Shown piece by piece: positions 1 to 45,565 of a stretch of 45,565 nucleotides of DNA (positions are counted from its first letter, which is position 1; every line of letters begins with the position of its first letter). This stretch comes from a virus. The notes below the pieces were generated by a model that worked only from the letters and a program-made list of their open reading frames with translations, was not told the origin of the DNA and did no database searches. The position numbers and the translations under genes are program-made. The stretch lies in UHGV virus genome UHGV-1357383; one strand, given 5' to 3'.

Positions 1-58
1 GGCAGAGCAGGCAGAGCAGGCAGAGCAGGCAGAGCAGGCAGAGCAGGCAGAGCAGCAG
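1..58. repeat. 9-nt tandem repeat GCAGAGCAG (about 6.5 units) coding (Ala-Glu-Gln)n; the same repeat ends the window
   Basis: Direct reading gives period 9 from nt 2 to 55. The identical unit is present at 45531-45565. Confidence 0.9.
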
Positions 59-94
59 GAAGAATCTGCCAGCAAATCGAAGAAGGCGAAATAA
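1..94 (+). CDS. 3' part of the AEQ-repeat protein gene (continuation of the ORF that runs off the window end)
   Basis: The frame starting at nt 2 reads (AEQ)6 QEESASKSKKAK then stop TAA at 92-94. It continues the frame of the 45348 ORF if the molecule is circular. Confidence 0.6.
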   Translation, partial: AEQAEQAEQAEQAEQAEQQEESASKSKKAK

Positions 95-96
95 CC

Positions 97-477
97 ATGG
101 CTGACCCAATCACAGCGGCAGACGTGCAGGCGTTCCTCGGTGAATTGGGTTACTCCATCCCGGCCGCTCTGCTCGATCCGATTCTCTGCGTGGTGAACAA
201 GATTATCCCGTGCCTCGATGGTGCGGGATATGACGACTGCACGGCAAAGCTCATTCTGATGTATGCCGCTGCGCTCATGGCGACGTCTTCCGGTGCCCGG
301 CGAATAAAATCGCAAGGGGCGCCATCAGGAGCGTCGCGCTCGTTCGACTACGGTGACGATAGCATCACCTGGCTGCGTGACTCGCTGGCGAACCTGGATA
401 CCAGCGGCTGCACCAGTGAACTACCGATCAGCGCCGGCAACAGTGTGGGCCTGTTTATGGTGGTCGGGGGCTGCTAA
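97..477 (+). CDS. Head-tail connector / DNA-packaging gp6-like protein (126 aa)
   Basis: ORF lies directly downstream of the capsid-region genes. Its N-terminus (MADPITAADVQAFLG...) resembles gp6-like head-tail connector proteins. Its stop overlaps the next start (TAATG). Confidence 0.5.
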   Translation: MADPITAADVQAFLGELGYSIPAALLDPILCVVNKIIPCLDGAGYDDCTAKLILMYAAALMATSSGARRIKSQGAPSGASRSFDYGDDSITWLRDSLANLDTSGCTSELPISAGNSVGLFMVVGGC

Positions 478-650
478 TGGCGTGGGTTTCAGTTCATCAA
501 CGGCTGCCGCGAACGTTTACCCGGGTGTGGGTGATCACCGATACCGGCGAGCAAACGACGGCGTACGTGAAAAGCGACGGCGAGTGGTTCATTAACTGCG
601 ACCGCATACGCGCCACAGGCGCCGCTGTGCTGCGATGGAGGGATGACTGA
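477..650 (+). CDS. Small structural-module ORF (57 aa), translationally coupled
   Basis: ATG at 477 overlaps the upstream stop (TAATG) and its TGA overlaps the ATG at 650 (TGATG). Not in the ORF track because it is under 60 aa. Confidence 0.35.
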   Translation: MAWVSVHQRLPRTFTRVWVITDTGEQTTAYVKSDGEWFINCDRIRATGAAVLRWRDD

Positions 651-1012
651 TGTCGGCAACCGCTAATTGGTCATACACCGCGACGGCGACAATCTGGCGG
701 CGCATACGCGATGCCGACGGTAGCGATACCGACGGCGGAGGTCAGCCGTATGGGTGGGAAGCGCCGATCGCTGTCCTCTGCGACTACCAGGGCGGACTCT
801 CTGCAAAAATCGGTGACCTTGGCCGGGAGCTCGTTGTTAAAAACACGATATGGACCGAGTACGCAACGGCGCGGGAGGGAGATTACATCCTGATTGGCGC
901 TTCGACCGATGCAGCACCGCCGGATGAGGCCGACGAGATACGGCAGATCGTCCAGTTCGCAGATACGTTCGAGCGACTGGCGGACGATTTCGCACTGATT
1001 ACGGGAGTCTGA
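650..1012 (+). CDS. Head-tail joining / head closure-like protein (120 aa)
   Basis: Position in the connector gene series and translational coupling. No strong motif. Confidence 0.4.
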   Translation: MSATANWSYTATATIWRRIRDADGSDTDGGGQPYGWEAPIAVLCDYQGGLSAKIGDLGRELVVKNTIWTEYATAREGDYILIGASTDAAPPDEADEIRQIVQFADTFERLADDFALITGV

Positions 1013-1014
1013 TT

Positions 1015-1383
1015 ATGGGCGCTAAAGTTCGCGGCATCCGCCAGGCCAAGGCCAACCTCGATCGCATCATCAAAGACGTCCAGGGGCGTAAAGTCGTGCG
1101 AGCAATTCAGTCTGCGATGCTTATCGGCAGCGGGCAGGCCGCTCTTTACACTCCGATCGATACGTCGACGCTCATCAACAGCCAGTTCCGCGAAATCATG
1201 GCTAACGGTACCAGGGTAACCGGGCGCGTCGGTTACTCGGCGTCTTATGCTACCTACGTGCATGACCCAAACATTCCTCAAAACTTTAGGCGAGCAACAG
1301 CAAGGAAAGAATTTCTTTCCAAAGGGTTTGAGGATACGAAAGGCGCCATAGATATGGTGATAAAAAAAGAATTGTCGCTTTGA
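1015..1383 (+). CDS. HK97 gp10-like tail component protein (122 aa)
   Basis: Motif GYSASYATYVHD resembles the HK97 gp10 family. Positioned before the major tail gene. Confidence 0.55.
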   Translation: MGAKVRGIRQAKANLDRIIKDVQGRKVVRAIQSAMLIGSGQAALYTPIDTSTLINSQFREIMANGTRVTGRVGYSASYATYVHDPNIPQNFRRATARKEFLSKGFEDTKGAIDMVIKKELSL

Positions 1384-1387
1384 TTTT

Positions 1388-1483
1388 GGTATAATTTATA
1401 AGCGCCTAGGGTAGCTCCCGAAAAGGCGGAACGTAGACCGCTCTGGCGCACCAACCATCTACGGAACCTGCTACGAGGTTTAT
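1388..1483 (+). promoter_or_regulatory. Extended -10 promoter (TGGTATAAT) plus conserved structured 85-nt leader of HNH cassette copy 1
   Basis: TGnTATAAT at 1388-1396. The downstream 85 nt are about 96% identical to 4041-4124. Confidence 0.5.
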
Positions 1484-2023
1484 ATGAAATGCAACGATAA
1501 CATTCCTATTGATTTCTGGAGAGAGTGCTTATCCTATGATGCTGAGAATGGTGTTCTTTATTGGAAAGCTCGCCCATTAGATCACTTCATGACAAGCCAA
1601 TCCTGTGCAACATGGAATAAGCGATTTGCTGGAAAACCAGCGGGCTCTCCCAATAATCAACAATACATTCATATAGGGATGCGAAATAAATTATATAAAG
1701 CTCACCGGATTATTTGGGCTTTATATTATGGTGAATATCCTCACTCCCTTATAGATCATGTCAATGGGAATAGGCAGGATAACAGAATCGAAAACCTCAG
1801 AGTCGTCAGCTCATCCGAAAACTGCCAAAACCAGAAGCTACGAATCACTAGTACCAGCGGGTGCGTTGGCGTGGCTAAATGTAATAGTGGTTTCAGGAGT
1901 TACATTCAGGTGAACGGAAGACGGGTTCACTTGGGGGTATACCAAAGCGTAGAAGAGGCTTTCGCTGTAAGAAAAGAAGCCGAATCAAGGTATGGATACC
2001 ATGAGAACCATGGACGGAAATAA
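1484..2023 (+). CDS. HNH endonuclease with C-terminal AP2-like DNA-binding domain (homing endonuclease-like, 179 aa)
   Basis: HNH_3 motif IDHVNGNRQDNRIENLR. AP2-like GVAKCNSGFRSYIQVNGRRVHLGVYQSVEEA. AT-rich relative to flanks. Confidence 0.8.
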   Translation: MKCNDNIPIDFWRECLSYDAENGVLYWKARPLDHFMTSQSCATWNKRFAGKPAGSPNNQQYIHIGMRNKLYKAHRIIWALYYGEYPHSLIDHVNGNRQDNRIENLRVVSSSENCQNQKLRITSTSGCVGVAKCNSGFRSYIQVNGRRVHLGVYQSVEEAFAVRKEAESRYGYHENHGRK

Positions 2024-2029
2024 CAAAAT

Positions 2030-2052
2030 AGGTCGCCACGGCGGCCTTTTTT
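2030..2052 (+). terminator. Intrinsic terminator hairpin aggtcgcc-ac-ggcggcct followed by TTTTTTAAT
   Basis: GC stem plus T6 run directly after the HNH gene. Confidence 0.5.
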
Positions 2053-2064
2053 AATGGGGTTTTT

Positions 2065-2448
2065 ATGACACCACCGATGTATATGCGCCTCAAAGACCTG
2101 TTTGTGGCTGAGGGGCTTACCGCAGCGTTTAAGGTCCAGTGGAGGCAATGGCGCGATACCGGGAAAGACACGGACCAGTTCATCGTGTTCAGGCCTTCCG
2201 GCGGCACCAATATCACCTTCGACCTTGGCGGCGACTGGTATGTGATGGTTGATGTGATCTCCTCGAAGGCGAATCCCGATGCTGCTGACGCCGCGGTAAA
2301 CGCCATTGTCGAGTACATCAGCGCGCAATCCGGCGCCGATGATTGCGTTGGCGCGCTGCAGCTTGTTGGCAATGTCCCGGCTCCGATCCCCACCGAAGAG
2401 GGCCGATTAGTAACCCGGCTACTCGTCTCCTGCACATACGGCGAATAA
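2065..2448 (+). CDS. Putative tail completion / terminator protein (127 aa)
   Basis: Position between head-tail joining genes and the major tail gene. No decisive motif. Confidence 0.4.
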   Translation: MTPPMYMRLKDLFVAEGLTAAFKVQWRQWRDTGKDTDQFIVFRPSGGTNITFDLGGDWYVMVDVISSKANPDAADAAVNAIVEYISAQSGADDCVGALQLVGNVPAPIPTEEGRLVTRLLVSCTYGE

Positions 2449-2466
2449 TCGTCAGAATCACCCATC

Positions 2467-2492
2467 AGGCTGCCATATGGCGGCCTTTTTTA
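2467..2492 (+). terminator. Intrinsic terminator hairpin aggctgcc-atat-ggcggcct plus TTTTTTAAT
   Basis: Paralog of the 2030 hairpin. Lies 15 nt upstream of the major tail gene start. Confidence 0.5.
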
Positions 2493-2506
2493 ATTGAGAG
2501 GCATAC

Positions 2507-3271
2507 ATGCAAGGCTGCGCTAATGACACCGGCAAGCTGATTGGTAAGGTGGCCGTGCTCCGCATGGCTTTTGGCTGTGCTGATACGGTTCCTGCGCTTT
2601 CCGAATGGAAGCGACTCGGCGCCATGACCACCAAGGGCTTCGACTACTCCATGAATACCGTCACCTCTGAGGCTGACGATACGAAAGGTATGGTTGAGAA
2701 CCTGGTCAACAATATGGACGTCACCATCTCCGGAGAAGGTGAATTCCGTAAAAAAGACAAGACGACTGAAGTTGGCGCTATTGCCATCTCGAAATATATT
2801 TTCGATGAAGTTCAGGCTGGTCGTCAGCCGACAGTCTGGGTCCGCTTCGACTTCACTGGTGAAGACGCTGGCACTTATATCATGGGCTACTTTAACACCA
2901 CCTCCTGGTCTGGTGATTTCGGCACCACGGATATTTCGACCTTCTCCGGGGAATGGAAAGTCTACGATGCCGATACTGTCGTCTTTGAAGTTGCCGGCCC
3001 GGCGCTGGCGTTCACCACCAACCTGCCGACGACCAAGAGCGTGACGGCCGGATCGGCTCTGACTATGTCTGTAGTGGTTGAGGGTGGCACTTCACCTTAC
3101 ACCTACGTCTGGAAGAAAGACGGCACGGTTGTCAGCGGGCAAACAACGGCGACCTTCAACAAGGCCAGCGCTGTTTCTGGTGATGCCGGGGTTTATACCT
3201 GTGAAGTCACCGATTCTTCCGCGACACCAGTCAAGATCACGTCTGCGTCCTGTGCGGTCACCATCAGTTAA
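2507..3271 (+). CDS. Major tail protein with C-terminal Ig-like (Big_2-like) domain (254 aa)
   Basis: N-terminus typical of phage major tail protein 2 family (GKLIGKVAVL...FGCADTVPALSEWKRLGAMTTKGFD). C-terminal TAGSALTMSVVVEGGTSPYTYVWKKDG...GVYTCEVTD matches an Ig-like fold pattern. Confidence 0.7.
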   Translation: MQGCANDTGKLIGKVAVLRMAFGCADTVPALSEWKRLGAMTTKGFDYSMNTVTSEADDTKGMVENLVNNMDVTISGEGEFRKKDKTTEVGAIAISKYIFDEVQAGRQPTVWVRFDFTGEDAGTYIMGYFNTTSWSGDFGTTDISTFSGEWKVYDADTVVFEVAGPALAFTTNLPTTKSVTAGSALTMSVVVEGGTSPYTYVWKKDGTVVSGQTTATFNKASAVSGDAGVYTCEVTDSSATPVKITSASCAVTIS

Positions 3272-3338
3272 CCCCCAGACTATTTCGTGAATAGTACAAA
3301 GGGCGTTCTGCGCCCTTGATACTGTTTATGGAGCGACT

Positions 3339-4055
3339 ATGACCCCGATTAAAGAATTAGGCGAATGCGTTATCGGTACCGGTGAACGGGAATTCTTTTT
3401 CCGACCGTCGTTTCGCAACATGGCGCGAATCGGTGATCCAGAGGAAATTGTCCAGGCGTTCTATGACCTGTGCAATGACGAGGCGACGCCATTCGCGCAG
3501 CGCGCAGCTGAGGCCTATATCCGCGATGAGTACAGCCGAATTCCTGATTGCGTCCTGCGGTTTATGCAAAGCGGGCTCCTGTCACGCAAAGCGATCATGG
3601 CCGCACATACGGTACTGACAGTTTGCTGTGACGATGATATCGGCGATCTGGTTGGATGGATGAAGCCGGGGAAATCACGTAAGCGTGGCTTTGTATGGCG
3701 CCCGGGCAGCATGCCGCCGGAAAGTATGGTTATCGTCGCGCAAAACCTGATGATGCACGGCATCATCGGCAAAGCGAAGGTGCGTAAGCTGCAGCGTTAC
3801 GAAACGAATGAGACAACCGCAGAATTCCGCGCAGCTGACTACATCATGGCGGCCCGCAACCATTTCGGCATAAGCCGGGAAGAGGCCGAGAACCTCACGA
3901 TGACAGAGTTCGCCATGATGATTAACGCCAAATACCCCAATCAGAACGGCTTCACCAGAGAGGAGTTTGACTCCGTAATGAGTGAAGATGATAAGCGCTG
4001 GAATGCAATGCTTGCAGCTGAAGAAGCTGGTAAAATGAACAAGCGCCTAGGGTAG
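3339..4055 (+). CDS. Tail assembly chaperone (G/GT position, 238 aa)
   Basis: Lies between the major tail and tape measure genes. Last codons (AGKMNKRLG*) are supplied by the HNH cassette promoter/leader repeat. Confidence 0.45.
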   Translation: MTPIKELGECVIGTGEREFFFRPSFRNMARIGDPEEIVQAFYDLCNDEATPFAQRAAEAYIRDEYSRIPDCVLRFMQSGLLSRKAIMAAHTVLTVCCDDDIGDLVGWMKPGKSRKRGFVWRPGSMPPESMVIVAQNLMMHGIIGKAKVRKLQRYETNETTAEFRAADYIMAARNHFGISREEAENLTMTEFAMMINAKYPNQNGFTREEFDSVMSEDDKRWNAMLAAEEAGKMNKRLG

Positions 4056-4124
4056 CTCCCAAAAAGGCGGAACGTAGACCGCTCTGGCGCACCAACCATC
4101 TACGGAGCCTGCTACGAGGTTTGT
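4027..4124 (+). promoter_or_regulatory. Extended -10 promoter (TGGTAAAAT) plus conserved leader of HNH cassette copy 2
   Basis: Near-identical to 1388-1483 (3 mismatches in the 85-nt leader). Overlaps the end of the chaperone ORF. Confidence 0.5.
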
Positions 4125-4712
4125 ATGAAAGAAATCGATATTGGTTATCTGAAGTGCATTCTAGACTACTGCCCTTCGACAGGAGTATTTACTTGGAAGA
4201 AAAGGGCGAGGGAAGAATTCTCGTCACAAAGAGCGCATAGTACTTTTAACGCTAAGTTCGCGGGTAAGCAGTGCGGCTCATTAACTAATAAATATCTGAC
4301 AATCAGGATAAACAATAGCCTCTACTATAGCCATAGATTGGCGTGGGCTATGCATTATGGCGAGTGGCCAGTCGGTGATGTGGACCATATCAATATGGAC
4401 AAAACTGATAATCGGATCTCGAATCTTCGGCTTGCCAGAAGGCGAGATAACATGAATAACCTTACTGCCACAAAGTCAAATAAGAGTGGGTTTATTGGGG
4501 TGTACTGGGCTAAAAGAGAGCGGAAGTGGGTCTCAGGAATCACCATCGACTATAAGTTTCACCATCTTGGTTACTTTGATGACCCTGTCTCAGCAGCAAA
4601 CGCCTATAACGCAGCATGCGAAAAGGCAAACGGCCGATTCTCGAAAGAAAAAATCAAGCATAATCTTAAAAAAATGGAGTTGTTTCAATGTATTGGAGAA
4701 AGATGTTTGTGA
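4125..4712 (+). CDS. HNH endonuclease with AP2-like domain, paralog 2 (195 aa)
   Basis: VDHINMDKTDNRISNLR HNH motif. AP2-like SGFIGVYWAKRERKWVSGITIDYKFHHLGYFDDPVSAANAY. Roughly 35-40% identical to copy 1. Confidence 0.8.
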   Translation: MKEIDIGYLKCILDYCPSTGVFTWKKRAREEFSSQRAHSTFNAKFAGKQCGSLTNKYLTIRINNSLYYSHRLAWAMHYGEWPVGDVDHINMDKTDNRISNLRLARRRDNMNNLTATKSNKSGFIGVYWAKRERKWVSGITIDYKFHHLGYFDDPVSAANAYNAACEKANGRFSKEKIKHNLKKMELFQCIGERCL

Positions 4713-4803
4713 TGAAACGGGAAATGGCATGTTTACAATAAAGTGATTTACATGCCGTTTTAAACGTTTGATATACAAGCTATAACTATTTAGGTGGCTG
4801 AAA

Positions 4804-5382
4804 TTATTTAAATTTTTTACTAGATTCTTCTATCCAGTTCTCATAAAAGGCAATCCCCGCCCTTGCAAGATCAACAGGTTTAGTGGATGTTATTGGGTTT
4901 CCTAGATGACTATTCGGCGGGTCATACGTACCACTTCTACTCGTTACGGCTATTGCTTCAATTGATTCAGGATGGAACTGTATCAAGGCAGGGGCACCTT
5001 CAAAATGCATATTACCAAAACCATCTATACTTAGGTTCTTGATATATAGAGATTTTGAGCCTGGAGCAGGGTCGATTGTGGTGCTAGCTGGAACTTTCTT
5101 AGATATGTCGCCTATGGTATGGTTGTCGCAGTCTCGCGCTTGTTTAATGTAGCGTAGTAAATCATCGCTACCTTTTATCGCATATTCTTTTGAGAATGCA
5201 TTTGTAAACTGTCCCTTTACTGGGTTGATTGCATTGAGAAGTTTCGTAAATGATTTTTCTATATGATTTAAGCAGTCTCGCCAAAGCTGCTCCATGTCAT
5301 CAAAGTTAGTAGACGACTCCATTTCTGAAATGCATTTCTTGGCTGCTTTTATTTCTTTTCTTGCTGGGTTGTAGTCAATCAT
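4804..5382 (-). CDS. Hypothetical protein (192 aa), minus-strand moron within the tail module
   Basis: Long ORF with ATG start opposite to the late operon. AT-rich island. Divergent intergenic region 5383-5597. Confidence 0.5.
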   Translation of the reverse strand: MIDYNPARKEIKAAKKCISEMESSTNFDDMEQLWRDCLNHIEKSFTKLLNAINPVKGQFTNAFSKEYAIKGSDDLLRYIKQARDCDNHTIGDISKKVPASTTIDPAPGSKSLYIKNLSIDGFGNMHFEGAPALIQFHPESIEAIAVTSRSGTYDPPNSHLGNPITSTKPVDLARAGIAFYENWIEESSKKFK

Positions 5383-5597
5383 CGTTGCTCCTTAATGTAG
5401 ATCTGTAGAGTCTGTTAATTGTTTGAATTTTAATGTAATAGGTGTTGGCTTTAGTGCGCAAGATAGCTAAGCCTTCACGTATCCATTAGATTAACTCAGC
5501 AACGAGAAGACGAAAATACTGATAAACGATCAGGTGGTTTTGTCGTTCCCTCGTATCCCTGCTAATCTGTCCAAAACTAACCAGTGGGGATAGGGAT

Positions 5598-5939
5598 ATG
5601 ACAGAAGACGAGTGGCTCGAAGGTCTTCGTGGGCTGCCTGATGATGTGATTTTAAAGATCCACTTTGACCTTCAAGAGAAAATTAAGAAGCACTATAAAC
5701 TGCGCGATTCTGGCAAGAACCTCGAGAAGGCAATCCATTACTGCCAACAGCAAATAGCCCTTGCCCCATTAGCTATGTCTGCCATGAAGAAAAATCCAGG
5801 CATGTACGATAATGGGCAATTCTTTGCCCCTGGACATCATGGTTACAGGCAATACGCGACGATCCTCAAGAAGCAGAAGGACACAGCCGGCCTGGATGCT
5901 CTCCTTAAAAAGAAAAAGGCGGAAGGATGGGCAGACTAA
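5598..5939 (+). CDS. Hypothetical cytoplasmic protein (113 aa)
   Basis: ATG preceded by GGGGATAGGGAT, the same context as the next gene. Lysine-rich C-terminus. Confidence 0.5.
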   Translation: MTEDEWLEGLRGLPDDVILKIHFDLQEKIKKHYKLRDSGKNLEKAIHYCQQQIALAPLAMSAMKKNPGMYDNGQFFAPGHHGYRQYATILKKQKDTAGLDALLKKKKAEGWAD

Positions 5940-5989
5940 AGATGTTTGGTTTGCTACGATTTTCTTACTTTTACTGATGGGGATAGGGA

Positions 5990-6680
5990 TATGAGGTGTT
6001 TTGTTGCGCTTATTTTTTTAATGGCATCTGGCGTGGTTGTGGCTAATGAAAAGCTTTTTTGTGAGTTTGCAGTTGGGGAGCTATCTTCATCTCCAGCTCT
6101 TCTCATTAAAGGCAATGCTAATGTGATGTTCGACGGAAAATCTTTTACAGCATATAGAACAGACGGCTCTTATATAGTAAGCCCACCACTGACTGAAAAG
6201 AAAGACGGTATGATTTTCGTTGATGATAAAACAAAGGTATTTGCCGCTAGCCAGGACAAATCTAACTTTGCAGTATCAGATAGGATAAAAAAAACCATAG
6301 AGCAATGGTCTAAATGCGAAGTAGATAAGGCGTCAGCTCAGCAAAAACAAGCAGAAGATGAAATGAGGGTAGTCGAAAGCCTTTCTGGAACCAAAGCCAA
6401 AGATTTCTTTATGAAAGAAAAACATGCCTTCACTACCAATTGCTTGGTATGGGAGGATGTTACAATGATCACTGGCCGCTATCCCGCCATGGTAATCGCA
6501 GGAAGTGTTATGATGGGTAAAAATCCTCGCTGGGATGGAAGAGAATACTCATTCTCCTTCAATAACGGAACGATGGTAGCAAGGTTTGTACCATCTGAGC
6601 CGAGACATAAATTCGTCATGCAAGCCGGTGATAAGTTTTATGGTTGCGGGCCATCAATGGTAGACCATAATTACGATTAA
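5990..6680 (+). CDS. Secreted/periplasmic hypothetical protein with N-terminal signal peptide (about 229 aa)
   Basis: ATG at 5990 preceded by GGGGATAGGGAT. N-terminus MRCFVALIFLMASGVVVANE looks like a Sec signal. The ORF track starts earlier at 5946 with a non-ATG start. Confidence 0.55.
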
Positions 6681-6708
6681 GAAAGAAGTAGTAACAAGAC
6701 GAAAACAT

Positions 6709-6734
6709 AACCTCGCTCCGGCGAGGTTTTTTAT
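6709..6734 (+). terminator. Intrinsic terminator aacctcgc-tccg-gcgaggtt plus TTTTTTATTGCC
   Basis: Perfect 8-bp GC-rich stem with a T-run. Ends the island before the tape measure gene. Confidence 0.6.
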
Positions 6735-6751
6735 TGCCTGGAGAAAAGCAA

Positions 6752-9700
6752 ATGGCTGAGAACGCTGGCAGCATTTATTACGATATTGAAATGGATGTGC
6801 AGGGGCTTCTCGTAGCTCAACAACGCGTTAATCAGCGCCTGGACCTGATGGAGCGCGGTTTCGACAGCACAACACGCGCCGTCAATAACACTGAGCGCTC
6901 TATGTCCAGCCTGTCAGGCGTAGCCGTTGCTTTGGCCGCAGCTCTTTCTGTAAAGCAAGTTTCCGAATATGCAGATGCCTGGGCAACTGTAAATAACAAG
7001 CTGGCTAACTCACTGCGGCCTAACGAGCAACTTGCTGATGTAACAGAACGCGTATTCAACATTACTCAGCAAACTCGCAGTAGTTTAGATGCAACGGCAT
7101 CCCTCTACGCAAGACTGGAAAGGGCAACCAGGCAGTATGGGACCAGCGCAGATGATCTGGCGAAGTTAACCACAATCATAAACCAAGGGTTCGTTGTATC
7201 AGGTGCCACGGCGCAAGAGGCCGAGAACGCGATTATTCAGTTGTCGCAGGGCCTTGCTTCTGGAGCTTTACGCGGCGAGGAATTCAACTCTGTAAACGAA
7301 CAGGGTAACCGTCTTATTGTCGCTCTTGCTGACTCCATGGGAGTTAGCATCGGCGAAATGCGGAACATGGCTGCACAGGGCAAGTTAACAACCGACGTGG
7401 TTGTTAATGGGCTTCTATCCCAAGGAGCAGTGATCGGAAAAGAGTTTGCCAATACAACGACGACGATCAGTCAGGCACTGCAGGTGGCTGGTAACAACGT
7501 AACTAAATTCTTTGGCGAAAACTCTACCGTTAAAACTGGTGCCGCTATTTTTAATGATGCAGTTGTGACTGCCAGTGAAAACATTGGCGTTCTGAGCGCT
7601 GCATTAACTGCTGCAGCAGCAATTATGGGAAGCCGGTATGTCGGCGCATTGACAATGTCTGCCGCCTCTCAGATCCAGTCTGCCTTGGCAGCCCAGCGTC
7701 AGGCCACTGCCAATGCCCAGGCCGCTCAGTCTGCGCTAATTGCTGCTACGTCAGTGAAGAGAAAAGCGGTTGCAGACAAAGAGGCGGCTTTGTCTTCCCT
7801 TGCCTTAGCGCAGGCAGAATATAATGTGGCCAAGGGTAGCGCAGCTGAAATGCTTGCGCTGGATGCGTTAGTTGCAGCTAAATCAAGAGCAAGTGCAGCG
7901 TCATTGTCTTTGGCGCAGGCAGAAACTGCACAAGCCGCGGCATCTGCACGAGCGGCGGCTGCAGCAAGTGCTGCCTCGGTAGGTATAGGCCTTGCTCGTG
8001 GAGCTCTTTCTTTGATTGGCGGGCCCGGTGGCGCTGCCATGCTGGCAGCATCAGCCATTTTCTACTTCTGGCAGAAAGCTCAACAAGCCAGAGAGGAGGC
8101 GCTCCGCTTTGCCGATAGTCTGGACAAAGTAAACGCCTCAATGAAGGCGATGAATAATACCCAGCTCAGGGGCACCATCGCCGATGCTAACGAGTCTATT
8201 AGAGCGCAAAAAGATGAAATTTCTGATCTGCAGGCAGAGGTTGACTCTTTAAGTTCTAGATATCGTAATTTCACCCCAGAAGCTCAAGCTGTAGCTGAAT
8301 CATTGGGCCAAGGAGCTGATTTTGCCCGTCAGCAGGCTGAGGTTTCTGACCAGTTAGCCAAGAAATCAAGGGATCTTGCCAACGCTCAAGATAAGTTGGC
8401 GCAAACTCAGGAAACTGCGGCTGAAGCCAACAGAACATTAACAAACAACATGCTCACTTCAATGGGTGTGCATGATGGGCTGATCCAAAAGGGTTGGTCA
8501 CTTGAGCAGGTGCAGATCGCGGTTGCGAAGGCTTTCGGCAACACTGCTGATGAAATAAACCGAGCAAATCAGGCGGGACAAAACTTCAACCCTAAAGCGC
8601 TGCAGGTTTCTCCTCCTACCGCTGATGGCGACAAAGTAATTCTTAACCTCGAAGAGCAGAACGAGTTACTGAAAATTCAGGATGAACGTCAAAGAGCAGT
8701 GACTAAAGCCAGGATGCAGGCGGCGAAGGTTACTGACAACCCAAATCAGATATCAAAAGCTGGCGATCTGGCTGGAGAAAACTACGACCTTCAGAAAGCA
8801 GAAGAAGCCCGCCAGGAGGCTCAGAGAAAGGGAGAACAGCAAGATAAACGTTCAGCCTCAGCCGCAGAATCGGTATCACAAAAACTTGAACAGCTTCGGC
8901 AGAAAGCTATGCTCGCAGCTGATTCTTCTCAAGAGCTATCGCGAGAACAGTCCATACTCTCCGCTCAGCAGTCTCTGGGCAAGGGTGCCACGCAGGAGCA
9001 AATTGCTCTGGCCGGGAAATATGCCGCTCAGGCATACGATGTTGCCGCCGCCATTAAGGCTCAGCAAAAAGCAGAGAAGGAGAAGCAGGATACTGAAAGC
9101 GCTTATGCCCAGGTAAGGCAGGCAGCATCACCTGTGGTCGCAGTGGATGATCAGTTTCAGAAGCAAATGGCTTCCCTGAATGCCTATGCCACGCTTTACC
9201 CGCAGAAAATTGCTGAGGTCGAGGCGACTCGCGCCCAGATTGAGGAACAGTACCGCCAGAAGCGGCAAGAAGCTATGTGGCAGGAACTCAGCCAGCAAAG
9301 CCTCGGCTATAACATGCTGACGAGTGCGGTGGATTCCTTTAGCGGGAATGCCTCCAATGCGATCACCGGTCTGCTAACCGGCACAATGTCAGCACAGGAG
9401 GCAATGCGGTCGCTCGGCAACACCATCCTGAACAGCGTGATCAACAGCATTGTTCAGGTGGGCGTAGAAGCGCTGAAAAACTACATCCTCGGTCAGACGC
9501 TCGGTGCCGCATCGGTGGCGACATCAGTCGGACTGGCGGCAACTACCGCATCGGCCTGGGCTCCGGCGGCCGCGATGGCATCGCTCGCCTCGTTCGGTGC
9601 TAACGCTGGCCCGGCAGCAGCTGGTATCAGTTCGACAGTTGGGCTTGCCAGCGGGCTTGCGCTTGCCGGCGCTCGCTACAACGGCGGACCGGTATCAGCC

Positions 9701-10015
9701 GGCGGCCTGTATCAGATCGGCGAGAAAGGCAAGCCAGAGATTTACCAGGCCAGCACCGGCAAGCAGTACATGATCCCTGGCGATAACGGGAAGGTCATCA
9801 GCAATAAGGATATGCAGTCAGGAGGAGGGATCAGCGTGCAGGTGAACGTCATCAACCAGTCTACCGGCGCCACCGTTCAGAGTGCCGACGGCTACATGCA
9901 GGACGGTAGCGCAGTGGTGGATTTGCTGATCACCGACATGGAAAGAGGCGGCCCCGTATCCTCTCAGATGCAGCAGACATTTGGACTAAGCCGCAAAGCG
10001 CAAGGTGCTTACTAA
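6752..10015 (+). CDS. Tail tape measure protein (about 1088 aa)
   Basis: Very long Ala/Gln-rich coiled-coil protein. C-terminal GGPVSAGGLYQIGEKGKPEIYQ motif typical of lambda H-like tape measure proteins. ATG at 6752 with GGAG RBS. The track start at 6734 is a TTG. Confidence 0.85.
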   Translation: MAENAGSIYYDIEMDVQGLLVAQQRVNQRLDLMERGFDSTTRAVNNTERSMSSLSGVAVALAAALSVKQVSEYADAWATVNNKLANSLRPNEQLADVTERVFNITQQTRSSLDATASLYARLERATRQYGTSADDLAKLTTIINQGFVVSGATAQEAENAIIQLSQGLASGALRGEEFNSVNEQGNRLIVALADSMGVSIGEMRNMAAQGKLTTDVVVNGLLSQGAVIGKEFANTTTTISQALQVAGNNVTKFFGENSTVKTGAAIFNDAVVTASENIGVLSAALTAAAAIMGSRYVGALTMSAASQIQSALAAQRQATANAQAAQSALIAATSVKRKAVADKEAALSSLALAQAEYNVAKGSAAEMLALDALVAAKSRASAASLSLAQAETAQAAASARAAAAASAASVGIGLARGALSLIGGPGGAAMLAASAIFYFWQKAQQAREEALRFADSLDKVNASMKAMNNTQLRGTIADANESIRAQKDEISDLQAEVDSLSSRYRNFTPEAQAVAESLGQGADFARQQAEVSDQLAKKSRDLANAQDKLAQTQETAAEANRTLTNNMLTSMGVHDGLIQKGWSLEQVQIAVAKAFGNTADEINRANQAGQNFNPKALQVSPPTADGDKVILNLEEQNELLKIQDERQRAVTKARMQAAKVTDNPNQISKAGDLAGENYDLQKAEEARQEAQRKGEQQDKRSASAAESVSQKLEQLRQKAMLAADSSQELSREQSILSAQQSLGKGATQEQIALAGKYAAQAYDVAAAIKAQQKAEKEKQDTESAYAQVRQAASPVVAVDDQFQKQMASLNAYATLYPQKIAEVEATRAQIEEQYRQKRQEAMWQELSQQSLGYNMLTSAVDSFSGNASNAITGLLTGTMSAQEAMRSLGNTILNSVINSIVQVGVEALKNYILGQTLGAASVATSVGLAATTASAWAPAAAMASLASFGANAGPAAAGISSTVGLASGLALAGARYNGGPVSAGGLYQIGEKGKPEIYQASTGKQYMIPGDNGKVISNKDMQSGGGISVQVNVINQSTGATVQSADGYMQDGSAVVDLLITDMERGGPVSSQMQQTFGLSRKAQGAY

Positions 10016-10017
10016 AC

Positions 10018-10042
10018 CAAACCCGCTCCGGCGGGTTTTTTA
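10018..10042 (+). terminator. Intrinsic terminator aaacccgc-tccg-gcgggtt plus TTTTTTAATGCC
   Basis: Paralog of the hairpins at 6709 and 42394. Confidence 0.6.
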
Positions 10043-10534
10043 ATGCCCGGAGGAAACGTGGCAACAGTTCAATACCCTCCGTTCCTGCCGCTTCCCCAGC
10101 GCGCCGATCAGAACATGACGCAGGATACAGCCTGGCAGACGACGCAGACGGCAGTCGGTCCATTGATAATCACGCCGATCACTACGGACCTTAAAGCGAC
10201 ATGGACGCTGCAGTGGATATTCACGCTGGCCCAGGCCGAGCGGTTTAAGTCGTGGCTTCGCTCGCCGACATACTGCGACCGCGGGCGCAACTGGTTCCAG
10301 ATGCCGATCGACCTGGGTGATACGCAGGGCGTTCAGCAGCAGACTCTGCATTTCGTCGACATGCCGGTGCAGACCAGCAAAAACGGCAACATTGTCACCT
10401 GGACCGCAACGGTTATAAGCAACGGTATCGAGGACATTACCGAGGACTACGACGACTGGATTGTCGAGGCGCAGCCGGGCTACGGCTATTGGCTGGATTA
10501 TCTGATCACCGAAGTGATGCCGAGGGCTGACTGA
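10043..10534 (+). CDS. Minor tail protein (M-position, 163 aa)
   Basis: First gene after the tape measure gene. An alternative GTG start at 10058 is preceded by GGAGGA. Confidence 0.5.
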   Translation: MPGGNVATVQYPPFLPLPQRADQNMTQDTAWQTTQTAVGPLIITPITTDLKATWTLQWIFTLAQAERFKSWLRSPTYCDRGRNWFQMPIDLGDTQGVQQQTLHFVDMPVQTSKNGNIVTWTATVISNGIEDITEDYDDWIVEAQPGYGYWLDYLITEVMPRAD

Positions 10535-11004
10535 TGCCAACATTAAGAGAATGGAAAGAGCGGCGGCCGGCAAGCGATATCAAACAGACGGTGGAGTTTT
10601 ATCACCCTGCGTTTGGTTATTACCGGGTGGTCAATAACCTGTTTCGCCCGGCGACGTTCGGCGGAAACTCATTCGATCCTGCGCGGTTCAGCGTGACCGA
10701 GCCGGCGCAGGACGGAACGGCGGTCATATCAATGACCATAACGTTTGTCGCCGCGACGGAGCATGTCCGGCAGACACTGAAAAGCTGGCGCGGGGCGGCG
10801 CGCATGACGCCGATAAAGTGCCTGTATCAGCAGTGGAATGCGATCGGTGACACTACATCCCTGAAAGACTGGACGCTTTACGTGAACGACATTTCAGCCG
10901 ATGCCAGCAACGTCACCGTGACCGCCGGAAAGACTAACCCGCTGACGCTGGCCAACTCCATCATTTACACCACGAAAGACTATCCCGGGCTAATCACCGT
11001 ATGA
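10534..11004 (+). CDS. Minor tail protein (L-position, 156 aa)
   Basis: Translationally coupled (TGATG) to the previous gene. Position in the tail tip gene series. Confidence 0.5.
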   Translation: MPTLREWKERRPASDIKQTVEFYHPAFGYYRVVNNLFRPATFGGNSFDPARFSVTEPAQDGTAVISMTITFVAATEHVRQTLKSWRGAARMTPIKCLYQQWNAIGDTTSLKDWTLYVNDISADASNVTVTAGKTNPLTLANSIIYTTKDYPGLITV

Positions 11005-11396
11005 CACAGAGCGACTTTATCGGGCTTGTTAACGGCAAGCCCTGGGCTAACCGCGCCTGTAGTTTTGAGCAGATGGACTGCTGGGGACTGGTGGTTCTCT
11101 ATTACCGGCATGTGCTCGGCCTGGAGCTGCATCACATCGCTGGCTACGAATCGGGCGCGGATTTCATCACCTGCTACGAACAGGAACACGCCCACTGGCG
11201 GCGTGTGCCGGTGGCGGCAACCGGCTGCATCGCCGTTTTTTACCGCGGCGAAGTGCCGGCGCATATCGGTGTGATGATCAGCCCGGTTAAGTGCCTGCAT
11301 GCCCGCGGGGAATTTGGTTTTGTGCGCTGCGATAGCCCGCTGGCATTACTGAAGGTTTACAGCAAAGTGGAGTACATGGTGCATGGTTCGATATGA
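11001..11396 (+). CDS. Tail assembly protein K-like, NlpC/P60 family (131 aa)
   Basis: Cys...His pattern (MDCWGLVVLYYRH ... HIGVM) typical of NlpC/P60 K-like proteins. Confidence 0.6.
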   Translation: MTQSDFIGLVNGKPWANRACSFEQMDCWGLVVLYYRHVLGLELHHIAGYESGADFITCYEQEHAHWRRVPVAATGCIAVFYRGEVPAHIGVMISPVKCLHARGEFGFVRCDSPLALLKVYSKVEYMVHGSI

Positions 11397-13860
11397 GTTA
11401 CAGAGGCTGCCTGGCGCGCCGCTGCAGCGGGGAACGGTAGATGCCGGCACCACACTGGTGAGCCTGCTGGATTCTCTGCAGCTGCACCGCGATGTTATCG
11501 TGAAACTGAATGGCCGAGCGCTGCCTGACGATTACGATATCAGCCGGCCACTGCGTTCTGGCGACGTCGTGGCTGTCTTCGACCAGCCAGAAGGCGGGGT
11601 TGGCAAACTCATCACCACGATATTGCGTCCGGTCACGAAAATCCTCTCCGGCGCGCTGAAGGTGTTCGGCCTGTCAAATAAGCCCAGCGCGTCAGTATCG
11701 GTGGCGACAGGCGAATCCCCCAATAATGACCTGACCGGCCAGACGAACCGCGCACGACTCTACAAGGGGCGCCCGAACATTTACGGCCAGTGCCGCGTCT
11801 TTCCTGACCTGATTCAGGAGGCGCTGTTCGAGTTTGTCGACAATAACAAACAGCTTACGGAGTGGTTTGAGGTCGGTTACGGACGGTACACCATATCGTC
11901 GATCCGCTACTCGGAATCGAACCTCGGCAGCCTGGCGGGAGCCAGTTCTGCGATTTATAACCCGGGTGACGTGATCGGCACGATTGAGGTGGGGTATCAG
12001 TTCGATGACGTCGATAACGAGACGGTCCCAGGACTGAATGAAAGTCAGGACTTCCCGGCCCAGACAGCGACCACGACGGCGCCGACATCGGTGGCGATCG
12101 AGAGTAATCAGCTAAAGGCTGTTGTGCTGTCGAACGATGACAACTTCAGCTATTTTGCTGCGCTGGCGGTACCTCATCCCGTGTCATTCGTCATCAATGC
12201 CACCTGGAACGACGGCGGCACAAGCGTCACACGAAACGTCACCGGCGCCGGGAATATCATCTCCTCGGAGAGCTTTATCGGTGACGACACGCTTTCTTAC
12301 ACGACGTTCTATATCGGCGAACTCTCCGGAGAGATTACGTCTCTGCCTGGCGACGCAGTTGTCAACGCGACGCTTTTCACCCTGAACGATCAGACACCAC
12401 TTGTTATCGGTCCGTCAGTGTCGCCGATTGTCTCTACGCAGGTCTGGGTGCATGTGCTGGTTCAGCTCGGCGCGACGGCCGGCACAACGCAATACCGGAT
12501 CAAGTTCTGGCAGGTCGATGACGACAACAATCAGGTGCCGGGTACATCCGAGCAGCACGATTACTTCTTCGATAACGACTTCCAGGTGACGACCCGGTAT
12601 TTCCGCACAACGCATAAGTTCGTTCCGACAGCCGGGGCAGGGCGCTATGCGGTGACCATCGAGCGCCTCGACAACAGCAATGACGCCAACGTCGTGACGC
12701 TGATGGCGATCCACGCAGTGAACGTGCGCGAAAACGTCGTGTATCCGGAAGACACGATTGCCCGCATCACGATCAAAGGCTCGAACGACAGCAACAGCAA
12801 CCGTGAGCAGAAGTACAACATGCTGGCGCAACGGCATACCATCAGCTACGACCGGACAACCGGCGCGGTTGATTACACGCTGCGGCCGAGTCGTTCGTTT
12901 GCTGACGCTATCCTGCATGAGTGGGTGGTTGTCGGTAAGCAGGACGTAGCCAGTATTGACGTCGCGGCGCTGTATGCCATTGCCGATTCGCTGCCGGATG
13001 CTCAGCTTGGGTATTTCGATTACACCTTCTCGGATGAGAAGCAGCCTCTTGGTGAGCGCATAGCGACGATCGCCAATGTGGCCCGCGTTGACGGCAATAA
13101 TATCGGCGATGTGCTGACGTTCTGGCGTGATGAGAAAGTGACAAATCCGGATGCGGTTTTTGCGCGCTCAAACATGTTCTGGGACGAGTACAAAATGGCA
13201 TGGCAAATGTCTCTCCCTGGTGGTTATGACGGCGTGGCGTTGGACTACGTCGACCCGCTGACGAACAAGAAGGCGTACATCTACCTGCAGATCGACAGCA
13301 GCGGAATCACTGAGGTTGAGGACGCCACGGTTAATGCGATGCAGATCAGCCTGGACGGCTGCCGAAACGCCACTCAGGCAACCGATCGGGCCTGGCTTGA
13401 GGCGAGGAAAATCCTTTACTCACGCCTGACCATGACAGTGAAAGTGCTGGAGTCGACGCAGGTGGTGCGAGGTACGGTGGTTCAGTGTCCGGACATGTAC
13501 GACAACGCGCAGCAGACTGGATACATCACCGGACGCTCCGGGGATGTGTTCTCGACGTCAGAGCGTATCGACTTTTCTCTCGGCGATATGTGGGTGGTGA
13601 TGACCGACAACCTCGGCAATTACCGCGGGCGCTGGCGAGCTTATCCGGTAAGCAGCAAGCCAAAAGCATTTCAGGCTGCAGCCGACACATTCGATCTGAA
13701 TATTTATGACCGCAGTACGGTACAAAACCCCAGTCGGTATTTCATCGCTACCGACTCGGAACTGAACTCCACAATCTGGCGCGTCGATAGCGCCAAACCC
13801 AACGGTGATGACACACAGACGTTATCACTGATCGAATATTCAGACTCAATTTACCCATAA
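11383..13860 (+). CDS. Tail tip / host specificity protein (J-like) with N-terminal tail assembly protein I-like segment (825 aa)
   Basis: N-terminal 70 aa resemble lambda gpI-like ubiquitin-fold proteins. Large downstream tail tip protein in the J position. Confidence 0.55.
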   Translation: MVRYELQRLPGAPLQRGTVDAGTTLVSLLDSLQLHRDVIVKLNGRALPDDYDISRPLRSGDVVAVFDQPEGGVGKLITTILRPVTKILSGALKVFGLSNKPSASVSVATGESPNNDLTGQTNRARLYKGRPNIYGQCRVFPDLIQEALFEFVDNNKQLTEWFEVGYGRYTISSIRYSESNLGSLAGASSAIYNPGDVIGTIEVGYQFDDVDNETVPGLNESQDFPAQTATTTAPTSVAIESNQLKAVVLSNDDNFSYFAALAVPHPVSFVINATWNDGGTSVTRNVTGAGNIISSESFIGDDTLSYTTFYIGELSGEITSLPGDAVVNATLFTLNDQTPLVIGPSVSPIVSTQVWVHVLVQLGATAGTTQYRIKFWQVDDDNNQVPGTSEQHDYFFDNDFQVTTRYFRTTHKFVPTAGAGRYAVTIERLDNSNDANVVTLMAIHAVNVRENVVYPEDTIARITIKGSNDSNSNREQKYNMLAQRHTISYDRTTGAVDYTLRPSRSFADAILHEWVVVGKQDVASIDVAALYAIADSLPDAQLGYFDYTFSDEKQPLGERIATIANVARVDGNNIGDVLTFWRDEKVTNPDAVFARSNMFWDEYKMAWQMSLPGGYDGVALDYVDPLTNKKAYIYLQIDSSGITEVEDATVNAMQISLDGCRNATQATDRAWLEARKILYSRLTMTVKVLESTQVVRGTVVQCPDMYDNAQQTGYITGRSGDVFSTSERIDFSLGDMWVVMTDNLGNYRGRWRAYPVSSKPKAFQAAADTFDLNIYDRSTVQNPSRYFIATDSELNSTIWRVDSAKPNGDDTQTLSLIEYSDSIYP

Positions 13861-13929
13861 TCAACTTTCGCGCACACCATCAGATTCGCTTCTGAGGGTT
13901 TAGTGCGCCTATCAAGGGCGACATGCACA

Positions 13930-16188
13930 ATGGCAGAAGTTCCACTCCCAACGCCGACGCAGGTTCCGGTACCGAGTACCGATATCCGCAATGCGGTATT
14001 TGCAGGCGCGAAGCTTGACGAAGAAGTTACTGGCACCGGTGAATTCTATACTGACCGTCTTGGTGTAAAGCGCCTGACGAACACCGGAAGAAATAATCAG
14101 TTCGATGCCGCGCAACTGGACAGAGCTAATCGGTTTGAGCAATTCCTTCTGTCCTCCGGCTACGTTTTTCTTGGCGACTATGAGGATGGTCCATTTCAGT
14201 TTAGTGCTCGTAACCAGTACATCCGCTATAACAACCAGTATTACCGCCTGAATGCTGCTACTGACGTCGGCTTTACGACCACCGGAACCGATGCGACCAG
14301 CTTTGCTAGCGACGTTAATCACTTCGTTCTGATGGATGGTGATACGCTTCGCCAAAACCTAGGTTCAGGCGAAGGCTTTAAACTCGTCGGCCAGTTTGGG
14401 CATGTAGATGAGTTGAGGAGATATTTCCCGTCAGCAGACGGTGAGTCTGTACTGGTAAAATCATATAACCACGGATGGGCGGCCGTGGCCGATTCTCCGC
14501 GAGGGGGCGGTGAGTTTTATTACGATGCTACCGACACCACTTCTGCTGACGACGGGGTGTTTACGTTCGTCACTATTGGCGGCCATAGATTTAAAAGGCG
14601 TAATCTTAATGGTGTTATTACGCTATCTCAGGCGGGATCCCCGGTAGATGGCTCGACAAATGCTGATGAGGCGTTTACGCGACTGCACAACGCTATTTTA
14701 TCCCGTTCTGACTTGTGGCGAGTAGACGGTGAGAATTTAACGTATGTGCGCACCACCCCCTTACTTCAGGATATTTCGCGTTATTCAGTCAATAACATGT
14801 ACCTGATGTTTGATGGTGTTACAGATTTTTCATCAGAAACGCCGTTCTATGCCTGGAGACCATCCGATAGCCTTGGCACTAATAAGCGTACGTTCACACG
14901 CAAGATGAAAAACGTTACGTTCCACGGTCCTGGTTATCGCATTGATACAAACATCCACGGTTTGCTTTTGCACATGGAAAGCCAAAGCGAATCCCTGCGG
15001 CAAATGAAATTTGAAAATGTTAATGTGCGCGACTTTAATAAAGGGCACGTATATGGAGACCATGCTTATCTGATTACGTTTGAAAACTGCAACATCTGGC
15101 GTTGCTTTACTGGATTGTCTGACAGAGAGATTATTGAAGGTGTGGCCTTAACTGACTCTGGAGAGAATATCCGTTACGTTGATTGTTTACTGGATAGTCT
15201 GCACCAACTTTGGGATTTGGGAACACAAGAGTTAGTACTGACTTTTGATAAAGTGAGCTTTGACTATACTGGTCGTACTGCTGTTGAAAAGTATACTCAA
15301 GGTTCTTATCGAGGAACTCACCAGATAACACTCCGGGACTGTTTTATTGAATCGGGTAACGTGAATGCTGGCTGGTATGGATTTGGTTTCTATACTACGG
15401 CTGCATCTACTTTGCGTATTATTGGCGGCATCATTCGTCTTGTCAGCACCACGTATAATAACTGCCCCTATTTTTTCTACGATACATCTGGTCTTGCATC
15501 GTTCGAAATTGACGGTACAACAATTAACGGATGGGGTGCAAAACAATGGGCCAATACCGGCCTTCGTAAATTCAGGCCAAATCTCAAAGGGGAGACAAGT
15601 CAGTTTTCGTTGCACACCACTGACGACCCGATAGTGTGGAATCCTAATAATATAAATGACCTTGACTATCAGGTGCGTGGTCTTCGTGGGACTACTGTGT
15701 ACACGGACAGATACACAAACGACCGCATCACTGTTGTTGAAAGTAGCATCACTAAAGACGACGGCACCGTAGTTCCGACCCTGCTAATTACAAAGCTTGC
15801 AGGGTATGGTCAGTTAGCTGATTTTATCGTCAAGGCCCGCCGCCCGGTCAAAGCAGATCATAATTCAATAATGCACGGGAAAATAACATTTGTGCCCGGA
15901 GCGAATAGGAGTTCAGCAAGGGTAATAACGGCGATAACCGGATGCCTCACCCCAGGCAGAACAACGCCTGTAGGTGTTATGGAGTCGTACATGTCAACAA
16001 CAATAACATCAACCGCCGTGTCGCTGCTGGACCCTGTTCCCTGGTATGAGATCAACACAAGCTGGGGGGCCAACAAATCAGCTCAATTTCTTAGCTTTGA
16101 GTACGACATGATAAGGCTGGATTTATCCAATCTGGCCGCCGGCGATGCAATACACGTTCATTCACTTCAATGGTTTGGGGCGTTCTGA
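13930..16188 (+). CDS. Tailspike / tail fibre with parallel beta-helix (putative polysaccharide depolymerase) domain (about 752 aa)
   Basis: N-terminal anchor-like region then a long region of beta-helix style repeats. C-terminal half is AT-rich. ATG at 13930 is the likely start. The track start at 13903 is a GTG. Confidence 0.6.
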   Translation: MAEVPLPTPTQVPVPSTDIRNAVFAGAKLDEEVTGTGEFYTDRLGVKRLTNTGRNNQFDAAQLDRANRFEQFLLSSGYVFLGDYEDGPFQFSARNQYIRYNNQYYRLNAATDVGFTTTGTDATSFASDVNHFVLMDGDTLRQNLGSGEGFKLVGQFGHVDELRRYFPSADGESVLVKSYNHGWAAVADSPRGGGEFYYDATDTTSADDGVFTFVTIGGHRFKRRNLNGVITLSQAGSPVDGSTNADEAFTRLHNAILSRSDLWRVDGENLTYVRTTPLLQDISRYSVNNMYLMFDGVTDFSSETPFYAWRPSDSLGTNKRTFTRKMKNVTFHGPGYRIDTNIHGLLLHMESQSESLRQMKFENVNVRDFNKGHVYGDHAYLITFENCNIWRCFTGLSDREIIEGVALTDSGENIRYVDCLLDSLHQLWDLGTQELVLTFDKVSFDYTGRTAVEKYTQGSYRGTHQITLRDCFIESGNVNAGWYGFGFYTTAASTLRIIGGIIRLVSTTYNNCPYFFYDTSGLASFEIDGTTINGWGAKQWANTGLRKFRPNLKGETSQFSLHTTDDPIVWNPNNINDLDYQVRGLRGTTVYTDRYTNDRITVVESSITKDDGTVVPTLLITKLAGYGQLADFIVKARRPVKADHNSIMHGKITFVPGANRSSARVITAITGCLTPGRTTPVGVMESYMSTTITSTAVSLLDPVPWYEINTSWGANKSAQFLSFEYDMIRLDLSNLAAGDAIHVHSLQWFGAF

Positions 16189-16400
16189 TGAGTGACTACA
16201 TGAGTTATAAAATGGCGGTTGGTGCAGTGCGTAGTGGTGCTGAAAGAATCAGGCGCATTGACTGGGTTGATACAACGTATGTTTCCGCAGCTGCTGTTGA
16301 TGACCCCTCTAATGCCCCGTTAGTGCTCTTTACTAATGGCGTTGAGAGCGACTACTCACCGACCGATGATGATAGGGCCGGAGACTGGATTTGTTTTTGA
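16187..16400 (+). CDS. Small hypothetical protein after the tailspike gene (about 70 aa)
   Basis: ATG overlaps the tailspike stop (TGATG). Confidence 0.35.
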
Positions 16401-16604
16401 TATAAAACGGACATGCCGATACTGGAGACTCACTTGATAGCCTTGAGCCTCCAGTTGATAGAGAAAACCATCAGTGCATGCTGATGTGAACTATCCCGTA
16501 AATACGGTTTTTATGATGCTCTTTTTTTTACTCCCTACTATTTTATTTACAATCAATGTTTGGATGCAGACAATAGTTGATGCTATTACAATAGCCGATA
16601 AATA

Positions 16605-17513
16605 TTATATGATGAAGTTAGTGTTGCTATCATTTCTTTTAAAGAACTCTACAACTGGAATATGCCAAAGATAAATCCAGATTGTATTTGATGATGCAAA
16701 TTCAAATAAAGGATTTATTTTTCCTATTTTTAGGGATTTTATTATCATGAAAACAGTGAAAGTCATTATTAATGAGAATGCGACATAATATAATGTCGGT
16801 GGGTATTTATAGCTTTGAGGCATGTCAATTCTCCCGTACTGGAAGTAATTGCACGCTATGTACGCTATGAAAATAGTCGAAAACATCGCGATTGAAAAAT
16901 AAATTTGTTTTTTAGAAAGTGATAGCGCCTTGTATCCAAGTATAAAAACAGATCCGTATGATATACATGGTATGATGATGTCATTTATTAAGAAGTATAT
17001 AATAAAGGGGGTAGGGTGGGGGATGAGTTTTGAAATTAACAACGATATCATTAAAAAAAAGAAAGCCAGGATGGATATGAAATACCCACTCACCCTGTTA
17101 GCTAAAAGAGTAAGTAGTGGGGAGAGAAGTGCGACAAGCAAAAATACTTTGATTATCCATACATACCCAAATCCACTTAACATAAATGTCAATATAATTG
17201 TTTTTATAGTTAAGTCATTTGTAAAACTAGTAACCCCGAAAGCATATATGAAAGAAAAGAATAAAGAAAAGAAAACCCATACGGGTAATACCAGTCTTTT
17301 GAATCTAGATAGGATGTACGGGACGATTCTAACATTTGTTTTACCTGAGTAATAATATGACATTCCCGAGACAAATACCATCATGGGTACATCAAAAGTT
17401 CTTATCTGGAAAAGTACATTAGGGGGATTAACGTGAGCTAGTATTATTAACAGTATCCCTGCTAACCTCATCAAATCTATCGTTGTATTTCTACTAACCA
17501 TAATCACTCCCAA
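16605..17513 (-). CDS. Acyltransferase family 3 membrane protein (O-antigen/capsule O-acetyltransferase-like lysogenic conversion gene, 302 aa)
   Basis: N-terminal MRLAGILLIILAHV signature of acyltransferase_3. Polytopic hydrophobic protein. Very AT-rich gene on the opposite strand from the tail genes. Confidence 0.75.
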   Translation of the reverse strand: MGVIMVSRNTTIDLMRLAGILLIILAHVNPPNVLFQIRTFDVPMMVFVSGMSYYYSGKTNVRIVPYILSRFKRLVLPVWVFFSLFFSFIYAFGVTSFTNDLTIKTIILTFMLSGFGYVWIIKVFLLVALLSPLLTLLANRVSGYFISILAFFFLMISLLISKLIPHPTPFIIYFLINDIIIPCISYGSVFILGYKALSLSKKQIYFSIAMFSTIFIAYIACNYFQYGRIDMPQSYKYPPTLYYVAFSLIMTFTVFMIIKSLKIGKINPLFEFASSNTIWIYLWHIPVVEFFKRNDSNTNFII

Positions 17514-17932
17514 TAATCAATATGTTTTGTTAAAAATTAATTAAAAAATGCAAACAATGTATTCTATGTTGTATTGTGCTCTGCAGTAGGTGGGAAATAT
17601 CTTAAAAATAGGTAGCCGACGTAATCGAGGGATGTGTGAAGACGGTTTATAAATATTTTCCAGCCGGTTAAGTTTGCTCACCTGCGAACCGTATGCAAGA
17701 GACCGCAGATGAGCAAATTGCTATGAAGGCATTGCCATAGCTGAAAAATTTTAACCGCACCCTGTTTGTAAAACCATCAAACAGCTAAGGCCTGAAAACA
17801 CTCTAAGACTTACCTTACTCGTTACATCAATGCGTTACGGCAATTACATAAATTGATAGCCAGAACCTATATTGATCTGTCGCTTTGTTAAAATTACTGT
17901 ATATAAAAACAGTATTTATCGGAGGACAGATC

Positions 17933-18172
17933 ATGCTTCGACAGTCAGACATCGCCGCGGCTTTCCGCGAGTCCATTTTGCGCAGTTCCAAGGGGTTCCA
18001 TTACCTTCACACCCGCGACTTCGTTACTGCGCTTCGCCGGCGCGGCATTCACTTTACCGAGGTTGAGGCGAACTCCTGGATATCGCGGGAACAAACGTAT
18101 TTCGTCGATAAGACGCCTGACCATAGCGAAAACAGGCTGTGGATGATGGCCAACATGGGGAGGGTGATCTAA
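17933..18172 (+). CDS. Hypothetical protein (79 aa) upstream of the UmuD'-like gene
   Basis: ATG with GGAGGA RBS. Its stop overlaps the next ATG (TAATG). Confidence 0.45.
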   Translation: MLRQSDIAAAFRESILRSSKGFHYLHTRDFVTALRRRGIHFTEVEANSWISREQTYFVDKTPDHSENRLWMMANMGRVI

Positions 18173-18489
18173 TGGGCTTTCCTTCACCCGCGACGGATTA
18201 CGTCGAGCAGCGACTGTCTGTCAACTCGATCTGCAATGTTGGGCCTAATACGTTGCTCTTCGAACGGTCTGGCGGTTACGTTGTGCTGGATATCTCCCTG
18301 AAACCAAGGCAGGGAAGTCAGGTTCTGATCCAGCACGGTGGCGGGACGGAGATTGCCACGCTGAGAGGAAAGGCGCTGATTACCGAAGATGGCGAAGCGA
18401 TCGAGGGTGAAGCCCTGGACGATGTAACTGTTATCGGGGTCGTGACGTTTACTATCTGCGATGTGCGCCAGGACAATGCGGTTGTTTAG
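18172..18489 (+). CDS. UmuD'-like (LexA/S24-fold) protein lacking the catalytic Ser segment (105 aa)
   Basis: GFPSPATDYVEQRLSVN matches UmuD GFPSPAADYVEQRIDLN. C-terminal beta region aligns. The GDSM Ser region is deleted. Confidence 0.6.
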   Translation: MGFPSPATDYVEQRLSVNSICNVGPNTLLFERSGGYVVLDISLKPRQGSQVLIQHGGGTEIATLRGKALITEDGEAIEGEALDDVTVIGVVTFTICDVRQDNAVV

Positions 18490-18654
18490 TTGCTGTCGAT
18501 GAGTGGAAGAGCTCGTGGCTGCTGTGTCGTAGATGTGGCGTGACAGGAATGCACGATAAAGACAGGGATGTATTCAAACGACACGAAACGACACAAAACC
18601 GGATGCGAACGCGGTAAACATGTGTGATTACAGTGAGTTATTTAACGCTCTACT

Positions 18655-18701
18655 TTCTTCTAAGCCGTAGGTCACAGGTTCGAACCCTGTAGGGCGTACC
18701 A
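18655..18701 (+). tRNA. 3' fragment of a tRNA-Arg(TCT)-like gene (anticodon loop to CCA), the attP core
   Basis: Anticodon loop cttctaa, variable loop, T-arm acagg-ttcgaac-cctgt, acceptor 3' strand and CCA are present. 5' acceptor, D and anticodon 5' stems are absent. Abuts the integrase stop. Confidence 0.5.
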
Positions 18702-18716
18702 TTAAGAATCAGTTAC

Positions 18717-19880
18717 TTACGCAAGTTTTAGTCCAGCCTGATTTCCTCCTTGTGTCGTATTTGTGTCGCTAGCGCCAAAAATGGCGTCAATTTTCCGTGC
18801 GTGCTCGGTCAAATGATTTGGTGCCAGGTGAGCATAACGGCGCACCATCTCGATGCTCTCCCATCCTCCCATTTCCTGCAAAACAGAAAGCGGTACGCCG
18901 GACTGAATTAGCCAGCTCGCCCAGGTGTGCCGGAGGTCGTGAAAACGGAAATCCTCGATCCCCGCTTTTTTCAACCCGGCGCGCCAGGCGTTATTGTCAT
19001 CCACCCGCATTTTTCTAACTGCGGGCGTCAGCGTCCCATCAGGGCGATGCTTTGCCGTGGTGTGAACGAACACCCACCGGGAATGCTTCCCTATCTGATC
19101 CCTTAACACCCTGCATGCGGTATCATTCAGAGCTACGCCAATCGCCTTGCCCGCTTTTGCGTTCTCCGGATTTACCCATGCAACCTTTCTCTGCATATCG
19201 ACCTGCTGCCACTCAAGCCCGATGATGTTTGAGCGGCGCAGGCCGGTTGCCAGTGCAAATATCACCACTGGCTTAATGCTCTCCGGCATGCACTCGATCA
19301 GCCGCTCAGCTTCTTCTCTGGTCAGCCACCGTATCCGCTTACTGATCGGCTTGCGGGTTTTGATAACAGGGGCTGTTTTTATCCAGCCCCAGTCATTCGC
19401 CGCGGCCCTGAGAAGGGATCGAATGAAGGAAAGGTGTTGCGCCTTCGTCGCCTGCGAAACCTGCCGTGGTTTGTACTCCGGAACAGGCTTACCCTTCCTC
19501 AGCGCGGCATCACGCTTACTCTCCCACACCTGCAGGTGCTTGCGGTTGATCATCCCGTTAACGGCTTCGTGAACTTCCTCCGCCGTTATCTTCGAGACAT
19601 CACGGCCGGAAAAATGCTGCAGCCAAAACTCAATTTTGGTTTTGTCATCATCCAGCGATCGCTTATGGTCCTTTTCCCGCAGCCACCGGATGCAGCACTC
19701 TTCAAAGGTTCTGACGGGCAGGTCGCCGATCTGGTCAACCCGCCACGCTTCCGCCTTCAGCTTGTCGTGGAGCTCCTGAGCCTGCTTTTTGTCCCCCGTG
19801 CCAAGAGATCGCCTAACTCTTTTTCCTGACGGCGTAAAGAAATGACAGTGCCACACGCCGCCCCTGAGGGTGATTGACAT
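18717..19880 (-). CDS. int: Tyrosine integrase (387 aa)
   Basis: C-terminal R...HxxR...Y catalytic pattern (HDLRHTWAS...RRYAHL). Adjacent to the tRNA fragment. Confidence 0.9.
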
Positions 19881-20092
19881 AAAACTTCTCCTTTATGTTC
19901 ACCCGCGTTCGCAATGACAGGATCGCGCGGGGTTTTCAAATATGCAATACACGCCGCCTCGGTCGTTCTGTACTTGTTGCCGACCTTGCGGCCGGCGAGC
20001 TCCCCAGACTCAATCAGGCGGTAGATCACCCGCGCAGACACGATGAGCAAATCGGCGGCCTGCTGTGCTGTTATCGGTTTGTCAGATGCCAT
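19757..20092 (-). CDS. xis: Excisionase (HTH_17-like), overlapping the int start
   Basis: N-terminus [42 protein letters not shown] is a typical Xis HTH. Overlaps int by about 120 nt in a different frame. Confidence 0.65.
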
Positions 20093-20093
20093 A

Positions 20094-20309
20094 TCACCTC
20101 CGATGCTTACCGCGTAATTCCTCTTCTTCTTGACAGTCAGCGCAGCGCTGGCAGCCCGCCACCAGTTCCCGGCGCCGCTCGGGTATCTCTTCCCCGCAGT
20201 CGCGGCAATGAGTAGCTGAAACTGCGTTATGGTTGATGCGCATGTTCTGGATGGTCATTTCCAGCCGGCGCTCTGCCAGCTCGTTGGCCTGATCGATGAT
20301 TTCTGGCAT
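20094..20309 (-). CDS. TraR/DksA-family C4 zinc-finger protein (71 aa)
   Basis: CRDCGEEIPERRR...CQRCADC four-Cys motif typical of phage TraR-like proteins. Confidence 0.7.
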   Translation of the reverse strand: MPEIIDQANELAERRLEMTIQNMRINHNAVSATHCRDCGEEIPERRRELVAGCQRCADCQEEEELRGKHRR

Positions 20310-20310
20310 G

Positions 20311-20529
20311 TCAGCGCTCCTTTATCTTTCCGTTCAAAATGCCGATTTCCACATAGAGATGGCTTGGCGTTAACCCAAGCTGCCTTATCAGCGGCATGCA
20401 TCCGTTGAGGATCGGTCGTGATATCTCGTCGCAACTTAAAGCGGGAGATGACCGCCGTTTTGCCTTAACCTCATCGTTAGCCCTGCGCGCGATGCTTCTG
20501 AGCGCATTTTTCTTTTCTTCTGGCGTCAT
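20311..20529 (-). CDS. Small hypothetical protein (72 aa)
   Basis: ATG (MTPEEKK) directly after the upstream stop. The track ORF extends further 5' and overlaps the upstream gene. Confidence 0.4.
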   Translation of the reverse strand: MTPEEKKNALRSIARRANDEVKAKRRSSPALSCDEISRPILNGCMPLIRQLGLTPSHLYVEIGILNGKIKER

Positions 20530-21296
20530 GCTGCCTCCCGCTTCTTGTTGAGATGGGGTGCATTCGAAAGGAAAACCGCCTTTGCAAATCCAAGAGGCGT
20601 TGCGCTGCGAATGTTGGCGCGCTCGTCGCTGGGCGGACATTCGTGAATTCGGTTGTCCGGATACCAGTCAGTCACTAATCCGGCAAAGGACGTTCCGGAT
20701 ATGGCTTCGATCGCCTTTTTCTTCGGCATCATGCGGCCGCAGGCTAGCTTCACGGCGTCGATAGCCGCTTCAACCATCGGGTGCATATTCTCTGCCGGCG
20801 CATTGAAACCGTTACCCGTCCAGAGGCATGTCTGCTTCGTGTAGTTGTCATCCGTGCACAGCCCAGTGAACTGGTACGGATGGAATGTGTAATCGGCCGA
20901 GCCGAATATGCTACTGAACACGCTCACCGGGTTTTCGAATGCCCACGGGCAGCCAGCCGCTAAACCAGTCATCCGACATTGCTCAGCGACCAGCGCGGCC
21001 TTGGCCTGGAAATGCGGGTCTTTGGCGCGCTTGGACTCGAACCAGCGGGACCCGGAAACAGCCACGTCCGTGCATGGTGGGAAGCCGATGACGATGACGA
21101 CGTTCTCAGAGCGGATGATCTGAGATAGCCGCGGCATCGCCTCAAGGATGGTTGCCGATATGCGCTCAACAGGACCGTCGATCGAAGTTTCAGGGTGCTG
21201 CGGGTCCACCAGGACAGCGCGATAACCTGCTTCGACCCATGGCTCAGCCATTTTCCCTGTTAAATCACAGAGGCAGATAACAGTACCTTTGCTCAT
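20526..21296 (-). CDS. Putative DNA (cytosine-5) methyltransferase-like protein (256 aa)
   Basis: Motif IV-like GFPPCTDVAVSGSR and motif VI-like AFENPV. N-terminal DLTGKMAEPWVEAGY is AdoMet-motif-like. Confidence 0.5.
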   Translation of the reverse strand: MSKGTVICLCDLTGKMAEPWVEAGYRAVLVDPQHPETSIDGPVERISATILEAMPRLSQIIRSENVVIVIGFPPCTDVAVSGSRWFESKRAKDPHFQAKAALVAEQCRMTGLAAGCPWAFENPVSVFSSIFGSADYTFHPYQFTGLCTDDNYTKQTCLWTGNGFNAPAENMHPMVEAAIDAVKLACGRMMPKKKAIEAISGTSFAGLVTDWYPDNRIHECPPSDERANIRSATPLGFAKAVFLSNAPHLNKKREAA

Positions 21297-21820
21297 GCTG
21301 CCTCCAGATTTCCGATCCGCTTTAACTCATCCAGCGATACGGTCGTGATGATGTGTCGCGGGGTGATGTACGGGCGCCAGATAAACAGGAGCGAGCCTTT
21401 GGGGTTGCTCATGCGCTTTCCTGTAACAGATGCCGGAACAAACTGAACACGGCCGCCGGTTATCAGCCTGAGTTCATCAGCTGATTGCATGGCTGAAATA
21501 AACCAGCCAGTAGAGATGTCAGCTGGTAGCAACATCACTACGGCATGAGACTGCGCCCGGGATTGCTCAGCAGCTTTTTCCACCCATGGGCCGATATCGG
21601 AATAGGGTGGGTTACACCAGATCGCCCCGTATGGCGTCCATTCGCTGTTCAGCGAGTCATCCAGCTCAGTGAGATAGTGAGCGCATAGCGCATTACTCTC
21701 AGAGGCTGCAGCATCCAGCCAGAAGCCAAACTCGCGGTCGAGCGCGTTGAAAATTTCAATCGGCGTTTTCCAGTAGTCACGTTCATTTTTTGGAGTTTTC
21801 GTTCCGCCATAATCAGTCAT
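21293..21820 (-). CDS. Phage N6-adenine DNA methyltransferase (Dam-like, about 175 aa)
   Basis: NPPY motif (IWCNPPYSD). Start MTDYGG at 21820 with AAGAGGTG RBS. Confidence 0.75.
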   Translation of the reverse strand: MTDYGGTKTPKNERDYWKTPIEIFNALDREFGFWLDAAASESNALCAHYLTELDDSLNSEWTPYGAIWCNPPYSDIGPWVEKAAEQSRAQSHAVVMLLPADISTGWFISAMQSADELRLITGGRVQFVPASVTGKRMSNPKGSLLFIWRPYITPRHIITTVSLDELKRIGNLEAA

Positions 21821-21848
21821 TGCGCACCTCTTTTCGTGCCTGCCTTTC

Positions 21849-22472
21849 TCATGCGGCATGGTCGTGGTTTTTTATGCTGGAAATCTCTTTCTCCAGCTCT
21901 TCCAGGAACTTTTTCACTTCGGACTCAATCTCATTTGCCAGTGCTTCGTCGAAGTGAATGCGCTTTTTGAAATAGGCGAGGTCTGGCGGTAGACGATCGT
22001 CGAAACTAACGAAATCACACCATTTACGCCCTGTGCACATCATCTGAGCGTGCATCTGCAACAGGTACTGGCGTTTTGGCTCGCCAGTTTTTAAGGTCTC
22101 AAGATGAGTCCAGGTGTTGGGGCACTTAATTTCGATAAGCCCATCACCATTAACAAGCCCATCAGGGCTTGCTGCGAATCCTGGTATAGTTGGGTGATCG
22201 ATAAGCCCCACCTCAGTGATTTCGGCATCGAACTCATTCAGCGCATACATCTCGCGTGCTACCGGCTCGAGTTCTGTTCCGCGTATCATTGCGGCGTTGG
22301 AGAAACCTTCTTCAAGCTTCCCGGTGAGGCGCTGGCAAATCAGCTCGGCCATGTAGTTCTGTCGGCTTGCTGCATAGCCAGACTTGGTTCTGGCCATGAC
22401 GTCAGCAAGGCGGCTGGCTGTGACTTTTCCGCAGCGAGCGGCAAACCATTCTGGGGTGCGTTGTTCCATCAT
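21849..22472 (-). CDS. YqaJ-like recombination exonuclease (207 aa)
   Basis: QRTPEWFAARCGKVTASRLADVM N-terminal signature of the YqaJ viral recombinase family. Confidence 0.8.
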   Translation of the reverse strand: MMEQRTPEWFAARCGKVTASRLADVMARTKSGYAASRQNYMAELICQRLTGKLEEGFSNAAMIRGTELEPVAREMYALNEFDAEITEVGLIDHPTIPGFAASPDGLVNGDGLIEIKCPNTWTHLETLKTGEPKRQYLLQMHAQMMCTGRKWCDFVSFDDRLPPDLAYFKKRIHFDEALANEIESEVKKFLEELEKEISSIKNHDHAA

Positions 22473-23215
22473 TTATCCTCCGGCGCTGCGGCATCGACAG
22501 GTTCTGCGCTGTCGACTGCAAGGCTCATGTCATACATGCGACGCTTCTCAACCGCGCCGATAACCTGTTTCTCTTCTGCGCTTAACGCCACCCAGAATTC
22601 CTGATACTTAACAGTTCCAAGGCGTGCGGCAGACTCGCCTTTTGCGATCAGTTCCGGGCGGCGGCCATCCGATTCATGCCCTACATGAACCTCTGTCGTA
22701 CTCCCTTCAATGACACGTTCGGCTTCGTCCTGATCGAAGATGCCAGCAAACCCGAATGCGAGACGCGCACACTGGATCAGCGTCTTGTGACGAAGCATGC
22801 GGGTAGGGTGGGACTGCCATGGCTGAGTATTGCGCTTGCACTCTCCCATGTACTCAGTAACGATGGTCGGGTGTGTGCGGTCTTTCCGGTATATCTTGCA
22901 GGTACACGCGCCTTCCTCCTTGTCGTAGGCAAACTCCATTCCATCAAACTGAGGATGTTCGTTGATAATTCGAGCCCAGCCGTCAACGCCGACCACTGGA
23001 ACAATTCCGCCTTTATCCGGGAATGCATAAATCTCTTTCGTCCACGGGTTCAGTCCGTACTGGTTGGCGACGATCAGCAGTGCCGTGAACTGCTCATCAG
23101 TGACATTCCCACCCTTAAATGCAGTATTTTTCAGAGTGTTCATCAGGTCAGTTCCGGCATCCATGCCGAGGCGGGAGGCAAGCTTCCCGGCCATTGTAGA
23201 AAGTGCTGTGCTCAT
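22469..23215 (-). CDS. RecT-family single-strand annealing recombinase (248 aa)
   Basis: Adjacent to and overlapping the YqaJ gene. RecT-like central region. Confidence 0.75.
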   Translation of the reverse strand: MSTALSTMAGKLASRLGMDAGTDLMNTLKNTAFKGGNVTDEQFTALLIVANQYGLNPWTKEIYAFPDKGGIVPVVGVDGWARIINEHPQFDGMEFAYDKEEGACTCKIYRKDRTHPTIVTEYMGECKRNTQPWQSHPTRMLRHKTLIQCARLAFGFAGIFDQDEAERVIEGSTTEVHVGHESDGRRPELIAKGESAARLGTVKYQEFWVALSAEEKQVIGAVEKRRMYDMSLAVDSAEPVDAAAPEDK

Positions 23216-23231
23216 AGAATTCCCCTCAAAG

Positions 23232-23516
23232 TTAAAACGGGCAGCCGGTGCGGTGATCCCAGTCGTATTCCGCCTGGGCGTAAGCTACTGCCGAGATGAG
23301 ATCGTTATATGCCTCGCCAGCTGCATCGCTGCGGAGGCCTTCGTATGGGCTTTTGTCCATAGGCACAGAGAAGCGGAACAGGCCTGACGGCTCTTTCGGC
23401 AGGGCGTCGATAATTTCCTGCGCCCGATCGTCAATCCACTTTTGCTTCTCTTCGGTGAGCGACTGCTCAGCCCATTTCCGTTCTTCGATAGCGTCGTATG
23501 CGCGGTATGCGTTCAT
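23232..23516 (-). CDS. Hypothetical protein (94 aa)
   Basis: ATG ORF in the early-left operon. Confidence 0.45.
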   Translation of the reverse strand: MNAYRAYDAIEERKWAEQSLTEEKQKWIDDRAQEIIDALPKEPSGLFRFSVPMDKSPYEGLRSDAAGEAYNDLISAVAYAQAEYDWDHRTGCPF

Positions 23517-23596
23517 AGCTCGCTCCTGAAATTTGGTTGTAAGAATCCCGGCACCGTATTGGCTGCCTGATAGCTCAGTTAAATTCTTCGTTTCGA

Positions 23597-23803
23597 TTAC
23601 CGGCTGAGACCTTGTCCCAACCCGTTCAGATAAACTTCAACCAGCAAGTCGGTTGTGTAAGTCCGCTCAATCCCACGATGCAGGTACAGGCGGCCGCGTT
23701 TATTTGCTGATGCTGTCCAGGTGCTTTCCCGATGCTTAACCAGCATCCCTGGGAGAACGGCGCCGCGGTTAACGGTCTGTGTCCCGTAATGATGACTAAC
23801 CAT
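23597..23803 (-). CDS. Hypothetical basic protein (68 aa)
   Basis: ATG overlaps the stop of the upstream small peptide (ATGGTTAG). A competing 106-aa ORF in another frame lacks an ATG. Confidence 0.3.
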   Translation of the reverse strand: MVSHHYGTQTVNRGAVLPGMLVKHRESTWTASANKRGRLYLHRGIERTYTTDLLVEVYLNGLGQGLSR

Positions 23804-23906
23804 TGAACACCCCCGTAACGTGCAGAATTTTGATAATCAACGCTGTCCAGATAACGCCGCAGATCAGCAGGCAGTAAATCAGTGAACGAATGCCTTGCTT
23901 GCTCAT
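23796..23906 (-). CDS. Small hydrophobic membrane peptide (36 aa, MSKQGIRSLIYCLLICGVIWTALIIKILHVTGVFNG)
   Basis: ATG preceded by GGGGTGG. Single predicted TM helix. Start overlaps the stop of the upstream peptide (ATGA). Confidence 0.35.
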   Translation of the reverse strand: MSKQGIRSLIYCLLICGVIWTALIIKILHVTGVFNG

Positions 23907-24010
23907 TTGCCACCCCAGCACGGATAGCTAACTGCGATAACAGCAACCAAAAACGGAACGACCTTTAACCAAAAATTACGCCATGCAGGCTTGTCTTCTT
24001 CGCGGATCAT
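23903..24010 (-). CDS. Small hydrophobic membrane peptide (35 aa, MIREEDKPAWRNFWLKVVPFLVAVIAVSYPCWGGK)
   Basis: ATG preceded by AAGGTGAAGAG. First ORF downstream of the oL-like repeats. Translated by hand from the sequence. Confidence 0.35.
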   Translation of the reverse strand: MIREEDKPAWRNFWLKVVPFLVAVIAVSYPCWGGK

Positions 24011-24089
24011 CTCTTCACCTTTGCCTTATCGCGGCTAACGGAGCGTTGTGACCTATTACCGGCGCCAACGTTGTTGTTTGGATGAGATG

Positions 24090-24180
24090 ATAATGTACTA
24101 ATGGTTCATCATTGTAAAGTACCAATAGTACATTTTTGATTTATGGATAGTTCATATTCAGGTAAGCTCATGAACTTAAA
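24090..24180. promoter_or_regulatory. oL/pL-like operator region with repeated sites (TGTACTAATGGTTCATCATTG and related)
   Basis: The 21-bp site at 24094-24114 is near-identical to 26132-26152 in the cI/cro intergenic region. Further GTAC/GTTCAT repeats lie at 24118-24177. Confidence 0.4.
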
Positions 24181-24269
24181 GTATATTTATTTTTTTCGTT
24201 CTGTTTATGGATGATGACGTATGGCAGGGCGCTTGATGCAGTGACTCTGAGGAAAAGGTGAGGTGGTAC

Positions 24270-24299
24270 AAAAAACCCGGGGTGTTCCGGGTTTTTTTC
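24270..24299. terminator. Bidirectional intrinsic terminator (A-run, aacccgg-ggtgtt-ccgggtt, T-run)
   Basis: Perfect 7-bp stem flanked by A5 and T7. Ends the cI-cassette operon on the minus strand. Confidence 0.65.
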
Positions 24300-24307
24300 T
24301 TGTAATA

Positions 24308-25006
24308 TCATGGAGTTCCAGTTAACGCCCCGTAAATCTTATACAACACAAATGCAAGAGCAGGTAGCCCTAAAGCCCATTTGATTATGTCAAGTTTAAC
24401 CTCTGTTAACTTACCTTCGATCTTTGCTTCTTGGATAGAAAGGGCTGCGTCAATTTTTTTGGACTGCGAATCGAGGGCGCTTTCAATTTTAGTCGATTGC
24501 ATGTCCAATCTACCATTAATCTTTTCATGCTGAGTGGATATCAACCCCTTGATTTCTTTCATATCTAAAGCCATTGTTTCACGCCACTTGGCCATGTCAG
24601 CTTGCATCTTAGAAGCTACAGCATCTACTTCAGCCTTGTTTGCTTTCAGTAGTGCTTGTATTTCATTTCTGTTTAAATCTGACATATGAGAATCCTGCTT
24701 GTCCTTTGGTGAAGCCGGCTTTACGAAATCTGGAGTGTAATATCCTTCTGGCGATTCAATTTCGACACCAATTGAGAAAAGTTTAGAAGATTCGTCCAAA
24801 GTTTCCTCAGGTTCTCTATCTTTTTTCTGTGGGTACATAGAAAAAATAGGTTTTTCAAAATTCGCCTTAAGTAAGTCTGAACCAGTCTGCATGAAGCTCA
24901 TAAAATCTTGAGATGGAACATTGCTAAGAGTAAGTGACAAAGGCGTAGTTGTACTACCTTTCGTGTAAGAAATGGTCAGGTCACCTACATCTTCTTCTCT
25001 TTTCAT
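24308..25006 (-). CDS. Rex-position protein B: coiled-coil protein with four 11-residue repeats and a C-terminal transmembrane anchor (232 aa)
   Basis: LDMQSTKIESA/LDSQSKKIDAA/LSIQEAKIEGK/LTEVKLDIIKW repeats followed by ALGLPALAFVLYKIYGAL. AT-rich. Translationally coupled to the upstream gene. Confidence 0.6.
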   Translation of the reverse strand: MKREEDVGDLTISYTKGSTTTPLSLTLSNVPSQDFMSFMQTGSDLLKANFEKPIFSMYPQKKDREPEETLDESSKLFSIGVEIESPEGYYTPDFVKPASPKDKQDSHMSDLNRNEIQALLKANKAEVDAVASKMQADMAKWRETMALDMKEIKGLISTQHEKINGRLDMQSTKIESALDSQSKKIDAALSIQEAKIEGKLTEVKLDIIKWALGLPALAFVLYKIYGALTGTP

Positions 25007-25326
25007 CAGCGCGATGTTCCCTTCGAGTGCTGAGCGTCAAGTTGATCCAGAAGACCTTTCAAGTTTTCGTTAAAAGTTCTTAACTGGTCAATACCCATAA
25101 GGACAGTACATTCTTGGTAAAGTTCATTCCTTGAGCCGATTTGCAAGTTTGCTCTACCTGGTTCCTCTTGGATCTCCTGTTGAGAAACAATCACTGGTAT
25201 AGACTTGTTTTTCAAAAAATGTATGTAGATCATTTTATCGTTAGATGAGCTCACCGGTGAAAAACTTGCAAAGTCAGCAGAGGTCTCAATGAAACTATCC
25301 GAAAGCTTAATATCAATGTTTTGCAT
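25006..25326 (-). CDS. Rex-position protein A: hypothetical protein (106 aa) immediately downstream of cI
   Basis: AAGGA RBS 8 nt upstream. Lies 45 nt after the cI stop on the same strand. AT-rich. Confidence 0.55.
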   Translation of the reverse strand: MQNIDIKLSDSFIETSADFASFSPVSSSNDKMIYIHFLKNKSIPVIVSQQEIQEEPGRANLQIGSRNELYQECTVLMGIDQLRTFNENLKGLLDQLDAQHSKGTSR

Positions 25327-25371
25327 TTTTTTTCCTTAAAATTAGGGTGCATATGCTGCGTTTGATAAAAA

Positions 25372-26094
25372 TTACCCATGCTTCCTGTACGTCTGCGGCA
25401 TGCTGCCGATCACCTTGCCGAACACGAATACCCGGTTCATCTCGTCTTTCTCGATCGGGTCCCATGCTGCGTAGCTCTTGTTATCTGAGATAACTAACAG
25501 CTTGTCCTTCATCTTCTGCAGGCGTTTAACGTGTGCTGTATCGTCGTACAAGAACGCATAAATCCCATCACCGTCAAATCTCTTAACGCTGATATCCACA
25601 AACAGCAAATCTCCTGGCTCAATCGTACCTGACATACTGTCGCCGCGGACGTTGATAATCCTGATGTTCTCAGCTTTGCGCCCATCAAACATATGGTTAG
25701 CCTCAGCTGGCGCATACTCAACGGAACGGAGTATCTCAACGAACTCTTGGTTTATCACCCCTGGACCAGCGCTGACGGCGATATCCAAGAGGTCAATCCT
25801 AAAGATGTCTTTTCGATTGGTTGCCGATCCTGGTTCAATACCATCATCGTCAGCATCGCCAAGCAGGTAGGATGCAGACGTGCCTATGTGAGACGCTAAG
25901 GCCTGAAGCGTTCCCCGTCTTGGTATTGACTCCCCGTTAAACCATTTGCTCACGGCTTTAGGTGTCAACTTCATTCTCTTGGCGATTTCAGCCTGGCGAC
26001 CGTGTGGCATCAATCCAGCTTTATCGCAGGCCAGCGCTAGCCTCAGAGAAAATTCTTTTCGCGCTCTTTCTTCGTGAACCATGTGTTCAATCAT
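25372..26094 (-). CDS. cI: CI-type repressor (N-terminal HTH plus C-terminal S24 LexA-like peptidase)
   Basis: HTH in GRQAEIAKRMKLTPKAVSKWFNGE. S24 catalytic VRGDSMSGTIEPGDLLFVD and the Lys in HVKRL. Confidence 0.85.
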   Translation of the reverse strand: MIEHMVHEERARKEFSLRLALACDKAGLMPHGRQAEIAKRMKLTPKAVSKWFNGESIPRRGTLQALASHIGTSASYLLGDADDDGIEPGSATNRKDIFRIDLLDIAVSAGPGVINQEFVEILRSVEYAPAEANHMFDGRKAENIRIINVRGDSMSGTIEPGDLLFVDISVKRFDGDGIYAFLYDDTAHVKRLQKMKDKLLVISDNKSYAAWDPIEKDEMNRVFVFGKVIGSMPQTYRKHG

Positions 26095-26162
26095 AATATC
26101 ACTTGCGTGAACTATCAGTTCCGACTTAATATGTACTTACAGTTCATTATTGAGGGTTAAAC
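26095..26162. promoter_or_regulatory. oR / divergent pRM-pR region
   Basis: Intergenic region between divergent cI and cro genes. Carries the 21-bp operator-like site TGTACTTACAGTTCATTATTG at 26132-26152. Confidence 0.5.
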
Positions 26163-26390
26163 ATGGCACCTAACAGTCTTGGCGAAATCATCAAAAAGAT
26201 TCGCGTTCCTGTTGTAGCTAAAGCCTGTGGTTGCTCTCCGCGCGCAATTTACAAGTGGATTGCCAACGGAAGCCTGCCGAGAACGGACTACACCGACGAG
26301 ACCAATTACGCAGAAAAAATCGCTCTCGCTTCTGGCGGCCAGTTTACTGCTGCGCAGATCCGGGAAGTCAGCAAGCCTAAAGCCGCCTGA
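26163..26390 (+). CDS. cro: Cro-like HTH repressor (YdaS-type, 75 aa)
   Basis: Divergent from cI. HTH in VVAKACGCSPRAIYKWIANGSLP. Confidence 0.65.
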   Translation: MAPNSLGEIIKKIRVPVVAKACGCSPRAIYKWIANGSLPRTDYTDETNYAEKIALASGGQFTAAQIREVSKPKAA

Positions 26391-26430
26391 CTGGCGGCCA
26401 TTCCAAACAACACCAGAGGAAGTATCACAA

Positions 26431-26652
26431 ATGGAGAGTTCAACGACACGCAACAAAGTGGAGGCTCGCAGGATAGAAAGCTGGTTACACAGCCAGATAG
26501 CTGAACTGGGAACCACGAATATCGCCAAAGTGGCCGGAGTGAATAAGTCGACGGTGAGTCGCTGGCGGGAAAGTCTGCTGCCGAACATGTCGCTGCTGCT
26601 GGCCATCCTGATTTCTAACAGGCCGGGAGAGAAAGGTGATTTTGAAGCATGA
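26431..26652 (+). CDS. cII: CII transcriptional activator homolog (73 aa)
   Basis: RIESWLHSQIAELGTTNIAKVAGVNKSTVSRWRESLLPNMSLLLAIL aligns closely with lambda CII. Confidence 0.8.
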   Translation: MESSTTRNKVEARRIESWLHSQIAELGTTNIAKVAGVNKSTVSRWRESLLPNMSLLLAILISNRPGEKGDFEA

Positions 26653-26737
26653 GTGGGAACAGAAAGGCGAAAGCCGCAGTGCGGGAACACTAACGGCTTT
26701 CTACGCGAATTAACTGGATCAATTCACAGGAGTAATT

Positions 26738-27598
26738 ATGGCAAATACTGCCGAAGTAATCAATTTCCCTGTGCCTGTCGTGGCACTACAGGAGCTGCGC
26801 GTGGCAGATCTCGACGATGGGTTTACGCGCATCGCCAATGAGCTCCTTGAAGCTGTCATGCATGCGGGTTTGTCGCAGCATCAGCTTTTGGTGTTCATGG
26901 CTGTCATGCGCAAAACATACGGCTTCAACAAGAAATCTGACTGGGTTAGTAACGAGCAGATCTCCGTGCTGACCGGCATTCTTCCGCATAAGTGTTCAGC
27001 TGCAAAAAGCGCTCTGGTTAAGCGTGGGATATTAACCCAAACCGGTCGCGTAATCGGGATTAATAAAGCGGTCAGCGAATGGTCATCTTTACCCATAAAA
27101 GGTACAGAAAAGAAACCTTACCTGAAAAAGGTAACATTACCCGAATCAGGTAAGAAAAGTTTACCCGAATTAGGTAACGCCTATTACCCGAATCAGGTAA
27201 ACACAAAAGACAAACATACAAAAGACAATAAAGACAATATTAATAACCCCCCTAAATCCCCCCGGGCGGTTTCGTTCGATGCGTCAGCTGTTCAGTTGCC
27301 TGACTGGCTTTCTGCAGAAATCTGGTCGTCATGGGTGGCATACCGTCGTGACCTGAAAAAGCCGATCAAGTCTCAGCAGACAGTCACCCAGGCTATCAAC
27401 CTGCTGGACCGCTGCCGGCTGAACGGTTACTCCCCTGAAGAAATTATTAACCAGAGCATCGCGAATGGCTGGCAGGGACTCTTTGAGCCGAAAGGCGCCA
27501 GGCCGCAGCGCCGGCAGGAGTCCCGCGTCACTGAGCGGTTCGCTGACAAAGACTACGGAAAAACCGAAATTCCGGACTGGATGAGGGATCAGCAATGA
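26738..27598 (+). CDS. Replication initiator O-like protein (286 aa) with internal ori iterons
   Basis: Position after cII. N-terminal replication-protein-O-like region. Iterons plus an A-rich tract lie inside the gene. Confidence 0.75.
   Translation: MANTAEVINFPVPVVALQELRVADLDDGFTRIANELLEAVMHAGLSQHQLLVFMAVMRKTYGFNKKSDWVSNEQISVLTGILPHKCSAAKSALVKRGILTQTGRVIGINKAVSEWSSLPIKGTEKKPYLKKVTLPESGKKSLPELGNAYYPNQVNTKDKHTKDNKDNINNPPKSPRAVSFDASAVQLPDWLSAEIWSSWVAYRRDLKKPIKSQQTVTQAINLLDRCRLNGYSPEEIINQSIANGWQGLFEPKGARPQRRQESRVTERFADKDYGKTEIPDWMRDQQ
27087..27245. repeat. Origin iterons: five copies of about 18-bp TTACCCGAAtcAGGTAA-like inverted-repeat units followed by an A-rich tract
   Basis: Copies at 27087, 27116, 27136, 27159 and 27182. 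A-rich region at 27203-27245. Confidence 0.6.
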
Positions 27599-28443
27599 AC
27601 CTGGACGAACGAATCACCCTGGTCGAAAAACAGTTGCAGGAGCTGTCACAGCCGGCTCTGGACATCCCAAACACCGAAGTCATTAAGCAGTTAGTGGTCT
27701 GCGAAAAGCACGGAGACTATGAGCAACGCCAGCGCGTATCAACTGGCCTTATCCGTCTGCCAGGGGCACCGACAAGCTGCCCGGGATGCCTGAAAGATGA
27801 GCTCGTTTTCCTGCGAAACGAAAAGGCCAAAACGGATGACAGAACTCGCACTGCGAATGTTGAACGCCTGATGCTTGAGCTCAAGGTCCCGGCCAGGTTC
27901 GAAGCCTGCACGCTGGATAACTACCAGCCGGTGAGCGAAGACGCGGAGTTTGCGCTGAAAGTCTGCCGAGCGTACGCCACCCGCTGGCCAGATCGCCGGA
28001 AGAACGGCGGCGGCCTGGTTATGTGCGGCAAACCCGGCACGGGGAAAAACCACCTGGCCTATGCCATTGCGAAAAGCGTTATCGCAGAGCACCAGAGCCC
28101 GGTTGTGTTCACCACCGCGCTGAAAATCGCCCGGGAGTTTAAATCCACCTGGTCAAAGACGGCGACCCGCTCAGAGGAGGACGTGATCCGCTTCTTCACC
28201 AAGCCGGACCTGCTGATTATCGATGAGGTAGGAATTCAGTTCGGCAGCGAAGCCGAGAAGATGATCATGTTTGAAATCATCAACACCCGCTACGAGCGAC
28301 TGAAGCCGACGATCCTGATCAGCAACCTGCCGAAAGATGAGCTGACGCAGTTTATCGGCGAGCGGGTCATCGACCGCATGAACGACGGCGGCGGCTGCAC
28401 GATTTCGTTTACCTGGGACAGCTATCGGGAGAACCGGTCATGA
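27595..28443 (+). CDS. DnaC/IstB-like helicase loader ATPase (282 aa)
   Basis: Walker A MCGKPGTGKNHLAYAIA and Walker B LLIIDEVG. Overlaps the O gene stop (ATGA). Confidence 0.8.
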   Translation: MNLDERITLVEKQLQELSQPALDIPNTEVIKQLVVCEKHGDYEQRQRVSTGLIRLPGAPTSCPGCLKDELVFLRNEKAKTDDRTRTANVERLMLELKVPARFEACTLDNYQPVSEDAEFALKVCRAYATRWPDRRKNGGGLVMCGKPGTGKNHLAYAIAKSVIAEHQSPVVFTTALKIAREFKSTWSKTATRSEEDVIRFFTKPDLLIIDEVGIQFGSEAEKMIMFEIINTRYERLKPTILISNLPKDELTQFIGERVIDRMNDGGGCTISFTWDSYRENRS

Positions 28444-28742
28444 AAAAGAACTCTGGCAAACAAGCTGTAATCAATTACGTCGGCCAGCATCCTGGCTGCA
28501 GCTTTCAAGATATCCGCCGCGGTACCGGTCTTGACTCTTCAGTGGTCAATTCCTCCCTGTGGCAGATGCACCGTGACGGACAGGTTAAGCGTGAAGGTGA
28601 GTGCAGGAGCTATCGCTACACCCTGATCGACACAACAGCTGTAACCGAAAGCGATCCGTCTGTTCAGTATCGCCAGCGTCCTGGCGGCGTTAACCCAATG
28701 ACCACCCTTTTTAACCAGTGCCTGGCGGGAGTAAGAAAATGA
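28440..28742 (+). CDS. Hypothetical protein, possibly winged-helix (100 aa)
   Basis: ORF with overlapping start and stop in the nin-like region. Confidence 0.45.
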   Translation: MKKNSGKQAVINYVGQHPGCSFQDIRRGTGLDSSVVNSSLWQMHRDGQVKREGECRSYRYTLIDTTAVTESDPSVQYRQRPGGVNPMTTLFNQCLAGVRK

Positions 28743-29161
28743 ACATCGAAACAGTAAACGAGCTCATCGCCTCCCTGGAGAGCGCAGGCGAGCTGTCAAT
28801 CAAAGAGACAAAGGTTATGGCGCTGGCGAAAGCGTACCAGCAGCTGGCTGCGGAGAATGTGGGACTGAAGTCGTTTGGTGACAAGCTGAATGGTATGCAT
28901 AACGCGCTGAATGGAGAAGGAACAGGTATTCAAGGGCGTGCAGAAGTAGCTTGCCAGCAGGTCGCACTGGAAGCAGCAATTGAAGAGTTCGACGCTATTG
29001 AAACCCCCGCCACCGACGCCTTCCTGGCCGGTATTAAGGCTGATGCCATTGATGAAGCCGCGCTAGATCTCGACCGGGTCGATACAGTGGCAAGTACCAG
29101 AGTAATCGGGTTCAAACTCCGTGAGTTTGCCAAGCAGCTGCGCGAGGGGGCCGACAAATGA
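28739..29161 (+). CDS. Hypothetical protein (140 aa)
   Basis: ATG at 28739. The track's earlier start is non-ATG. Confidence 0.45.
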   Translation: MNIETVNELIASLESAGELSIKETKVMALAKAYQQLAAENVGLKSFGDKLNGMHNALNGEGTGIQGRAEVACQQVALEAAIEEFDAIETPATDAFLAGIKADAIDEAALDLDRVDTVASTRVIGFKLREFAKQLREGADK

Positions 29162-29364
29162 GCAACCGCATCCCTAACTTCGGCTGGAACCGCCTGAAAC
29201 TGGCAACGCTCACCTATGAGCAACTGGCTCAACTGGAAGAGAAGGTGAAGTCTGAGCATGCCTGCAAAAACGGCATTCATCTCTTCGACAAAGCCGGTCA
29301 GCGCAAACTCGATGCCCTTAGCTGGGCCGTATACAACAAGCAGAAGGCGGAGCGTGCAGCATGA
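29158..29364 (+). CDS. Hypothetical protein (68 aa)
   Basis: Coupled ORF (ATGA overlap). Confidence 0.4.
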   Translation: MSNRIPNFGWNRLKLATLTYEQLAQLEEKVKSEHACKNGIHLFDKAGQRKLDALSWAVYNKQKAERAA

Positions 29365-29645
29365 CAACTAATATCACCATACTGGTGCAGCGTTTGAAAG
29401 TGGCAGCAAAGAATGGATGTTGCCACACCCTTTTTCCGGATGATTGTCTGGCGCTGGTAGAGGCGCTGGAGAAGGCGCAGCAGCGGATTACTCAGCTGGA
29501 GTCCCGCACCGTGGAGCTGCCAGAGCCATTCAGGTTGGCTAAATCATCGAGCGGATTAACTTACTACTACGCCGACGAGGTCGATGCTGCGCTTACCGCC
29601 GCTGGCATCAAGGTGGAGGCTGAGCGATGCGCAAATCATCAATAG
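29361..29645 (+). CDS. Hypothetical protein (94 aa)
   Basis: Coupled ORF. Confidence 0.4.
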   Translation: MTTNITILVQRLKVAAKNGCCHTLFPDDCLALVEALEKAQQRITQLESRTVELPEPFRLAKSSSGLTYYYADEVDAALTAAGIKVEAERCANHQ

Positions 29646-29806
29646 CAATCTCGATGGCGCTTGCCTCGATAGGTACAGTTTCTTTGGCGTCGGAAAGTAC
29701 CATTTACACACTTCAGCCGCAATCATATCCGGTTTCAAATCTCCATACAGGGAAGGCTGCAGAACGCCGAAACGCCAAACGCCGCAGGAGAGCAAAGAAA
29801 TGACCA
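29627..29806 (+). CDS. Possible small secreted/basic peptide (59 aa, signal-peptide-like N-terminus)
   Basis: ATG with GGAGG RBS. MRKSSIAISMALASIGTVSLA then a basic tail. Not in the ORF track. Confidence 0.25.
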
Positions 29807-30621
29807 AATCAACCATAACCAGAGAGCGCCTGGAAGAAATTGTCAGCGACCCAATGATTAATCAGGGCAGCGAGTTTGCGATGATGGCCTGCATGACGCT
29901 GGCCGCAATGGACAGCAGCGAGTCGGTTGAACTGCCGCTTGACTACCTACAGGGACACAAAGACGGTCTTGAGTGGGCTGCTCAACTGGCGGAAGCCAAC
30001 CACCCTGAAACCGGAGGCTGGCTTTACGATGACCCTATCGAGCTGGCAAAAGCTATTCGCAAAGGCCCAGATAGGTCGCTAGTGCAGCCGGTAGCGGACA
30101 GCGAGCCGGATCGCAATCCTTTGCTGGCGTATGTCGACAGTTATCGTGATATGGCGAAACAAGGCGTTGAGTCAGTCCCAATATGGAGCGTCATTACCGA
30201 CCTCGAGCGAAACATTACTCCGCTCTATCGCCACGCGCAGCCAGCGCCGGTAGTCAGCGCAGACCTGCTTCATGCGGCGGCATCAGCAATTGAAGACCTG
30301 CTTACCACTAAAGACAGGACAGGTGCAGGTGTGTGGTTCGACTTGCCATTCCGGCTCCGCTCGGCGGCTAACGCGCAGTCACCCGGCAGTGAGCCCGCCA
30401 CCGTGCCGGGTAAATGGATTCCGGTAAGCGAGCGGATGCCAGAGCGTGAAGTTGACGTTCAGGTTTACTGCCCAGATAAGAAGGAGCAGATGGTTGCCTA
30501 CCTTGAGCGTAATGAGCTGGAGGGCTATTTCAGGTTCGCAACGTGGAGAACTGGCGACGGTATTTATTGCCAGCCTACCCACTGGATGCCGCTGCCGGCA
30601 GCGCCGCAGGAGGGCAAATGA
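29801..30621 (+). CDS. DUF551-domain protein (273 aa)
   Basis: C-terminal WIPVSERMPE...THWMPLPAAPQ DUF551-like signature. ATG at 29801 with AGGAGAG RBS. Confidence 0.55.
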
Positions 30622-30908
30622 CTATAGCCATCGATCGACTTAAAGAAGTGACAAGGGACTTTGGTCGCAGGCATATCGCCTACCAGATGGCCAGAGAACT
30701 GCTGGAGATTTATAGCGGTAACGGCCCGTTAGTGTGGAATGTGTTGAGCGATTTCCCTCCTGAAGTTAACGGAAAATATCTGGTGATGACCAGCTACGGG
30801 GATATTCGGACCGCCTGCTATGACTGCGAGTCAGGGGAATGGAGGGCTTCAGATGGCACCATTACCGGAGTTATCAAATGGATGGATTTGCCCGCTGCGC
30901 CGCAGTAG
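30618..30908 (+). CDS. DUF551-domain protein (96 aa)
   Basis: C-terminal VIKWMDLPAAPQ is a paralogous ending to the previous gene. Confidence 0.5.
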   Translation: MTIAIDRLKEVTRDFGRRHIAYQMARELLEIYSGNGPLVWNVLSDFPPEVNGKYLVMTSYGDIRTACYDCESGEWRASDGTITGVIKWMDLPAAPQ

Positions 30909-31004
30909 CCAAAGCCATGACCGAGGGAATGCGACAGCACCGCGCTTTCGTGCTGACTTGTTTGCTGGCAAGAGCTAAGCGCAGAACGGCGCAGGAGGTG
31001 AAAG

Positions 31005-31244
31005 GTGAATAAGGTCGAATTGCTTGAGAAGATATCGGCGCTCGCAACTGAATGCCACGCGCTGGCCTGTGAGCTTGATATTGGTGATGAGCGAACCGAA
31101 ATGTTCGAAATCTACGGCGTGCTGCACAACCTCTGTCGCCGCGGCTACGCCAGTCAGGTGGGGCGGCGAATGAATCCGCTGCTCGCTTCCTGCGATGATG
31201 ACGAGGATGAGGAAGATGACGATTGGCATGAGAATGACGACTGA
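31005..31244 (+). CDS. Small protein with strongly acidic C-terminal tail (79 aa)
   Basis: GTG start after AGGAGG. C-terminus CDDDEDEEDDDWHENDD. Confidence 0.4.
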   Translation: MNKVELLEKISALATECHALACELDIGDERTEMFEIYGVLHNLCRRGYASQVGRRMNPLLASCDDDEDEEDDDWHENDD

Positions 31245-31355
31245 TACCTAACTCCCCCGCAGAACGCAAAGCCGCGCAGTTGTAGTGATGCGGAGCAAAG
31301 ATAAATATCAAAGACCATGCTATCGTGTGGTCTTTCTCTTTGAGGGGAGTTGTTT

Positions 31356-31556
31356 ATGACATGTTCTGTGTGTGAAAAGCAGCCAAGGCAGCGGCGTCAA
31401 CCATCTTTAGAGTGCATGAAGTATATTCCTGAAGAACAAGGGGAATACATGAGTCTGAATGGTCGTGGCACTAAGGAAAGCTACTACATTTGTACTGAGT
31501 GTGGACATAAATGGTTGCATGAAACAGGCAATTACGGAATGGGCTGGCAGCCTTAA
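31356..31556 (+). CDS. Zinc-ribbon small protein (66 aa)
   Basis: CSVCE...CTECGH pair of CxxC motifs. Confidence 0.45.
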   Translation: MTCSVCEKQPRQRRQPSLECMKYIPEEQGEYMSLNGRGTKESYYICTECGHKWLHETGNYGMGWQP

Positions 31557-31565
31557 GGTGGACTA

Positions 31566-31823
31566 ATGTCACAGTGGAACATTGCAGCCAAAAGCCAGGA
31601 AGAGCGCGATAAGGTCAATGTTGACCTCGCAGCCTCCGGCGTCGCCTACAAAGAGCGCCTGAACATGCCGGTAGTCGCAGAAGTGGTGGCCAGAGAGCAG
31701 CCTGAACACCTCAGGGACTACTTCATGGAGCGTGTCCGCTACTACCGCGAGCAGAGCATCCAACTCCCCAAGGCATCCGATCCGCGCTATATTGAAATGG
31801 CCGAGCAGAACTCTAAGAAATAG
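31566..31823 (+). CDS. Hypothetical protein (85 aa)
   Basis: ATG ORF in the nin-like region. Confidence 0.4.
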
Positions 31824-31842
31824 CCGATTAATCGAGGGTGAA

Positions 31843-32121
31843 ATGAATAAAATTCAATATTTGCTAGTAGGGTACGGGCGTGATGGAGAAATCCATGAAG
31901 ATACAGAATTAAAAAGCAGGTTGACTATTTTTGAATCATCAGTAGGCAGTAATCATCGGCCGCCAAACGCACAATTCAACCGTTCATATGATGTTCATTT
32001 GATTCCAGTAGATGGCAAAGTCTACGCGGTTGGTGTTGGGCGAACTTTACATGGCAATGAGTTGCCTGATTTAATTTCTCTATCTGGTATATCTCCTGTT
32101 CCCAAGGAATTTACCCATTAG
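31843..32121 (+). CDS. Hypothetical protein (92 aa), AT-rich moron-like
   Basis: ATG at 31843 with GAGGG RBS. Local AT-rich composition. Confidence 0.4.
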   Translation: MNKIQYLLVGYGRDGEIHEDTELKSRLTIFESSVGSNHRPPNAQFNRSYDVHLIPVDGKVYAVGVGRTLHGNELPDLISLSGISPVPKEFTH

Positions 32122-32211
32122 TTGTCCATTGATTTATAAGCATCAGCCATCCATAATTACCTCGTCAGCCTGAGCAACTGACGACTTACTTCCGGCGCCA
32201 AGTGGGGACAC

Positions 32212-32808
32212 ATGGCGCAAACACTGCAATTTGAGAAGAGTTATCAAAACGTACTGATTCCCGCAGAGCCGGGAACCAGCGAATACCTGCAACTTATCCC
32301 GGTGGGGCAACTGCTTTGCGGTGAGTTCCGCAAGCCCCGGAATTACGCATTCCACAAGAAGTTTTTCAAGCTCCTGACTCTCGGGTATCACTACTGGACC
32401 CCTTCCGGTGGTCTCATTGATCCCGCGGAGCGTACCCTCATATCCGGGTTTATCGACTTCCTTTCATCCGACTTCGAACAGCGCGCTGCGCTCCAGAACG
32501 CCGCGGAGATGTATCTCTCCTCTGTCGGTATTTCTCGTTCCCGCGATATGGCGCTTCTGAAACACTTCGAATCCTTCCGCGAGTGGGTAACCATTCAGGC
32601 TGGCTTTTACGACGAATACCAGATGCCTGACGGTAGTCGTCGTCGTGTCGCAAAGTCGATCTCTTTCGCCAGCATGGACGATAGCCAGTTTAACGGCGTC
32701 TACAAATCAGTGCTGAATGTGCTCTGGAACTACATTCTGCGTCGCAAATTCCACTCGCCGGCTGAGGCTGAAAATGCCGCCAGTCAGCTGCTGAGCTTTG
32801 CGGGGTGA
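32212..32808 (+). CDS. DUF1367-family protein (198 aa)
   Basis: Sits immediately upstream of the NinG gene, as is common in lambdoid prophages. Confidence 0.55.
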   Translation: MAQTLQFEKSYQNVLIPAEPGTSEYLQLIPVGQLLCGEFRKPRNYAFHKKFFKLLTLGYHYWTPSGGLIDPAERTLISGFIDFLSSDFEQRAALQNAAEMYLSSVGISRSRDMALLKHFESFREWVTIQAGFYDEYQMPDGSRRRVAKSISFASMDDSQFNGVYKSVLNVLWNYILRRKFHSPAEAENAASQLLSFAG

Positions 32809-33452
32809 TGGGTATGCGTAAACCAGCTCGCCGTAAATGCGCCCACTGCCGCGAATGGTTCCATCCTGCCCGGGAAGGGCAGGTGGTGTGCAGTTTTGAA
32901 TGCGCCAGCGCGATCGGCAAAAAACAGACAGCAAAAGCCCGGGAAGCGGCGAAAGCCAGGGCGGTGAAGCGCCAGCGCGAATCCGAGAAGGAGGGGCGCC
33001 AGCGTCGCCGCGCTAAGCGTGAGTCATTCAAGACAAAGGCCCAGTGGGATAAAGAGGCTCAATCAGCCTTTAACCGGTACATTCGCATTCGTGATGAAGG
33101 TAAGCCCTGCGTCAGCTGCGGAAGCCCGCTTATCGGCAAGAGCAACTACCTGACCGGCAGCGCTATTGACGCCAGTCATTACCGTTCCCGTGGCGCAGCG
33201 TCTCACCTGAAATTCAACGTGTTCAACGTCCACTCCGCCTGCACCCGCTGCAACCGCCAGTTGAGCGGCAATGCCGTTGAATACCGCATTCGCCTGATTG
33301 AGCGCATTGGCCTGGATCGCGTAGAGCGCCTTGAGGCTGATAACGAGCCGCGCCGATTCGATATTCCCTACCTGCAGCGCATCAAATCCATATTCACCCG
33401 CAGAGCCCGCGCGCTGGAGAAGCGCCGAGCCCGCCATCAGGAGGCCGCATGA
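32805..33452 (+). CDS. ninG: NinG/Rap-like recombination endonuclease (215 aa)
   Basis: KPARRKCAHCREWFHPA ... CVSCGS ... DASHYRSRG ... RCNRQLSGN aligns with lambda NinG. Confidence 0.8.
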   Translation: MMGMRKPARRKCAHCREWFHPAREGQVVCSFECASAIGKKQTAKAREAAKARAVKRQRESEKEGRQRRRAKRESFKTKAQWDKEAQSAFNRYIRIRDEGKPCVSCGSPLIGKSNYLTGSAIDASHYRSRGAASHLKFNVFNVHSACTRCNRQLSGNAVEYRIRLIERIGLDRVERLEADNEPRRFDIPYLQRIKSIFTRRARALEKRRARHQEAA

Positions 33453-33589
33453 ATCGTGACGTTATCGAACGCATCCGCGACCGCTGGCAAAAGCTCCGTC
33501 TCTGCCGGCACCGCGGCACCGTACTGGTTGACTACCGCATACTGAGAAACTTTGTCCGCATCTATCAGACCCTGGGAGAGACAGCATGA
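33449..33589 (+). CDS. Small coupled ORF (46 aa)
   Basis: ATGA overlaps at both ends. Confidence 0.3.
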   Translation: MNRDVIERIRDRWQKLRLCRHRGTVLVDYRILRNFVRIYQTLGETA

Positions 33590-34275
33590 CAGCCCAATAC
33601 TTGGAATTTGTTCGCCAGCAGCTGATAGTGGCCACCGCCGATCTGAGCGGCGCGACGAAAGGGCAACTGGTAGCTTTTGCAGAGAACGCGCAATTCACCG
33701 CTACGGCGCGCAGCCGTGGCCGGAAGAAGGTATATAGCGAGGTGAAGCAAAAAATGGTTAACCCGGACGGGCCGCCGATGAGCGGCAGCCAGTCCCGCGC
33801 TAAGGGTTCATCAATCGCTCTTGTACTGCCCGTTGAGTATTCGACGGCCAGTTGGCGCCGGGCTCTGCTGTCGCTGGAATATCATCAGAAAGCCTGGTTG
33901 CTGTGGAACTACAGCGAGAATATCCGCTTTGAGTATCAGGTAGCGATAACACAGTGGGCATGGGAAGAATTCCGTGATCAACTCGGCGCTAAGAAAGTGG
34001 CCGGCAAGACGATGGAGCGCCTGAAGAAGCTTATCTGGCTGGCGGCACAGGACGTGAAAGCAGAGCTGGCGGGTAAGTATGGATATCAGCATCAGGACCT
34101 TGCAGCCCTGTGTGGCGTTAAGCCTGATAACTGGTGCCATAACTACGCTGATTACTGGCGGGCTATGTGCGCCATTTTTAAGCGGCTTGATAGCGACTCT
34201 CTTCTCTGTGCTGTGAGAACACGATCACAACAAAAAGCGACTTTTTCGCAGCAGGGTCTTGCAAAAGTCAATTAA
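33586..34275 (+). CDS. Putative late-gene antiterminator (Q-like) (229 aa)
   Basis: Position immediately upstream of the late promoter/terminator region and lysis cassette. Cys cluster near the C-terminus. No decisive motif. Confidence 0.45.
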   Translation: MTAQYLEFVRQQLIVATADLSGATKGQLVAFAENAQFTATARSRGRKKVYSEVKQKMVNPDGPPMSGSQSRAKGSSIALVLPVEYSTASWRRALLSLEYHQKAWLLWNYSENIRFEYQVAITQWAWEEFRDQLGAKKVAGKTMERLKKLIWLAAQDVKAELAGKYGYQHQDLAALCGVKPDNWCHNYADYWRAMCAIFKRLDSDSLLCAVRTRSQQKATFSQQGLAKVN

Positions 34276-34831
34276 ATACGTCATATTTGAGTCTACTTTG
34301 ATATGCTGCCTTAACTTTAAGTGGCGGCATGAAGATGATAGTCACATACCAGTTTGTAAAATTAGCCTCGGCATTCCGCCGGGGCTTTTTTATGCCTGCG
34401 ATCCGGTCAGGGCTCTTGGGTTGAGACGTGCTGCACGACACGTCGACACCCGCCGGTAAGAGCTCTGAACCAGACTGAAGTTACTCTGCAATAAGAAAAC
34501 TGCATGTCATCATTTGCTTACATCTTATTGACCAGAAAATTAACATCTTGTTAATCTATTCTTGTGGTGAATCCCCCTGTGCGGTGGGGCGACCAGTCAC
34601 TTACAGTGATCTGTAAATGCAGCGCGGGCCATGTCGGCTGGGACATGCTCACCGGGAGGCACCCGGCACCACGCAGTACTACTAAGACATTTGGTAGTGG
34701 GGTTGCTGTTTCGGCTCCTCCATCTATGTTTAAAAGGCAGTAACGGAAAAAGCGAGCGCTCTCCTGGTAAATCGGTAGCTCGGACTATTAGGTGCGCTTT
34801 CGTTTGTTACTACCTAGAATGTCTACTTTCT

Positions 34832-34858
34832 GCCCGTTCCTCTGAGCGGGCTTTTTTT
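34832..34858 (+). terminator. tR'-like intrinsic terminator (gcccg-ttcctctga-cgggc plus T7) in the late leader
   Basis: Hairpin plus T-run between the Q-like gene and the holin. Confidence 0.4.
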
Positions 34859-35036
34859 CGCCTGATTAAGGCATTGCTACAAACCATAAGACATTTAAGG
34901 GCTGCGCTTTAGCGTGGCCTTTTTTTATTTCAGGGTCGCGGGAATCACCCTCGACGCTTTGTTGGTAAATCAGCCCGACGGCCCTGAACCTTTTACTGAC
35001 TACAGATAGCACCCCGAACATTATCGGAGGTGAGAG

Positions 35037-35351
35037 ATGCAACGTATGAACCCAACCGATGGTCACAATCTGCCTTACTGGTGGTCAGCCTTGCTTGGTA
35101 TCTTTTCCGTCCTGAGTCTGCAGGATTATGTCTTCATCATTGGCGCCCTGATCTCTGCCTTCTTCACAATCAAGACTTATTACGCAAAGCGCAAGGAAGA
35201 GCGAGAGCGACTTGATGAAGAGAAAAAGCGCACGCAGCTGTTGGCCAGTTATCTGGCTGATGTCTCCACAAAGCCTGGAGGTGACCGTCCGGCTTCAGCC
35301 GAAGTGGTTACCGAGGCTTTGAAGCGGATCGCAAGTGATACACAGGGGTGA
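35037..35351 (+). CDS. Holin (class II, two TM domains, dual-start motif MQRM)
   Basis: Two hydrophobic segments then a charged C-terminus. Directly upstream of the endolysin. Confidence 0.65.
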
Positions 35352-35848
35352 ACATGACACCATCAATGAGGAAAAAACTGATTGGCGTGATCGCCGGCGG
35401 TGGTGGCGCCATAGCCATTGCTTCCGTCATGCTTGGTAATGCTGACGGCCTGGAAGGAAGGCGTTATTACGCCTATCAGGATGTTGTCGGCGTCTGGACT
35501 GTTTGTGATGGTCACACTGGCACCGATATTCGCCACGGCCATCGTTATACCGACAGGGAATGCGACAGCCTGCTGAAGGCAGATCTGCAGAAGGTGGCAA
35601 GCGCCATTGACCCGCTCATCAAAGTCCGCATTCCTGATCCCACCCGCGCCGCGCTTTACTCATTCACCTACAACGTTGGCTCTGGCGCTTTCGCCAGCTC
35701 CACGTTGTTGAAGAAACTGAATGCTGGAGATGTACCTGGCGCGTGCAAGGAACTGCAGCGCTGGACTTATGCAGGTGGCAAGCAGTGGAAGGGGCTGATC
35801 ACCAGGCGCGAGATTGAGCGTGAAGTCTGCGAGTGGGGCCAGAAATGA
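35348..35848 (+). CDS. SAR endolysin (phage 21 R-like lysozyme, 166 aa)
   Basis: N-terminal signal-arrest-release segment [20 protein letters not shown]. Close match to P21 R (GLEG...[12 protein letters not shown]...[28 protein letters not shown]). Confidence 0.85.
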
Positions 35849-36195
35849 GCCGGTTAACCGCCATTATCAGCGCTGTAGTTATTCTGCTGCTTTCCTGCAT
35901 TTTCTCATGGCGGTCTGGCTGGAATTCTCACGCTGACCATGTCAACGCCCTCGCGGCGAAGAAAAAAGAGAAAGCCGAAAAGACTATCCAGCCAGTTGAG
36001 CAAAAGGCCGCTGCCGCTACAGAAGAGGGCAAGGTCATCTACCGAACCATAACCCGCGACGTGGTGAAATATGTCCAGTCTCCGAATCGTACTGTGTGCC
36101 GGTTTGACGATGATGCTGTGCAGCTGCGCCAGCGAGCTATCGACGCTGCCAACGCCATCCCCGGATTTGATGAGCCCTCCGTGCAAAGCAAGTGA
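35845..36195 (+). CDS. Rz-like i-spanin
   Basis: N-terminal TM then a coiled-coil region. Overlaps the endolysin stop (ATGA). Confidence 0.6.
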
Positions 36196-36313
36196 CGCAG
36201 GGAAGGACACCGACGAAGACCTGCAGTCAGACGTCGAAACCGCTCAATGCCTGCGCCAACTGCGGTTAGATAAATACCGTTGGCAGGCCTACTACCGTGC
36301 AGTGAGTCAGTAG
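36071..36313 (+). CDS. Rz1-like o-spanin lipoprotein, overlapping Rz in the +1 frame
   Basis: Signal plus lipobox-like MMLCSC. Pro-rich mature region. Extends beyond the Rz stop. Confidence 0.55.
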   Translation: MSSLRIVLCAGLTMMLCSCASELSTLPTPSPDLMSPPCKASDAGKDTDEDLQSDVETAQCLRQLRLDKYRWQAYYRAVSQ

Positions 36314-36632
36314 CGGGGCTACATTGCCGTTCCTGCATGGCAAGGTCGGCGTGATAAAAAACCCCGAAGAGGATATCCAAAAGTAAACGGGGCGCTGAAT
36401 GAACAGCTAATGACTAAACAATACATCGTGTATCTAAATATGTTTAATCATTTCGCAACCCGGACCATATTGCGGAGGAGTACACCTGTGTTTTGGCGTA
36501 GGACTGCTATCAGCGCTGGGGCAGTACAACCGGGATAAGGCTGATATCAGACAGGCGGAAACAAAACGTCAGTAGGGCATTACAGAGCCACTTCAAGAGG
36601 TGGCTCGATAATGTCACAACGAGGTAAGGACT

Positions 36633-36857
36633 ATGGCAAAACCGGACTGGGGAGCACTGCAACACCAGTTCCTCGCCAAGCATGCCAAAACAGGAATATC
36701 CCCGAAAGACTGGTGCGCAGCGCAGGGACTGAATTACTCATCTGCGAAACGCTATATCAAAGTAACGACTTACGGTGCGAATTCGCAAAAAAAAGTGCGA
36801 ACAAATCTGCGAATTCGCAGAAGGAGAAAGGCGGGGCCAATAAAAACGGGAAGGTGA
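36633..36857 (+). CDS. HTH DNA-binding protein (74 aa) upstream of the terminase genes, with an A8 slippery tract
   Basis: MAKPDWGALQHQFLAKHAKTGISPKDWCAAQGLNYSSAKRYIK. RBS AAGGA. Contains CAAAAAAAAG at 36787-36796. Confidence 0.5.
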   Translation: MAKPDWGALQHQFLAKHAKTGISPKDWCAAQGLNYSSAKRYIKVTTYGANSQKKVRTNLRIRRRRKAGPIKTGR

Positions 36858-37096
36858 AAAAAAACCAGCCCGACACAGGCACCCGCTCAAAATCTCCAGA
36901 AACGAAACCGATACGCGGATCACGCACCGCACCGCCGACGAACGCTTTCCAGCCTGGTAACCAGAACGCATTAAAGCACGGTGGCTACGGCCGCCGGATG
37001 CTGCTCTCTGACGCTATCACCGAAGATGCCCAGATGCTCACGCTCGACGATGAGCTTTTCTGGCTGCGTGCGGCGAGCCTGACTACCAAAAGGTAG
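36633..37096 (+). CDS. Possible -1 frameshift fusion product (about 155 aa) joining the HTH domain to a downstream GNQNALKHGGYG-containing domain
   Basis: Frame 0 to frame 2 switch at the A AAA AAG tract gives a continuous ORF to 37096. The alternative is a homopolymer sequencing error. Confidence 0.3.
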
Positions 37097-37233
37097 GTTA
37101 CTTAACCGTAAGCATGGCATTAGCCAGAATTTGAAGCATGAGCCTGTAAAGAGATAACGGAGTAACGAATTAGCAAGCCTGATTGGGAGGCCATCGAATC
37201 GATAAAAAGACCGGCTTCGATGGCATAAATAAT

Positions 37234-37422
37234 TTAGCTCAGGTCGGCAACGTAGTTGGTGGCTTCTCGGTTCGTGATGCTAAATTCTGAAGCCAAAATT
37301 CCAGCCAACTCATCTTTCGAACCGGCTATACGGTTTTGATTAGACCAAGCGATTAAGTAATAACCATTGCTTTTCGCGAGCATGATTTGTATTGCATTAA
37401 TGGTTATGTAGTAACTGTCCAA
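37234..37422 (-). CDS. Small AT-rich ORF (62 aa), doubtful
   Basis: Minus-strand ORF in an AT-rich spacer before terS. Confidence 0.15.
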   Translation of the reverse strand: MDSYYITINAIQIMLAKSNGYYLIAWSNQNRIAGSKDELAGILASEFSITNREATNYVADLS

Positions 37423-37436
37423 GAATAATTACCTCA

Positions 37437-37967
37437 TTGTTAGGAAGAATAATGGCACTCACCGACAAGCAAGAAATGTTTTGTCGCGAGTACCTCATCG
37501 ATTTAAATGCCACGCAAGCGGCTATTCGGGCGGGGTACAGCGCAAAGACAGCTAACCGCACTGCGTCCGAAAACCTGTCAAAACCTGACATCCAGTCCAG
37601 AATTGCCGAACTTAAAGCGCAACGCAATGATCTGGTTGGTATAAATGCGACATACGTCCTGAATCGTCTTGTTGAGATAGACCAGATGGACGTGCTCGAC
37701 ATCCTGACCTCGACTGGAGAGCTAAAACCAGTAACGCAATGGCCGAAGGTCTGGAGGACGACGCTATCCGGGCTGGATGTCATCGAGATGGCGGCAGAGG
37801 GAAACACTACCGCGCTGCTTAAGAAGATTAAGTGGCCTGATAAGGTGAAGAACCTGGAGCTGATTGGTAAGCATATCGACGTCCAGGCGTTTCGCGAGCA
37901 AGTGAAAACAGAGCTCGTCGTTGAATCAATTTCTGAACTGATGGATTCCTTGTCTCAGGGGGCGTAA
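37437..37967 (+). CDS. terS: Terminase small subunit (Terminase_2-like, 176 aa)
   Basis: DKQEMFCREYLIDLNATQAAIRAGYS signature. Confidence 0.8.
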   Translation: MLGRIMALTDKQEMFCREYLIDLNATQAAIRAGYSAKTANRTASENLSKPDIQSRIAELKAQRNDLVGINATYVLNRLVEIDQMDVLDILTSTGELKPVTQWPKVWRTTLSGLDVIEMAAEGNTTALLKKIKWPDKVKNLELIGKHIDVQAFREQVKTELVVESISELMDSLSQGA

Positions 37968-39439
37968 TGAAGCCTGAGCATCTCAAGCTGCTAGCTGATA
38001 AAGACTGGCGGCTGAACAATCTTTATTGGATCACCGACAAAGAAGGTAAGCCGACTCGTTTCAGGATGACCCCGGAGCAGCGGGAATACTTCGAGGGGAT
38101 TCACACCCGCAATATCATCCTGAAAGCTCGCCAGCTCGGATTTACCACAGAGGTGTGCATCATCCAGCTCGACGCTGCTCTGTTCGAGTCGGCAAAGTGC
38201 GCGCTGATCGCCCATACGCTGAACGACGCAAAGCGCCTGTTCCGGGAAAAGGTTAAATATGCCTACGACAAGCTTCCTGCTGAGATAAAGGCAGCCAATC
38301 CGGCGAGTAACGACTCGGCCGGTGAGCTGGTCTTTAAGAAGGGCGGTTCTCTCTACGTCAGCACCTCATTTCGTGGCGGCACACTGCGCTACCTGCATGT
38401 TTCCGAGTTCGGAAAGATATGCGCCAAGTATCCGGATAAAGCCCGTGAAATCGTCACTGGTGCGTTTGAGGCGGTATCGACAGGTTGTTTCGCAACTATC
38501 GAGAGCACCGCAGAGGGCCGGGCGGGCTACTTCTTCGATTACTGCCAGACGGCAGAAAAAGCGCTACTACAGGGAAAGCCATTATCTGCTCTGGACTGGA
38601 AGTTTTTCTTCTTCTCCTGGTGGAAAAATCCGCAATACGCAATTGACCCGGTAGAGCCGCTCCCTGCACGCCTGCTTGAGTACTTCGCTGAGATGGAGGC
38701 GAAACACGGCATAGTCGTTAACGAACGTCAAAAGGCGTGGTATTACGCCAAAGAAAAGACGCTCGGCGACGACATGAAGCGCGAATACCCGACCATTCCG
38801 GCCGAGGCTTTCCAGCAATCGGTTGAGGGCGCGTACTACGCCAAACAATTCCGCTGGCTCTACACCAACAAGCGGATCGGCCAAATCCCGGATAACTCCC
38901 ATCTACCGGTTCACACGTTCTGGGATATTGGTGTGGGGGACTCCACGGCGATCTGGTTCGTTCGCGAGGTCGGCGAAGAGTTTCACATCATCGACTACTA
39001 CGAAAACTCCGGCGAGGGGCTTCGGCACTACATGAAGGTGCTGAAAGACCGCGGCTATGAGTACGGTGAGCACTGGGGTCCGCACGACATCGAGAACCGC
39101 GAGTTTGCCGCTGATGCGAAGTCTCGCAAAGAGCTGGCGCGCGAGGGCTACGAGATTGATGGCAGGATGTATTCGATGAACTTCCGCGTTGTGCCGAAAG
39201 CGGGGATCGACACCGGCATCGAGTCGGTGCGTGAAATCCTCAAATCCTGCGTTTTCGATGAGGAGAAGTGCGCTGTTGGCATCTCCCACCTCGAAGGTTA
39301 CCGCAAGGAGTGGGACGACAAGCGCGGCTGCTGGAAAGACAAACCCCTTCACGACTTCACATCGCACGGCGCCGACAGCTTTCGTTACTTTGCCGTGGCG
39401 AAGAACAACCGCAAGCAGGTCGGCACAGTATTCTTCTAA
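37967..39439 (+). CDS. terL: Terminase large subunit (490 aa)
   Basis: Walker A-like ILKARQLGFTT. Overlaps the terS stop (TAATG). C-terminal nuclease-like region. Confidence 0.85.
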   Translation: MKPEHLKLLADKDWRLNNLYWITDKEGKPTRFRMTPEQREYFEGIHTRNIILKARQLGFTTEVCIIQLDAALFESAKCALIAHTLNDAKRLFREKVKYAYDKLPAEIKAANPASNDSAGELVFKKGGSLYVSTSFRGGTLRYLHVSEFGKICAKYPDKAREIVTGAFEAVSTGCFATIESTAEGRAGYFFDYCQTAEKALLQGKPLSALDWKFFFFSWWKNPQYAIDPVEPLPARLLEYFAEMEAKHGIVVNERQKAWYYAKEKTLGDDMKREYPTIPAEAFQQSVEGAYYAKQFRWLYTNKRIGQIPDNSHLPVHTFWDIGVGDSTAIWFVREVGEEFHIIDYYENSGEGLRHYMKVLKDRGYEYGEHWGPHDIENREFAADAKSRKELAREGYEIDGRMYSMNFRVVPKAGIDTGIESVREILKSCVFDEEKCAVGISHLEGYRKEWDDKRGCWKDKPLHDFTSHGADSFRYFAVAKNNRKQVGTVFF

Positions 39440-39451
39440 GGAGCATCGCCA

Positions 39452-40921
39452 GTGAGCGAACAAGATAACGGCCTTCAACTGGCTGTGAACAATCTCGCCA
39501 CTGAAATGCGGCGAGCGAATTACCTTAACTCCATCGGTATCGGCGGGGGCAATACCAAGCGCCCTACGCTCTATCAGGAGTTTGGCTACCCGCGAACCAT
39601 TACCTTCCATGACTTTTACAACATGTACCGGCGCAACGCCGCAGGATTCGCTGTTGTGCATCGTCTTCTGGATGGTTGTTGGCAGGACTATCCGGTAATC
39701 GTTGACGGTGATGAGTCCCAGGAGGCGAAGAAAACTAACCCGTGGGAAAAGAACGTCACCAGGTTCATGAAAAAATGGTGGCCGAAGGTGAAGGATGCCG
39801 ATCGCCGCAATATGGTGGGGCGCTACTCCGCGCTGTTACTGCAGATCAAAGATAACCGGCCATGGAATGAGGAAGTCGACACTTCCCTTGTAAGGAGTCT
39901 CGGCGAGGCAGCGCTGGTTAAGCTGATCCCTGTGTGGGAGCCGCAACTGACAGTTGCCGAATGGGATAACGATCGCCAGTCCGAGACCTTCGGCCAGCCG
40001 AAGATGTTCAACTTCAACGAGCAGCCGGTTGGAGACGAGGCTTTCGTCGGGCCGACTCGAGGTGAGCCTGTTCATCCGAGCCGCGTGATCCTGTTCTGTG
40101 AAGGCTCGGAAGATGACAACGTTCTGTCTGGTATCCCGCTTCTTGAGGCCGGATACAACAAAGGGCTCGACCTTGAGAAGATTTCCGGCGGTGGTGCTGA
40201 GGGCTTCCTGAAGAATGCCAGCCGGCAGATCGCGGTCGAGTTCAGCAAAGAAACAGACATGGCCACGCTGGCTGACCAGGCGAAGAAAGCTGGTTATGCT
40301 GACCTCGGCGAAGCGATGGGCGACAAAGTCAACAAGCTTAACCGCGGCACCGATGCGGCGGCGGTCATGCAGGCCGGACAGATGCACGTCCTCAGTGTAA
40401 CTCCTGGCGACCCGGGGCCGACGTGGGAGGTCACCGCCAACGAACTGGCGGCATCAGTTCAAATCCCGTTCACCATCCTGTTTGGACAGCAGACCGGGCG
40501 CCTGGCGAGCGATGAGGATAAAACCGACTGGGCCATTCGCCGCAACACCCGCCGCAACGGCTTCCTGACTGACCGAATCACAGCCTTGCTGGAGCGCTTC
40601 TGGACCCTGGGCATTATCGATCCGCCGACAAATGGAGAGGTCACCATTTCATGGACCGACCTGCTGGCGCCAGGCGAGAAGGAGAAAATCGAGAACGCTT
40701 CGAAACTGGCTGATATCGTCCAGAAAACGTCGGGCTTCTATGGTGGCGAGCCGCCATTCACGGCCAACGAACTACGTGAGATTGTAGGCCTCGACCCTCT
40801 GCCTGAACCAAAGCAACCACCTAACCCGAATGACAAGGTGACAACCGATGATCCACTGGCCGATAACACCGGAGCAGACGGCAAAGGTGGGGCTGCCGAT
40901 AGTTCCGCGCAGCAAGGTTGA
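39452..40921 (+). CDS. Portal protein (489 aa)
   Basis: Size and position after terL. GTG start with AAGGAG RBS. Confidence 0.75.
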   Translation: MSEQDNGLQLAVNNLATEMRRANYLNSIGIGGGNTKRPTLYQEFGYPRTITFHDFYNMYRRNAAGFAVVHRLLDGCWQDYPVIVDGDESQEAKKTNPWEKNVTRFMKKWWPKVKDADRRNMVGRYSALLLQIKDNRPWNEEVDTSLVRSLGEAALVKLIPVWEPQLTVAEWDNDRQSETFGQPKMFNFNEQPVGDEAFVGPTRGEPVHPSRVILFCEGSEDDNVLSGIPLLEAGYNKGLDLEKISGGGAEGFLKNASRQIAVEFSKETDMATLADQAKKAGYADLGEAMGDKVNKLNRGTDAAAVMQAGQMHVLSVTPGDPGPTWEVTANELAASVQIPFTILFGQQTGRLASDEDKTDWAIRRNTRRNGFLTDRITALLERFWTLGIIDPPTNGEVTISWTDLLAPGEKEKIENASKLADIVQKTSGFYGGEPPFTANELREIVGLDPLPEPKQPPNPNDKVTTDDPLADNTGADGKGGAADSSAQQG

Positions 40922-41852
40922 CCCGACCCGATCGGCCAAGCAGGTAACCGCGATGTTCCGGGATATCGAGGATCGGTATCTCGGCATCAAGCGCGCTCTG
41001 AAATCGCTCTTCGACCAGCGCCTGACCGGGCGTGAGCGAGAGGTTAACAGCCATAACTGGCACTTCCTTTGCCATGACCACGGCGAGGATGTGAGGCTCT
41101 ACCAGGTCAATGCCGGCAAGTTCATCTACGACATGTCGGCGCAGGAGTTGGCTGACCTGCTTGAAGCGGTACAGGCCATTCTCGACGATTACCTGCTGGA
41201 AGGCGGCGAACAGAACCTGTGGGCGATGGATTACGTCGCAGCAGTGGCGCAGCGCGGCACGCTGGAGGCATTCAACAACCTCTCGCAGCAGTCACAGGTC
41301 TACGCCAGCCAGACGACGCTACAGCAGCTTTTAAACAGCCCCGGTTATCTGAACCAGATAGCGGCGGCCAGGCTGACTACTTTTAGCGACTGGAAGGTCA
41401 TCAGCGACACCGCCCGCGGCGATCTGACCAACATCATTACCGATGCTGTCGCGCGCGGGGTTAATCCTCGCGAGACAGCCGGCGTCATCAGCAAGCGTCT
41501 CGATGTCAGCATGTCGAAGGCAAAGACCATCGCTCAGACTGAGCAGGTCGGCGCGCTGCGCCAGGCGCAATGGAACGAAACGGACTGGGCAGCGGATCGG
41601 CTTGGGCTGAATACCGGCTTGCTGTGGCTGTCAGCGCTCAAACCAACTACGCGGACCTGGCACGCCAGCCGACACGGGAAGGTCTACACCACCGAAGAGG
41701 TGCGGGACTTCTACGCTGAGAACGGCAACCGGTACAACTGCTATTGCAGCCAGATTCCGGTGCTGCTCAACGACGACGGCAGCATATTCAACGAAGGACT
41801 GGCGGATAAGCTGGCGAAAGAGCGTAAAGAGTGGAATAAGGCTGATAATTAA
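40848..41852 (+). CDS. Head morphogenesis protein (Mu F / SPP1 gp7-like, 334 aa)
   Basis: Position after the portal gene. Start uncertain: 40848 overlaps the portal gene by 74 nt, and an alternative ATG lies at 40953. Confidence 0.65.
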   Translation: MIHWPITPEQTAKVGLPIVPRSKVDPTRSAKQVTAMFRDIEDRYLGIKRALKSLFDQRLTGREREVNSHNWHFLCHDHGEDVRLYQVNAGKFIYDMSAQELADLLEAVQAILDDYLLEGGEQNLWAMDYVAAVAQRGTLEAFNNLSQQSQVYASQTTLQQLLNSPGYLNQIAAARLTTFSDWKVISDTARGDLTNIITDAVARGVNPRETAGVISKRLDVSMSKAKTIAQTEQVGALRQAQWNETDWAADRLGLNTGLLWLSALKPTTRTWHASRHGKVYTTEEVRDFYAENGNRYNCYCSQIPVLLNDDGSIFNEGLADKLAKERKEWNKADN

Positions 41853-41885
41853 TGGTATAAAACCTCATCAAAATAGCGTGATAGG

Positions 41886-42395
41886 TTGATTATGAGCTCG
41901 ATCACGCCAACTGAGGTTGGCTCTTATGTTATTTCCCTGGTAGGTCCCATTATCATTGGGATGGCTGCGGCGGGTTTTACTGCCTACTTTGCATTACATC
42001 GATTCTACAGGGAAAAATGGTGGGAAAAAAAATACCAAGCTTACGATGACCTAATTGGCAGCTTATACGAACTTCAGATATTGCATAGAAATGCCATAAT
42101 TGAATACAGATTTAAGCAGTATCTGGATGAAGAGCCTCCGATTAAGGTAGATCTTGAAAGGTGGCAAGAACTTGAGGCATCTGTTAAAAAAATGCTCGCT
42201 TTCTCACCAATGAAGCTTACTTCATCAACCCAAGGTTATATAAAAGAATACCTAGACCAAGTTTCTTCGCGGGATAGCAAGCTGAGAAATCAGCATATTA
42301 AGAGAGATATCATCCTGCGTGAAGTTGAGTCAGTGATTATAAGTATCATACCAAAAATTGTTGAAGAGGCTCGTGTAGAGCTAAAAAACAAATAA
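41886..42395 (+). CDS. Single-pass membrane protein moron (169 aa), low GC
   Basis: N-terminal TM ISLVGPIIIGMAAAGFTAYFAL. About 38% GC versus about 55% in the flanks. Own terminator. Inserted between head morphogenesis and scaffold genes. Confidence 0.55.
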   Translation: MIMSSITPTEVGSYVISLVGPIIIGMAAAGFTAYFALHRFYREKWWEKKYQAYDDLIGSLYELQILHRNAIIEYRFKQYLDEEPPIKVDLERWQELEASVKKMLAFSPMKLTSSTQGYIKEYLDQVSSRDSKLRNQHIKRDIILREVESVIISIIPKIVEEARVELKNK

Positions 42396-42417
42396 CCCGC
42401 TACGGCGGGTTTTTTAA
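42394..42417 (+). terminator. Intrinsic terminator aacccgc-tacg-gcgggtt plus TTTTTTAATGCC
   Basis: Third copy of this hairpin family. Confidence 0.6.
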
Positions 42418-42446
42418 TGCCTGAAATACACCAATGAGGACGCAAC

Positions 42447-43802
42447 GTGAAGCTATCCAGCATCCACGTTAAATCCCTCGCCATCAACGCTTCCAACATC
42501 TCAACGACCACCATCAACGGCCAGGAACACTACGTCATTCGTGGTGCGGTCCCGATCGTCGATGACATCGTGATGAATGGCGGCCTTTACCCGGCGGAGG
42601 AGATTAACAACAGCTACCAGACGATGGAAGGCAAGCTGATGCCTCTGCCGCATCCGATGGTAGATGGCAAGTACGTCAGCGCCAATGACCCGCGGGCCAT
42701 TAACAGCTATCACGTCGGAGCATGGGCGCAGAACGTCAGCAAGTCAGGCGACCAGGTCGTCATGGACGTTTATATCAATAAGGCGGTCGCCGAGACAAAG
42801 CCTGACGGTAAGCGTCTGATTAATCGCCTAGATGAGATGATCGCCGGCACCAACACCGACCCGATCCACCTGTCTACCGGATTACTCACGAACAAAGAGA
42901 GAAAGTCAGGCGAGTCGAAGCAGAAGAAGTACTCATGGATCGCTCGCAATATGCAGTTCGACCATATCGCTATCCTGCTCGATGAGCCGGGTGCCGGTAC
43001 TCCAGAAGAAGGCGTCGGCATGTTCGTGAATGCCGATGGTCAGGAAGGCGAAGTCGAAACTGCAAGCCTCGTTGAAGCCGCAAATAGCCTCAAAGATGGG
43101 CTGCTGAACAAAGTGAAGTTCTTCCTCACCCATAACTCAGATGCCTCATTCGATGAAATCTACCAGATGCTGCGTGAAGCCATTCGCGCGCCGTCAGGCA
43201 GCGATGTTTATCGCTATGTCGTGACCGTATGGCCAGACAAATTCATCTTCGAAGAGGGCAATAAGCTCTTCCAGCAAAAATACCTCATCGACGACAGCAC
43301 AGTCACGCTGGTCGGCGATCCAGTAGAGGTCGTGCGCAAACCCACTGAGTACGAAGTCAAAACCAACGGAGAAACAAACCCGATGAAAGAGAAGATGATC
43401 GCCGCGCTCAATGCCGCAGGCGTTAAAACCGAGGGGCTGACCGACGATCAGGTCTGGGATGCCTATAACCAGCAGGTTCAGAAGAAAGCAGGCGACCAGC
43501 CGGGTACTCAGATTAACTCTGACGCGATTACCGCAGCAGTAAATCTGGCGATTAAGCCGCTGACCGACGAGATCAGTACTCTGAAAACCCAGCTGCAGGC
43601 CAATGCTGAAAAAGACCTCAATACCAAGCGTGAAGCGGTCAAAGCGAAATTCCCGTTCATGACCGAAGCGGCGATCAACTCGCTGGCCGGCGAAGCGCTG
43701 AACGACATGTACTCGCAGTGCCAGACCAGCACCGGTCTGAACCCGGCATTCCAGGGGAATGGCGCTCAGAGTGAAATCCTTTCTATGGAGGCTCCTGAAT
43801 AA
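42447..43802 (+). CDS. Putative scaffolding / prohead core protein (451 aa)
   Basis: GTG start after GAGGA. Position before the capsid genes. C-terminal coiled-coil. Confidence 0.45.
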   Translation: MKLSSIHVKSLAINASNISTTTINGQEHYVIRGAVPIVDDIVMNGGLYPAEEINNSYQTMEGKLMPLPHPMVDGKYVSANDPRAINSYHVGAWAQNVSKSGDQVVMDVYINKAVAETKPDGKRLINRLDEMIAGTNTDPIHLSTGLLTNKERKSGESKQKKYSWIARNMQFDHIAILLDEPGAGTPEEGVGMFVNADGQEGEVETASLVEAANSLKDGLLNKVKFFLTHNSDASFDEIYQMLREAIRAPSGSDVYRYVVTVWPDKFIFEEGNKLFQQKYLIDDSTVTLVGDPVEVVRKPTEYEVKTNGETNPMKEKMIAALNAAGVKTEGLTDDQVWDAYNQQVQKKAGDQPGTQINSDAITAAVNLAIKPLTDEISTLKTQLQANAEKDLNTKREAVKAKFPFMTEAAINSLAGEALNDMYSQCQTSTGLNPAFQGNGAQSEILSMEAPE

Positions 43803-44263
43803 TGGCTCTCGCACCTCGTTTCCATACCGTAATCGCGGGCCCGGCCCGCAAGAATGACCCGCAGGTCATTGAAGCAATCATGGCGGCAGCAGTGAAGCCT
43901 GGGTCTCTGGTAATGCTGGATAGCACAGGGAAACTGGCCGTTCACAATGTGGCCGGTGGTGCAGGAGTAGCCCTGGCGCTCCAGCACAATTATATCGGCG
44001 GCGGTGATATCCGCGATGCAGTGCCGGCCGGTGATACTGGCGCGGCCATCATGTGCGAAGACGATGTCGATTACCACATGTTGGTAAAGGCTGGCGAAGT
44101 GTTGCTGGAAAACGAAGGTCTGGTTTCTGCCGGTGACGGCACACTGGCCAAGTCGACCACTCCAGCCACCGACCAGGTCCTCTTCTTTTCACGCGAAAAG
44201 ATCACCGTTGGTGCTGAATCCCAGCTCGTGAAAGTTCGCAAATCAGGGAAAGCTACCGCATGA
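43802..44263 (+). CDS. Small head protein (153 aa), function unclear (possibly decoration)
   Basis: Coupled between the scaffold-like gene and the capsid gene. Confidence 0.4.
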   Translation: MALAPRFHTVIAGPARKNDPQVIEAIMAAAVKPGSLVMLDSTGKLAVHNVAGGAGVALALQHNYIGGGDIRDAVPAGDTGAAIMCEDDVDYHMLVKAGEVLLENEGLVSAGDGTLAKSTTPATDQVLFFSREKITVGAESQLVKVRKSGKATA

Positions 44264-45315
44264 GCATGATCGTATTTAACAAAAAGCTGGTTACTGAACA
44301 TAACCAGATCAAGAAGGCATGGAATCAGCTGCTGATGCAGCGCGAATCCTTCAACGTTAACCAGAACAACATTTCCGCCCAGTACGGCGGCGCGCTGGAA
44401 GTTAACCAGGCTGCGCTGATCTCTAAAGACTACTGGCGTGAAGTGGACAACATCACCACCCGAGTATTCCGCAACGACGAAGGCAACGGCCTGCTTGATG
44501 ACCTGCTCGGTCTCGGTACGCCGATCTCTATCGGCAAGACGGCTGCGCTGTACCGCGTTTCCAGTGACGCTGGCAGGGTTCATCGCACACTGACCGGCCA
44601 TGTTCCGGAAGAGCTGGATAAAGTCATCTACGACGAAGCCGGCGACCCGATCCCGATCTTTAACACCGGCTACAGCCGCGAATGGCGTGAGTGGAACGGC
44701 ATGCAGTCCGAAAACCTCGATGCGATGGCCGATGACCAGGAAGCGCACGTTGCGGCTATCCGTGAAGACATGGCTGACTACATGCTTTCAGGCGATGCGA
44801 AGGTGAAGGTGAAGGGGTATGTCGGCGCCGGTATCACCAACCACGCCAACACCAACCAGGTAGACCTGAGTGCATCCGGTCTGAATATTGACCTGACCAC
44901 CTCGACTCCTGATGAATCAGTAGCATTCTTCACCGGTCCGTTCGCCAAACTGCTGGACGATAACTACGTTCAGGAGAAGGTGAAGGTGTGGGCATCCCCG
45001 GATATCATGCGCAACCTGAACCGACCGTATTCCGATGCCGCGGGCTTCAAAGAAGGCACTGTGCTGGAATACATCCTGCGCTATGGTCGAATCGAGTCGT
45101 TCAACCAGACCTTTAAGCTGACCGGTAACCACTTCATTGCGTACGTTCGCAACTCGCAGTACATCAAGACGCGCATCGCCGCGCCGGTGGGTACCTTCAT
45201 GATCCCGCGACAGAATCCGTTCGACAACTACAACACCCTGGTCTGGAGTGCAGTTGGTCTGCAGATTAAGCGTGATTTCAACGGTCGCTCTAAAGTCTTC
45301 AACGCACAGGGTTAA
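44260..45315 (+). CDS. Major capsid protein (351 aa)
   Basis: Position and size in the head module. Followed by a hairpin attenuator. Confidence 0.6.
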   Translation: MSMIVFNKKLVTEHNQIKKAWNQLLMQRESFNVNQNNISAQYGGALEVNQAALISKDYWREVDNITTRVFRNDEGNGLLDDLLGLGTPISIGKTAALYRVSSDAGRVHRTLTGHVPEELDKVIYDEAGDPIPIFNTGYSREWREWNGMQSENLDAMADDQEAHVAAIREDMADYMLSGDAKVKVKGYVGAGITNHANTNQVDLSASGLNIDLTTSTPDESVAFFTGPFAKLLDDNYVQEKVKVWASPDIMRNLNRPYSDAAGFKEGTVLEYILRYGRIESFNQTFKLTGNHFIAYVRNSQYIKTRIAAPVGTFMIPRQNPFDNYNTLVWSAVGLQIKRDFNGRSKVFNAQG

Positions 45316-45336
45316 GGGGCTTCGGCCCCTTTTCTT
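45315..45336 (+). terminator. Hairpin aggggc-ttcg-gcccct plus TTTCTT (attenuator after the capsid gene)
   Basis: Perfect 6-bp GC stem with a partial T-run. Confidence 0.4.
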
Positions 45337-45347
45337 CGGGAGAAAGC

Positions 45348-45565
45348 ATGAAAACGTTAAAGGTCGAGAAAACCGGCTGCTGGGGCATGATTGATGGCGT
45401 CTTCCAGCAACTTCCTGTTGGCCACGAATTCGTCGCGGCGGACATTCCCGCAGCTTTTGCTGGGCGCGTGTCGGTAGTGGGAGAAGTGGAAGATAAAAAG
45501 CTGGAAGTGGCTACGCCTGGTAATGATGCTGCAGAGCAGGCAGAGCAGGCAGAGCAGGCAGAGCA
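45348..45565 (+). CDS. 5' part of the AEQ-repeat protein gene; the ORF runs off the window end into the tandem repeat
   Basis: ATG with GGAGA RBS. MKTLKVEKTGCWGMIDGVFQQLPVGHEFVAADIPAAFAGRVSVVGEVEDKKLEVATPGNDAAEQAEQAEQAE... Confidence 0.6.
   Translation, partial: MKTLKVEKTGCWGMIDGVFQQLPVGHEFVAADIPAAFAGRVSVVGEVEDKKLEVATPGNDAAEQAEQAEQAE
45531..45565. repeat. 9-nt tandem repeat GCAGAGCAG (3.9 units), identical to the window start
   Basis: Direct reading. Confidence 0.9.

Follow-up and report, generated by a model that had tools for sequence, protein, structure and literature searches.

The analysed window, a 45,565-nucleotide stretch of the virus genome UHGV-1357383 with the setting of a temperate, Klebsiella-type phage, appears to carry two mobile nuclease cassettes, each of which probably includes a cis-acting translational switch; we hold this reading with moderate confidence. 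The cassettes lie among genes for a tail terminator, a major tail protein, a DUF6246 chaperone and a tape-measure protein. They would be independent, free-standing homing-endonuclease cassettes and full expression units, each with an extended -10 sigma-70 promoter, an 82-nt leader and an HNH_3/AP2 open reading frame (ORF), followed by a called terminator in cassette 1 and a candidate hairpin in cassette 2. Judged by its sequence and predicted fold, the leader belongs to a diverged subgroup, associated with nucleases, of the uncharacterised int-alpA RNA class (RF02996) and is no private duplication.

Cassette 1 encodes HNH-1 (179 aa, 1484-2023) and cassette 2 encodes HNH-2 (195 aa, 4125-4712); unless stated otherwise, all features lie on the + strand. 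Both predicted nucleases contain the HNH_3 motifs proposed in a preliminary description of this DNA, with Pfam HNH_3 scores of 61.2 bits (E 7e-17) for HNH-1 and 66.5 bits (E 2e-18) for HNH-2, and both match phrog_99 'HNH endonuclease' (E 2e-61 and 7e-61, respectively). The AP2-like C-terminal domains proposed for them were also recovered. Pfam AP2 matched below threshold (17.1 bits versus 33.3) and in HNH-2 only, and a profile of eight family members matches plant AP2 domains (WRI1, 7wq5, E 2.5e-6) at residues 123-170. The same eight-member HNH profile matches I-HmuI (1u3e, E 2e-4) at residues 58-118.

The sole long repeat in the window is a 113-nt direct repeat with 90% identity (1387-1499 versus 4028-4140), which bears out the earlier observation of near-identical structured leaders before two diverged HNH-AP2 ORFs in the tail module. 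Counted from the first base of helix P1 to the base preceding the ATG, the leaders (1402-1483 and 4043-4124) are 82 nt long instead of the 85 nt first given, and differ at exactly the three positions then counted: G1420/A4061, A1466/G4107 and A1482/G4123. One of these changes an A-U to a G-U pair inside hairpin P4 of leader 2. Similarity between the two cassettes is lost about 8 nt or less past the ATG. The leaders are 96% identical and the ORFs 55% (DNA) and 33% (protein), so that the ORFs are indeed strongly diverged, at a protein identity below the 35-40% first estimated. Over eight HNH lineages, identity is 92% for leaders, 57% for coding sequences and 41% for proteins. The 92% leader identity in enteric phages, loops and linkers included, exceeds the structural need; recent horizontal spread or DNA-level constraints are therefore also at work. 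A search for other copies returned dozens of independent phage and prophage contigs. Since the same HNH-type leader precedes at least eight HNH lineages in many phages, the gene conversion within the genome suggested earlier is not needed. Modular exchange at the leader is nonetheless visible.

The two extended -10 promoters were read in the sequence as TGGTATAAT (1387-1395, cassette 1) and TGGTAAAAT (4028-4036, cassette 2), the latter inside the chaperone ORF. Both had been described before, with that of cassette 1 placed one base too far to the right. Upstream of HNH-type leaders, a hexamer with at least five of six matches to TATAAT ends 6 nt before P1 in 17 of 17 distinct contexts, and the TG of the extended -10 is found in 12 of the 17. 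No -35 element was found, and a two-hexamer scan does not call the cassette 1 promoter. Transcription is predicted to start at or close to G1402, where P1 begins. Cassette 1 ends in an intrinsic terminator (2030-2055) with a 7-bp stem (5 G-C pairs) followed by TTTTTT. Past HNH-2, the sequence between convergent genes holds a candidate terminator (4726-4761, no strand assigned) composed of GGCAUGU, a 17-nt loop, ACAUGCC and GUUUU, which the terminator scan did not call because the loop is too long.

Against the Rfam int-alpA model, leader 1 scored 34.3 bits (E 3e-4 to 2e-3) and leader 2 scored 30.0 bits, both just below the gathering score of 35.8. Relatives found by the same DNA pattern reach 44-80 bits, and intermediates upstream of HNH genes exceed the threshold (e.g. 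L009, 44.4 bits). The int-alpA RNA motif is among the candidate structured RNAs of Weinberg et al. (2017; PMC5737381), and Rfam types RF02996 as 'Gene; sRNA', i.e. trans-acting. The window leaders share with int-alpA the three-way junction, the junction bases UA/GAAAA/CU, the hairpin order and a pseudoknot between the hairpin-2 loop and the 3′ tail. They differ in having a P1 of 5 bp rather than 8, and CGUAG/CUACG rather than CCUUx/xAAGG at the loop and site; in addition, they are found in promoter-driven nuclease cassettes of a phage tail module, whereas int-alpA lies directly 3′ of a P4-type integrase gene. The Rfam model ends at the first downstream site. It includes neither hairpin P4, nor a second site at the Shine-Dalgarno sequence (SD), nor the invariably present start codon; the downstream part predicted here (site 2 and P4) is outside that model.

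The leader class is widespread in beta- and gammaproteobacteria. The leader type precedes four nuclease families, and other downstream genes are hypervariable ORFs for which no Pfam or PADLOC match was found. At canonical loci a same-strand P4-type integrase ORF often ends 10-20 nt before P1; overall, an upstream same-strand ORF ends near P1 at 51 of 117 loci, with stop-to-P1 distances of 3-49 nt. Outside enteric phages the element's sequence varies freely and its structure is kept. Several genomes (such as the window, L012 and L043) carry more than one copy. The preliminary description had included neither the Rfam identity, nor the second complementary site at the SD, nor how widely the element occurs beyond HNH genes.

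The three-way junction of leader 1 (1402-1449) is defined by the RF02996 match, the minimum-energy fold and covariation. Its elements follow in the order P1 (1402-1406/1445-1449), UA linker (1407-1408), hairpin 1 (1409-1419), GAAAA linker (1420-1424), hairpin 2 (1425-1442, loop 1430-1437), CU linker (1443-1444) and P1′. Leader 2 has the corresponding P1 (4043-4047/4086-4090), hairpin 1 (4050-4060), a linker reading AAAAA instead of GAAAA (4061-4065) and hairpin 2 (4066-4083). The inverted repeats noticed earlier are present, gcgcc/ggcgc at 1402-1406/1445-1449 and cgtaga/tctacg at 1432-1437/1458-1463. Minimum-energy folding gave the same helices as the Rfam match, plus P4, with a folding energy that is unexceptional against shuffles (z = -0.87 for leader 1 and -0.85 for leader 2). 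Across 77 leaders, the P1 extension and both hairpins 1 and 2 show covariation. For 25 HNH-type leaders, pairing is present in 97-98% of cells versus about 40% when the partners are slid, double changes occur in 11 pairs, and G-U pairs are confined to the + strand. The junction bases UA/GAAAA/CU are invariant, while all stems vary. The covarying stems and cgtaga/tctacg pairing, along with the match to a curated RNA family, strongly support the earlier suggestion of a cis element or riboregulator under selection.

The hairpin-2 loop is complementary to two downstream sites, one about 10 nt past P1 and one in the P4 loop at the SD. In leader 1, site 1 (UCUACG, 1458-1463) complements CGUAGA of the loop (1432-1437) and would form pseudoknot PK1, with a duplex energy of -7.7 kcal/mol. 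Site 2 (CUACG, 1471-1475) lies in the loop GCUACG of the minimum-energy hairpin P4 (GAACCU/AGGUUU, 1464-1481) and abuts the SD GAGG (1475-1478), with the start codon at 1484. Leader 2 has site 1 at 4099-4104 and P4 at 4105-4122, which includes site 2 (4112-4116) and the SD (4116-4119). In the 25 HNH-type leaders PK1 is paired in 100% of cells, with compensatory change at two positions (CGUAG/CUACG to CACAG/CUGUG). The alternative pairing with site 2 (PK2) holds in 97.6% of cells and shows compensatory changes identical to those of PK1. In Enterobacter phage ENT1 and six others, the loop reads CACAG and both sites read CUGUG. This HNH-type covariation may reflect a single evolutionary event, and it is the wider family that supplies the strong evidence from multiple sequences. 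There, two or more acceptor sites, counted as perfect Watson-Crick matches of at least 5 nt to the hairpin-2 loop, occur in 72 of 101 unique leaders, whereas a swap control yielded 1.4 such leaders on average and 5 at most. More than 20 distinct site sequences co-vary with the loop, at a spacing of about 13 nt. An SD-like 4-mer is located at site 2 in 70 of the 72 two-site leaders, with the start codon a median of 7 nt further on, and site 1 is at least as long as site 2 in 65. The P4 hairpin is found in 70 of the 72, a modest excess over the shuffled-control mean of 52.8. Conservation of an identical site 2 could also have a cause unrelated to pairing with the hairpin-2 loop.

We propose that the leader acts in cis on translation and controls whether ribosomes start on the nuclease. 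The hairpin-2 loop would pair alternatively with the 'decoy' site 1 (PK1) or with the identical site 2 in a kissing pseudoknot (PK2). The latter would block the ribosome-binding site, whereas PK1 would leave the SD exposed in the P4 loop, presumably as the ON state. Since site 1 is transcribed first and usually offers the longer match, PK1 probably represents the ground state. A putative trigger would shift the PK1/PK2 balance through the conserved junction, which is likely to serve as sensor or organiser. Such an arrangement would provide tight post-transcriptional control of a potentially toxic nuclease with a constitutive-type promoter in a temperate phage.

A sharper version of this model, compatible with it, takes the junction as a true riboswitch aptamer in which a small molecule or ion at the UA/GAAAA/CU core picks PK1 or PK2. 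We regard this as rather unlikely. Invariant junction bases amid variable stems, the layout of aptamer and expression platform with an SD-occluding pseudoknot, and the breadth of the class in beta- and gammaproteobacteria fit a riboswitch, but the mutually unrelated downstream genes, phage HNH nucleases and hypervariable ORFs, suggest no metabolite or ligand, and the aptamer is small (about 48 nt). Possible, though doubtful, is that the leader acts also or mainly as DNA, as a portable homology block for recombinational swap or capture of nuclease ORFs. Such a block would account for the near-identity of leaders among enteric phages, and it agrees with leaders being 86-96% and coding sequences 52-65% identical across HNH lineages, with homology breakpoints exactly at the border between them, with two different HNH ORFs behind the same flank and leader, and with the several copies per genome. 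However, compensatory changes, one-strand G-U pairs and the link with the SD and start codon are signatures at the RNA level, and outside enteric phages the structure is kept even though the sequence is free to vary.

If the RNA were a trans-acting small RNA, as its Rfam type and the dedicated promoter immediately before it in the phage cassettes would allow, its placement upstream of ORFs would be incidental. This is improbable given that there is no terminator between junction and ORF, that the enteric P4 is A/U-rich and the canonical one has no U-tract, and that the start codon always follows P1 by 30-45 nt on the same strand, with the SD within the co-varying site 2. We give similarly little credence to translational coupling, in which ribosomes terminating at or in P1 or hairpin 1 unfold the junction and change the pseudoknot choice. 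The chaperone ORF stop inside hairpin 1 of leader 2 and the integrase ORFs that end shortly before P1 at canonical loci point that way, but stop-to-P1 distances are broad, such an ORF is present at fewer than half of the loci, the upstream stop codon of cassette 1 lies 18 nt before P1, and the cassettes have their own promoters, predicted to start at P1. A functionless recent intragenomic duplication or gene-conversion patch would explain leaders that are 96% identical within one genome. It is very improbable: simple duplication is contradicted by the wide distribution of the leader across independent contigs, HNH lineages and nuclease families, by its covariation, and by coding parts that were not duplicated.

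The proposed switch resembles several known systems in part. Translation of T4 homing endonucleases (I-TevI and relatives) is controlled by hairpins that sequester the ribosome-binding site. There, too, the SD of a mobile nuclease gene lies in local RNA structure, presumably limiting a toxic enzyme. The T4 structure, however, is a simple hairpin bypassed by a late promoter inside it, whereas the leader here is a conserved RNA of several helices that would form either of two pseudoknots, starts at the predicted +1 and is common to many unrelated genes. The pseudoknot riboswitches preQ1-II, SAM-II and SAM-V occlude the SD and likewise combine a compact aptamer-like fold with a loop that base-pairs to downstream (3′) sequence at the ribosome-binding site. 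Unlike these, the leader has a duplicated acceptor site (decoy and SD), which is unusual, and precedes mobile-element rather than metabolic genes, with no known ligand. HEARO/IscB omega-RNA is also a structured RNA beside an HNH nuclease gene in mobile DNA. The proteins here, in contrast, are 180-195-aa HNH_3/AP2 proteins without RuvC or bridge-helix parts, and the RNA, a short 5′ leader, has no guide segment and also precedes non-nuclease genes; the Rfam search gave no HEARO match for the leader.

Free-standing phage HNH homing endonucleases (I-HmuI of SPO1, T4 mob genes, HNH-AP2 proteins) share with the window genes the HNH_3 catalytic core, with its conserved D-H...N...N residues, and an AP2-like tail for DNA binding. 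They also resemble the window genes in insertion between conserved genes, presence/absence polymorphism and linked diverged flanks. The window genes, as putative homing endonucleases, are not intron-encoded, have no NUMOD or IENR modules and carry a shared, family-wide structured leader; we know of no previous description of such a leader for this group.

Alignment with cassette-free relatives identified cassette 1 as a clean 681-bp insertion (1384-2064) that separates ORF 1015-1383, at its stop codon, from the start codon ATG of the tail terminator gene (2065-2448). In the cassette-free Klebsiella phages 2b LV-2017 and ST13-OXA48phi12.5 these two genes are joined by an ATGA overlap, with no intervening sequence. 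The last ~160 bp of the upstream tail gene (1225-1383) are only 53-70% identical to cassette-free relatives, versus 90-100% for the rest of the gene, and 40 of 53 codons differ, 28 of them synonymously. This allele is present in all five other cassette-1-bearing contigs (94-99% identity), a co-conversion-like linkage of the pattern typical of homing. At the cassette-2 site, identity to cassette-free relatives drops from 90-100% to 15-67% over the 3′ end of the DUF6246 tail-chaperone gene (3940-4027), whose stop codon UAG (4053-4055) falls within leader 2's hairpin 1. The window allele recurs, at 89-100% identity, in contigs that have a cassette there. The earlier suggestion that the leader forms part of the homing target found no support; the evidence instead places any such target in the 3′ end of the upstream gene. 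Elsewhere, the cassette-2 site is occupied by a different HNH ORF behind the same leader, with homology ending 8 nt into the coding sequence.

The window contains one long repeat, a 113-nt direct repeat with 90% identity at 1387–1499 and 4028–4140. Within it, the leaders at 1402–1483 and 4043–4124, counted from the first base of GCGCC to the base preceding the ATG, differ by three mismatches, and the similarity fades about 8 nt inside the coding sequences. An extended -10 element lies ahead of each leader on the plus strand, TGGTATAAT at 1387–1395 in cassette 1 and TGGTAAAAT at 4028–4036 in cassette 2, the latter within the chaperone ORF. The two downstream ORFs, HNH-1 (1484–2023, plus strand, 179 aa) and HNH-2 (4125–4712, plus strand, 195 aa), share 33% protein identity and 55% DNA identity. 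Both are assigned to phrog_99 ‘HNH endonuclease’ and match Pfam HNH_3 (PF13392) with 61.2 bits (E 7e-17) and 66.5 bits (E 2e-18), respectively, exceeding the gathering score of 24.8 bits. The neighbouring genes encode a tail terminator, a major tail protein with an Ig domain, a DUF6246 chaperone and a tape-measure protein. Thus, the preliminary description of two diverged HNH_3 ORFs in the tail module, each behind a near-identical leader with its own extended -10 element, was correct.

An AP2-like C-terminal domain had also been proposed for both proteins. In Pfam this domain is sub-threshold for ORF 2 (17.1 bits, cut-off 33.3) and has no match in ORF 1, but residues 123–170 of the profile built from the eight-member family match plant AP2 domains (WRI1, E 2.5e-6; TEM1, E 4e-3; ERF1, E 0.7), so that the claim is weaker for the single sequences than for the family profile. 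The same profile matches the catalytic core of I-HmuI (1u3e, E 2e-4) via residues 58–118. A single-sequence search with HNH-2 found no relatives in the PDB, and a profile search was required. The residues D91, H92, N100, N104, N113 and N116 of the beta-beta-alpha-metal core are invariant across the eight HNH lineages.

The closest annotated relatives of the window are temperate Klebsiella siphophages. Two Klebsiella phages, 2b LV-2017 and ST13-OXA48phi12.5 (KY271395, MK714353), carry no cassette 1, and their flanking genes overlap by ATGA. Alignment with cassette-free relatives, a check suggested beforehand, defined cassette 1 as a 681-bp insertion (1384–2064) located exactly between the stop of the 1015–1383 gene and the start of the tail terminator gene; it occupies the same site in the related loci L018, L037, L042, L043 and L048. 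Since the insert holds a promoter, a leader, an ORF and an intrinsic terminator (2030–2047, plus strand, followed by a T-run), cassette 1 is a self-contained transcription unit. Over its last ~160 nt (~1225–1383), the gene upstream of cassette 1 shows only 53–70% identity to the cassette-free relatives, compared with 90–100% elsewhere. In this tract 40 of 53 codons are changed, 28 of them synonymously, and it therefore derives from a much more distant homologue. All five other contigs with cassette 1 keep this allele with 94–99% identity, whereas the tract and the empty allele share 64–67%; more distally, the gene is 96–97% identical in all.

Cassette 2 lies in a variable region between the chaperone and the tape-measure gene, in which relatives have KilA-N, antirepressor or other genes. 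As in the upstream gene of cassette 1, the 3′ end of the chaperone gene is replaced over the last ~100 nt; the chaperone ORF (DUF6246, 3339–4055, plus strand) has a replaced C-terminus, and its UAG stop codon (4053–4055) is located inside hairpin 1 of leader 2. Clean presence/absence polymorphism with a linked diverged flank is the classical footprint of a free-standing homing endonuclease, with cleavage and homing themselves putative here. Between HNH-2 and the tape-measure gene, the region 4804–6680 contains three ORFs (4804–5382 on the minus strand, 5598–5939 and 5946–6680) that match only PHROGs of unknown function. We consider this position a moron hot spot, since KilA-N, antirepressor or DUF4065 genes are located there in relatives. 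Related cassettes were observed in other settings as well. In Aeromonas phage 4_4512 (MK813942; L134, 2436–3460), a leader and an HNH gene (phrog_953) are located between two ‘putative methylase’ CDSs of 1599 and 159 nt, which suggests that the cassette split a methylase gene. In a prophage of E. coli FDAARGOS_1277 (L132, 3001–3630), the leader is intact and the HNH ORF is broken by a stop codon, the RefSeq annotation ‘HNH endonuclease’ covering only the C-terminal 98 aa; judged by its sequence, this is a decaying cassette.

The leader consists of a three-way junction formed by P1, hairpin 1 and hairpin 2, followed by site 1 and by hairpin P4, which holds site 2 and the Shine-Dalgarno sequence (SD). 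Its 5′ part matches the Rfam family RF02996 (int-alpA RNA) with 34.3 bits (E 3e-4) at 1402–1449 and 30.0 bits (E 4e-3) at 4043–4090 when 8 kb were searched, both below the curated gathering score of 35.8 bits. The relatives L136 and L138 reach 34.5 and 34.8 bits, and canonical loci 51–80 bits. All enteric phage copies upstream of HNH genes are slightly below the gathering score, while the copy before a NUMOD4-HNH_3 gene (L009) passes it with 44.4 bits; the window leaders are therefore a diverged subgroup of int-alpA. Their junction runs P1 (GCGCC/GGCGC), UA, hairpin 1, GAAAA, hairpin 2, CU, with all junction bases identical to the Rfam consensus in copy 1 and AAAAA in place of GAAAA in copy 2. 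The stems differ from the RF02996 consensus in a compensatory fashion. Folding of the leader, as had been recommended, recovered the helices of the Rfam junction in the minimum-energy structure, and covariation supports them; the z-scores of -0.87 and -0.85 are uninformative for an RNA this short. The loop–tail pairing of RF02996 (model positions ~67–71) is also present, between CGUAGA (1432–1437) and UCUACG (1458–1463).

Further copies of the leader, which the preliminary description had proposed to look for, were searched in viral and bacterial genome contigs using a DNA pattern derived from the junction bases. The pattern occurs in 46 contigs from viruses and in 82 from bacterial genomes, chiefly of beta- and gammaproteobacteria. 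The non-enteric matches are bona fide RF02996 members (44–80 bits). Typically, a P4-type tyrosine integrase gene of the same orientation ends 10–20 nt ahead of them, which accounts for the name int-alpA. The setting that defines the family is beside integrase or alpA genes of integrative elements; canonical copies follow directly on such an integrase gene, whereas those of the window are in a phage tail module ahead of HNH genes. At the canonical loci (L050–L131), the ORF directly 3′ of the motif, beside the integrase, is hypervariable and 200–290 aa long. None of 70 such ORFs matched PADLOC, and four of 70 matched Pfam, with DUF6387 only, which speaks against defence-system cargo. There was almost no PHROG match either; judged from its sequence, the ORF is a fast-evolving gene of such islands, as yet uncharacterised, that shares this leader. 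Two other RNA classes were considered for the window leaders. HEARO, the omega-RNA of IscB, is a large guide-bearing RNA that accompanies a protein with RuvC and HNH domains, whereas the window proteins contain only HNH_3 and the AP2-like part, without RuvC, and Rfam scans gave no HEARO match. A hammerhead or other self-cleaving ribozyme was rejected as well, since by-eye comparison showed that UA/GAAAA/CU does not fit the CUGANGA...GAAA...UH core and no Rfam ribozyme matched.

The RF02996 model does not extend beyond the conserved 3′ tail, and Rfam lists the family as sRNA. However, in every real instance examined, a start codon lies on the same strand 30–45 nt 3′ of P1. In the window, the hairpin-2 loop CGUAGA is complementary both to site 1 (UCUACG) and to site 2, CUACG (1471–1475), which is in the loop of hairpin P4 (1464–1481) and abuts the SD GAGG (1475–1478), 5 nt 5′ of the ATG. 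At least two perfect Watson–Crick matches of at least 5 nt to the leader’s own loop, within 50 nt, were detected in 72 of 101 unique leaders. In a swap control of 300 trials, in which loops were compared with the downstream regions of leaders whose own loops are unrelated, such leaders numbered 1.4 on average and never more than 5. The sites comprise more than 20 distinct sequences (e.g. CUACG, GAAGG, AAGGG, CAGGA, CGAUGG, GCGGA, AAGAGGG, CACGG and UAACG) with median offsets of +10 and +23 from P1. Site 1 is at least as long as site 2 in 65 of the 72 leaders. In 70, a 4-mer resembling an SD is part of site 2, with the start codon a median of 7 nt further 3′.

In an alignment of 25 distinct leaders of the HNH-type subgroup, all helices are 97–100% paired, compared to ~40% with partners slid, and P1, hairpin 1 and hairpin 2 each show compensatory changes. 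The loop pairs with site 1 in all 25, with two compensatory positions; in seven of them, including Enterobacter phage ENT1, the loop is CACAG and both sites are CUGUG, so that this natural allele demonstrates the viability of the triple change. G-U pairs form only on the coding strand, which points to an RNA from the gene’s own strand: on the minus strand, those of hairpin 2, P1 and P4 would become A-C mismatches, and minus-strand folds were no better than shuffles. CsrA-type regulation, with two GGA sites of which one is in the SD hairpin loop, was rejected since the enteric sites CUACG and CUGUG contain no GGA. In addition, the sites change in step with the loop of hairpin 2, a sign of RNA–RNA pairing rather than of CsrA. 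The promoter belongs to the module. A TATAAT-like hexamer (at least 5 of 6 bases) ends 6 nt 5′ of the first base of P1 in all 17 distinct upstream contexts of HNH-type leaders, and the TG of the extended -10 element is present in 12 of them. Because of this 6-nt spacing, the RNA most likely begins with P1. A two-hexamer promoter scan found no -35 element at the window cassette promoters and, for this reason, did not call them.

Conservation is distributed unequally between leader and gene. Among the eight enteric-phage HNH lineages, leaders are 86–96% identical (mean 92%), compared to 52–65% (mean 57%) for coding sequences and 31–46% (mean 41%) for proteins. At the site of cassette 2, contigs with identical flank and leader bear either the window ORF or a different ORF (43% identical), and in the latter homology to the window ends at 4132, 8 nt inside the gene. 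The same leader type precedes other beta-beta-alpha-metal nucleases, namely phrog_374/953 HNH proteins (L027, L133, L134), the NUMOD4-HNH_3 protein of L009 and an endonuclease VII-like protein (L043). This higher conservation of the leader, the exchange of ORFs and the range of nuclease families indicate that the leader is kept by selection on RNA structure and moved as a module. The conserved leader had earlier been attributed either to gene conversion or to selection on a cis element. The second explanation is strongly supported, as the stems co-vary in relatives and the element belongs with a curated RNA family; intragenomic conversion is not required, as the same leader precedes many HNH lineages, and this distribution rules out recent duplication or within-genome conversion as the whole story. 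The occurrence of the leader ahead of unrelated proteins likewise speaks against autoregulation by the encoded nuclease, and its presence in only ~7 of 80 more distant homologues against an obligate linkage to HNH_3/AP2 genes. The leader is also rare overall: only 4 of 5,426 E. coli genomes and 4 phage records in GenBank contain it. A different leader, located ~60–110 nt 5′ of the HNH start (~1500 per locus), is shared by five distant HNH_3 homologues on environmental phage contigs (L145, L175, L183, L185 and L196). It consists of a GC-rich hairpin, (C)CUAACC and then a Shine-Dalgarno sequence, has no Rfam match and may represent a second, undescribed HNH leader motif.

We propose that the leader controls the initiation of translation in cis. 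In one pseudoknot (PK1), the hairpin-2 loop would pair with site 1 and leave the SD displayed in the loop of hairpin P4; in the other (PK2), it would kiss the P4 loop at site 2 and cover the SD. The duplex energies in the window are -7.7 kcal/mol for loop–site 1 versus -6.3 kcal/mol for loop–site 2. As site 1 is also transcribed first, PK1 is probably the default state, and the invariant junction would be the likely point of signal action. We consider such a cis-acting switch fairly probable as the overall explanation; the direction of switching, the signal, the transcription start and the nuclease activity are what we infer.

There are four main alternatives. A trans-acting sRNA would agree with the Rfam typing, but the presence of a second acceptor site at the ribosome-binding site favours a switch that regulates in cis. 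The leader might be a true riboswitch, whose architecture would comprise the conserved junction and the alternative SD-proximal pseudoknots found here, with ligand binding putative. Another candidate is an additional role at the DNA level as a recombination anchor; in its favour, homology between alternative cassettes ends just inside the gene, and against it, the helices vary by compensatory changes. Finally, the leader may couple to upstream translation: the chaperone stop codon is located within leader 2, which favours this, but cassette 1 begins after the stop of its upstream gene, which does not. An extension of the cis-acting switch, which we regard as speculative and rather unlikely, is that int-alpA RNAs represent a new class of sensor that is particular to mobile genetic elements. 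The three-way junction would then bind a small molecule or a host or phage factor reporting the cell state (e.g. infection, induction or DNA damage), and the loop would toggle between decoy and SD sites, switching on toxic or costly genes at the right moment. If so, the switched genes would include at least four homing nuclease families in phages and the hypervariable ORF beside the integrase in genomic islands.

HNH homing cassettes are commonplace, and Rfam already contains the RNA fold. Three features appear to be new: a nuclease-linked int-alpA subgroup that brings a promoter of its own, the duplication of the acceptor site at the ribosome-binding site, and the leader as a mosaic boundary. 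A search of some 8 million papers found no functional study of int-alpA, which a single paper names in passing as a list entry. The motif is not discussed in the main text of Weinberg 2017 (PMC5737381), whose supplement may hold earlier notice of some points. Like many other bacterial RNA motifs, int-alpA is an orphan, and it is listed as a likely sRNA. Judged from the window and its relatives, it would form the 5′ portion of a longer leader that acts in cis; the loop of this leader has two possible partners, both of which co-vary with it, and one is located at the ribosome-binding site. This would give an orphan RNA a concrete mechanism open to mutational testing. Together with a promoter, the diverged subgroup has become the standard front end of such homing-nuclease cassettes in phages of Klebsiella, Enterobacter, E. 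coli and Aeromonas, and the leader marks the recombination boundary for the exchange of nuclease ORFs. Switching could possibly account for the tolerance of temperate phages to constitutively transcribed nucleases. Promoter and leader together also provide a sequence handle by which mobile nuclease cassettes can be recognised where protein searches label them no more than ‘hypothetical’.

Several other features of the window were observed. Its ends (2–72 and 45522–45565) carry the same 9-nt tandem repeat, GCAGAGCAG, and the window resembles a complete phage genome (~45.5 kb) in circularly permuted form, in which a gene containing the repeat would run across the junction. A 28-nt terminator-like hairpin with a T-run occurs in three copies of 75–100% identity (6710–6737, 10020–10047 and 42394–42421), two of which flank the tape-measure gene, with the third elsewhere. 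STnc100 is a gammaproteobacterial sRNA frequent in prophages, and the region 34535–34729 (plus strand) matches its Rfam model with 89.7 bits, compared to a gathering score of 47.

Follow-up and report, generated by a model that had tools for sequence, protein, structure and literature searches.

A Klebsiella lambda-like prophage carries, in the slot where phage lambda has rexA and rexB, a pair of small genes that may well form a new phage-exclusion system, a role for which they are good candidates but which is unproven. The first gene encodes a small soluble protein (A). The second encodes a larger protein (B). Sequence, conservation and structure prediction show that it begins with an adaptor, which a disordered linker joins to a beta-layer-like neck, and that a hendecad stalk leads from there to a hydrophobic anchor at the C-terminus. 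We place slightly below an even chance the proposal that the cassette protects the lysogen against other phages by means of an exchangeable head on a conserved stalk and anchor, a role that is drawn from genomic context and modularity. Somewhat more tentatively still, we suggest that the pair belongs to an undescribed, Enterobacterales-wide family of prophage defences in which a membrane-anchored, DUF1640-type trimer with an alpha/beta coiled coil bears a swappable, two-part phage-sensing head and signals to the inner membrane or acts there.

Layout and surroundings of the cassette

Genes A and B both lie on the minus strand between the cI stop codon and a bidirectional terminator, with oL/pL-like operators beyond (Table 1; the window is the whole stretch of 45,565 nt that was analysed). 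The two genes are translationally coupled, the stop codon of A and the start codon of B sharing one base in TGATG (1-nt overlap). The stop codon of cI ends at 25372 and the start codon of A is at 25326, leaving 45 nt between them, and AAGGA stands at 25333-25337, 6 nt upstream of the A ATG. The first-pass annotation, made from the letters of the sequence, had described coupled minus-strand genes of 106 and 232 aa, this spacing and this ribosome-binding site, all of which were confirmed on the sequence. Its placing of the pair in the rexAB slot holds as well: the genes are co-oriented with cI, the upstream gene of the presumed lysogenic transcript, they have a terminator of their own, and the operator-like sites lie past it. 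In the cI-A spacer no hairpin followed by a T-run was found by reading the sequence, and no promoter or terminator site was found by scan.

The closing terminator, which had been called strong, was overlooked by a simple scan tool and recovered by folding, with energies of -15.7 kcal/mol for the minus strand and -19.2 kcal/mol for the plus strand (z ~ -4, with none of the shuffled sequences folding equally well). The operator motif TGWAC-N5-GTTCA is enriched, occurring 15 times where 4.4 matches would be expected, and its copies cluster at 24094-24185 and at 26075-26146, the latter being oR with three copies. An inverted repeat (24092-24105 / 24121-24134) is also present in the oL/pL-like region.

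Table 1. Features of the rexAB-type slot and of the two encoded proteins (positions in the window)
Feature	Position	Strand	Remarks
cI-type prophage repressor, 240 aa, HTH_3 + Peptidase_S24	25372..26094	-	Peptidase_S24 E = 6.7e-17, HTH_3 E = 9e-9
cI-A spacer, 45 nt, with AAGGA RBS	25327..25371	-	RBS at 25333-25337
Gene A, 106 aa, soluble acidic partner	25006..25326	-	type 1 partner family
Gene B, 232 aa, DUF1640-like anchored coiled-coil protein	24308..25006	-	start overlaps A stop
B residues 1-50, beta-beta-alpha N-terminal adaptor, TISY..P..NV..DFMxF	24857..25006	-	pLDDT 67-81
B residues 55-108, hypervariable linker, predicted disordered	24683..24844	-	pLDDT < 50; no conserved columns
B residues 108-127, neck at stalk start, MSDLNRNEIQALLKANKAEV	24626..24685	-	most conserved stretch of the family
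B residues 128-205, hendecad (11-residue) coiled-coil stalk	24392..24625	-	lag-11 periodicity
B residues 206-228, C-terminal hydrophobic anchor IIKWALGLPALAFVLYKIYGAL, followed by 4 residues	24323..24391	-	borderline TM helix
Bidirectional intrinsic terminator, closes the cassette	~24270-24298	.	AAAAACCCGG-loop-CCGGGUUUUU, directly after B stop
oL/pL-like region, operator-like sites TGWAC-N5-GTTCA	24094..24185	.	sites at 24094-24108 and 24171-24185
Variable block, other cargo there in sibling phages	24095..25371	.	homology breaks vs two genomes

The cassette had also been said to be AT-richer than its flanks, which the numbers bear out: its GC content is 39.5%, against 51.7% for the window and 52-54% for the flanks, and only 4% of stretches of the same size have a GC content of 40% or less. 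Sibling phages with the same flanks carry different cargo in the slot, for example a ParA-like gene, and the edges of the variable block are the points at which homology breaks with Klebsiella phage ST11-VIM1phi8.2 and with an E. coli W21 prophage. Because its GC content departs from that of the window and the same flanks enclose different cargo in siblings, the cassette appears to be of foreign origin, and a swap-in module, that is, a horizontally acquired moron, is the best explanation that the sequence comparison offers. As a separate observation, the prophage also has a second AT-rich gene of conversion type, which encodes an Acyl_transf_3 acyltransferase.

Two proteins with a fast-evolving head and a conserved stalk

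Protein A is predicted to fold into three beta-strands followed by a C-terminal helix (pLDDT 84.3) and has no hydrophobic segment by hydropathy. It had been reported to lack a recognisable motif, and indeed it has no match in Pfam. Its relatives are scarce (23 representatives among 1.84e9 proteins), and a search of BFVD with the predicted fold returned only two uncharacterised phage proteins (E ~3e-3). The small beta-beta-beta-alpha oligomerisation folds of the COMM domain and PUR-PC4 type appear to be the closest match to this predicted fold. A likeness to DUF3467 was considered and rejected, because no match to that family appeared when 36 family members were compared with Pfam at E <= 10.

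In protein B, the adaptor carries an N-terminal motif that is specific to the type of partner and evolves at about the rate of A, and it is presumed to be the A-binding module. The neck contains two beta-layer-like motifs, NRNE and ANKAE, set 11 residues apart; R113, E115, A118, L120, A122, K124 and E126 are invariant, and 35 of 38 loci have a match to the ANKAE-type motif. From residue 113 to residue 229 the monomer is predicted to form a single long helix. The first-pass annotation had noticed four tandem 11-residue repeats in the C-terminal half; the 11-residue period stands, with peaks of hydrophobic autocorrelation at lag 11 (0.42) and lag 22 (0.36) and identities in 24/86 pairs at lag 11 as compared with 9/90 at lag 7, but the repeats extend over residues 113-209 rather than over four units. 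The stalk is probably trimeric, as judged from the beta-layer-type motif. A search of the predicted structure against the PDB with Foldseek was uninformative because the long monomeric helix dominates the model.

The C-terminal transmembrane anchor that had been proposed for B is borderline in this member, in which the Kyte-Doolittle maximum over 19 residues is 1.6 and an apolar core of 13 residues is flanked by two lysines, but it is clear in distant homologues with the second kind of anchor (kind ii), which have an unambiguous transmembrane segment at the aligned position (Kyte-Doolittle 2.5-2.7). The two kinds of anchor align at the identical position of the B alignment. Nearly all of B is predicted to be cytoplasmic. 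A lysis protein (holin, spanin or XhlA-like) was considered and rejected, given the early-left position, the shared orientation with cI and the lack of any such match in Pfam.

The family was sampled in 38 phage and prophage loci, which represent 24 non-redundant B clusters; a scan of species-representative genomes yielded only two loci, and a scan of viral contigs was far richer. A small co-oriented ORF of 92-165 aa abuts the B homologue in 37 of the 38 loci, the distance between them being -23 to +12 nt. Conservation amounts to 41-85% identity for A and 47-84% for B in a comparison that spans Klebsiella, Yersinia and Serratia as well as uncultivated viral contigs, and the coupling is intact. 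Since the pair is conserved across genera and A has a predicted fold with a pLDDT of 84, both ORFs are confirmed, by comparison and modelling, as genuine genes beyond chance. The exact proteins occur in at least 1000 Klebsiella contigs, and at least 1000 E. coli contigs hold the pair of the type found in phage HK542.

The proposal that such pairs recur downstream of cI-like repressors was borne out. An S24 cI lies directly upstream of the pair in 21 of the 38 loci, a CI-type repressor with the HTH domain only in four, and in one more the repressor is separated from the pair by one ORF. Counted by non-redundant cluster, the pair follows a prophage repressor in 14 of 24, and the others are at different prophage sites, among them positions beside tail-fibre or tail genes and at a prophage edge. 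Two members follow directly after a P22-type antirepressor (Ant) gene, in a second immunity-type region. All contexts found are phage contexts. As the pair also occurs at other moron sites, its linkage to the repressor is frequent and not obligatory, and identical A and B proteins were found behind repressors that are only 30% identical to each other.

The family is modular. There are three or four unrelated types of partner, each with its own N-terminus of B, and two kinds of anchor that are shuffled independently of the partner type. Identity amounts to 36-62% for A and 27-51% for the B N-terminus, as against 71-84% for the neck and C-terminus, so that the head (the partner together with the B N-terminus) changes at two to three times the rate seen in the neck, stalk and anchor. 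A mirror-tree comparison of A with the parts of B within type 1 did not discriminate among them, all rho values being 0.81-0.86, a uniformity that reflects shared phylogeny. Modular swapping is visible only in comparisons between partner types and in the comparison of locus L025 with locus L026.

A possible role in phage exclusion and its alternatives

The first-pass annotation had recognised neither protein as RexA, RexB or any named defence protein. This stands as far as Rex and defence models are concerned: neither A nor B matched RexA or RexB in Pfam (E <= 1) or PADLOC, libraries that may not hold Rex models, and PADLOC-DB v2.0.0 gave nothing for the two proteins at E <= 10 except HEC-07 at 0.067, and only chance-level matches, all with E >= 0.001, when the partners found in relatives were included. 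NCBIfam gave no match and PHROGs gave families of unknown function only. It does not stand for B as a whole, which matches PF07798 below threshold and PHROG 14825 (E = 4e-50). In the literature searched on DUF1640/CCDC90 with prophages or defence, on tail-anchored coiled-coil proteins in abortive infection and on genes downstream of the repressor, the pair is not described.

We propose the following course of events. The gene layout suggests that the cassette would be transcribed with cI in the lysogen, stopping at its own terminator before oL/pL. Soluble A may then dock on the B adaptor, as their co-variation would imply, the two together forming the head of the assembly, and it is this exchangeable part that would detect some component of a phage. 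The stalk and anchor could act in either of two ways. Firstly, they might signal to the inner membrane and bring about abortive infection through loss of membrane integrity or potential, along the lines of what is proposed for RexA and RexB. Secondly, they might hold the target at the membrane and thereby block entry or an early step, as in superinfection exclusion; as almost nothing of B is periplasmic, it is unlikely to block injection from outside. As evidence for defence, the position in the rex slot is circumstantial; in sibling phages the cargo found there includes a ParA-like gene. The borderline anchor of this member also weighs against the proposal, as does the role of eukaryotic DUF1640 proteins as scaffolds.

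Among the alternatives, a lysogenic-conversion factor, that is, a membrane scaffold that alters envelope, transport or stress properties of the host, in a manner comparable to the eukaryotic DUF1640 proteins MCUR1 and CCDC90B, is unlikely but the most probable. [quoted passage not shown] However, every family member found is phage-borne, and a fast-evolving head that is swapped between unrelated folds would be unusual for a scaffold with a fixed host partner.

Rather less probable is the idea that the pair is not directed at other phages and instead tunes the lysis-lysogeny switch of its own prophage, its induction or its lytic timing; a membrane-tethered complex could sequester or stabilise a regulator of phage or host origin, for instance an antirepressor, a replication protein or a protease. 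The layout, in which the pair would be co-transcribed with the repressor, and the two members that stand directly after the antirepressor gene agree with this idea, as do reports that in lambda both RexA and RexB influence protein stability and the phage's own switch. The occurrence of identical cassettes behind such divergent repressors, and of the pair by tail genes and at a prophage edge, nevertheless argues against a function bound to one regulatory circuit, and the swapping of unrelated partners is more in keeping with external targets that change than with an internal target that is conserved.

We consider it quite improbable that the pair is an addiction module of the toxin-antitoxin kind, with B as a membrane toxin, A as its neutraliser and stabilisation of the prophage as the outcome. 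Two small, translationally coupled genes with a soluble and acidic upstream product would fit such a module, and so would an N-terminus of B that varies with the partner type. But searches of Pfam, NCBIfam and PADLOC matched neither protein to a family of toxins or antitoxins; B, unlike the small membrane toxins that are known, is large and consists mostly of a long stalk in the cytoplasm; and its weak anchor in this member argues against intrinsic membrane damage. This explanation overlaps with a defence role, because many such modules act in abortive infection. Lastly, that the ORFs are chance frames or decaying remnants in an AT-rich spacer, as might be thought of an A protein with no recognisable domain and few relatives, has next to no probability, being contradicted by the identities between genera given above, the coupling, the confident fold of A and the invariant motifs of B.

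If the cassette does act in phage defence, several consequences would follow. No prophage exclusion system has been known for longer in its place than rexAB between cI and pL, and bstA is found there too; a third, unrelated and modular occupant would extend the general idea of this slot as a defence hotspot. It would also provide a first function for prokaryotic DUF1640-type proteins, which are relatives of the mitochondrial proteins MCUR1 and CCDC90B, whose role is debated, and an instance of sensor heads being swapped on a constant stalk-anchor effector. The swappable heads offer a natural experimental handle on specificity. Given the abundance of the pair in Klebsiella and E. coli contigs, a function in phage resistance would matter for phage therapy of K. 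pneumoniae.

Comparison with DUF1640 proteins and with occupants of the rex slot

Eukaryotic DUF1640 proteins such as MCUR1 and CCDC90B are scaffolds of inner-membrane complexes and not pore formers. The family has been described as one of integral membrane proteins in prokaryotes and mitochondria, and the NCBI names given to B are "DUF1640 domain-containing" or "CCDC90 family". Against the DUF1640/CCDC90-like profile PF07798, B scores 28.8 bits, below the gathering threshold of 33.5, with residues 112-220 aligned to profile positions 70-166 of 175, and 24 of 25 family members match at E <= 0.01 (best E = 1.7e-7); this coiled-coil match may be partly compositional. Profile positions 1-69 are unmatched in B, which has the variable adaptor and the disordered linker there instead. 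The apparent likeness lies in a beta-layer-like motif that opens a long coiled-coil stalk and a putative C-terminal membrane anchor that ends it. The beta-layer literature gives the motifs IENKAD, xATKx[DE] and MATKDD and places them at the start of the stalk in DUF1640. In a comparison by eye with IENKAD and MATKDD, the DUF1640 motif [aliphatic]-A-T-K-[polar]-[DE] may correspond to the near-invariant K-A-N-K-A-E of B, with N replacing T, and the second motif 11 residues upstream is N-R-N-E in B and T-K-T-E in relatives. A profile search of PDB sequences gave 6h9l, a chain rich in ATKED repeats, at E = 4, which is not significant, and there was no chain named MCUR1 or CCDC90B among the PDB matches listed at E <= 10. 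B differs from DUF1640 in the hendecads that make up its stalk, in being carried by phages and in the small partner gene with which it is paired. By its sequence, B seems to fall into a recognisable architectural class, with a neck, stalk and anchor like those of DUF1640/CCDC90.

RexA and RexB of lambda share the slot and orientation of A and B, after cI and before oL/pL, closed by a terminator, and both systems consist of two genes, those of the cassette presumably co-transcribed like rexAB, with one soluble and one membrane-associated product. The sizes are reversed, however, soluble A being the smaller protein and the cytoplasmic sensor RexA the larger. RexB is also polytopic in the membrane, and B differs from it in having only one hydrophobic segment, at its C-terminus, and a long coiled coil in the cytoplasm. 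By analogy, the pair would work like a Rex-type occupant of the slot and is not a RexAB homologue. BstA, a defence protein of the Salmonella prophage BTP1, is likewise encoded directly downstream of cI, whose promoter it presumably shares, and its authors equate this position with the rexAB slot of lambda, citing Degnan et al. 2007 for a hotspot between cI and N (PMC8585504). BstA has no homology to A or B; it is a single large protein that is described as localising to phage DNA replication sites, and it is not a membrane protein.

A distant relative of the pair is found in two coliphages, HK542 and HK244. Their immunity region is lambda-like by annotation, and that of HK542 lists a lambda-like cI, PRM, PR and PL. 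In both, directly after cI and before PL, a 144-aa ORF (PHROG 5893) overlaps a 206-aa B homologue in place of rexAB, both genes being tagged F864_gp35 and annotated only as hypothetical. The sequences of these two immunity regions probably stem from the 2007 work of Degnan and colleagues. The homologue has the neck, stalk and anchor in common with B (27% identity over residues 93-221), but its N-terminus differs, and the partner, of type 4, is unrelated to A (hhalign probability 0.1%). As an anchor it has a strong transmembrane helix, after which comes a proline- and glutamine-rich tail of ~34 residues. With the pair standing where lambda has rexAB, HK542 and HK244 are model coliphages in which it could be studied directly.

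Layout and genomic position of the cassette

In the six-frame ORF list, A and B lie directly downstream of an ORF that is identified as a cI-type repressor because HTH_3 and Peptidase_S24 domains are present. On the minus strand, the 45-nt spacer from the cI stop to A ends in AAGGA-N6-ATG, A and B meet in a TGATG overlap, and AAAAAAACCCGGAACACCCCGGGTTTTTT stands immediately 3' of the B stop. The hairpin after this stop has a minus-strand folding energy of -15.7 kcal/mol and a plus-strand one of -19.2 kcal/mol (z = -4.2 and -3.9, respectively, with 0 shuffles folding equally well) and was not picked up by a simple pattern scan of the window. ORF list, overlap and folding agree with the first-pass annotation of two coupled minus-strand genes running from cI to a strong bidirectional terminator, the first starting 45 nt past the cI stop behind an AAGGA ribosome-binding site. 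The cassette is also AT-richer than its surroundings, as had been claimed (39.5% GC vs 51.7% in the window and 52-54% in the flanks; only 4% of windows of cassette length are at or below 40%).

The window contains 15 copies of TGWAC-N5-GTTCA, against 4.4 expected and with no shuffle reaching 15, and this motif forms two clusters, one between cI and a divergent cro-like gene and one just past the terminator. The cassette therefore sits between cI and an oL/pL-like region, which bears out the rexAB position assigned to it; in lambda this position is held by rexA and rexB. Its co-transcription with cI in the lysogen is probable. The leftward genes downstream include Kil-like and Gam-like proteins followed, as judged by eye from the ORF list, by RecT-like and exonuclease-like genes; the interval from pL to Kil in the window showed no recognisable N-type antiterminator gene. 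The first ORF past the oL/pL-like region, found by eye, encodes a hydrophobic peptide (MIREEDKPAWRNFWLKVVPFLVAVIAVSYPCWGGK), and its DNA is common to Klebsiella phage ST11-VIM1phi8.2 and the E. coli W21 prophage. The cI-N region has been termed a hotspot of mosaic diversity, and bstA is located there in BTP1 (PMC8585504).

Features of the window and of related loci, with coordinates and strand
Feature	Coordinates	Strand	Description
A	25006..25326	minus	106 aa; six-frame ORF list
B	24308..25006	minus	232 aa; six-frame ORF list
cI-type repressor	25372..26094	minus	240 aa; six-frame ORF list
Motif cluster 1	26075-26146
Motif cluster 2	24094-24185
Hydrophobic ORF	23900-24010	minus	~36 aa
Methyltransferase region	20526-21859	minus
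Dam-type gene	21293..21859	minus	N6-adenine methyltransferase; Pfam Dam E = 4e-66
Coupled ORF	20526..21296	minus	256 aa; no Pfam match
AT-rich island	15850-17500		between tail-fibre-like gene and integrase
Acyltransferase ORF	16605..17513	minus	Acyl_transf_3, E = 1.2e-20
Third AT-rich island	4100-5400		inside structural-gene region
Island ORF	4125..4712	plus
Island ORF	4804..5382	minus
STnc100 sRNA	34535-34729	plus	full length; 89.7 bits vs gathering score 47
ST11-VIM1phi8.2 cargo (L038)	1637-2713		ParA-like ATPase gene and 49-aa ORF
W21 prophage cargo (L039)	1024-2525		two overlapping hypothetical genes, 195 and 305 aa
Extra ORF (L026)	3781-4263		160 aa; phrog_34525, unknown function
B homologue (L029)	5016-5456		146 aa; starts right at neck motif (MSDNFTKTELEALLRANKAEV)

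Homology of the window to ST11-VIM1phi8.2 and the W21 prophage runs to position 24094 and begins again at 25372, the cI stop codon. Both genomes fill this slot behind cI with other genes, which adds to the uncharacterised cargo of the hotspot. Among phage records and 5,426 complete E. coli genomes, the cassette was absent from the nucleotide matches, which covered no more than the final 49 nt of cI. The cassette is a swap-in module. The same cassette is found at 95-99% identity on two uncultivated viral contigs. K. pneumoniae and K. quasipneumoniae have exact copies of A and B, and therefore the window is a lambdoid phage or prophage of Klebsiella. For both proteins, one variant is present on at least 1000 contigs, and the copies are named only 'hypothetical' or 'DUF1640 domain-containing'. 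The extra ORF between cI and the partner-B pair in one relative (L026) suggests cargo stacking in the slot.

Several other loci of the window deserve mention. The most AT-rich island (GC down to 31.8%) carries an acyltransferase gene and is probably a lysogenic-conversion moron for surface polysaccharide acetylation. In the third AT-rich island, a gene for an HNH_3 endonuclease (E = 1.6e-18) converges with an ORF of 192 aa that has no Pfam match. The ORF translationally coupled to the Dam-type gene has FPPC and ENP motifs, by eye reminiscent of C5-cytosine methyltransferases. No Rfam family other than STnc100 was detected in the window.

Properties of proteins A and B

Protein A has no Pfam, NCBIfam, PADLOC or meaningful PHROG match. 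Its family is tiny: 15 clusters in a profile search, and 23 proteins at E <= 1e-3, nearly all of 85-116 aa, when 1.84 billion representatives were scanned exhaustively with an HMM. Nothing recurrent was found when 36 members were compared with Pfam at E <= 10. The AlphaFold2 model is confident (pLDDT 84.3), with strands at 19-24, 32-51 and 59-78 and a helix at 79-102, and its fold matches in BFVD are two uncharacterised phage proteins (E ~3e-3). In a 4564-aa protein (P0041), 31 separate stretches match positions 23-66 of the A-family profile; it may be a repeat protein of the beta-hairpin unit of A, or the match may be compositional.

Protein B matches PHROG 14825 (unknown function) at E = 4e-50, and a word-indexed search of 5.8 billion proteins gave 25 clusters, from Klebsiella, Yersinia, Serratia, Kluyvera and metagenomes. 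Residues 112-220 align with positions 70-166 of the Pfam CCDC90-like/DUF1640 profile at 28.8 bits, below the cut-off of 33.5 bits, and 24 of 25 relatives match the model at E <= 0.01. AlphaFold2 predicts a beta-beta-alpha unit at residues 7-49 (pLDDT 67-81), disorder at 55-108 (pLDDT < 50) and one helix at 113-229, whose 11-residue periodicity substantiates the repeats originally described. Invariant alignment columns cluster at residues 108-145 (MSDLNRNEIQALLKANKAEVDAVAS.MQADMAKWRE) and 200-232. The neck carries a near-invariant K-A-N-K-A-E, and N-R-N-E, replaced by T-K-T-E in distant members, lies 11 residues before it; an ANKAE-type motif was matched in 35/38 loci. By eye, these motifs are like IENKAD and [aliphatic]-A-T-K-[polar]-[DE], the beta-layer motifs of trimeric alpha/beta coiled coils described by Hartmann et al. 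(PMC4786415), which in DUF1640 membrane proteins are found 'prominently at the beginning of the C-terminal stalk' (PMC4786415). A profile search of PDB sequences gave no significant match; a 6h9l chain rich in ATKED repeats aligned from residue 108 at E = 4. The stalk is probably trimeric.

The single C-terminal transmembrane anchor ascribed to B is clear in distant homologues, which have a strong transmembrane helix at the aligned position (2.5-2.7) and, beyond it, a proline- and glutamine-rich stretch of 28-40 residues, but the segment is borderline in B itself (KD19 maximum 1.6). Membrane association is likely. We take B for a neck-stalk-anchor protein of DUF1640-like type whose N-terminal adaptor is specific to its family; strict PF07798 membership is not established.

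Conservation and modularity of the pair

We compared the window with 37 related loci (HK542, 6 exact-protein look-ups, 2 species-representative genomes and 28 from IMG/VR). In 37/38 loci the B homologue adjoins an ORF of 92-165 aa in the same orientation, the gap ranging from -23 to +12 nt. The gene immediately upstream of the pair is an S24 cI in 21/38 loci and an HTH-only CI-type repressor in 4, and one further locus has a single ORF between cI and the pair. When B homologues are grouped at 90% identity, a repressor precedes the pair in 14 of the 24 clusters, so that the recurrence behind cI-like repressors proposed as a check was indeed found. In Yersinia, identical A and B stand behind repressors with only 30% mutual identity, suggesting that the pair moves between immunity types. 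By tblastn, a distant B homologue lies in the immunity regions of coliphages HK542 and HK244; the HK542 record has cI, PRM, PR and PL annotated as lambda-like, and a 144-aa ORF overlapping the 206-aa B homologue fills its cI-PL interval. Elsewhere the pair is convergent with tail-fibre genes, after a P22-type antirepressor, among tail genes or at a prophage edge, and these are also moron sites. The sole locus without a small abutting partner (L029) has an adaptor-less B homologue 90 nt past a P22-type antirepressor gene. This homologue could be a stalk-anchor without a head, or Ant could serve as its partner.

Partner types from BLAST clustering and the B N-termini that accompany them
Type	Partner	Loci	B N-terminus
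1	A family	20	TISY..P..NV..DFMxF
2	CxxC...CxxC, zinc-ribbon-like, about 118-131 aa	7	DLYPHN
3	about 96 aa	6	AYSNVIGLD
4	HK542-type, about 144 aa	3, perhaps 4	RL.VVGG

Every partner type has its own B N-terminus, while both anchor kinds are spread over all types. Distant homology probably links types 1 and 3 (hhalign probability 83.6%, E = 8e-6); type 4 is unrelated to type 1. Two relatives (L025 and L026) share 57% identity in A, 53% in the B N-terminus and 64% in the neck, with unlike C-termini (22%). Within type 1, A and the B N-terminus diverge much faster (36-62% and 27-51% identity to the window protein) than the neck and C-terminus (71-84%). The most economical interpretation is that the B adaptor binds A and that the two make up a rapidly evolving, interchangeable head carried by the conserved neck, stalk and anchor; an A-B complex is likely.

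Candidate function and relation to known systems

Gene structure, slot, module boundaries, conservation and modular architecture are established by these comparisons, and the genomic context is consistent with an anti-phage role. We tentatively favor a phage-exclusion system, in which the head would be the specificity element and the stalk and anchor would link it to the inner membrane, acting as an effector of abortive infection or as a tether blocking an early step. Host-directed lysogenic conversion is an unlikely alternative function for this moron, self-regulation of the prophage by its repressor-linked genes somewhat more so, and an addiction module formed by the coupled pair is more unlikely still. 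That two ORFs abutting in nearly all loci arose by chance is extremely improbable.

No homology of A or B to proteins of tested function was found, and no description of the pair in the literature searched; clear relatives are only uncharacterised phage proteins, the HK542 and HK244 pair included. In line with the first-pass view, neither protein is recognisable as RexA/RexB or a named defence protein. We classify the cassette as a two-gene moron linked to a repressor, with one soluble and one membrane component. The pair is genuine, common and modular, model phages offer a direct way to test it, and exclusion is a candidate function. Like RexAB it is rex-slot cargo, but it has no RexAB homology and another type of membrane protein. 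In neck, stalk and anchor, B is similar to DUF1640/CCDC90 proteins, but it scores below the family threshold and has no counterpart of their head.
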